Notes: generated by a model from the letters alone, not told the origin. A stretch of 32,000 nt of DNA from Pseudodesulfovibrio piezophilus C1TLV30 (GCF_000341895.1 NC_020409.1:810001-842000), one strand, 5' to 3'. Positions 1 to 32,000 are shown, counted from the first letter of the stretch. Program-made: numbers and translations.

Positions 1-486
1 AAGCCCATTGTTATTTCTCATGTGGAAGTGCTAGACGTGCAAGCGAAGGAAGCTTCGTTCAGAGTCAGTTGTTCCGCCGGTACCTACATACGTTCCCTGG
101 TCCACAGCTTGGGGACACGAATAGGGTGCGGCGCAGTGTTGACTAGCCTGAACCGCGAGCAGAGTGAGCCTTTTGGGCTCGACCATACTCACACCCTCGC
201 AAACGTCCTGGAAAATCCGGAATCTTTTTCGGATAAGGTTATCCCCCTCGGGGAAACCCTGCCTCACTGGCCTCGGTTTCACCTGACAGAACCACTTGCC
301 GGTCTCGTAAAAAACGGGGCTTGGCTTCCTGTCAATGATGAACCAGGTGAATTGCTTGCCGGTGTCCTTGGGGATCGAGCCATGATACTTGACCATCTCG
401 GTTCACCGCTCGCATTGGTAGAGGCAAAGATACAGGACAATATTCTCAAATGGGGAATTCTGCGAGGTTTATGGAGTCAGGGCTGA
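1..486 (+). CDS. truB: tRNA pseudouridine(55) synthase TruB, C-terminal part (5' end lies outside the window)
   Basis: Frame 1 is open from the window edge to TGA 484-486. The translation contains the TruB-type SAGTYIRSL motif and a C-terminal PUA-like region. The conserved truB-rpsO-pnp order supports the call. Confidence 0.9.
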   Translation, partial: KPIVISHVEVLDVQAKEASFRVSCSAGTYIRSLVHSLGTRIGCGAVLTSLNREQSEPFGLDHTHTLANVLENPESFSDKVIPLGETLPHWPRFHLTEPLAGLVKNGAWLPVNDEPGELLAGVLGDRAMILDHLGSPLALVEAKIQDNILKWGILRGLWSQG

Positions 487-548
487 ACCCGCTCCTTGCC
501 ACGATCTGGCTCATTATAAATAAACACTCTAGCTAGGAGGATATCGCT

Positions 549-818
549 GTGGTGATGACTGCTGAAGAAAAACAAAAGATTATTGACGAGTACAAGACCT
601 GTGAAGGTGACACCGGCTCCCCTGAAGTTCAGGTTGCCTTGCTGACCGCACGCATTCTGTACCTGTCCGACCATTTCAAAACCCACAAGAAAGACCATCA
701 TTCTCGTACAGGTCTGCTGAAACTTGTTGGCCAGCGCAGGAAACTGCTTAAATACCTCGCCAACAAGGACGTTCAGCGTTATCGTGACCTTATCGCACGT
801 CTCGGCCTGCGCAAGTAG
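549..818 (+). CDS. rpsO: 30S ribosomal protein S15
   Basis: 89 aa with [17 protein letters not shown]...[16 protein letters not shown]...[13 protein letters not shown], closely matching S15. AGGAGG lies at 535-540. GTG 549 gives the canonical 89-aa length; ATG 555 is an alternative start. Confidence 0.96.
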
Positions 819-839
819 TTCTTTTACAATTGAGTTTAC

Positions 840-861
840 GGGGGAGACTGCGGTCTCCCCC
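840..861 (+). promoter_or_regulatory. Perfect 9-bp GC-rich stem-loop in the rpsO-pnp intergenic leader (attenuator or processing site candidate)
   Basis: GGGGGAGAC (840-848), loop TGCG, GTCTCCCCC (853-861). No U-tract follows, so it is not a classical intrinsic terminator. Its position resembles the structured rpsO-pnp leader known in E. coli. Confidence 0.4.
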
Positions 862-1061
862 ACATCGTATCATCACTCCCTGCGGCGGAGCCGTCTTCGG
901 TTTCGTTTATACCTCTTTCGCACAGTTTAGTTGGCTGCGGAAGGCGTTTTTGGCTTATGCCATCAACTGCTCCAAAAGCTCCTCCCCAAGCCGGCTAACC
1001 CATCAGAGGGTCTTACGCAGGAAGTGATCAACCTATTACATTTAATATGTAGGAAATCACT

Positions 1062-3284
1062 ATGACAATGATTCCATTTGATGCCACAAGTGTCACCGCC
1101 AAAGTCGGTGACATCGACATCACAATTGAAACGGGTAAATATGCCCGCCAAGCCAGTGGAGCTGTGACCATCACCTCTGGCAAAACCACTGTTCTGGTCA
1201 CTGCCGTGACCCAACCCCTGGCAATTGATCGCGGCTTTTTTCCGCTGACATGCAATTATCAGGAAATGGCTTATGCCGCTGGTCGCGTGCCGGGCAACTA
1301 CTTCCGCCGAGAAGGTCGCCCTTCTGAACATGAAACTTTAGTTTCCCGTCTCATAGATCGCCCCATTCGCCCTCTTTTCGCTGATGGCTTTGCCGATGAA
1401 GTTCAGATCATCGCCACTGTTCTGTCTGCTGATAAGAGCGTCAACCCCGACGTCCTGGCTTTGACCGGTGCTTCAGCCGCATGCCACATATCCAAAATGC
1501 CTTTCCTCGGCCCCATTGTCGGTGCTCGTGTGGGATACGTGAACAATGAGTTTGTTCTCTACCCCACTTACAAGGGGATTGAAGAAGAATCCACACTGAA
1601 CCTGGTCTTCGCCGCAACACGTGATGCCATGGTCATGGTTGAAGGTGGAGCCAAGTTCGTCAGTGAAGATATCATCGCTGATGCTTTGGCATGGGGCCAT
1701 GAGCAGGTCGCTCCTCTGTTCGATATTCAAGACGAACTGCGCGAGAAAGTTGGCGTTCCCAAAATCGAAGTTGAAACTCCTGCTCAGGATGCTGAACTCG
1801 TCGAATTTCTGGGAGACTTCATCACCGCTGATCTGGAGAAGGCTCTGACTACTCCGGAGAAGATGATCCGCTATGCAGCCAAGGATGCTGCAAAGCAAAA
1901 GGCCAAAGATGCCGTCGCAGATAAATTCCCCGAAGATGAAGCCAAGCTGAAAGCTGTGGGCGATGTCATCGGAAGCATGACCAAAAAAATCGTCCGCAAC
2001 CGCATCGTCAAAGAAGGGTTGCGTATTGACGGTCGTGACACGACCACAGTCCGCCCGCTGTCCATCCAGACCGGCGTCCTGAGTCAGACACACGGTTCCG
2101 TTCTGTTCCGCCGTGGTGAAACCAGCGCACTGGCTGTTGCCACCCTTGGTTCCACGCGCGACGAACAGCGTTATGACTCCCTGCTTGGAGATGCCACCAA
2201 GCGCTTCATGCTGCATTATAACTTCCCGCCATATTGTGTTGGTGAAGCTCGCATGCTTCGCGGCACCTCTCGTCGTGAAGTTGGTCACGGAGCCTTGGCT
2301 GAACGTGCCATCTCCCCAGTTCTGCCCAATGCCGAAGACTTCCCGTTCACCATTCGTGTCGTCTCCGAAATCATGGAATCAAACGGTTCCTCTTCCATGG
2401 CATCAGTATGCGGCGCAACCCTGTCCCTGATGGACGCAGGTGTGCCTATCTCCGAGCCGGTTGCAGGTATCGCCATGGGGCTGTGCAAAGAAGACGACCA
2501 GTACTTTGTCCTCACAGACATCCTCGGTGATGAAGACGCACTCGGCGATATGGACTTCAAAGTCGCAGGAACCCGGGATGGCATCACCGCTATCCAAATG
2601 GACATCAAGATCGCTGGTATCCCCTCAGAAGTCTTGAAAAAGGCACTGTACCAGGCAAAAGAAGCCCGGACACATATCCTGGATCATATGGGTGAAGAGC
2701 TTGCCACACCACGTAAAGAACTCTCTGAGTTGGCTCCGCAAATGGCCGTGGTTCACATTGATCCCGAGAAAATCCGCTCTGTCATCGGACCCGGTGGTAA
2801 AAATATCAAGGCAATCACAGCTGAGACTGAAGCCGATATCGATATCGAAGATTCCGGCAAGATTTCCATCTTTGCCCCGACTCTGGCTTCCATGGAAAAG
2901 GCCAAGGAAATGGTCCTCTACTATGACCAGAAACCAGAGCCTGGCAAGAACTACCTCGGTACTGTTCGAAAAGTTCTGGAAGTCGGAGCACTGGTCGAAA
3001 TTTTACCTGGTCAGGAAGGTATGCTGCATATCTCCCAGCTTGATTTCGAGCGGGTGGAAAGAGTTGAAGACGTTGTTCAACTTGGTCAGGAAGTATGGGT
3101 CAAGTGCATCGCCCTTGAGCCTGGCGGACGTATCCGTCTGTCCCGCAAGGCATGGTTGATGGAAGAAGCCGGACAGGAAGTCAACCTGGATGACTTCAAA
3201 CGTCCAGCTCCTCGTGGCGGAGATCGTAACGATCGTCGTGAGAATAATCGCGGACGCCGCGATAACAACCGCGGGCGCCGTTAA
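1062..3284 (+). CDS. pnp: Polyribonucleotide nucleotidyltransferase (PNPase)
   Basis: 740 aa with two RNase PH-like domains (FPLTCNYQEMAYAAGRVPG, GDEDALGDMDFKVAGT), a KH domain (IGPGGKNIKAI) and an S1 domain, plus an Arg-rich tail. Confidence 0.98.
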   Translation: MTMIPFDATSVTAKVGDIDITIETGKYARQASGAVTITSGKTTVLVTAVTQPLAIDRGFFPLTCNYQEMAYAAGRVPGNYFRREGRPSEHETLVSRLIDRPIRPLFADGFADEVQIIATVLSADKSVNPDVLALTGASAACHISKMPFLGPIVGARVGYVNNEFVLYPTYKGIEEESTLNLVFAATRDAMVMVEGGAKFVSEDIIADALAWGHEQVAPLFDIQDELREKVGVPKIEVETPAQDAELVEFLGDFITADLEKALTTPEKMIRYAAKDAAKQKAKDAVADKFPEDEAKLKAVGDVIGSMTKKIVRNRIVKEGLRIDGRDTTTVRPLSIQTGVLSQTHGSVLFRRGETSALAVATLGSTRDEQRYDSLLGDATKRFMLHYNFPPYCVGEARMLRGTSRREVGHGALAERAISPVLPNAEDFPFTIRVVSEIMESNGSSSMASVCGATLSLMDAGVPISEPVAGIAMGLCKEDDQYFVLTDILGDEDALGDMDFKVAGTRDGITAIQMDIKIAGIPSEVLKKALYQAKEARTHILDHMGEELATPRKELSELAPQMAVVHIDPEKIRSVIGPGGKNIKAITAETEADIDIEDSGKISIFAPTLASMEKAKEMVLYYDQKPEPGKNYLGTVRKVLEVGALVEILPGQEGMLHISQLDFERVERVEDVVQLGQEVWVKCIALEPGGRIRLSRKAWLMEEAGQEVNLDDFKRPAPRGGDRNDRRENNRGRRDNNRGRR

Positions 3285-3305
3285 CCCCAGCCCCTAAGAG
3301 ACCCA

Positions 3306-3345
3306 CGCCCCATTTCGACAAAGTTGAAATGGGGCGTTTCCTTTT
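3306..3345 (+). terminator. Rho-independent terminator of pnp
   Basis: 11-bp stem CGCCCCATTTC (3306-3316) / GAAATGGGGCG (3326-3336), followed by TTTCCTTTT. Confidence 0.8.
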
Positions 3346-3474
3346 CAGTCTCAAATTTAAAATCATTTTTTCAGCCCCCCTCTTGCACACCGCAATTAAA
3401 ACAAGCATTTCATAGCCCCTGCCAATAGACGAAAGCGTTCTCTCATGGTATTTTTCTGTGAAAGGAGGAGTCCT

Positions 3475-3687
3475 ATGGCGGAGGTAGTGATTTATGGTAA
3501 ACCAGCTTGTCCACATACCCAAAAAGCATTGAATGCCTACCCTGAAGCAGAATTCAGGGATGTTCTCGCCTCTTCCCAATTTTTGGAAGAATCATTGCAT
3601 TTTTCAGGTGGTCAGCGGCGAATCCCTGTTATCCTCAAGAACGGTGAACCTTCAATCGGTTTCAATGGCGGCTCATGACATATTTAA
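3475..3687 (+). CDS. Glutaredoxin-like small redox protein, probable selenoprotein of the Uxx-star type (TGA 3676-3678 read as Sec, true stop TAA 3685-3687)
   Basis: AGGAGG lies about 7 nt upstream of ATG 3475. The thioredoxin-fold pattern is VVIYGKPACPHT...RIPVI...GF. The ORF-track stop is a TGA followed by CAT ATT TAA. A SECIS-like hairpin sits downstream. The conventional call would be 3475..3678; the ORF-track start at 3445 has no SD. Confidence 0.6.
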
Positions 3688-3695
3688 AATATCTA

Positions 3696-3713
3696 ATTCG
3701 CTGGGTAGCGAAT
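3696..3713 (+). promoter_or_regulatory. Candidate bacterial SECIS stem-loop
   Basis: 7-bp stem ATTCGCT (3696-3702) / AGCGAAT (3707-3713) with a GGGU apical loop. The stem starts 17 nt after the UGA. It is distinct from the terminator that follows. Confidence 0.45.
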
Positions 3714-3718
3714 AAAAA

Positions 3719-3751
3719 GCGGTCTTTCCCATTCGGAAAGACCGCCTTTTT
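3719..3751. terminator. Bidirectional rho-independent terminator between the convergent glutaredoxin-like and Memo-like genes
   Basis: 11-bp stem GCGGTCTTTCC (3719-3729) / GGAAAGACCGC (3735-3745), flanked by AAAAA upstream and CTTTTT downstream. Confidence 0.8.
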
Positions 3752-3775
3752 AATCCTCAAAATACCGAAAAAGCG

Positions 3776-4582
3776 CTAACTGACGAGTATGCCGGCATAC
3801 CCTACGACTTGTGCCAAATCACCGGTAACATCACCCGATGTTGTATAGCCGACCAATTCTCCTGAGTGAGCTCCTAATACACGAGCCGCAACTAACCCAC
3901 ATGTCATAGGCAGAACACCGCACATGGAAATACGTTTTTCCCGCACTGTGGTAAAAAGGGCGAGCGGGTCTAACTCCACACACGCTTCCAAGGCCATGGA
4001 ATCCATTTCCTGGGCTTTTTCGTGTGAAATATAATGGCTCATATCTGAACTGACAATGATTGATACAGGGCGTTCAAATGCCTGAATGACGTCTCCAATG
4101 GTCCGACCAATCTCCTCCATTGCCTCAAATCGATTGGCGGAAAGAGCGATAGGAACGAACGTTGTATCAGGATTCATATGCTTGAGAAAAGGCAAAACGA
4201 CTTCCAACGAATGCTCTCCGATATGTGCTTCTGTATCCGCTGAAAGCATGGAATTACTTTCTAGCAAAACTGTTGCCAGACTTGTATCAATAGGAACATT
4301 TCCACCAGGAATAGCCCATTCGCCTTCAGGCCACAGGGAAAATTGTTTTCCTCGCCCCGTATGATTCGGGCCAAGAAGCAAGACAGTCGAGGCAAGAGAC
4401 GCAGTCCCTAATGTCTGCCCACAAAGAGCGCCTGAATAAACATATCCGGCGTGAGGTACCATTGCCAGGATTGTCGGTTCTGTTCGTCTGACAGCACCAG
4501 ACAAATAACCGTCCAATACCGTGTTCAATCTTGTTGGATCAGCTTCGTAAAAACGTCCAGCGACAACAGGCTCTCTGTGCAT
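3776..4582 (-). CDS. amrB: AmmeMemoRadiSam system protein B (MEMO1-family protein)
   Basis: 268 aa with VAGRFYEADP, PHAGYVYSG, GPNHTG, GEHSLEVVLPFL and SSDMSHY motifs typical of the Memo family. GGAGGG SD lies upstream. It starts 27 nt after the upstream gene. Confidence 0.88.
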   Translation of the reverse strand: MHREPVVAGRFYEADPTRLNTVLDGYLSGAVRRTEPTILAMVPHAGYVYSGALCGQTLGTASLASTVLLLGPNHTGRGKQFSLWPEGEWAIPGGNVPIDTSLATVLLESNSMLSADTEAHIGEHSLEVVLPFLKHMNPDTTFVPIALSANRFEAMEEIGRTIGDVIQAFERPVSIIVSSDMSHYISHEKAQEMDSMALEACVELDPLALFTTVREKRISMCGVLPMTCGLVAARVLGAHSGELVGYTTSGDVTGDLAQVVGYAGILVS

Positions 4583-4609
4583 GTATCCCTCCGTTTTCCG
4601 GTATTCGAA

Positions 4610-7600
4610 TTATTGAGGGGCAGGTGCGTATTGCTGCACCTGTTGCTCAAGGGCATAAGAATCCAAAGCGGATTGAGCCAACTGCGCCTGAAGTGTCTCT
4701 GGTTTCTTTTCTATAATGTCTTCAAGCAACTGCTTCCATTCGTCAATAGCCCCGGCTTTACGATAAATTCTTGCCAGTTTAAAGCGAGTAGAAGCCCACT
4801 CCGGGTTATCCACATCGATATAATTATCATACTCTTTGGCCCATTTGAGAGCCTCGGAATACCGTCCAGAGCGCTCGGTAGCATAAATGGACATCAAAAC
4901 GGCATCCTTGATCTTCTCTGGATCGCCACTGGTTTGCAACAACAAAGAAAGCGCCTCCTGGGCATAGACAAACACCTTACGAAGGTCCTGACGATCCATT
5001 GCAGCCTTGGCCATGTAGTACATCGCATAGGCGCGGAAGGCAGGAGCCACCTTCATGTCCTTGGCAAGATCAGCCCACATGGCAAGAGCCTTATTCGCTT
5101 CACCAAGATTCTGAAGCGACATGGCGCGGGCATAGTCTAGCTGTCTGAGCTGCGCAGGCTTGAGTTTCCAATTTTTCTTTGCCATGGCGACCAAATCCGC
5201 AATCTCTGACCATGCAAGTTGATCGAGATAGATATTGACAGCAAGTCCCAGAGCTTCTTCTGACAATTCAAGGCGCTGCTTTTGAGTCAAAAACGGCTTG
5301 ATAAGTTCAAGGGCTTTTTCCGGCTGACCGACTTTCCAATAACTTGTTGCAACATTCAACCGTGTTGAGTCATCAACCTTGGTATCTTTCTTTCCGATGA
5401 AGTCATACGTTTCCCAATACCTGACAACCCGACCGTAACGCCCTTCCTCCACCATCCCCGGAACGGCCAAGGCAAAAACTGAATCTCCCAATTTTCTGGC
5501 ACGATCAATCAAAGGACTCGCAGGATATTTATCAATAAAATCCTGCGCCGCAGCCAGTGCTTCTGGATATTTCTTATTAAAGGCATACCACATGGCAAGT
5601 TTCAACTGCGCTATGGGAGCCAGAGGACTCTGAGGATGTTCTTCAACAATCTCTTTGTATATATTCTCCGGCCGCTTATTGTAGGGTCTATCAAAGACCG
5701 TCGCCATTTCAGACATAGCCGGTTCATCATAAATGCCCTCTTCCGCCAAACGCATTTTTGAGACCAACCCACCATCTTTATCCGGGAAATCCTTCACTGC
5801 CTTTTGATAAATCTGCTTGGCGGCGTCCTGCTCCTTCTCCCGAATGTAGATATCACCGATCTGCGCAAGGACAATATCTGCGCCTTCAGCTTCGGGATTC
5901 AGGTTGTAATATGTAAAATAATGATTTTTGGCTTGTTCCCACTTTTTGAGCTTCATTTCGACGCCACCAGCCAAACGCAGGAATTGGGCATTTTCCATGT
6001 AATAATCCGGCCACCGTTTATCGATGTAATCAACAATCTGAAAAGCCTGATCAGTAAAGCCTGTGCGATTAAGTGAGTCTGCCAGATAATAGGCTGCGGG
6101 CTTAACCAATTCGTGTTCAGGATATGTCTGGATTAAATATTGGAACTGATCGGCTGCTTTTTTATAATCACCTTTTTTATAGTAGTATTCACCCCAATAG
6201 TAGCTGATAGATGGAATATTATCATCATCCGGGAATTTATCCTGTAAAATCTTAAAATATGCCTTGGCTTCCGGGAAATTGCCCACCTGCAAATTAAGCA
6301 AGCCGAGATTAAGCAGAGCACGGGGTAATCGAGTTGAACGCAAATTGGAGTTCATTGCTTCAATAAAAGACTGAGAAAGCTCATCATAATGAGCTTCTAC
6401 ATCATCACTGTGGACCTGTTTTTTGATGTCAGCTATGGCATAGAGAGTCTCTTCACGAACATCGTCAGGAACTCCAGGCTGCTTGAGAATATCTTCGAAC
6501 ATGGTCAACGCATTTTCCAATGCACCATTAAACATCATGGATTGAGCTTCGTACAATTTGTCCCTGATGGCCTGCAGACGAGCCTCTTCAGCCAAAGTTG
6601 CGTTGCTCGCCTCCACTCCATCCCGCCCTTGGATATCTTGACCAGAAAGACCTTGGTCTGTTCCATTTTCAACCTTAGCTTGAGGATCAATGGCCTCGAC
6701 AGATTGGTTCTCTGCCGAAGGTAAGGGTCTTCCTTCTTGAAGTGCCATCTGCTGTTGAATTGTCAGATTTTCAGCAGAAGGAGCGACACTTTTACTGGCC
6801 TCAGCAATCTCCTCTTGCGTGGGTTGTGGTGGAGGAGCGCCCTCAACCACTGTCGGGGGCGGAGATACTCGAACACTTTGCCCACCTGAAGGAGGTGCAA
6901 TGGTAACAACCACTCCACCTTCTGGAGATATCTCGGCCCCTTCTATCGGTTGAGCACCCTCATTGACAGCTCGTTTCTGCTGTATATTCCCCGAATTTTC
7001 CACAGGTGGAGCAATGGAAATCCCAACTCGCCCATCCTGATTCGGGGAATCGGGCGGAGGTCCAATATTCATGCTGACCTGCCCATCTCCATCAGTTGCA
7101 ACACGGGGTTGTGCCGGAGGACCCTCTATAACCGCCCTTTCAGAAACATCCGCAGGAGGTGTCACTTCTGGCTCAGGCGAAGCTTCTTGAGACTGAGGTA
7201 AGCGAATCTTAACTTGTACAGGGCCCCCTTCCGGCCTTGCCTGGCTTTGCGATTGTGTTGGATTTGCCGTTGGCAAAGGAATACGCGTCTCGGACGAATC
7301 CACAACAACATCTGGACTGACTCTGTTAACAGCCTGCGAACCGGAGTCTCCTGACTGAGAAGCATTGTTCGGCTGACTTGCTTCAGGCTGGGAAGTTCCA
7401 GGCGGGGACACCTTGGTTCGTACCGAGTAAGGGACCGAAAAAAAAGGCTGGCGTTCCTCTGATTCTGGCGGCAAATCAACTTCGCCCTGAGGCTGAGTAG
7501 GACGAGACTGTGCTGCTTGTTCTCCAGCCCCTGCAACAGGCTGGCTTGAAGGAGAATTCGATGCTAAACTTGATTGTTCCACCTGAATTTCCGGCTGAGA

Positions 7601-8092
7601 TGATGACCTTTGGGGAGACGATTGAGCAGCAATCGAGTCTGAAGACTTGGTCGCTGTATCCGTTCCCTGTTGTGAGGTAGGAGCCTTCCATCGTGCCCCA
7701 TAAGCATCACGATAAACTTGTACAACAAATTCGGATTTTCCTGGAGATGGCACCTTGATAAAACCGAAAGCATTGGTGGATGTCACCAATTCGACGCCAT
7801 TTTGTGTTGCGCGCATGGATTTCACAACCATTCCAGGGAAATCTTTGCTCGATGGCTTGGATTCGGCTTGCCACACTTCTTGTGGTATATTTACCGAGAT
7901 GGCCTCAGGACCGGAACGGCGTACCGAAATATTCGATAAACTATCTGAATCAAAAGAAAAAATAAATTTTTCTACATTTGCAGAGGAAGTAGAATTGACA
8001 CGTAAAGCAGATGCAGGGGATGCATGGAACACCCCGATCAGAAAGGCCAGCAGTATGGGCCAGAGTGGATTATTGGCACTTTTCACAGTCAC
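4610..8092 (-). CDS. Large secreted or periplasmic tetratricopeptide-repeat protein
   Basis: 1160 aa, GTG start with no obvious SD. It has an N-terminal signal-peptide-like segment (LWPILLAFLIGVFHASPASA). A roughly 110-aa beta-rich domain follows, then about 330 aa of Pro/Ser/Gln-rich low complexity. The C-terminal ~650 aa contain many TPR-like helical repeats (e.g. AKAYFKILQDKFPDD, AADQFQYLIQTYPEH). Confidence 0.85.
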   Translation of the reverse strand: MTVKSANNPLWPILLAFLIGVFHASPASALRVNSTSSANVEKFIFSFDSDSLSNISVRRSGPEAISVNIPQEVWQAESKPSSKDFPGMVVKSMRATQNGVELVTSTNAFGFIKVPSPGKSEFVVQVYRDAYGARWKAPTSQQGTDTATKSSDSIAAQSSPQRSSSQPEIQVEQSSLASNSPSSQPVAGAGEQAAQSRPTQPQGEVDLPPESEERQPFFSVPYSVRTKVSPPGTSQPEASQPNNASQSGDSGSQAVNRVSPDVVVDSSETRIPLPTANPTQSQSQARPEGGPVQVKIRLPQSQEASPEPEVTPPADVSERAVIEGPPAQPRVATDGDGQVSMNIGPPPDSPNQDGRVGISIAPPVENSGNIQQKRAVNEGAQPIEGAEISPEGGVVVTIAPPSGGQSVRVSPPPTVVEGAPPPQPTQEEIAEASKSVAPSAENLTIQQQMALQEGRPLPSAENQSVEAIDPQAKVENGTDQGLSGQDIQGRDGVEASNATLAEEARLQAIRDKLYEAQSMMFNGALENALTMFEDILKQPGVPDDVREETLYAIADIKKQVHSDDVEAHYDELSQSFIEAMNSNLRSTRLPRALLNLGLLNLQVGNFPEAKAYFKILQDKFPDDDNIPSISYYWGEYYYKKGDYKKAADQFQYLIQTYPEHELVKPAAYYLADSLNRTGFTDQAFQIVDYIDKRWPDYYMENAQFLRLAGGVEMKLKKWEQAKNHYFTYYNLNPEAEGADIVLAQIGDIYIREKEQDAAKQIYQKAVKDFPDKDGGLVSKMRLAEEGIYDEPAMSEMATVFDRPYNKRPENIYKEIVEEHPQSPLAPIAQLKLAMWYAFNKKYPEALAAAQDFIDKYPASPLIDRARKLGDSVFALAVPGMVEEGRYGRVVRYWETYDFIGKKDTKVDDSTRLNVATSYWKVGQPEKALELIKPFLTQKQRLELSEEALGLAVNIYLDQLAWSEIADLVAMAKKNWKLKPAQLRQLDYARAMSLQNLGEANKALAMWADLAKDMKVAPAFRAYAMYYMAKAAMDRQDLRKVFVYAQEALSLLLQTSGDPEKIKDAVLMSIYATERSGRYSEALKWAKEYDNYIDVDNPEWASTRFKLARIYRKAGAIDEWKQLLEDIIEKKPETLQAQLAQSALDSYALEQQVQQYAPAPQ
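6820..7230 (-). repeat. Degenerate in-frame repeats inside the TPR-protein linker (G-x-V-x-[IV]-x-[IV]-[AG]-P-P units)
   Basis: Translation shows GPVQVKIRLPQ, RAVIEGPPAQP, GQVSMNIGPPP, GRVGISIAPPV, GGVVVTIAPPS and SVRVSPPPT at roughly 20-30-aa intervals. Coordinates are approximate. Confidence 0.4.
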
Positions 8093-8103
8093 ATCGAGCA
8101 GTT

Positions 8104-8121
8104 ATGCAATTGTCGTGCAAT
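8104..8121 (-). promoter_or_regulatory. Sigma-54 promoter-like near match / TGCAAT direct repeat upstream of the TPR gene
   Basis: The minus strand reads ATTGCACGACAATTGCAT, against the consensus TGGCACG-N4-TTGCW. Spacing is correct but the -24 element is TG instead of GG. It lies only about 12 nt from the GTG start. Confidence 0.2.
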
Positions 8122-8156
8122 CGGACACAAATTCAAGCCCGCTATCCTCTGCCTTT

Positions 8157-9173
8157 TTATAACAAGCCCCTCTTTTTCAATTTTTCAATCAGGGTTGTCC
8201 GCTTGATTCCAACCAATTCAGCAGCTTTATTTTTGATCCCATCCGACCTTTCCAGCGCTTCGGCAAGAAGGCGTCCTTCTATAGCCTCCAGAAAATCCTT
8301 CAACTTGAGTTCCTTGTCCGTCATATCCTTGAGTGTTGGCCAATCGAACCCGACAGACCGAGCTGGCTGAATCTCTTCCATTTTCTTGAGCGGCTTTTCT
8401 CCGATATCCAAAAAGATTTTCTCAGGTAGATCTTCCGGCATGACGCTTGACGCATCACAAAGAATAGCGAGGCGTTCCATGAAATTTTCCAACTCACGTA
8501 CATTGCCAGGCCATGAATAGGTCAGAATTATTTCCGCTGCCTGCTCCGAAAGCCTCATTCTTTTACGAGCCTTTGCCTTGCTCTGCTCTTTCAAAAAATG
8601 ATCTGCTAAAAGAAGTATATCGTTGCCACGCTCTCTCAATGGCGGCAAATGCAAAGGTATGACATTGAGCCTGTAATATAAATCCTCGCGAAACCGTCCC
8701 GCTTTCACTTCACTCTCAAGATCACGATTGGTCGCGGCAACAACGCGGACATCAACCTTCTTGATAGTAATCCCACCAACCCGTTCGATTTCCTTCTCTT
8801 GTAATGCCCGAAGAATCTTAACCTGAAGACTAAGATCCATTTCCCCAATTTCATCCAGAAAAATAGTCCCGCCATCTGCCAACTCAAATCGGCCAGGACG
8901 AGAGCGAATGGCGTGGGTAAAAGCGCCCTTCTCATGCCCAAACAGTTCTGACTCCAACAATTCCTTAGGAATAGCACCGCAGTTGATAGGCACGAAGGCT
9001 CCATCCCTGCGCTCACTATTGTGATGCAGGGCGCGAACCAATAATTCCTTTCCTGTGCCGGATTCACCGGACACCAAAACAGTACTATCCGTTGGAGCCA
9101 CCTTGCCAAGGACTTTGAACACATCGGCCAAGGCCGAACTGTCCCCGATGATCCCGTCCAGATTCAGTGCCAT
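8157..9173 (-). CDS. Sigma-54-dependent transcriptional activator (AAA+ bEBP) lacking an N-terminal sensory domain, with a C-terminal Fis-type HTH
   Basis: 338 aa with Walker A GESGTGKE, Walker [21 protein letters not shown] and [10 protein letters not shown], and a C-terminal HTH ([20 protein letters not shown]). The sigma-54 contact loop reads GAFTHA, not GAFTGA. GGAGG SD lies upstream. Confidence 0.9.
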
Positions 9174-9340
9174 TTCCCCTCCAAAGCCGCATGATTATTT
9201 TCTTTAAAATTGGATCCTACGACCGACTATTTCTTTAATATATATCATCCCTGTCAACAAAATGACGCCATGTCAACGATTCGAGATAAGTTTCTCAAAA
9301 AGAACCTAAAAACAACGTGGATAGAAGGATAAAAATGACA

Positions 9341-9374
9341 CCTGTGAAGCAATCAAGGCCCCAGCTTTCACAGG
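9341..9374 (-). terminator. Weak terminator-like hairpin just after the substrate-binding-protein gene
   Basis: 8-bp stem CCTGTGAA (9341-9348) / TTCACAGG (9367-9374) with a 16-18 nt loop. On the minus strand it is followed by TGTCATTTTT. Confidence 0.35.
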
Positions 9375-9379
9375 TAAAT

Positions 9380-10126
9380 TCAAGGAAGAGTCTCAAGAGC
9401 CATATTGAAACGGGTCACAACCTCGTCAGGGACAGCAAGACTAAACATGACATACCGTAAATTGCCCATAGGGATATCATCAAGTGATACGGAGAGAAAC
9501 AAATCCGTAGAGAACTGCTCCTGCTGAACAAGGACATCCTTCTCTTCCGGTGCGACCAACATGTAAGTAAAACGCTCTGCGACAAGCATACGCAACAATT
9601 GTCCAAAACTGCCAACAACATTGGTAACGGTTGATACATTTTCCTGAATCAACGAGTCCACATGAAATCCGTATGAATACCCATCAAGGCGCCCAAGCAC
9701 CATTTCTTCTTTATTGAGGAGGTCGGCTAATGAAGTCACCCCCGAAAAGAATCTTGTATTTTTGGACAGGGCGAGAGCTTCCAAAGGTCTATTTTCATAT
9801 ATCGGATTTGAGAATTTGGCATAGTGCATACGACTCGGAGTTTTGAACCACCCCAATGAAGCAACCTGCTCAGTACCATGCATCACCTGCAAGATACGTT
9901 TAGCAGGCATTGATTCATAAACCGGAAGTATATCCGCCAAATGGAAAACAGCATCGACCTTCTTGAAAAGAAAACCATCAGGCTCGCCACGCGAATTGGT
10001 GAAATAATAAGGTGGAAATTCGAGATAATATACTGTCAATACTTTTCGAATCTCACCTGCGGCACAAAAAAGTGGCATTGCCGAAAGACAGAAGCAACAC
10101 AAAATTATCATTCCGAAACGAGCCAT
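9380..10126 (-). CDS. Periplasmic substrate-binding protein, family 3 (amino-acid ABC/sensor-type), orphan
   Basis: 248 aa with a signal peptide (MIILCCFCLSAMPLFCAAG) and an SBP_bac_3-like N-terminal pattern (YYLEFPPYYFTNSRGEPDGF). No permease or ATPase genes are adjacent. Confidence 0.75.
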   Translation of the reverse strand: MARFGMIILCCFCLSAMPLFCAAGEIRKVLTVYYLEFPPYYFTNSRGEPDGFLFKKVDAVFHLADILPVYESMPAKRILQVMHGTEQVASLGWFKTPSRMHYAKFSNPIYENRPLEALALSKNTRFFSGVTSLADLLNKEEMVLGRLDGYSYGFHVDSLIQENVSTVTNVVGSFGQLLRMLVAERFTYMLVAPEEKDVLVQQEQFSTDLFLSVSLDDIPMGNLRYVMFSLAVPDEVVTRFNMALETLP

Positions 10127-10142
10127 CCCTCCCCCCGATATA

Positions 10143-10168
10143 TAAAAAAAGCCCGGTAAAACCGGGCT
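10143..10168 (-). terminator. Rho-independent terminator (minus strand)
   Basis: Stem AGCCCGGT (10150-10157) / ACCGGGCT (10161-10168). On the minus strand it is followed by a T7 run (plus-strand A-run 10144-10150). Confidence 0.75.
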
Positions 10169-10344
10169 AGAATAACATATAAAGAGACACTCCGACAGAG
10201 AACCAAATCGGGCAGGAGGAAGACAGATTCTTCCCTCTTAAAGAGAATTTTCCTCTTGCTTTTTCAAGAGTCTATCCATACCCAAAAGTTCAAACTGTTC
10301 CGGTGTTCGAGCCCGGCACGACCAAGCTTATCAAAGAGTGTCCA

Positions 10345-11751
10345 TTATAGCGACTCTTGACGACGCAGAATTTCCTTTGCCGGAATCAAGGCTGTGGCAG
10401 CTGCACCGACGATATTACCGGCCACTCCAGGACCATCTCCAGCCACAAACAGTCCTTGCACCGATGTTTCCAGATGCGCTTGGGTGTCAACTTGTGTGGC
10501 AAAGAATTTGATCTCCGGTGCATAAAGAAGTGTTTCATCATTGGAAACACCCGGTACAATATTATTAAGTTGTTCCAGACCGTCCATAAGATTGGTCACA
10601 ATCCTCTCAGGCAAAGCCATCGCTATGTCACCTGGAACAACATTCTTCATGGTCGGTTCAATATACCCGTTACCGATACGATCCCATGTAGAACGACGTC
10701 CACGGCGTAAATCACCAAATCGTTGCAAAATAGGCTTTCCACCACCAATGAGTGTGGCAAGTCGGCCAATGGATTCTCCGTAAGCTTGGTTATCTTCCAC
10801 AGGATCATTAAGAACAACCTTGGACAGAAATGCGAAGTTGGTGTTCTCGGATTTGGTATTCATCAGCGCATGCCCATTCACACAGACAAAGTCCTGATAA
10901 TTTTCCAGTGCGACAAAGCCACCGTAGTTGGTACAGAATGTCCGTGTTTGGTCGTCATACTTATTAGTTCGAACAAAAAAGGTCGGATCGTAAATGACAG
11001 AACAAAGATCCTGCATGATTTCGTTATGCACCTCGACCCTGACACCGACTTCAATCCCACGTTGGGAGACTTCAATACCGTGCTGTCGAACCAGGGAAGC
11101 GACCCATTCTGCACCAACCCGGCCGGGAGCAAGAATGACACTCTTTGCCGAATATGTCTGTTTTTTGGTAACAACACCTGTCACTTGGCCGTCTTGGACG
11201 ATGATATCCTTCACATCCTCAGACGTGTGAAAATCAACGCCCTTATCCCGAATATAATCTGCCATGGCCGCGATATGACCAGGTAAATTATCACTCCCGA
11301 GGTGTTTCTGCTTGATTACAAGTAAATCGATACCATGCTTCCGGGCATCCTTTCTGATTTCCTTGGCTTTATCCATATCGGTGGGAAAGACTTGTCCATC
11401 CATCATGAATTGGTTAAAGATTTCCTCGGTTTCTTCAATGAGAGCGACAGCTTCGGAAGCACCGACAAACTGAGTCAAATCAGTTTTGCCGAGCTTGTGG
11501 ATGAAATTAAGCTTACCATCTGAAAACAGACCAGCTCCTCCGACTCCACAAAGAATATTGCACGGACGGCATTTGATGCATTCCTGATCCCCGGAAAGTG
11601 GGCAGTCCCGTTTTAAAGGACTCTTCCCTTTGTCTATAAGCAAAACATCGAGATCGGAATGTTCACTCAGGTAATAGGCGGCAAACAGCCCTGCTGGGCC
11701 GCCACCGACAATAATTACGTCATAATTGGTTTTAACAGTCTTTTCAGTCAT
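10345..11751 (-). CDS. NAD(P)/FAD-dependent oxidoreductase (COG2509-like)
   Basis: 468 aa with the dinucleotide fold YDVIIVGGGPAGLFAA, a Cys cluster (CPLSGDQECIKCRPCNILCG), GGAGLFSDGKL and C-terminal LFVAGDGPG. GAGAGGA SD lies upstream. Confidence 0.85.
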   Translation of the reverse strand: MTEKTVKTNYDVIIVGGGPAGLFAAYYLSEHSDLDVLLIDKGKSPLKRDCPLSGDQECIKCRPCNILCGVGGAGLFSDGKLNFIHKLGKTDLTQFVGASEAVALIEETEEIFNQFMMDGQVFPTDMDKAKEIRKDARKHGIDLLVIKQKHLGSDNLPGHIAAMADYIRDKGVDFHTSEDVKDIIVQDGQVTGVVTKKQTYSAKSVILAPGRVGAEWVASLVRQHGIEVSQRGIEVGVRVEVHNEIMQDLCSVIYDPTFFVRTNKYDDQTRTFCTNYGGFVALENYQDFVCVNGHALMNTKSENTNFAFLSKVVLNDPVEDNQAYGESIGRLATLIGGGKPILQRFGDLRRGRRSTWDRIGNGYIEPTMKNVVPGDIAMALPERIVTNLMDGLEQLNNIVPGVSNDETLLYAPEIKFFATQVDTQAHLETSVQGLFVAGDGPGVAGNIVGAAATALIPAKEILRRQESL

Positions 11752-11869
11752 AATATCCTCTCTGGTCTACGCAAGTATGGCCCGCTCTGATGCCTCCAAA
11801 AACGGAGCGCGCGCAGACGGGCCATTATTGACCATAAGATATAAAATAAGAATCTGTCAACCCAGAGCT

Positions 11870-12190
11870 TCACGCAAGCATAGTAAAAAGGTGCCCGATC
11901 ATTTCTTCCGATGCTCGAAGGGCGTTCACATTGGCGGGAAAGCCCCTCTGGGTCATAATCATGTTGACTCCCACAGTGCCAATATCTGTACGTACCACTT
12001 CCCCTGCACCAGGACTAGAGGCCGCATTCTCACGAATGGCCCCCACACGCACATCTTGTCCTTGAGGCCCGGTCTCTAAAAATCCCGAGGAAGCATGAAA
12101 ACCCTCAGTGTTTACATTGGCGATATTATTGGCTGTTACCTGATGAATGGTTGCCAGAGCAGATAAGGCCGAAGTATTGCTTTCGGACAT
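11870..12190 (-). CDS. Minimal flagellar basal-body rod-family protein (106 aa)
   Basis: The N-terminal ANNIANVNTEGF matches the rod-protein N-terminal signature. The C-terminal MTQRGFPANVNALRASEEMIGHL resembles the rod C-terminal helix. GAGGAG SD lies upstream. Confidence 0.75.
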   Translation of the reverse strand: MSESNTSALSALATIHQVTANNIANVNTEGFHASSGFLETGPQGQDVRVGAIRENAASSPGAGEVVRTDIGTVGVNMIMTQRGFPANVNALRASEEMIGHLFTMLA

Positions 12191-12266
12191 GAAGACTCTT
12201 CTCCTCTCTTCATAAAAATGATTTTATAGAAAAGATAAGATCTGACGGCTTTCCTGACAAGCTTTC

Positions 12267-12644
12267 TCAACGAACCAGCTGAGCTGGCCAGACAAGAATA
12301 AAGGCCTTTTCAAGACCAAAGAGAGTGTTGACTACTTTCCTGATCTCAAGGCTGATATCTCGATCTGCACTGACAAGGTAGGAGATATTCTCCTTGGACA
12401 CCACTCCTTCTGGATGAAGTGATCCACCCAGCGAAGGACCAAGCTCTGAATATCCACCCGCCAGCATAATCATCTCAGCACGAAAGGTATTCAATGCAGG
12501 AGAATTCTCTCCGCCCTCTCCCTGCTTCACGGGAAGCACTACAAAATGCACGAAAACAGATGTATTGCTGCCCGCGCAGACTTTATGAGGAATGACCATC
12601 AGCACACAGAGAGTGCAGAATATCAAAGGAACAAGATATTTCAT
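12267..12644 (-). CDS. Small secreted protein of unknown function
   Basis: 125 aa with an N-terminal signal peptide (MKYLVPLIFCTLCVLMVIPHKVCAG). GGAGGA SD lies 6 nt upstream of the ATG. I recognised no family. Confidence 0.65.
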   Translation of the reverse strand: MKYLVPLIFCTLCVLMVIPHKVCAGSNTSVFVHFVVLPVKQGEGGENSPALNTFRAEMIMLAGGYSELGPSLGGSLHPEGVVSKENISYLVSADRDISLEIRKVVNTLFGLEKAFILVWPAQLVR

Positions 12645-12708
12645 CAGACATCCTCCACGACGTTAAAATCACGGATTCTATCTTAATGGTAAACCACATC
12701 TTGTCCTC

Positions 12709-13485
12709 TTACGCAAGTGAAGCGCTTTCGATAACTGCGAACGCCGAATGGTTGTGGATTGATTCAAAACTTTCAACTTCGACTTTATACCAGTGAATCT
12801 GCTCATGTTCTGCCAATCCCTTAGCCGCTTCGCGAACCACGTCTTCGACAAAGGTTGGATTGGCAAAAGCTGTTTCGGTGACGTATTTTTCATCTTCCCT
12901 TTTGAGCAGAGAATACACCTGACACGAGCCGGACCGCTCTCCTATTTCGATAAGATCTTCCAGCCAAACAAATCCATTGAAACGAGTACGGATACGGACT
13001 TCAGCTCGCTGGGAGTGCGCCCCTTCGTTCGAAATAGCTTTGGAACAGGGGCAAACGGTCATGACCGGAACATCAGCTCCCAGAGTAAAAGTGAGCTTCC
13101 CCTCCTTGAGCATGCCATCCACACGACAGGTATAGTCCATCAGACCGTTGGCTCCGCTTACAGGAGAGTTACGACGAAGGAAAAAAGGAAAAACAAAGCG
13201 GACATGAGCACTCCGAGCCTGAAGTCGAACCACGATATCGTCCAACAATGACCGAAAGGAATTGTAATCAAGTTCGCCGGACCAATGCTCCAGAGCTTCA
13301 ATAAACCGGCTCATGTGTGTTCCCTTGAACTCGGCCGGCAAATCAACGGAGAGCGAGACCTCGGCAACAGTGTGCTGGATGCCGGACTCTCTGTCTCGAA
13401 CAATGATAGGTAATTTCAGCCCCTTCACCCCAACTCTATCGATGGGCATGGCAATAGCTGCCTGATGTTTTTGTACGTCTTCCAT
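12709..13485 (-). CDS. folE2: GTP cyclohydrolase FolE2 (GCYH-IB / MptA family)
   Basis: The translation ([35 protein letters not shown]) is typical of COG1469 FolE2. ATG 13485 gives about 258 aa. The ORF-track start at 13542 is an upstream GTG. Confidence 0.88.
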
Positions 13486-13596
13486 ATATACAGTAATCCT
13501 TGTCTCGCGGCCTCGAATGAGACTTCCATACCTCTTGCGCACACATGGCGAGGTAGAAAGTGTATCCTCATAAAACAGACCAAGGGTAAACTTTTA

Positions 13597-14016
13597 TTAA
13601 ATCAGGTCCTTTCCGGTGGTCGTCAAGGCAAGATTGCCGTGCTTGACACCTTTGGTGGAAATCAATTTCTGCCCAAGTGTCTTGATGGTATCGGCTTCGC
13701 CCTTGAGAATAATGACTTCCAGACAATTATAGTGATCGAGATGAACATGCAACGAGGACTGGATGACATTGTGATGCTCGTGCTGAATCTCAGTCAATCG
13801 TTGAGACAGGCCGGATTTATGGTGGTCATAAACAAGAGTCAATGTCCCTGCAAGGTCTCCTTCAGCCTCTTCCCATTCCCGCTGAACAAGAGTCTTTCTG
13901 ATGAGATCGCGAATAGCCTCTGAGCGGGTCTGGTAGCTTCGCTCATCGCAGTGTTCATCGAATTTCTGCAATAGGTCCGAATCCAGCGAAACTCCAAATC
14001 GTATTGTCTTTCCCAT
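13597..14016 (-). CDS. nikR: Nickel-responsive transcriptional regulator NikR
   Basis: It has a ribbon-helix-helix N-terminus ([13 protein letters not shown]...RSEAIRDLI). The C-terminal nickel site is [12 protein letters not shown] (H-x-H-x5-C) plus HEHH. GGAGGG SD lies 5-6 nt before ATG 14016. Confidence 0.9.
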
Positions 14017-14029
14017 ACATCCCTCCACA

Positions 14030-14725
14030 TTAAGGAATTGTTATTTCCCAGAGATTGACCGTGGCATTCTGCCCACACAAAGCAACCTTTTCCACAGTCA
14101 ACTTTTTCGGCAAAAAACCTTCTGCATCCAGAGCATCCCATACAGGACGAGAGACCGTGCGGACAGGCTCTCCAATCCAGATTTTCCCCCCCGGAGCAAG
14201 GGCATGACGGAAGAGGCGGATCAACGGCTGAAAAAACCGTTTTTCATACAAGATGTCACCACCCCAAATAAAATCAAAAGCTCCTTCCGCTATTGCAGGC
14301 GCACGCCAGTCCATAAGCAGCCAAAGAGGTTGTGGCACGGCATTCAAAGCGGCATTATGCCGGGCGAAAAGGACAGCTGGCCATTCATAATCAAAGGCCA
14401 CGACAGAAGCTCCCACCGAACTTGCTATCATTCCGGTCAGACCAAGCCCGCACCCCATATCGAGACATGCTTTTCCGGCAAGCCTCTGCTTGTTTCTAAA
14501 AATATGACGTCCAAGGAGGACGCTTGCAGGCCATACTTCCGCCCAGTAGGGGAGACGCTCATCATCGCCAAGATCAGCTTCCTCCATGCATTCCCAGAGC
14601 GCTTCCATGTCCGCTGCCCGATCAAGAAGCCAGACACGCCCTTCAACCTCGACTTCCACGCGGGAACCCGGGTCAGGAACACTGAACCTATGAAAGGCTT
14701 CTGAATCACCTTGTTTTTTACACAT
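14030..14725 (-). CDS. Class I SAM-dependent methyltransferase (Methyltransf_16 / lysine-methyltransferase-like)
   Basis: SAM motif I is [11 protein letters not shown] and an acidic post-I is VVAFDYE. Its stop TAA (14030-14032) lies 13 nt before the nikR ATG. The start is uncertain (ATG 14725 or TTG 14737). Confidence 0.8.
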
Positions 14726-14752
14726 AACGTTGAGCAAAGCTACTCTCGCCCA

Positions 14753-14780
14753 GTGCTACAGTCAACCTGATTCGTAGTAC
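14753..14780. promoter_or_regulatory. NikR-box-like inverted repeat upstream of the methyltransferase-nikR operon
   Basis: GTGCTAC (14753-14759) - N14 - GTAGTAC (14774-14780) forms 7-bp arms with one mismatch. It resembles the GTGTTAC-N13/14-GTAACAC NikR signal that I recall being reported for delta-proteobacteria. Confidence 0.4.
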
Positions 14781-15039
14781 TCCCGATATCTCAATGAACG
14801 ATAGCGTATAACTGAAGCAATTCTCAAAAAAATTTATTCATCTTTATTTATAGTGAGTTGTATTCAAACCAAGCAAAATCGCCATTTTATTGACGCTTTG
14901 CCTTGCCTTTTTTGTTTCAAGATTCAAGAAGGAGGAAAGCGTCATTTTTTTTACTATTTCCAACATTCTTTGTGCATGTTAATGAGTTTTGATTAATCAT
15001 GTTTTACAGCCATTTCTTTTGCCAACAAGGAGCACCGAT

Positions 15040-15417
15040 ATGATTCCCGATGATCTCAAGTACACAAAATCTCATGAATGGGTTATGGTAGAAGGCGATA
15101 TTGCAACGGTCGGCATTACTCACTTTGCTCAGGAACAATTGGGTGATCTGACTTTTGTGGAACTGCCCGAAGTGGGAGATACCTTCGAAGCCGGCACGGA
15201 GATGGGGTCCGTGGAATCTGTCAAAGCAGCCAGCGAAATTTACGCTCCCGTTACCGGCGAAGTTGTCGAAGTCAACGAGGAACTCGAAGACGCTCCGGAG
15301 AATGTGAATGAAGAACCATACGGAGACGGCTGGCTCCTGAAATTCAAGATCAAAGGAGAGCCTGATAATCTCCTTGATGCCGAGGCATATACCTCCCTAG
15401 TTGAGTCCGAACACTAG
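15040..15417 (+). CDS. gcvH: Glycine cleavage system protein H
   Basis: YTKSHEWV, lipoyl-lysine motif VESVKAAS and GDGWL are present. AAGGAG SD precedes ATG 15040. The ORF-track TTG at 14989 has no SD. Confidence 0.95.
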
Positions 15418-15427
15418 AACGCTTTTT

Positions 15428-15457
15428 AGGCCGGGACATCAGTTTCGGCCTTTTTTT
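15428..15457 (+). terminator. Terminator/attenuator-like hairpin between gcvH and gcvPA
   Basis: Stem AGGCCG (15428-15433) / CGGCCT (15446-15451), followed by a T7 run. Confidence 0.5.
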
Positions 15458-15589
15458 CTCACAGACAAGCTAGGCTGCCACTGGCCGATGACTGTCGGAA
15501 GAACCATACAAGGTTCCAGCGTCACTCCGACGCAAAGGGAAGCATTCCTTTTTCCGCCATAGGCACATGGAAGCCGTAAGGAAAACAAT

Positions 15590-16924
15590 ATGCCATACGT
15601 TCCCCATACCGAGGACGAAGTACGGCAGATGCTAGCAACTATTGGCGTGGATTCCGTGGAAGATCTCTTTGCCGAGATCACCGAGGACATGCGCCCGAAA
15701 AGCTATGATCTGCCCGCCGGTTTAAGTGAAATGGAAGTATTGAGTAAGCTGGAGTCCATGGCTGCAAAGAATGCCACGGATCGGGTAAGCTTTCTGGGGG
15801 CAGGTTTCTACGACCATTACATTCCCGCAGCAGTGGATGCGCTGACCATGCGTGGCGAATTCTACACCGCCTATACTCCCTATCAACCCGAAGCATCCCA
15901 AGGGACACTTCAAGCCATTTTCGAATACCAGACAGCAGTAACCCGTTTATTGGGGATGGATTGTGCCAATGCCTCGGTCTACGATGGCGGGACCGCTCTG
16001 TACGAAGCGCTGATGATGGCCGTACGTAAAACAAAACGGCGCAAGATTATCGTTTCAGAAGCCCTGAACCCAATCTATCGGGTCATGCTTGGTTCCTATA
16101 CATCCAATCTGGATATGGAATTCGTAACCGTCCCGCACAAGGATGGCATGACCGACATAGAGGGACTCAAAACCGCCATTGACGGCGAGACAGCTGCCCT
16201 CCTCGTGCAAAATCCGAACTTTTTCGGTTCCATCAATGACTTTACCGACCTGTTCACTGTATGCCGGGAGAACAAGGCCGTATCCATCATTTCATCATAC
16301 CCGGTCCTGCAAACCCTGCTCAAGACCCCGGGAGACATGGGAGCCGACATAGCGGTAGCAGAGGGACAATCCCTGGGTCTACCGCTCTCATTCGGAGGCC
16401 CATATCTTGGCATCATGACCTGTACCAAGAAAATGGTTCGCCAGATGCCGGGACGTATTGTTGGCCGTACAGAGGACTCCCAGGGCCGTACCGGGTACGT
16501 GCTGACCCTTCAAGCGCGAGAGCAACACATCCGCCGCCAGAAGGCGACCTCAAATATCTGCTCCAACCAGTCCCTGTGCGCCTTACGTGCTCTTGTACAC
16601 ATGTGTGCCTTGGGCGAACTCGGCATGAAACGGGCTGCCCGACTGTCCATTGAACGAGCACATATATGCGCCGAACGCCTCACCGCAATCGATGGCGTGG
16701 AAATGCTGACCAAAGGACCATTCGGCAATGAATTTGCCCTCAGCCTCCCGGTCAACGCCTTTGATGTCATAGCCAAGCTCACCGCTCGTGGTTTCGTCCC
16801 CGGCTTCCCTCTCGGCAAATACTATGCGTCCCTCGAAAACGGATTGCTCGTGGCCTGTACGGAAAAGACCAATGAAGAACAAATCGGCATCTTCGCCGAG
16901 ATGCTCAAAGGAGCACTCATATGA
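15590..16924 (+). CDS. gcvPA: Glycine dehydrogenase (aminomethyl-transferring) subunit 1
   Basis: 444 aa beginning MPYVPHTEDEVRQML, with TAYTPYQPEASQG and ICSNQSL, typical of GcvPA. Confidence 0.97.
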   Translation: MPYVPHTEDEVRQMLATIGVDSVEDLFAEITEDMRPKSYDLPAGLSEMEVLSKLESMAAKNATDRVSFLGAGFYDHYIPAAVDALTMRGEFYTAYTPYQPEASQGTLQAIFEYQTAVTRLLGMDCANASVYDGGTALYEALMMAVRKTKRRKIIVSEALNPIYRVMLGSYTSNLDMEFVTVPHKDGMTDIEGLKTAIDGETAALLVQNPNFFGSINDFTDLFTVCRENKAVSIISSYPVLQTLLKTPGDMGADIAVAEGQSLGLPLSFGGPYLGIMTCTKKMVRQMPGRIVGRTEDSQGRTGYVLTLQAREQHIRRQKATSNICSNQSLCALRALVHMCALGELGMKRAARLSIERAHICAERLTAIDGVEMLTKGPFGNEFALSLPVNAFDVIAKLTARGFVPGFPLGKYYASLENGLLVACTEKTNEEQIGIFAEMLKGALI

Positions 16925-18363
16925 AGACCATATTCGATAAATCAGTTGCCGGGCGCGAAGGCTGCTGGCCTTGCGAAGGAATGGCGGAAGAGGCCTATAT
17001 TCCCTCGGAACTGCTGCGAAGCGGCGAAATAGGTCTCCCTTCAGCATCCGAATTGGACGTAGTGCGACATTTCACTAAACTTTCCCAGCGTAATTTCGGT
17101 GTGGATGGGAATTTCTACCCTTTAGGGTCCTGTACCATGAAGTATAACCCTAAATTTACCGAAAATGCCGCTGCCCTTCCCGGTTTTACCCGGTTACATC
17201 CTGTTTTGCCCCAACTCCAGGGAGCTGGTGGATTGTGCCAGGGCGCACTTGAAGTCATGTACGAGACAGAATCCCTGCTATCCGAATTGACAGGGATGTC
17301 CGCATACACCCTGCACCCCATGGCCGGAGCCCACGGCGAGCTGACCGGAGTCATGCTCATGGCTGCCTACCACAAGGACAAAGGGAACAAAAAAACCAAA
17401 ATCATTGTCCCCGACTCGGCGCATGGAACCAACCCCGCGTCAGCTGCCATCGCAGGATATGAAGTCATCAGTATCGAGTCACGCGATGGCATCGTGGACC
17501 CAAAGGCCTTGGCCGAAGTGCTTGATGACCAGGTGGCGGGAATGATGATGACATGCCCCAATACATTGGGTCTGTTTGAAAAACATCTTCCCGAGATTGT
17601 CAGGATGCTCCGGGAAGTTGATGCTTTGCTGTACTATGACGGCGCAAATCTGAATGCCATCATGGGCAAGATGCGCGTTGGTGATGTCGGTTTCGATATT
17701 GTCCACTTGAATTTGCACAAAACCTTTGCCACCCCTCACGGCGGAGGTGGTCCGGGTTCTGGTCCGGTTGGCGTCAGCGAGAAGCTGGTCCCCTACCTTC
17801 CCATTTCTCGCGTTGCGAAACAGGAGGACGGACAGTTCTTTCTTGATTACAATTATCCAAAATCCATCGGCTACATTTCGCCATTTTACGGAAACTTTGG
17901 TGTTGTGCTGAGAGCCTACGCCTACATCCTGCGCCTCGGTGGTCCGGGGTTGGCTCGCGCCACGGAAAATGCGGTTCTGGCCGCCAACTACATGCGAAAA
18001 CGACTGGCCGATCATTTTGAGGTGCCATACAACCGCATCTGCATGCATGAATTTGTCGCCAGCGCATCGGCCCAAGCCGAAAAAGGCATCCGGGCGCTTG
18101 ATATAGCCAAGGCTCTTCTGGATAAAGGACATCATGCGCCGACGGTATACTTCCCGCTCATTGTTCCCGAATCAATTATGATCGAACCCACGGAAACCGA
18201 AAACAAGGAAACCTTGGACGCATTCATTGATGATCTCATTGATATTGTCACAATGGTGGATACAAACCCGGATGCCATCCATGCCGCTCCTGTCACGCTT
18301 CCCGTAACAAGATTGGATGAAACCAAAGCCGCCCGCTCCATGGAGCTGACCGATGACTTATGA
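16921..18363 (+). CDS. gcvPB: Glycine dehydrogenase (aminomethyl-transferring) subunit 2
   Basis: 480 aa with the PLP-lysine motif HLNLHKTFATPHGGGGPG. It overlaps gcvPA by ATGA. Confidence 0.97.
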   Translation: MKTIFDKSVAGREGCWPCEGMAEEAYIPSELLRSGEIGLPSASELDVVRHFTKLSQRNFGVDGNFYPLGSCTMKYNPKFTENAAALPGFTRLHPVLPQLQGAGGLCQGALEVMYETESLLSELTGMSAYTLHPMAGAHGELTGVMLMAAYHKDKGNKKTKIIVPDSAHGTNPASAAIAGYEVISIESRDGIVDPKALAEVLDDQVAGMMMTCPNTLGLFEKHLPEIVRMLREVDALLYYDGANLNAIMGKMRVGDVGFDIVHLNLHKTFATPHGGGGPGSGPVGVSEKLVPYLPISRVAKQEDGQFFLDYNYPKSIGYISPFYGNFGVVLRAYAYILRLGGPGLARATENAVLAANYMRKRLADHFEVPYNRICMHEFVASASAQAEKGIRALDIAKALLDKGHHAPTVYFPLIVPESIMIEPTETENKETLDAFIDDLIDIVTMVDTNPDAIHAAPVTLPVTRLDETKAARSMELTDDL

Positions 18364-19717
18364 TCTGATTGTCATAGGCGCTGGTCCCGGAGGATTTGAT
18401 GCAGCTGTGGCTGGTGCCGAAAAAGGCTTGAAGGTTGCACTGGTCGAAAAAAAGCTTCTTGGCGGTACCTGCCTCAACTGGGGATGCATCCCGACCAAAC
18501 TTTGGCTGGGGGCGACGACGGCCATTGACGAATTGCATAACCAGGCGAAAATGAAAGTCGCATCTGGAGAAGTAAGCATTGCCTTTCCAGCACTCCAGGC
18601 ACGGGTGCAGAAACACCTGGCCGGAACGCGCAAGGCCATGGGGGCACAGCTCAAGAAACTCGGCATCGACCTGCTCGAAGGGATCGGAACCCTGAAAGGC
18701 ACAGGAGAAATCTCAGTGGCAACCAAGGATGGGAAAATCACTGCCACGTACAAAGACCTGATCATTGCCACAGGGTCACAACCACTTTTCTTCCCTGGCC
18801 TCGAGCCGGATGGAGAGTGCATTCTTGATTCAAACATGTTCCTTGGTGTGGAAGAGATGCCCTCTTCACTCATTGTTGTCGGGGCAGGTTTCATAGGGAT
18901 AGAAATGGCACAGGTTGCACACCGCATGGGTGCCAAAGTAACACTTATTGATGCCATGGATCGAGTTGCTCCATTGGAAGACCCTGAAGTTTCCAAGGCG
19001 CTTCAATCCACATTCAAACGCTGGAAATGGGACGTTCTCCTTGAAAAACGCGTGGCCGGAGTCCAAACTATTGATGGCAAGGGCGTTCTAACGCTCGATA
19101 ACCGCGACAAGATCGAAGCGGACCTGATCCTTGTGGCAGTGGGCCGTGGCCCTGTTACTGGCGGCATGGCATTGGCGGAAGCTGGAGTTGAACGACAATT
19201 CAACAAGATCGAGGTTGACGAAAACCTTCAGGCAGCCCCCAATATCTATGCTATCGGTGACGTAAACGGCATCATTCAGTTGGCCCATGCAGCTTCTCAT
19301 CAGGCACATTATGTTGTCTCTCGCATTACAGGCAAAACCGATCTGCCATATGAATCAGGACCGGTCCCCAGCGTGCTCTATGGCGCGCCGGAAGTCATGC
19401 GCGTAGGGTTGACAGAGAATGAAGCATTCCTTTCCGATTATGAAACGACGGAAACCTCAAAAGCTCAACTGGCAGCCAATCCCATGGCTCAGGCACACGC
19501 GGCCACACAGGGATTTGTCAAGGTTGTCTGGTCCAATGGTACAGTTGTCGGCATTACGGCGGTGGGACATGATGTATCACGACTCTGTGTGGCTGCCACC
19601 ATGATCGTCCAACAAGCCTGGACCGCAAAAGATATCCACAAGACCATTTTCCCGCACCCGTCCCTGGACGAGTCGCTGCTGATGGCACTCAAAGCTGAAA
19701 GGAAGAAAACAGCATGA
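18353..19717 (+). CDS. lpdA: Dihydrolipoyl dehydrogenase (L protein)
   Basis: FAD fold DLIVIGAGPGG, redox disulfide GGTCLNWGCIPTK and C-terminal HPHPSLDES. It overlaps the gcvPB end by 11 nt. Confidence 0.93.
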   Translation: MTYDLIVIGAGPGGFDAAVAGAEKGLKVALVEKKLLGGTCLNWGCIPTKLWLGATTAIDELHNQAKMKVASGEVSIAFPALQARVQKHLAGTRKAMGAQLKKLGIDLLEGIGTLKGTGEISVATKDGKITATYKDLIIATGSQPLFFPGLEPDGECILDSNMFLGVEEMPSSLIVVGAGFIGIEMAQVAHRMGAKVTLIDAMDRVAPLEDPEVSKALQSTFKRWKWDVLLEKRVAGVQTIDGKGVLTLDNRDKIEADLILVAVGRGPVTGGMALAEAGVERQFNKIEVDENLQAAPNIYAIGDVNGIIQLAHAASHQAHYVVSRITGKTDLPYESGPVPSVLYGAPEVMRVGLTENEAFLSDYETTETSKAQLAANPMAQAHAATQGFVKVVWSNGTVVGITAVGHDVSRLCVAATMIVQQAWTAKDIHKTIFPHPSLDESLLMALKAERKKTA

Positions 19718-20163
19718 TCATCGATATCTTGAAGAACGCATCTGACTATGTCGCCCTCAATCCCCACTTTGCCAAAGCATTCGCCTTCCTCAACCGGGAA
19801 GACCTTGCCGATCTCGAAGTCGGCAGACATGACGTAGACGGTCAGAATGTCTACGCTGTCGTTGCCAAAGGACACGGTCGTAAAGCCGAGGAAGCGCTCA
19901 TCGAGACTCATGATCACTATATTGATATTCAATTTGTACTGCGGGGAACGGACTCCATCGGATGGAAAGCGCGACACGACCTGGGACCAACAATCCAGGC
20001 TTCAGACCCACGCAGCGATGTGGACTTCTATGAAGATCCACCCACACATTGGACAGACATTACGCCGGGTATGCTTGGCATATACTTCCCGGAAGACGGT
20101 CATATGCCGATGATCTCGGAAGGAGAACTTCACAAGGTTATCGTGAAGGTGGCCATGAAGTAA
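19714..20163 (+). CDS. YhcH/YjgK/YiaL family (DUF386, cupin-like) protein
   Basis: 149 aa with GRHDVDGQNVYAVV...ETHDHYIDIQFVLRG...FYEDP...YFPEDGHMP, typical of this family. It overlaps lpd by ATGA. Confidence 0.85.
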   Translation: MIIDILKNASDYVALNPHFAKAFAFLNREDLADLEVGRHDVDGQNVYAVVAKGHGRKAEEALIETHDHYIDIQFVLRGTDSIGWKARHDLGPTIQASDPRSDVDFYEDPPTHWTDITPGMLGIYFPEDGHMPMISEGELHKVIVKVAMK

Positions 20164-20190
20164 CATCAACTCAAGGCGCATGTCATATAT

Positions 20191-20230
20191 CAGGACCAGA
20201 TGTTCAATGAACATCTGGTCCTGTTTTTTT
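20191..20230 (+). terminator. Rho-independent terminator of the gcv-lpd-yhcH operon
   Basis: Perfect 15-bp stem CAGGACCAGATGTTC (20191-20205) / GAACATCTGGTCCTG (20209-20223), followed by T7. Confidence 0.88.
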
Positions 20231-20354
20231 GTATAATCAAAGAATATTCTCCTATTCACAGCCTGGTGTCATTTTTTTATCCCCCACCTCTGGTTTCCCG
20301 GTTGGCTTCTTCAGCCCAAGCATGCTCTTCTGAGGCAATAATAAGGAAAGAATC

Positions 20355-20743
20355 ATGCTGGAACGGATCAAACACTTCGAAGACAAAATTCACTATGAAT
20401 TGGATTCATGGGACCATGATGAAGCGCTCAAGAGCGACGAGAAAGTAACGGTCACGGATACGCGATCAGCAGCCGCATACGTAAAAGGGTATATTCCCGG
20501 AGCACTCACACTCCCGCATCGTGACATGAATAATAAAACAAATGCAGAGCTGAATAGAGATACTGTCTACATCACAAATTGTGATGAATAGGTTGTCATG
20601 CCTCCACCAAAAGAACTTTGAATATGCCCCGCCTCTGCTTTCGGATCAGAGAACTTATCGGAGGCTTGGACTGATGGCAAAGAGACGGGTGCCCGACTTT
20701 AGCAAGCTCCATGGAAAAGACCATGCCCAGTGGCTGCGAATAA
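20355..20743 (+). pseudogene. Rhodanese-domain sulfurtransferase pseudogene (1-nt deletion plus TGG->TGA)
   Basis: The first frame gives ...DTRSAAAYVKGYIPGALTLPHRDM...VYITNCDE-stop (TAG 20589-20591). The -1 frame from 20588 continues IGCHASTK...FRIRELIGGLD-TGA(20672-20674)-WQRDG...stop 20741-20743. Restoring one G near 20586 gives CDGIGCHAS. Confidence 0.7.
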
Positions 20744-20757
20744 GAACATTAACAAGA

Positions 20758-21276
20758 CTAGTGGACTGCGTATTCATCCGGTTCAGGAACAAAAAAACCG
20801 CCATGCATGGGCATTTCCAAGGCAAGAAGTCCCTCTATGGTCAAATCGGGGCCAACCCATATCTTGTTACTCGGTCTGAATCCTTTCACCAAGCGTTTGG
20901 CATGATCAAGTGATGTTGCTACCTGCTGAACATAATTAGCCTTGGAAAAGGTAAATTCAGCATCATGCGCCCAGTCCGGCCTGGGTTCATCCGTGGGCCA
21001 TGAAATGGGATTCTTCAATCGCCAGATAACGGAATCAGGAGTGTGGGAGATCACGACTCCATCATCTATGCCCTGACAGGCCGGATTACCGCAATCACAG
21101 GTGTAGATAAAAAATTCACCAGAGATGGTGGACGATGTGACAAGTGCAACAGGGTCAACATACACATTGACCTCGTGCAAGTATTGGCCGTCCACAGAGA
21201 GGTTGAAGTCAAGATAGGCGTCATCGGGATGTTTTTCATCCAAAGACAGAGTTGCTGTTATTCTGATATCATTCAT
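20758..21276 (-). CDS. Hypothetical protein (172 aa)
   Basis: It is a long ORF with ordinary amino-acid composition and a YTCDCGNPACQG Cys motif. I recognised no family. Confidence 0.55.
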   Translation of the reverse strand: MNDIRITATLSLDEKHPDDAYLDFNLSVDGQYLHEVNVYVDPVALVTSSTISGEFFIYTCDCGNPACQGIDDGVVISHTPDSVIWRLKNPISWPTDEPRPDWAHDAEFTFSKANYVQQVATSLDHAKRLVKGFRPSNKIWVGPDLTIEGLLALEMPMHGGFFVPEPDEYAVH

Positions 21277-21378
21277 ATATATGTGTTCCTTCAGTACTTC
21301 ATAAGTCCATCAGCACGAAAACGGGCTGACGCGTCGCATTTAGCACACTTGAGACCGCACGACAACGACTCTCCCGAG

Positions 21379-23130
21379 TCAGCCGTTCCCCAGTAGTTCG
21401 TCTCTGACTAAAGCTGAATTGTAAGCGGCGTTGATAGCTGATTCTGTTAATGTTCCAGCCAGTTGAGGTCTCATCTTCGAGGTTAGAACAGGTAACTGGG
21501 AAACACCCTTGTCCGTGATCTGATCCAATGCTTCCTGCAAGGTGTCATCCATGGTAACCGTCACAAGCTCACGAGTAGCGAGATCATGGGCGATTATGAG
21601 ATTCAACAGACCATCCTCATTCAACACTGCCCGAATATCGCGAAACGAAATGATGCCGGTCAAACGATTTTCCTCATCGACAACATGAAGGTATGGTGCG
21701 TTTTTGACCTTGAAGGTCCATACTATCTGCTCCAGAGGCATGGACTGGGGAATGGTCACAACCTCGCTGGTCATGACCTCCTTGACCATAATGTGTTCCA
21801 AAAGATGTCGTTCCCGCCCGGCCTCAATATCGATACCTCGCCGAAGCAAACGAGTCGTATAGATAGATGCCCGTCGGATCGTGGAATTCATGACCGTAGC
21901 CGTTATACAAGTAAGCATCAGCGGGAGTATGATCGAATAAGTCCCTGACATCTCGAATATTATAAGAATAGCGGTAATAGGCGCGTAGGTCGTCCCGGCT
22001 ACCACGCCCCCCATCGCGACAAGTGCGTATGCGCCAGGAACAGCAGTCTGCCCTGGCAAAAGAGTATGAAGGACCAGTCCGAAGGCACCGCCAGTCATGC
22101 ACCCCATAAACAGAGAGGGAGCAAAAATCCCCCCTGACCCTCCAGACCCCAAGGTCAGAGATGAAGCTAGAATCTTGACAAAAATAAGCATGAAAAGAGG
22201 CCACAAATCCATGGAATTTGTCAGGGCCATATTCATGGCACCATATCCCACACCAAAGACTTCCGGAAAGAGAGAAAAAACACAGCCGAGAAGTATGCCA
22301 CCCAGTGCCGGTTTTATCCATTCCGGTATGGACATGGCATCAAACCAATCTTCGCACTGATATAAGATTTTTGTAAACGCCAATGCCACAAACCCGGTAA
22401 GAATACCTAATACCGGGTAAAAACAAAATTCCCATAACGAAACTATGGAATACTCCGGGATCTTGAAATGGGGAAAATCACCAAAATAATAGCGCGAGAT
22501 AGTTGTCGCAGTCACTGAAGAAAGCACGACCGGAGAAAACTGCATGACTCCGAAGTCACCGATAATAATCTCCAATGCGAAGAGAACTCCCGCAATGGGA
22601 GCATTGAAGGTCGCGGCGATACCAGCAGCAGCTCCACAGCCAACCATGGTCCGCATATGTACACTCGGAACCTTGAACAATTGGCCGATGGAGGAACCGA
22701 TGGAAGAACCGATCTGAACCATCGGCCCCTCACGTCCCACAGACCCTCCAGAGCCTATGGTAATGGCCGAAGCAAAAATTTTGGCAGCAGCCACTCGTTT
22801 TCGAATGCGTCCGCCCCGAAGGGCAATGGCCTGTATAACTTCAGGCACACCATGCCCCTTGGCCTCACTGGCAAAAAAATTCACAACCAAACCAACAGCC
22901 AGTCCGCCAATGCCAGGCATGACTATTTTCATCCACAGAGGCACTGTATCTGCCATATGGACCATGTCTTCGGTGTTCTGATAAAATAGCCACTGCATGA
23001 ATTTGAGAATATATTTGAAAAGGACAGCGCCATACCCGGCAAGTATTCCGATCAGGATTGCAAGAAACAGGTACTGAATATTGGGTCGTTTGAGCCTTTC
23101 AAAAAGGGGTTCTCCACTATGCTCCGGCAT
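21379..23130 (-). CDS. ClC-family voltage-gated chloride channel / H+-Cl- antiporter with C-terminal tandem CBS domains
   Basis: GSGGSVGREGP, GAAAGIAATFNAPIAG and GGIFAPSLF selectivity motifs are present, with two CBS-like repeats at the C-terminus. ATG 23130 has a GGAG SD; ATG 23184 is an alternative start. Confidence 0.9.
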   Translation of the reverse strand: MPEHSGEPLFERLKRPNIQYLFLAILIGILAGYGAVLFKYILKFMQWLFYQNTEDMVHMADTVPLWMKIVMPGIGGLAVGLVVNFFASEAKGHGVPEVIQAIALRGGRIRKRVAAAKIFASAITIGSGGSVGREGPMVQIGSSIGSSIGQLFKVPSVHMRTMVGCGAAAGIAATFNAPIAGVLFALEIIIGDFGVMQFSPVVLSSVTATTISRYYFGDFPHFKIPEYSIVSLWEFCFYPVLGILTGFVALAFTKILYQCEDWFDAMSIPEWIKPALGGILLGCVFSLFPEVFGVGYGAMNMALTNSMDLWPLFMLIFVKILASSLTLGSGGSGGIFAPSLFMGCMTGGAFGLVLHTLLPGQTAVPGAYALVAMGGVVAGTTYAPITAILIIFEMSGTYSIILPLMLTCITATVMNSTIRRASIYTTRLLRRGIDIEAGRERHLLEHIMVKEVMTSEVVTIPQSMPLEQIVWTFKVKNAPYLHVVDEENRLTGIISFRDIRAVLNEDGLLNLIIAHDLATRELVTVTMDDTLQEALDQITDKGVSQLPVLTSKMRPQLAGTLTESAINAAYNSALVRDELLGNG

Positions 23131-23312
23131 GGATACTCCAGATTTCACTTGATATTCGCAGTTGACAAAGAGAGTGCCCGACATATCTCAACCTATCCGA
23201 GACTAACCCGAATCCGACATTAAGTGCAATGCAGCGACGCAACTTGAGCGAAACCGGGAAAAAAGGTACTCAGACCATCCGACCATTCATCACATACCAA
23301 TGGAGACCATAC

Positions 23313-23837
23313 ATGCCTAAATATGATATTACGCCCCTGAAGCCTCAACCGGAATTCGACATGATGTATTTCCTTGAAATAGCAGGAGAAACTCGTGTTG
23401 ATCAGCAGATCATGGACGATTTTGAACCATTCTGGGATACATGGGCAAAAGAAAGCCTCAAAGCATTCGAGTTGACCAACACTGAAGGTGAAGGGAAATT
23501 TCTTCTCATATTCCTTGAAGAAGACGTGGAAAATACTATCGAAGGGATCTGGCAGGACTCCCCGACACACGGGCTTCTCTTCCACAACCTTGCCATAGCC
23601 ATGGTCATGAGCACGGCACAAGGTTTTGTTCCCGAACTCGGAGATGGACAATGTGCCCCCCTCCCTCGTCCGGGCGAAGGAGTTCTCGGTGCTTTCGCTG
23701 AACTGGGACTGACCTGGAATCAGGAAGGAACAGTCAACCGTAAATTCGCCGTCCTCACTCCCTACCCATATAATGGCGGCTGTGAAATCTGTTACATGAG
23801 CGAGACCTGTCCCAAGAGTACAGTCAAAGCCCAATAG
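23313..23837 (+). CDS. Hypothetical cytoplasmic protein with a C-terminal Cys motif
   Basis: GGAG SD precedes ATG 23313. Codon usage resembles the neighbouring genes. It ends in GGCEICYMSETCPK (CxxC-x5-C), with one more Cys in GDGQCAPLPRPG. The ORF-track start at 23229 has no SD. Confidence 0.6.
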   Translation: MPKYDITPLKPQPEFDMMYFLEIAGETRVDQQIMDDFEPFWDTWAKESLKAFELTNTEGEGKFLLIFLEEDVENTIEGIWQDSPTHGLLFHNLAIAMVMSTAQGFVPELGDGQCAPLPRPGEGVLGAFAELGLTWNQEGTVNRKFAVLTPYPYNGGCEICYMSETCPKSTVKAQ

Positions 23838-23927
23838 GCAGCTTCTGGTTTATCCGGCGACTCATTTCCCTCTTTCACCCAACTCGGTTGGAAGCAATAA
23901 TGAACTTCAGCAGGACACGAAAAACCG

Positions 23928-24308
23928 ATGCTCAACACATATGCCATTGCGTGGCTCCCGATGGTTCTTTTCGCACTTCTCAATGGTGCGGCGAGGGACA
24001 AACTATACGGGCCTCTGATGTCCGAACTGCGAGCACACCAGCTTTCGTGCTTCACAGCAGTTTTGCTCTTTGGTCTGTATACACTTCTGCTCGAAGACCT
24101 TTGGCCCTTGAATTCTTCGGGTGAAGCACTCTGGGCAGGGATGATATGGGTGGCACAAACTCTCGTCTTTGAACTCGGTCTCGTCCTTTTTGTTCAGACG
24201 AATTCACTCGAAAGGGTTTTGCAGGACTATAACCTGATGGCCGGACGATTATGGCTCCTGGTCCTCGTGATCATAGGAATTCTCCCCTGGGCCGTCTTTA
24301 CCTATTAA
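23928..24308 (+). CDS. Small integral membrane protein (about 4 TM segments), unknown function
   Basis: 126 aa with four hydrophobic stretches (AIAWLPMVLFALL, CFTAVLLFGLYTLLL, LWAGMIWVAQTLVFELGLVLF, LWLLVLVIIGILPWAVF). Confidence 0.6.
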   Translation: MLNTYAIAWLPMVLFALLNGAARDKLYGPLMSELRAHQLSCFTAVLLFGLYTLLLEDLWPLNSSGEALWAGMIWVAQTLVFELGLVLFVQTNSLERVLQDYNLMAGRLWLLVLVIIGILPWAVFTY

Positions 24309-24322
24309 ACCTGAAATGCTCG

Positions 24323-24355
24323 AAAGCCCCACTTGTTATGAGTGGGGCTTTTTTT
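24323..24355 (+). terminator. Rho-independent terminator
   Basis: Stem AAAGCCCCACT (24323-24333) / AGTGGGGCTTT (24341-24351), running into TTTTTTT. Confidence 0.8.
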
Positions 24356-24419
24356 ACTTTGCCAATTCATTCGAAAGACACATGACATTCTTCCAAAACA
24401 CTGTTTAGTTTAAAGAATA

Positions 24420-24887
24420 TCAAAAATAGGCCAAATTCTGTGGTGCGGTCTTCCCTTTAAATAACGTTTCAACCTTGACTCGATCCTCGCCATTGATCTT
24501 TAATTCCGAAACATTCAGCACTGACCCGAGACCGCCGTATGTTTTGACTGCCCGGTCAATGAAATCAGCGTCAACAAAGGCGGCCTTCACAGTCACAACC
24601 CGCCCACCCCAACTCACAGACAAGGGCAACACAGGCTCGCGCTGCGGCGCAGCAGTGATACAATTTCCTGTCTTGACAAGCGCTTCCATCACCTGGTCAG
24701 GAAACATGCCACCAAGACGTCCCAATTGTTCTGCAAAAGCGGGCATAACAGCAATATAATAATAATGATCGATCTTGCAGGCAATGGATTTGCCCGGCAT
24801 GTTGAAGATCCAGGGTTCCTCGGCAAATCCCTTACCGAGGGTTTGTTGCAGCCTTTCCACAATTCCGGTGTAGTCCTTCAGTGGCAT
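24420..24887 (-). CDS. Hypothetical protein (155 aa)
   Basis: The ORF lies 118 nt downstream of aroC on the same strand. I recognised no family. Confidence 0.6.
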   Translation of the reverse strand: MPLKDYTGIVERLQQTLGKGFAEEPWIFNMPGKSIACKIDHYYYIAVMPAFAEQLGRLGGMFPDQVMEALVKTGNCITAAPQREPVLPLSVSWGGRVVTVKAAFVDADFIDRAVKTYGGLGSVLNVSELKINGEDRVKVETLFKGKTAPQNLAYF

Positions 24888-25005
24888 GATAAAAGCTCCT
24901 TACGAGCTATAAAACCACACAATACACAGTTATTCAAGACGAACGGAGTGACAATCGCCTCCAGTGGAAAACTCCTTGAATCAATTTCATTGATCTTTCA
25001 GCTCA

Positions 25006-26070
25006 CTAGGCACGCACTCCAAGCCTGCGGTCAAGAAGCAGAAGGTCGGCAATGGTCAGTGCCATCATCGCCTTGAGTACAGGATTGATGCGTGGGATCG
25101 CTGCAATGTCATGACGCCCTCCGATATTAATTCGTGTTGGCTCTCCATGGGTCGTCACAGTCTGCTGCTCGCGAGAAATGGACGGTATGGGCTTGATATA
25201 GGCCCTGGCTACAATATCCTGTCCCGAAGAAATTCCGCCTAGCACTCCACCAGAATTATTTGACAAGAATCCTTCAGGTCCGATGGCATCATTGTTTTCA
25301 CTCCCCAAAGATCGAGCCGCCTGCATACCAGAGCCGATTTCGACACCTTTCACGGCCCCGACAGACATAAGAGCATGGGCCAGACGAGCATCAAGTTTGC
25401 CGAAAACAGGCTCCCCCAGTCCCACGGGAACAGATGTCGCACGGACCTCGACCACACCACCGAGGGTGTCCCCCTGGGATTTGACATCCTTGATTCTTTC
25501 TTCCCAAAGAGCCGGTGCTTTTGGGTCAGGGCTGAAATAAGGTCTGTCCTGTGCTCCCTCAAAATCAAGAATATCTGCCGCTATCCCCCCTAACTCAACG
25601 GTGTAGGCAAAAATGGCAATTCCTTCCGAACGCAAAAGCTCCTGAGCTACGGCTCCTCCAGCCACTCGCGAGACAGTTTCCCTTCCCGAGGATCGTCCAC
25701 CGCCACGATAGTCACGAAATCCAAACTTTCCATTGAGTGTAAAGTCAGCATGGCCCGGACGAAAAACATCCTTGATCTTGGAATAGTCACGGGAACGCTG
25801 GTCTGTGTTTTCAACAGTAAAACCAATAGGGGTACCGGTTGTCATTCCTTCAAAAACTCCTGAAAGAATTCTGACATGGTCCGCCTCCTGCCGGGCTGTT
25901 GAAGCAATCCCGCCCTGCCCGGGTTTTCGCCGATCAAGCTCCAGCTGAAGCATGGATTCATCGAGTGGGATACCTGATGGACAACCGTCAATGATGCCGC
26001 CCAAACCGGGACCATGGGATTCACCGAATGTGCTCAGGGTGAATATTTCTCCAAAAATGTTTCCGTGCAT
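25006..26070 (-). CDS. aroC: Chorismate synthase
   Basis: 354 aa with FGESHGPGLGGIIDGCP, RPGHADF and GGGRSSGRET signature motifs. Confidence 0.97.
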   Translation of the reverse strand: MHGNIFGEIFTLSTFGESHGPGLGGIIDGCPSGIPLDESMLQLELDRRKPGQGGIASTARQEADHVRILSGVFEGMTTGTPIGFTVENTDQRSRDYSKIKDVFRPGHADFTLNGKFGFRDYRGGGRSSGRETVSRVAGGAVAQELLRSEGIAIFAYTVELGGIAADILDFEGAQDRPYFSPDPKAPALWEERIKDVKSQGDTLGGVVEVRATSVPVGLGEPVFGKLDARLAHALMSVGAVKGVEIGSGMQAARSLGSENNDAIGPEGFLSNNSGGVLGGISSGQDIVARAYIKPIPSISREQQTVTTHGEPTRINIGGRHDIAAIPRINPVLKAMMALTIADLLLLDRRLGVRA

Positions 26071-26079
26071 CGAAACTCC

Positions 26080-26739
26080 CTAAAATTTTTCTATCTGCAA
26101 GACATCTTGTGTCTTGCCTATCAGGACGATGACATCCCCTTCTTCGAATCTTTTGTCCGCTCTTGGGACAAAACTGAAATCCGCTTCACCATTCTTTCTG
26201 TAGGCCACGACCTGAACCTGATATCGGTTGGTCAAATCCAGGTCTCGCAATGTTTTCCCGGCCCAACGGTCAATCAGAATCTCCCTGGTGACCACATCCG
26301 CACCCAAGCCGAGATAATCGTGAATCCCCGGAGTCGTGAGGCGGTGTGCCAATTGGAAGGCGACAAATGCCTCAGGAAAAACAACATAAGGAACCCCGAG
26401 TTTATAGAGTACCCGCTCATGCTTTTCGCTGATCGCCTTCACCCATATGTTTTTGACACCCAGGGCTTGCAGATTCAAGACAACTAACAGACTGGCTTCC
26501 ATGGATGATCCGGTCGAAACAATAACCTTTTCCAAGTCCTTGAAACCGATTTGCTCCAGCGCTTTCTCATCTGTGGCATCAGCCTGAAAAACTTGCGCCA
26601 ACTTATCTTGCGCACGACGAACATGTTCGTCATTCAGATCCACACCGACAACATCATGGCCAAGGTTGGCAAGGGCTTCCGCAAGAGAAAAACCGAATTT
26701 CCCGAGCCCGATAACCCCAATTTCCATTTTTCCAGCCAT
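26080..26739 (-). CDS. TrkA-family (KtrA-like) potassium uptake regulatory subunit
   Basis: 219 aa with the Rossmann RCK_N motif IGVIGLGKFG and a C-terminal TrkA_C domain. Its stop lies 9 nt before the aroC start. Confidence 0.9.
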   Translation of the reverse strand: MAGKMEIGVIGLGKFGFSLAEALANLGHDVVGVDLNDEHVRRAQDKLAQVFQADATDEKALEQIGFKDLEKVIVSTGSSMEASLLVVLNLQALGVKNIWVKAISEKHERVLYKLGVPYVVFPEAFVAFQLAHRLTTPGIHDYLGLGADVVTREILIDRWAGKTLRDLDLTNRYQVQVVAYRKNGEADFSFVPRADKRFEEGDVIVLIGKTQDVLQIEKF

Positions 26740-26753
26740 CTATTTCTCCTGAC

Positions 26754-28130
26754 CTAGCCAAGCGGCAGGTCGCCTGTCGGCAACTTGTAGCGTCGCTCTG
26801 TCTGCCAACTTTGCAGAGCAGACAAAAGCCACATCGGCCCAAGCCTGCCAACAAACATGAGGACAATTATCATCACTTTCTCCGCTGTATTAAGATTAGC
26901 TGTCAAGCCTGTGGAGATTCCCACCGTTCCAAAAGCGGAGATGACCTCGAACATATTCACCATAAATTTGCCACGCCCCATCAGATACGACGCTCCCGCA
27001 CTCTCAAGTGTGGTCAGGACCATGGTTCCGAGAATCACCAGCAGGACGGAAACCATGAATAATGTCAAGACCTTATTCAAAGCCTCACTGCTCAGCGCAA
27101 AGCGACTTACCTTGACTTGGGAATGCCCCTTGAACTGCGCGACCACAAAACTGCACAGTGCTCGGAAAGAGGTCGTCTTGATACCACCGGCACAGGACCC
27201 CGGAGATCCACCAATGAGCATCAGCCCCATCATGAAGACAAGGGAAACATTGGACATACTCCCGATATCGACAGTGTTGAATCCCGCTGTGCGGCATGTC
27301 ACGGATTGAAAGAGCGCTGTCAGCACGCGCTCACTCATGCTCGCTGGAGCATTATTCGCAGCACTTTCAGCGGAAAAAATAACAATCGCCCCCGCAATAA
27401 CTAAAAAGAATGATGTCTTGAGTACAATGGAAGAATGCCAACTGAGAAGTGGGACACCTCGACGAATGGCTCTTTTGTTCAGGATCATTTTTTTCAGTAA
27501 TGACGAACATTCATAGAGGACATAAAAGCCCAGCCCTCCGGCAGTGATGAGCACGATGAAGACCATGTTGATACCCGCATGGTTACTCCACTGGCTTAAG
27601 CTATCTGAATAAAGAGAGAATCCTGCGTTGCAAAATGCTGAAACAGAATGGAAAATTGCTGAATATGGAGAAAATCCAATTGGGTCCATCCACCAGAGGG
27701 CAAATGCTCCCAATCCTTCAAGGACAAATGTTGCAATGACGATCCGCCCCAGGAACTTCACCAGGCTGAACGAGGGGTCATGTAACAGACTTTGTCCCAC
27801 TGCCATTCGGTCACCAAGAGAAACATGCTTGCCAAAAAGATAGATAAAAAGCGTGGTGAACGTCATAATTCCCAATCCACCAAATTGAATAAGAATCAGG
27901 ATGACATCCTGGCCGAGCACAGAAAAAAAAGACCCGGTATCAACCACGATCAACCCGGTCACACACATGGCGGAAGTCGCAGTAAACAAGGCATCAACAA
28001 AGGACAAAGGGCCACCGGGATGACTGACATCCAGATGCAAGATAATCGTCCCAATCAAAATAGCCCCGGCAAAGAACCATACGGGCAACCAATATGGAGA
28101 TAAAAACTTGATTCGCATATACTCCCTCAA
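26754..28130 (-). CDS. TrkH/KtrB-family potassium transporter membrane subunit
   Basis: 458 aa, polytopic, with repeated pore-loop motifs (TATSAMCVTGL, VSAFCNAGFS, CRTAGFNTVD, FGTVGISTG). Confidence 0.9.
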   Translation of the reverse strand: MREYMRIKFLSPYWLPVWFFAGAILIGTIILHLDVSHPGGPLSFVDALFTATSAMCVTGLIVVDTGSFFSVLGQDVILILIQFGGLGIMTFTTLFIYLFGKHVSLGDRMAVGQSLLHDPSFSLVKFLGRIVIATFVLEGLGAFALWWMDPIGFSPYSAIFHSVSAFCNAGFSLYSDSLSQWSNHAGINMVFIVLITAGGLGFYVLYECSSLLKKMILNKRAIRRGVPLLSWHSSIVLKTSFFLVIAGAIVIFSAESAANNAPASMSERVLTALFQSVTCRTAGFNTVDIGSMSNVSLVFMMGLMLIGGSPGSCAGGIKTTSFRALCSFVVAQFKGHSQVKVSRFALSSEALNKVLTLFMVSVLLVILGTMVLTTLESAGASYLMGRGKFMVNMFEVISAFGTVGISTGLTANLNTAEKVMIIVLMFVGRLGPMWLLSALQSWQTERRYKLPTGDLPLG

Positions 28131-28212
28131 AACAACGGAATCCGAAGAAGCAGCCTTCGGAGTACCGCCTCCAGCAGTCTATATGCCTCTCTCCCTCAGC
28201 TGTCAAAAAATC

Positions 28213-28734
28213 TCAGGAAAGCAGGAGGATTTCACGTTTGATAAACTTGACAATATCGTCCGGTTCACCTTCTGGCGCGATAATATCGGCACACCCTTCG
28301 TAGAGGGCTGCACGTTCTGACAGGACTGATGCGACTTCGTCAACCACTGAATGGCCGGTTAATGAAGGCCGTTGCGCTTCATGAGGGTCACGCTGAAGTC
28401 TGTGGACAAGAACCTCAGGAGCAGTCTTCAAGTAAACAGCCACCCCGGATGCAAGGATAGCGCGATTTGACTCGCGTAAAACAATGCCACCGCCACATCC
28501 GATAACTCGACGTCCACCCGTAGAAACAGATGCCAAAGCCTCTGTTTCCATCTCCCTGAACCCTTCCCACCCGTATCTTTCGACGTAAGGGGCGATCTCC
28601 ATTCCAACCATGTCTACAAAAAAATGATCCGTATCGACAAATTCTGCACCCAGAGAATTCGCCAAAAGACGACCGATACGAGTCTTACCGCATGCCCGAG
28701 GGCCAATAAGAAATATGTTCATATGCAATTCCAT
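28213..28734 (-). CDS. aroK: Shikimate kinase
   Basis: NIFLIGPRACGKT P-loop (AroL-like GPRxCGKT), FVDTD and IGCGGGIVL motifs are present. ATG 28734 has an AGGA SD; ATG 28722 and 28770 are alternative starts. Confidence 0.88.
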   Translation of the reverse strand: MELHMNIFLIGPRACGKTRIGRLLANSLGAEFVDTDHFFVDMVGMEIAPYVERYGWEGFREMETEALASVSTGGRRVIGCGGGIVLRESNRAILASGVAVYLKTAPEVLVHRLQRDPHEAQRPSLTGHSVVDEVASVLSERAALYEGCADIIAPEGEPDDIVKFIKREILLLS

Positions 28735-28863
28735 GCACAGAATCCTAAAGGAAAACAACGCTCCAGACAATGCTTGTTCCTTAGCAGGGAAAAGGGGATA
28801 AAAAATATGGCCTGTTACAAGCTTTCACTTGCCCTATATCGCAATAGTAATTAATATTATTAT

Positions 28864-29082
28864 ATGAAGACAAATAATACATGCCCAAAGATGCGAGAGG
28901 TTGCCCTTGAGTTAGGCGATTGCCGCTTATGCCAAGGATGTACTGAGTTGAATCCGGATATTTTCGAATGGGACGAAGTGCTCGATATGCCTTATGTTTG
29001 CCGCTCCGAAGTGACGGAAGAAGAGGTACGCGATATTATGAATGCATGCCCTGAAGGATGTATCGTTTTCGTGGATTGCTAA
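28864..29082 (+). CDS. Small ferredoxin (single Fe-S cluster type)
   Basis: 72 aa with CRLCQGC...ACPEGC, a CxxCxxC...CP pattern. The start is uncertain (ATG 28864 or 28891); neither has a clear SD. Confidence 0.65.
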   Translation: MKTNNTCPKMREVALELGDCRLCQGCTELNPDIFEWDEVLDMPYVCRSEVTEEEVRDIMNACPEGCIVFVDC

Positions 29083-29083
29083 C

Positions 29084-29111
29084 AAATCGGGCAGCTCTGA
29101 CTGCCCGATTT
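29084..29111 (+). terminator. Terminator hairpin after the ferredoxin gene
   Basis: Stem AAATCGGGCAG (29084-29094) / CTGCCCGATTT (29101-29111) with only a short U-tract. Confidence 0.55.
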
Positions 29112-29192
29112 TCCAAGCTACCATACTAAGGCCTCACTGTTTCATCACGATTTCTTTTCCCTTCAATTCAGTGTCCCCACTTTCTACAACTG

Positions 29193-29753
29193 TCATTTTG
29201 GGGGTAAAGAACATGATTCACTACAACAGGTTCCATACAAAAATCCACAATAGGTATGAAAGACTCGGGTTTGCTTTTCTCGTTGCTCTTCAGTCAGAGG
29301 GCGTGTTTCTACCTCATGGGTCATCTGAAGCAGATCCTCATAGTTTGGGACCGCATTCATGGACCGAGCTATGACTTCACCTGTCATGACATCTATCAAA
29401 GAGGCATCCATGGTGTCGGTCACCAATGCGTAAGCAACAGGACCGCCATCAAGAAGGCGTCCAGCACACACAGTTTCCCGCTCATAACTCCCGACTTCTC
29501 CTGAACAAAAAAGGATAACCAGAACAGGTCTCCCCATTTTATCATACACAACGAAATCCAATGGGCGCTCATACTCTTCGCCATCAATGCAGTAGCGTAA
29601 TTTCACTTTCCCCTTTATCTGTTGCAGAGGATACCCTTTTTCTTCTACCAAAAATCGTCCCAAAGCTTGTCGAAATTCCTCGAATGTGGTTTCGTCAATT
29701 TCTTCTCCTGTCAAATAATCTCTGAGTGTACCGCCTAAACTTGTCTCATGCAT
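29193..29753 (-). CDS. Type I restriction enzyme HsdR N-terminal domain-like (PD-(D/E)xK fold) protein with a Cys-rich tail
   Basis: The N-terminal DYLTGEEIDET...FRQALGRFLVEEKGY pattern is as I recall for HSDR_N_2-family stand-alone proteins. AGGAGG SD lies upstream. The C-terminal tail reads YCGFLYGTCCSESC. Confidence 0.7.
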   Translation of the reverse strand: MHETSLGGTLRDYLTGEEIDETTFEEFRQALGRFLVEEKGYPLQQIKGKVKLRYCIDGEEYERPLDFVVYDKMGRPVLVILFCSGEVGSYERETVCAGRLLDGGPVAYALVTDTMDASLIDVMTGEVIARSMNAVPNYEDLLQMTHEVETRPLTEEQREKQTRVFHTYCGFLYGTCCSESCSLPPK

Positions 29754-29848
29754 GATACTCCTCCTTACCCAAGAAGATAAAACCGCTCATCTCGCAAAGC
29801 AAGTGCTGTCAAACACATCCCCACAGCAACCACAACAACTCGTTTGGC

Positions 29849-29883
29849 AAAAAAAAGGGGGTGAAGGTCATACCCTCCACCCC
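29849..29883 (-). terminator. Rho-independent terminator of the nuo operon
   Basis: The minus strand reads GGGTGGAGGG-TATGA-CCTTCACCC followed by CCTTTTTTTT (plus-strand A-run 29849-29856). Confidence 0.8.
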
Positions 29884-29906
29884 ATCACACCATTTCAAAT
29901 AAGTCT

Positions 29907-31355
29907 TTAATGCCCGCCACCAACAGCGACAATACCGAACAGACTTTTGCCGGCCGCAACAGCGAAATTGAAGAGCGGTGCCGGGATTATCCCGGCCAGC
30001 AAAACAGCTGCGGCCAACATTCCGGCCCCGGCAGAGGCAAACCAGCCATTATCCGGCACAGGGCTTGAGTCGGAAGCTGTGTCTTCTGTGAAAGCATGCC
30101 GAAACAACCCGAGATAATAATAAATAGCCAGAGCTGAATTCAACACAAGCACTATGACCAACCAGTTATATCCGTGTCCCCAAGCCGAGGTGATGAGGAA
30201 GAATTTCCCCATGAAGCCCATTGTTGGAGGCAGCCCGACAAGAGCAAAAGCTCCGGCTGCAAGTGAAAAAGCCAGTACCGGTGCCTTCTTATAAAGCCCA
30301 TTAAGATCGTGAAGTTTGAGATTGCGACCATCCACAGCCACTCGACTGATGATCCAGAAGACCAACAGATTCATGACCAGATAAGCCAATGCATAGAAAG
30401 CAGCCGCAGCCAATCCTTCAGGTGTGCCACTGACCAAACCAACCATGATATACCCAGCATGAGCAACTGAAGAAAATCCAAGAAGACGTTTCAAATCAGT
30501 CTGGACCAATGCCGAAAGGTTGCCGAATGTCATGGAGCAAGCTCCCAAGACAGCGAGAAGCGTTGTCACTTCCAGACCGGGCTTCAAGAATGTTGCCATG
30601 CGAACGAGCACCACGATGGCCCCCATCTTGGGCATGGTCGCCACAAAAGCAGCCGTCTCGTTACTCGCTCCCTGGTAAACATCAGGACACCAGAAGTGGA
30701 AGGGAAACAGAGCCAGTTTGAAGAACATACCGCCTAGGAAAAGGCACAGGCCGGCAACAGCCATCGGGTTGTCAGCAAAATGCCAGTTCTTCCCTGCGAG
30801 TTCAGCAATATACGTCGTGTGCTGACTGGCCATGATGTAGGACAATCCATACAGAGCTAATGCCGTGGCGACAGCCCCGAAAAGGATGTACTTGACCCCC
30901 GCTTCCGCTGCGCCCTTGGATTTGGCTCTAAGCGGAATAATCGCGTACATTGAATAAGAAGCCAGCTCCAATGCCAGGTAAATTGTGATCAACTCGACGC
31001 AGGAAGCCAAAAGCATCAGGCCGAACGTTGAAAAACCAAGCAGCATGTAATAATCCGTTCTCTTCTCATCACTGATCGTCTTCTTACGCGATGCATTGAG
31101 AACGACTACGTAGAACCCAAAAGCTATGACTATCTTGAAGAATTGGGACATCATATCGACTTTGTAAACATCCCAGAACAGATACCCCTGTGAACCATAA
31201 GCGACAATTGAAACGAAAAAGCCGAGTCCCGCCCCAAAAGGAAGCCATTTTTCAACATCAGGTTTCCACTCCCTTGTGCCGCAGCTCTGAATCATCAGTG
31301 CAACGACAAGGAGAAGAAAATAGAGTTCCGGGACAATGAGTGTAATGTGAGACAC
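29907..31355 (-). CDS. nuoN: NADH-quinone oxidoreductase subunit N
   Basis: A polytopic antiporter-like subunit with typical NuoN motifs (LELASYSMY, FKLALFPFHFWCPDVYQGAS). GTG 31355 has an AAGGGGG SD right after the nuoM stop. ATG 31391 (ORF track) would overlap nuoM by 23 nt. Confidence 0.9.
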   Translation of the reverse strand: MSHITLIVPELYFLLLVVALMIQSCGTREWKPDVEKWLPFGAGLGFFVSIVAYGSQGYLFWDVYKVDMMSQFFKIVIAFGFYVVVLNASRKKTISDEKRTDYYMLLGFSTFGLMLLASCVELITIYLALELASYSMYAIIPLRAKSKGAAEAGVKYILFGAVATALALYGLSYIMASQHTTYIAELAGKNWHFADNPMAVAGLCLFLGGMFFKLALFPFHFWCPDVYQGASNETAAFVATMPKMGAIVVLVRMATFLKPGLEVTTLLAVLGACSMTFGNLSALVQTDLKRLLGFSSVAHAGYIMVGLVSGTPEGLAAAAFYALAYLVMNLLVFWIISRVAVDGRNLKLHDLNGLYKKAPVLAFSLAAGAFALVGLPPTMGFMGKFFLITSAWGHGYNWLVIVLVLNSALAIYYYLGLFRHAFTEDTASDSSPVPDNGWFASAGAGMLAAAVLLAGIIPAPLFNFAVAAGKSLFGIVAVGGGH

Positions 31356-31368
31356 GTTCCTGGCCCCC

Positions 31369-32000
31369 TTATTTCTTGTCCGCCAAGACACTCAGGATGT
31401 CATTGGCGGCAGTTTGCATGGGTTGTTCGGCTTCAAGATGAGCCACTTTACGCTTATCGAAATCGTTCAACAGCTTATTGATGGATGGATCAACGATATT
31501 AAAAAACGGAGTGGGAGCCAGCCCTATCCAGAAAACAAAGACCGCTGGAAGAGCCAGATAGACCCACTCACGAGCATTGAGATCTCTCCATTTGCTGGCA
31601 GTAGTAGGCTTTCCCCAAGCCATTTTGAGAGACACGCGGAACATATAGGCCGCAGCAAGCAATGCACCGGGCACACACAGGAATCCGATCCATGTATTCT
31701 CCTGGAATGCCCCCACAAAAACCAGAATTTCACCCACAAACCCATTGGTTCCCGGGAATCCCAGAGAGGAGAGGGCCATCAGTCCCCAGAAGAACATGAA
31801 AGCAGGCATGTATTTGCCCAAGCCCATATTGTCTGAAATCTCACGACTGTGGCTTCGTTCATACACAGCACCTATCATCATGAAGAGTGCACCCGTGACG
31901 ATACCATGGTTGAGCATCTGGAAAAGCGCTCCCTCCACGCCTCGCATGTTGAAGAGGAAAATGCCAAGGGTTACGAACCCCATATGCCCTACCGAAGAGT
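31369..32000 (-). CDS. nuoM: NADH-quinone oxidoreductase subunit M, C-terminal part (5' end outside the window)
   Basis: The ORF is open to the window edge. The translation (GALFQMLNHGIVTGALFMMIGAVYERSHSREI) is typical of NuoM. Confidence 0.9.
   Translation of the reverse strand, partial: SSVGHMGFVTLGIFLFNMRGVEGALFQMLNHGIVTGALFMMIGAVYERSHSREISDNMGLGKYMPAFMFFWGLMALSSLGFPGTNGFVGEILVFVGAFQENTWIGFLCVPGALLAAAYMFRVSLKMAWGKPTTASKWRDLNAREWVYLALPAVFVFWIGLAPTPFFNIVDPSINKLLNDFDKRKVAHLEAEQPMQTAANDILSVLADKK

What the first reader, a model, noticed from the sequence alone, without database searches (positions are those of the whole stretch)
3475..3751. Glutaredoxin-like ORF whose TGA 'stop' is followed by exactly two codons and TAA: probable Uxx-star selenoprotein with a 3'-UTR SECIS
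Seen in sequence: the ORF ends ...GFNGGS-TGA(3676-3678)-CAT-ATT-TAA(3685-3687), which reads ...GGS-U-H-I-stop if the TGA is decoded as Sec. The N-terminal thioredoxin-fold active site reads C-P-H-T, so the second Cys of the usual CxxC is missing. A C-terminal Sec would be the natural redox partner. A 7-bp hairpin (3696-3702 / 3707-3713) with a GGGU apical loop starts 17 nt after the UGA. It is separate from the real terminator at 3719-3751. Bacterial SECIS elements are hairpins with G/U in the apical loop a few tens of nt downstream of the UGA. From memory, NCBI/TIGRFAM curation names a 'Uxx-star' glutaredoxin-like (seleno)protein family with Sec third from the C-terminus. Gene callers truncate such genes and lose the catalytic residue.
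Basis: partly seen in the sequence, partly recalled or inferred. Interest (0 to 1): 0.7.

Follow-up and report, generated by a model that had tools for sequence, protein, structure and literature searches.

The report
Known UXX-star selenoprotein gene, database-truncated
This small glutaredoxin-like gene of Pseudodesulfovibrio piezophilus almost certainly reads its TGA as selenocysteine, three residues before the true end, guided by a hairpin just past the stop codon; it belongs to a selenoprotein family that NCBI already curates and names, so it is correct but not new.

Summary
The ORF starts at ATG 3475 and ends GGS-TGA(3676-78)-CAT-ATT-TAA(3685-87). A 7-bp hairpin with a GGGU loop lies at 3696-3713, and a separate terminator at 3719-3751.

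With U written as C, the 70-aa product matches NCBIfam NF041114 "UXX-star selenoprotein family 1" end to end (86.5 bits, cutoff 72). The 67-aa truncated product is identical to P. piezophilus WP_015414063.1, which NCBI already names that way.

In 85 of 85 homologous loci the first stop is TGA, followed by exactly two codons and a stop. Those two codons vary synonymously, so they are translated. In 64 of 77 distinct sequences a G[G/U]-loop hairpin lies 16-24 nt after the UGA. Shuffles and other TGA sites give about 4%. There are 44 different stem arms, and 5 of 6 consensus pairs show compensatory changes.

Some homologues also carry TGA at the N-terminal Cys position (UPYT). Published tables list this strain as selenocysteine-utilizing.

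This is an already known family. The function is uncharacterized; a Cys12-Sec68 selenylsulfide couple is the best inference. The public protein record lacks the U-H-I tail.

The parts
3305..3346 (+). Terminator of the upstream pnp gene (polynucleotide phosphorylase, 1062-3284). It marks the small gene as a separate transcription unit.
   Evidence: 15-bp stem followed by TTCCTTTTCA; the pnp ORF is listed.
3463..3469 (+). Ribosome-binding site AGGAGGA, 5 nt before the ATG.
   Evidence: Read. The database protein of 67 aa starts at this ATG. The in-frame ATG at 3445 has no such site.
3475..3687 (+). Complete coding sequence of the 70-residue UXX-star family 1 selenoprotein: MAEVV...GFNGGS-U-H-I, stop TAA.
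   Evidence: NF041114 86.5 bits (cutoff 72), profile positions 1-70 of 70. Pfam Glutaredoxin 24.4 bits (cutoff 22.9). PDB glutaredoxin 3ic4, E = 0.0012.
3508..3519 (+). N-terminal active-site motif C-P-H-T. Cys12 is the only cysteine in the protein. Thr replaces the second Cys of CxxC.
   Evidence: Aligns with CPHC of 3ic4. C12, P13 and T15 are invariant or nearly so in the family. The Cys position is a TGA in some homologues.
3676..3678 (+). UGA codon read as selenocysteine (Sec68), third residue from the C-terminus.
   Evidence: TGA at this position in 85 of 85 loci, always followed by two sense codons and a stop. Synonymous variation in those two codons.
3679..3687 (+). Codons His69 (CAT), Ile70 (ATT) and the true stop TAA.
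   Evidence: Fits the family-1 tail pattern U-[H/N]-[V/L/I]-stop. Including the tail adds 7 bits to the HMM score.
3696..3713 (+). Probable bacterial SECIS element lying wholly in the 3' untranslated region: 7-bp stem, apical loop GGGU, loop 24 nt after the UGA.
   Evidence: Meets all published bSECIS constraints quoted, with MFE -7.5 exactly at the limit. Equivalent hairpins in 64 of 77 relatives against about 4% in controls. 5 of 6 consensus pairs show compensatory changes. No T-run follows on the + strand.
3719..3751 (.). Intrinsic terminator. It probably acts in both directions, for this gene and for the convergent AmmeMemoRadiSam system protein B gene (3776-4582, minus strand).
   Evidence: 11-bp stem with 7 GC pairs, followed by CTTTTT on the + strand. 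AAAAA precedes it at 3714-3718, which gives a T-run on the minus strand. The neighbour is identified.

Best explanation
Window 3475-3687 encodes a 70-residue glutaredoxin-fold selenoprotein of the curated family 'UXX-star selenoprotein family 1' (NCBIfam NF041114) from Pseudodesulfovibrio piezophilus.

Decoding. The UGA at 3676-3678 is decoded as selenocysteine. When the ribosome reaches it, the hairpin at 3696-3713 recruits SelB-GTP-Sec-tRNA(Sec). This hairpin sits entirely after the real stop codon. Sec, His and Ile are added, and translation ends at TAA 3685-3687. The separate hairpin at 3719-3751 terminates transcription.

How the protein works (inferred, not shown). Cys12 of the C-P-H-T motif lies at the N-terminus of helix 1. 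Sec68 follows the conserved G-G turn after the last strand, a turn that borders the active site in glutaredoxins. The two residues would form a reversible selenylsulfide, which replaces the CxxC disulfide of ordinary glutaredoxins.

What is shown: family membership, the conserved UGA-xx-stop layout, translation of the tail, a conserved hairpin of SECIS type, and a Sec-using host according to the literature.

What is inferred: actual Sec insertion in this organism, the Cys12-Sec68 couple, and the physiological substrate.
For: Family: NF041114 at 86.5 bits against a cutoff of 72, covering profile positions 1-70 of 70. The truncated form scores 79.3.

Identity: the 67-aa product equals CCH48009.1 / WP_015414063.1, which NCBI names 'UXX-star selenoprotein family 1 [Pseudodesulfovibrio piezophilus]'.

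Layout: TGA + 2 codons + stop in 85 of 85 loci.

The tail is translated: Gly at +1 uses GGG 23, GGC 16, GGA 5 and GGT 1. Val at +2 uses GTC 37, GTT 10, GTG 10 and GTA 6.

SECIS: 64 of 77 distinct sequences have a hairpin with loop N0-1-G-[G/U] at 16-24 nt, against 3.2 of 77 in shuffles and 3.9% at other TGA sites. All 64 loops fit the motif, there are 44 distinct stem arms, and only 3 of 64 are followed by a T-rich tail. RNAalifold finds compensatory changes in 5 of 6 pairs. The window hairpin meets the bSECIS constraints quoted.

[quoted passage not shown] The trait is defined there by SelD/SelA/SelB.

Redox pair: Cys12 is the only Cys in the protein. Homologues L114 and L115 carry TGA at both positions (S-U-P-Y-T ... 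G-G-T-U-G-V-stop), and the first TGA has its own in-ORF hairpin with the loop 18 nt after the UGA. A review lists the family as 'UxxT, 2 Sec'.

Orthology: the pnp - gene - Memo-like arrangement is conserved in Pseudodesulfovibrio.
Against: There are no experimental data for this or any family member, so Sec insertion is inferred.

The window's hairpin is the weakest and most distant of the family. It has an AU-rich stem and an MFE of -7.5, exactly at the published limit. There are 17 nt from the UGA to the stem, against a family mode of 11, and 24 nt to the loop, against a mode of 18.

No Rfam family matches. No sel gene or tRNA-Sec lies in the 32-kb window, so the host's machinery rests on the literature.

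The review suggests metal binding as an alternative role for the Sec.

Nitrospina relatives with the same CPHT motif have no C-terminal Sec or Cys. The N-terminal Cys can therefore presumably work without such a partner.
Confidence: 0.9

Rival explanations
1. In P. piezophilus the TGA is a plain stop. The protein is a 67-residue monothiol glutaredoxin-like protein ending in GGS, and the H-I-TAA tail and hairpin are relics of a selenoprotein ancestor.
For: The hairpin is the family outlier in spacing and stability. The 67-aa form still passes the family cutoff at 79.3 bits. CPHT relatives in Nitrospina work without a C-terminal Sec or Cys. All public records give 67 aa.
Against: The tail CAT ATT TAA still fits the family pattern U-[H/N]-[V/L/I]-stop exactly. 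The hairpin still meets every bSECIS constraint. The strain is listed as Sec-utilizing. No locus among the 85 has replaced the TGA with TAA or TAG, which a mere stop would be free to do.
Confidence: 0.07
2. The hairpin at 3696-3713 is a transcription-termination or RNA-stability element and not a SECIS. It could, for example, be a second terminator for the convergent minus-strand gene. Any read-through of the UGA would then not depend on it.
For: The consensus scan flags it as terminator-like on the minus strand, with the tail TAGATATTTT. It lies in a convergent intergenic region next to a strong terminator.
Against: On the + strand it is followed by AAAAAG, not by T's. In the family only 3 of 64 equivalent hairpins have a T-rich tail. 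All 64 loops fit the G-[G/U] motif. The spacing to the UGA is tightly fixed at 16-21 nt in 63 of 64. Separate terminators follow in the window and in L001. The minus-strand gene already has the 3745-3719 hairpin with a T-run.
Confidence: 0.05
3. Sec is inserted, but Sec68 acts as a ligand for a metal or metalloid, or as a carrier of a persulfide or selenide species. In this reading it is not the resolving partner of Cys12 in a thiol-selenol redox cycle.
For: [quoted passage not shown] The conserved His at +1 (U-H-x) in family 1 could join Cys and Sec in coordination.
Against: The gene neighbours are housekeeping genes (pnp, Memo-like, a TPR protein) and show no metal-resistance context. The fold and the CPxT motif are those of thiol-disulfide oxidoreductases. 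Sec replaces Cys12 in some members, as is typical for redox sites.
Confidence: 0.3

Closest known systems
NCBIfam NF041114 'UXX-star selenoprotein family 1', listed in a 2026 review as 'Distant Grx-like protein 1'
   Same: It is a member. The full-length HMM match is above the curated cutoff. It shares the CPxT N-terminal motif, the G-[S/A]-U-[H/N]-[V/L/I]-stop tail and a hairpin just after the stop. NCBI already gives this exact protein that name.
   Different: The review records the family as UxxT with 2 Sec. This member has Cys at the N-terminal position, so it has one Sec. Its SECIS spacer is 6 nt longer than the family mode. The deposited sequence stops at residue 67.
Sister models NF041212 (Uxx-star family glutaredoxin-like (seleno)protein), NF041211 (family 2), NF047338 (family 3) and NF045501 (HUGP/GUXX-star fusion)
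   Same: Same small glutaredoxin-like fold with Sec third from the end. All are weakly hit: 52.1, 36.2, 25.8 and 26.3 bits. The CPYT...GG[T/S]-U-G-V-stop group found in metagenomes has the same gene layout and hairpin.
   Different: All four scores are below their cutoffs of 66, 100, 97 and 325. The tail of this protein is U-H-I, not U-G-V.
Escherichia coli fdhF-type bacterial SECIS, and the bSECIS consensus model of Zhang and Gladyshev
   Same: A stem-loop with G-[G/U] at the start of a small apical loop, placed 16-37 nt after the UGA and read by SelB (model quoted). The family's modal spacing of 11 nt from UGA to stem equals, from my own recollection, the spacing reported as optimal for the minimal fdhF element.
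   Different: Here the element lies wholly in the 3' UTR, because only two codons follow the UGA. Bacterial SECIS elements are typically inside the coding region. There is no sequence similarity and no Rfam match.
Classical dithiol glutaredoxins (CPYC; PDB 3ic4 with CPHC, 2khp, 2klx)
   Same: Pfam Glutaredoxin domain above threshold. The order of active-site Cys, cis-Pro (R-I-P-V) and G-G turn is the same.
   Different: The second Cys of CxxC is Thr. The C-terminal helix is absent, since the protein ends 5 residues after the G-G turn. The putative resolving residue is a C-terminal Sec.
Mammalian thioredoxin reductase C-terminal -Gly-Cys-Sec-Gly-stop (analogy from established knowledge, not tested here)
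   Same: Sec lies within three residues of the C-terminus on a flexible tail. It forms a selenylsulfide with a Cys, and the SECIS is in the 3' UTR.
   Different: It is a eukaryotic enzyme with an unrelated fold. The partner Cys is adjacent rather than 56 residues away. It uses a eukaryotic SECIS and SBP2 machinery.

Membership tests
NCBIfam NF041114 UXX-star selenoprotein family 1 | HMM score at or above the curated cutoff over the full model | tested here: met
   86.5 bits against a cutoff of 72, protein residues 4-70 on profile positions 1-70 of 70 with U written as C. The truncated form scores 79.3 bits.
NCBIfam NF041114 UXX-star selenoprotein family 1 | In-frame TGA (Sec) third from the C-terminus: U-x-x-stop | tested here: met
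   TGA 3676-78, CAT, ATT, TAA 3685-87. The same layout occurs in 85 of 85 related loci.
NCBIfam NF041114 UXX-star selenoprotein family 1 | Glutaredoxin-like fold with an N-terminal C/U-P-x-T motif | tested here: met
   Pfam PF00462 at 24.4 bits (cutoff 22.9). CPHT aligns with CPHC of PDB 3ic4. C12, P13 and T15 are conserved. U replaces C in L114 and L115.
NCBIfam NF041114 UXX-star selenoprotein family 1 | The residues after the UGA are translated (protein-level constraint on the tail) | tested here: met
   Synonymous codon variation at +1 (Gly uses 4 codons, His 2) and at +2 (Val uses 4 codons), with a conserved amino-acid pattern.
NCBIfam NF041114 UXX-star selenoprotein family 1 | Selenocysteine is actually incorporated | not testable with these tools
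   This needs 75Se labelling or mass spectrometry. No experimental report for the family turned up in the one paper found by the literature search for 'UXX-star'.
Bacterial SECIS (consensus model quoted in PMC13188914) | Apical loop of 3-9 nt and upper stem of 4-16 bp | tested here: met
   Loop GGGU is 4 nt and the stem is 7 bp.
Bacterial SECIS (consensus model quoted in PMC13188914) | G in the first two loop positions, usually followed by G or U | tested here: met
   The loop starts with GG. All 64 family hairpins fit N0-1-G-[G/U].
Bacterial SECIS (consensus model quoted in PMC13188914) | 16-37 nt between the UGA and the apical loop | tested here: met
   24 nt in the window. The family range is 16-24 with a mode of 18.
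Bacterial SECIS (consensus model quoted in PMC13188914) | Minimum free energy of -7.5 kcal/mol or lower | tested here: met
   -7.5 kcal/mol, exactly at the limit. Only borderline on its own: 6 of 200 shuffles fold as well.
Bacterial SECIS (consensus model quoted in PMC13188914) | Structure conserved among orthologues through compensatory changes | tested here: met
   5 of 6 consensus pairs show double changes. There are 44 distinct stem arms among 64 hairpins. Hairpin frequency is 83% against about 4% in controls.
Bacterial SECIS (consensus model quoted in PMC13188914) | Binds SelB and is needed for UGA read-through | not testable with these tools
   This needs a reporter or binding assay.
Sec-decoding host (selA, selB, selC, selD present) | The genome encodes the Sec machinery | tested here: inconclusive
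   Nothing in the window: no tRNA and no sel gene among the ORFs scanned. The rest of the genome could not be fetched. Literature: D. piezophilus C1TLV30 is listed among Sec-utilizing organisms (SelD/SelA/SelB criterion) with 7 known selenoproteins.
Classical dithiol glutaredoxin | C-x-x-C active site | tested here: not met
   The motif is C-P-H-T, and Cys12 is the only Cys in the protein.
Rfam SECIS or any other Rfam family | Covariance-model match at the gathering score | tested here: not met
   No match at gathering in the window. Only chance-level hits (E of 0.07 or more, none a SECIS family) in 3600-3800.

The most novel reading that the evidence does not exclude
The most novel reading not excluded is this. 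Cys12 and the C-terminal Sec68 form a selenylsulfide across the glutaredoxin active site, or a diselenide in the double-Sec homologues. That would make these 70-residue proteins the smallest known class of thiol-selenol oxidoreductase, with a 'C/U-P-x-T ... U-x-x-stop' split active site in place of CxxC. In this reading the fixed 3'-UTR position of the SECIS also lets the ribosome tell the Sec-UGA from a second UGA only 6 nt later, which serves as the real stop in 43 of 79 members. In P. piezophilus the 6-nt longer spacer would show that this measuring is more tolerant than the family norm suggests. None of this would change the classification, because the family is already curated. It would only supply its missing biochemistry.
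Probability: 0.45. Interest if true: 0.4.

Novelty: already known. Interest (0 to 1): 0.15.

Why it matters
For genome annotation, the public records of this protein (CCH48009.1, WP_015414063.1, UniRef100_M1WP37) are 67 residues long and lack the U-H-I tail, so they lack the presumed catalytic residue. Gene callers either truncate family members at the TGA or, in some metagenomes, print the TGA as W. For biology, the family is widespread in sulfate reducers and in soil and sediment metagenomes, yet it has never been characterized. It is a clean natural example of a bacterial SECIS that works from the 3' UTR, and of two UGA codons 6 nt apart with different meanings. As a discovery it adds nothing new, because the family, its name and its Sec position are already curated.

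Tried and rejected
- Rfam at gathering threshold on the whole window and at E up to 10 on 3600-3800 gave no SECIS or other credible family. The top hits are CRISPR-repeat, miRNA and sRNA models at chance level.
- ARAGORN on the window found no tRNA, so no tRNA-Sec.
- A scan of the window for other ORFs interrupted by a single TGA found no convincing second selenoprotein gene.
- NCBIfam annotation of ten neighbouring ORFs found no sel genes.
- The search for homologous proteins returned only the protein itself. It served to identify the source, not to collect relatives.
The Cys12-Sec68 distance therefore could not be modelled. The truncated form was not worth predicting, because it lacks the residue of interest and no coordinates are returned.
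- An exact look-up of the U-containing sequence was rejected as not a protein sequence. I cannot say whether a corrected 70-aa record exists.
- Haft and Tolstoy 2025 (PMC12013261), cited by the review for UXX-star family 2 and the HUGP/GUXX-star fusion, is not held in the library.
- The review attributes 'Distant Grx-like protein 1' to Zhang and Gladyshev 2008. That wording is not in that paper's main text.
- The top hit of the representative search, P0002 (2027 aa, 10 stretches), is a repetitive lectin-like protein. I judge it a false positive inflated by its repeats.
- The Nitrospina loci L005-L024 share CPHT but have no UXX-stop tail. They were not counted as family members.

Full report
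**1. Observation**

- A strong ribosome-binding site, AGGAGGA (3463-3469), precedes ATG 3475.
- The ORF reads MAEVVIYGKPACPHT...GFNGGS and meets TGA at 3676-3678.
- CAT ATT follow, and then TAA at 3685-3687.
- Seventeen bases after the TGA comes a perfect 7-bp inverted repeat, ATTCGCT/AGCGAAT (3696-3702 / 3707-3713), around the loop GGGT.
- A separate, much stronger hairpin (3719-3745, 11 bp) with a T-run is the terminator.
- An upstream terminator after pnp (3305-3346) shows that the small gene stands alone.

Taken alone the 7-bp hairpin is unremarkable. Its MFE is -7.5 kcal/mol, z is -2.4, and 6 of 200 shuffles fold as well.

**2. Identity**

With U written as C, the 70-residue product matches NCBIfam NF041114, 'UXX-star selenoprotein family 1'. 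The score is 86.5 bits against a curated cutoff of 72, and the match covers the whole 70-position profile. The three tail residues add 7 bits over the truncated form.

The sister models NF041212, NF041211, NF047338 and NF045501 are hit below their cutoffs. Pfam Glutaredoxin is just above threshold. The closest solved structure is the glutaredoxin 3ic4, whose CPHC aligns with CPHT here.

The 67-residue truncated product is identical to CCH48009.1 / WP_015414063.1 / UniRef100_M1WP37 of Pseudodesulfovibrio (formerly Desulfovibrio) piezophilus C1TLV30. NCBI already names it 'UXX-star selenoprotein family 1'. The window therefore comes from that organism. Two JGI assemblies carry the identical gene, hairpin and terminator.

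**3. Comparative test of the UGA**

A scan of one genome per species found four close relatives in Pseudodesulfovibrio and Humidesulfovibrio (54-60% identity). A metagenome scan with a family alignment gave 80 more loci.

In all 85 loci the first in-frame stop is TGA, and it is followed by exactly two sense codons and a stop. Two tail types appear:
- G-[S/A]-U-[H/N]-[V/L/I] with CPHT. The window belongs to this type.
- G-G-[T/S]-U-[G/S]-V with CPYT.

The two codons after the TGA show synonymous variation. Gly uses GGG 23, GGC 16, GGA 5 and GGT 1. Val uses GTC 37, GTT 10, GTG 10 and GTA 6. This is the signature of translated sequence.

Rare homologues carry Cys near the Sec position, for example P0054 ...GRYCAV.

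**4. Comparative test of the hairpin**

I applied the published bacterial SECIS constraints: loop 3-9 nt, stem 4-16 bp, G in the first two loop positions, 16-37 nt from the UGA, and MFE of -7.5 or lower (quoted).

| Set tested | Hairpin at 16-24 nt from the UGA |
|---|---|
| Distinct family sequences | 64 of 77 |
| Shuffles of the same sequences | 3.2 of 77 on average |
| 840 other TGA sites in the same loci | 3.9% |

They were made with the energy limit relaxed to -6.5 kcal/mol, because the script's simple-stem energy for the window hairpin is -6.5. At the published limit of -7.5, 59 of 77 still pass.

All 64 loops fit N0-1-G-[G/U]. The stems use 44 different arms. Only 3 of 64 are followed by a T-rich tail, so these are not terminators. 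RNAalifold on 26 family-1 sequences recovers the hairpin with compensatory changes in 5 of 6 pairs.

The window's element passes every constraint but is the family outlier. It has 17 nt from the UGA to the stem (mode 11), 24 nt to the loop (mode 18), and the weakest stem. Rfam has no model that matches.

**5. Host machinery**

The window holds no tRNA and no sel gene, and I could not fetch the rest of the genome. Peng et al. [quoted passage not shown] The trait is defined there by SelD, SelA and SelB. This rests on the literature, not on my own test.

**6. How it most likely works**

Decoding. SelB carrying Sec-tRNA(Sec) binds the apical loop of the 3'-UTR hairpin while the ribosome holds the UGA in the A site. 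Sec, His and Ile are added and translation stops at TAA.

In 43 of 79 family members the true stop is itself TGA, only 6 nt after the Sec codon. The fixed distance to the hairpin therefore has to decide which UGA is recoded. This is my inference.

Protein chemistry. Cys12 is the only cysteine, and it sits where the nucleophilic Cys of glutaredoxins sits. Thr replaces the resolving Cys. Sec68 follows the conserved G-G turn, which in glutaredoxins borders the active site (established knowledge of the fold). In homologues L114 and L115 both positions are TGA (S-U-P-Y-T ... G-G-T-U-G-V-stop), and each has its own hairpin with the loop about 18 nt after the UGA.

The best-supported mechanism is a Cys12-Sec68 selenylsulfide redox couple. 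This is inferred. The review's alternative, that the Sec binds a metal or another substrate, is not excluded.

The gene context gives no functional clue: pnp upstream, and a convergent AmmeMemoRadiSam-B gene and a TPR protein downstream. The pnp - gene - Memo-like - TPR arrangement is conserved in L001, and pnp lies upstream in L001-L003.

**7. Verdict**

The thing is a regular member of an already curated and named selenoprotein family, and this very protein already carries that name in RefSeq. Three things remain open: experimental proof of Sec insertion, the biochemical role, and the truncated public sequence. Novelty: already known. Interest: low.

Noticed in passing
Family loci L001-L113 (e.g. 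L001:3202-3213): In 43 of 79 distinct family members the real stop codon is itself TGA, only 6 nt after the Sec-encoding TGA. Two identical codons two positions apart are read differently, presumably because of their distance to the hairpin.
   Followed up: partly
window 3679-3713: The window's putative SECIS has a spacer 6 nt longer (17 nt from UGA to stem, against a family mode of 11) and an AU-rich, weaker stem than any relative. Its closest relatives keep the 10-12 nt spacing. The cause and the effect on efficiency are unknown.
   Followed up: partly
L114:237-458 and L115:178-399: Homologues with two TGA codons, at the N-terminal active site (S-U-P-Y-T) and third from the end (G-G-T-U-G-V-stop). 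The stored protein predictions print both as W, and several other representatives (P0016, P0026, P0027, P0031) run on past the stop as read-through artefacts.
   Followed up: yes
L005-L024 (Nitrospina/Nitrospinota genomes): A related group of small CPHT glutaredoxin-like proteins ends ...EIGYTGD/E-stop. It has ordinary stops of all three kinds and no Sec or Cys tail. It looks like a Sec-less sister group with a single Cys.
   Followed up: no
window 3475-3678 versus public records: CCH48009.1, WP_015414063.1 and UniRef100_M1WP37 are all 67 aa, truncated at the Sec codon, although NCBI's name for the protein says selenoprotein.
   Followed up: partly
window 3714-3751, both strands: The 11-bp hairpin is flanked by AAAAA on the left and CTTTTT on the right. 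It can therefore serve as a bidirectional terminator for the convergent genes at 3475-3687 (+) and 3776-4582 (-).
   Followed up: no
window 4610-8092 (-): A 1160-aa protein with TPR repeats in its C-terminal half and a long Pro/Ser/Gln-rich low-complexity N-terminal half after a signal-like start. Its C-terminal half is 79% identical (residues 513-1159) in L001, P. karagichevae.
   Followed up: no
window 13597-20163: NikR (13597-14028, -) was identified by NCBIfam. GcvH (14989-15417, +) was also identified there. It is followed by three large same-strand ORFs at 15590-19717, whose size and N-terminal sequences look like GcvPA, GcvPB and a dihydrolipoyl dehydrogenase-like flavoprotein; these were not scanned. 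A YhcH/YjgK/YiaL family gene (19714-20163) follows. This is ordinary housekeeping content with no selenium-related genes.
   Followed up: partly
P0002 and P0014 (representative search): Giant repetitive proteins (2027 and 3290 aa) top or enter the hit list through 10-11 weak repeated matches. P0002 is a tandem lectin-like repeat protein and is unrelated. Repeats can inflate phmmer whole-sequence scores for a short query.
   Followed up: yes
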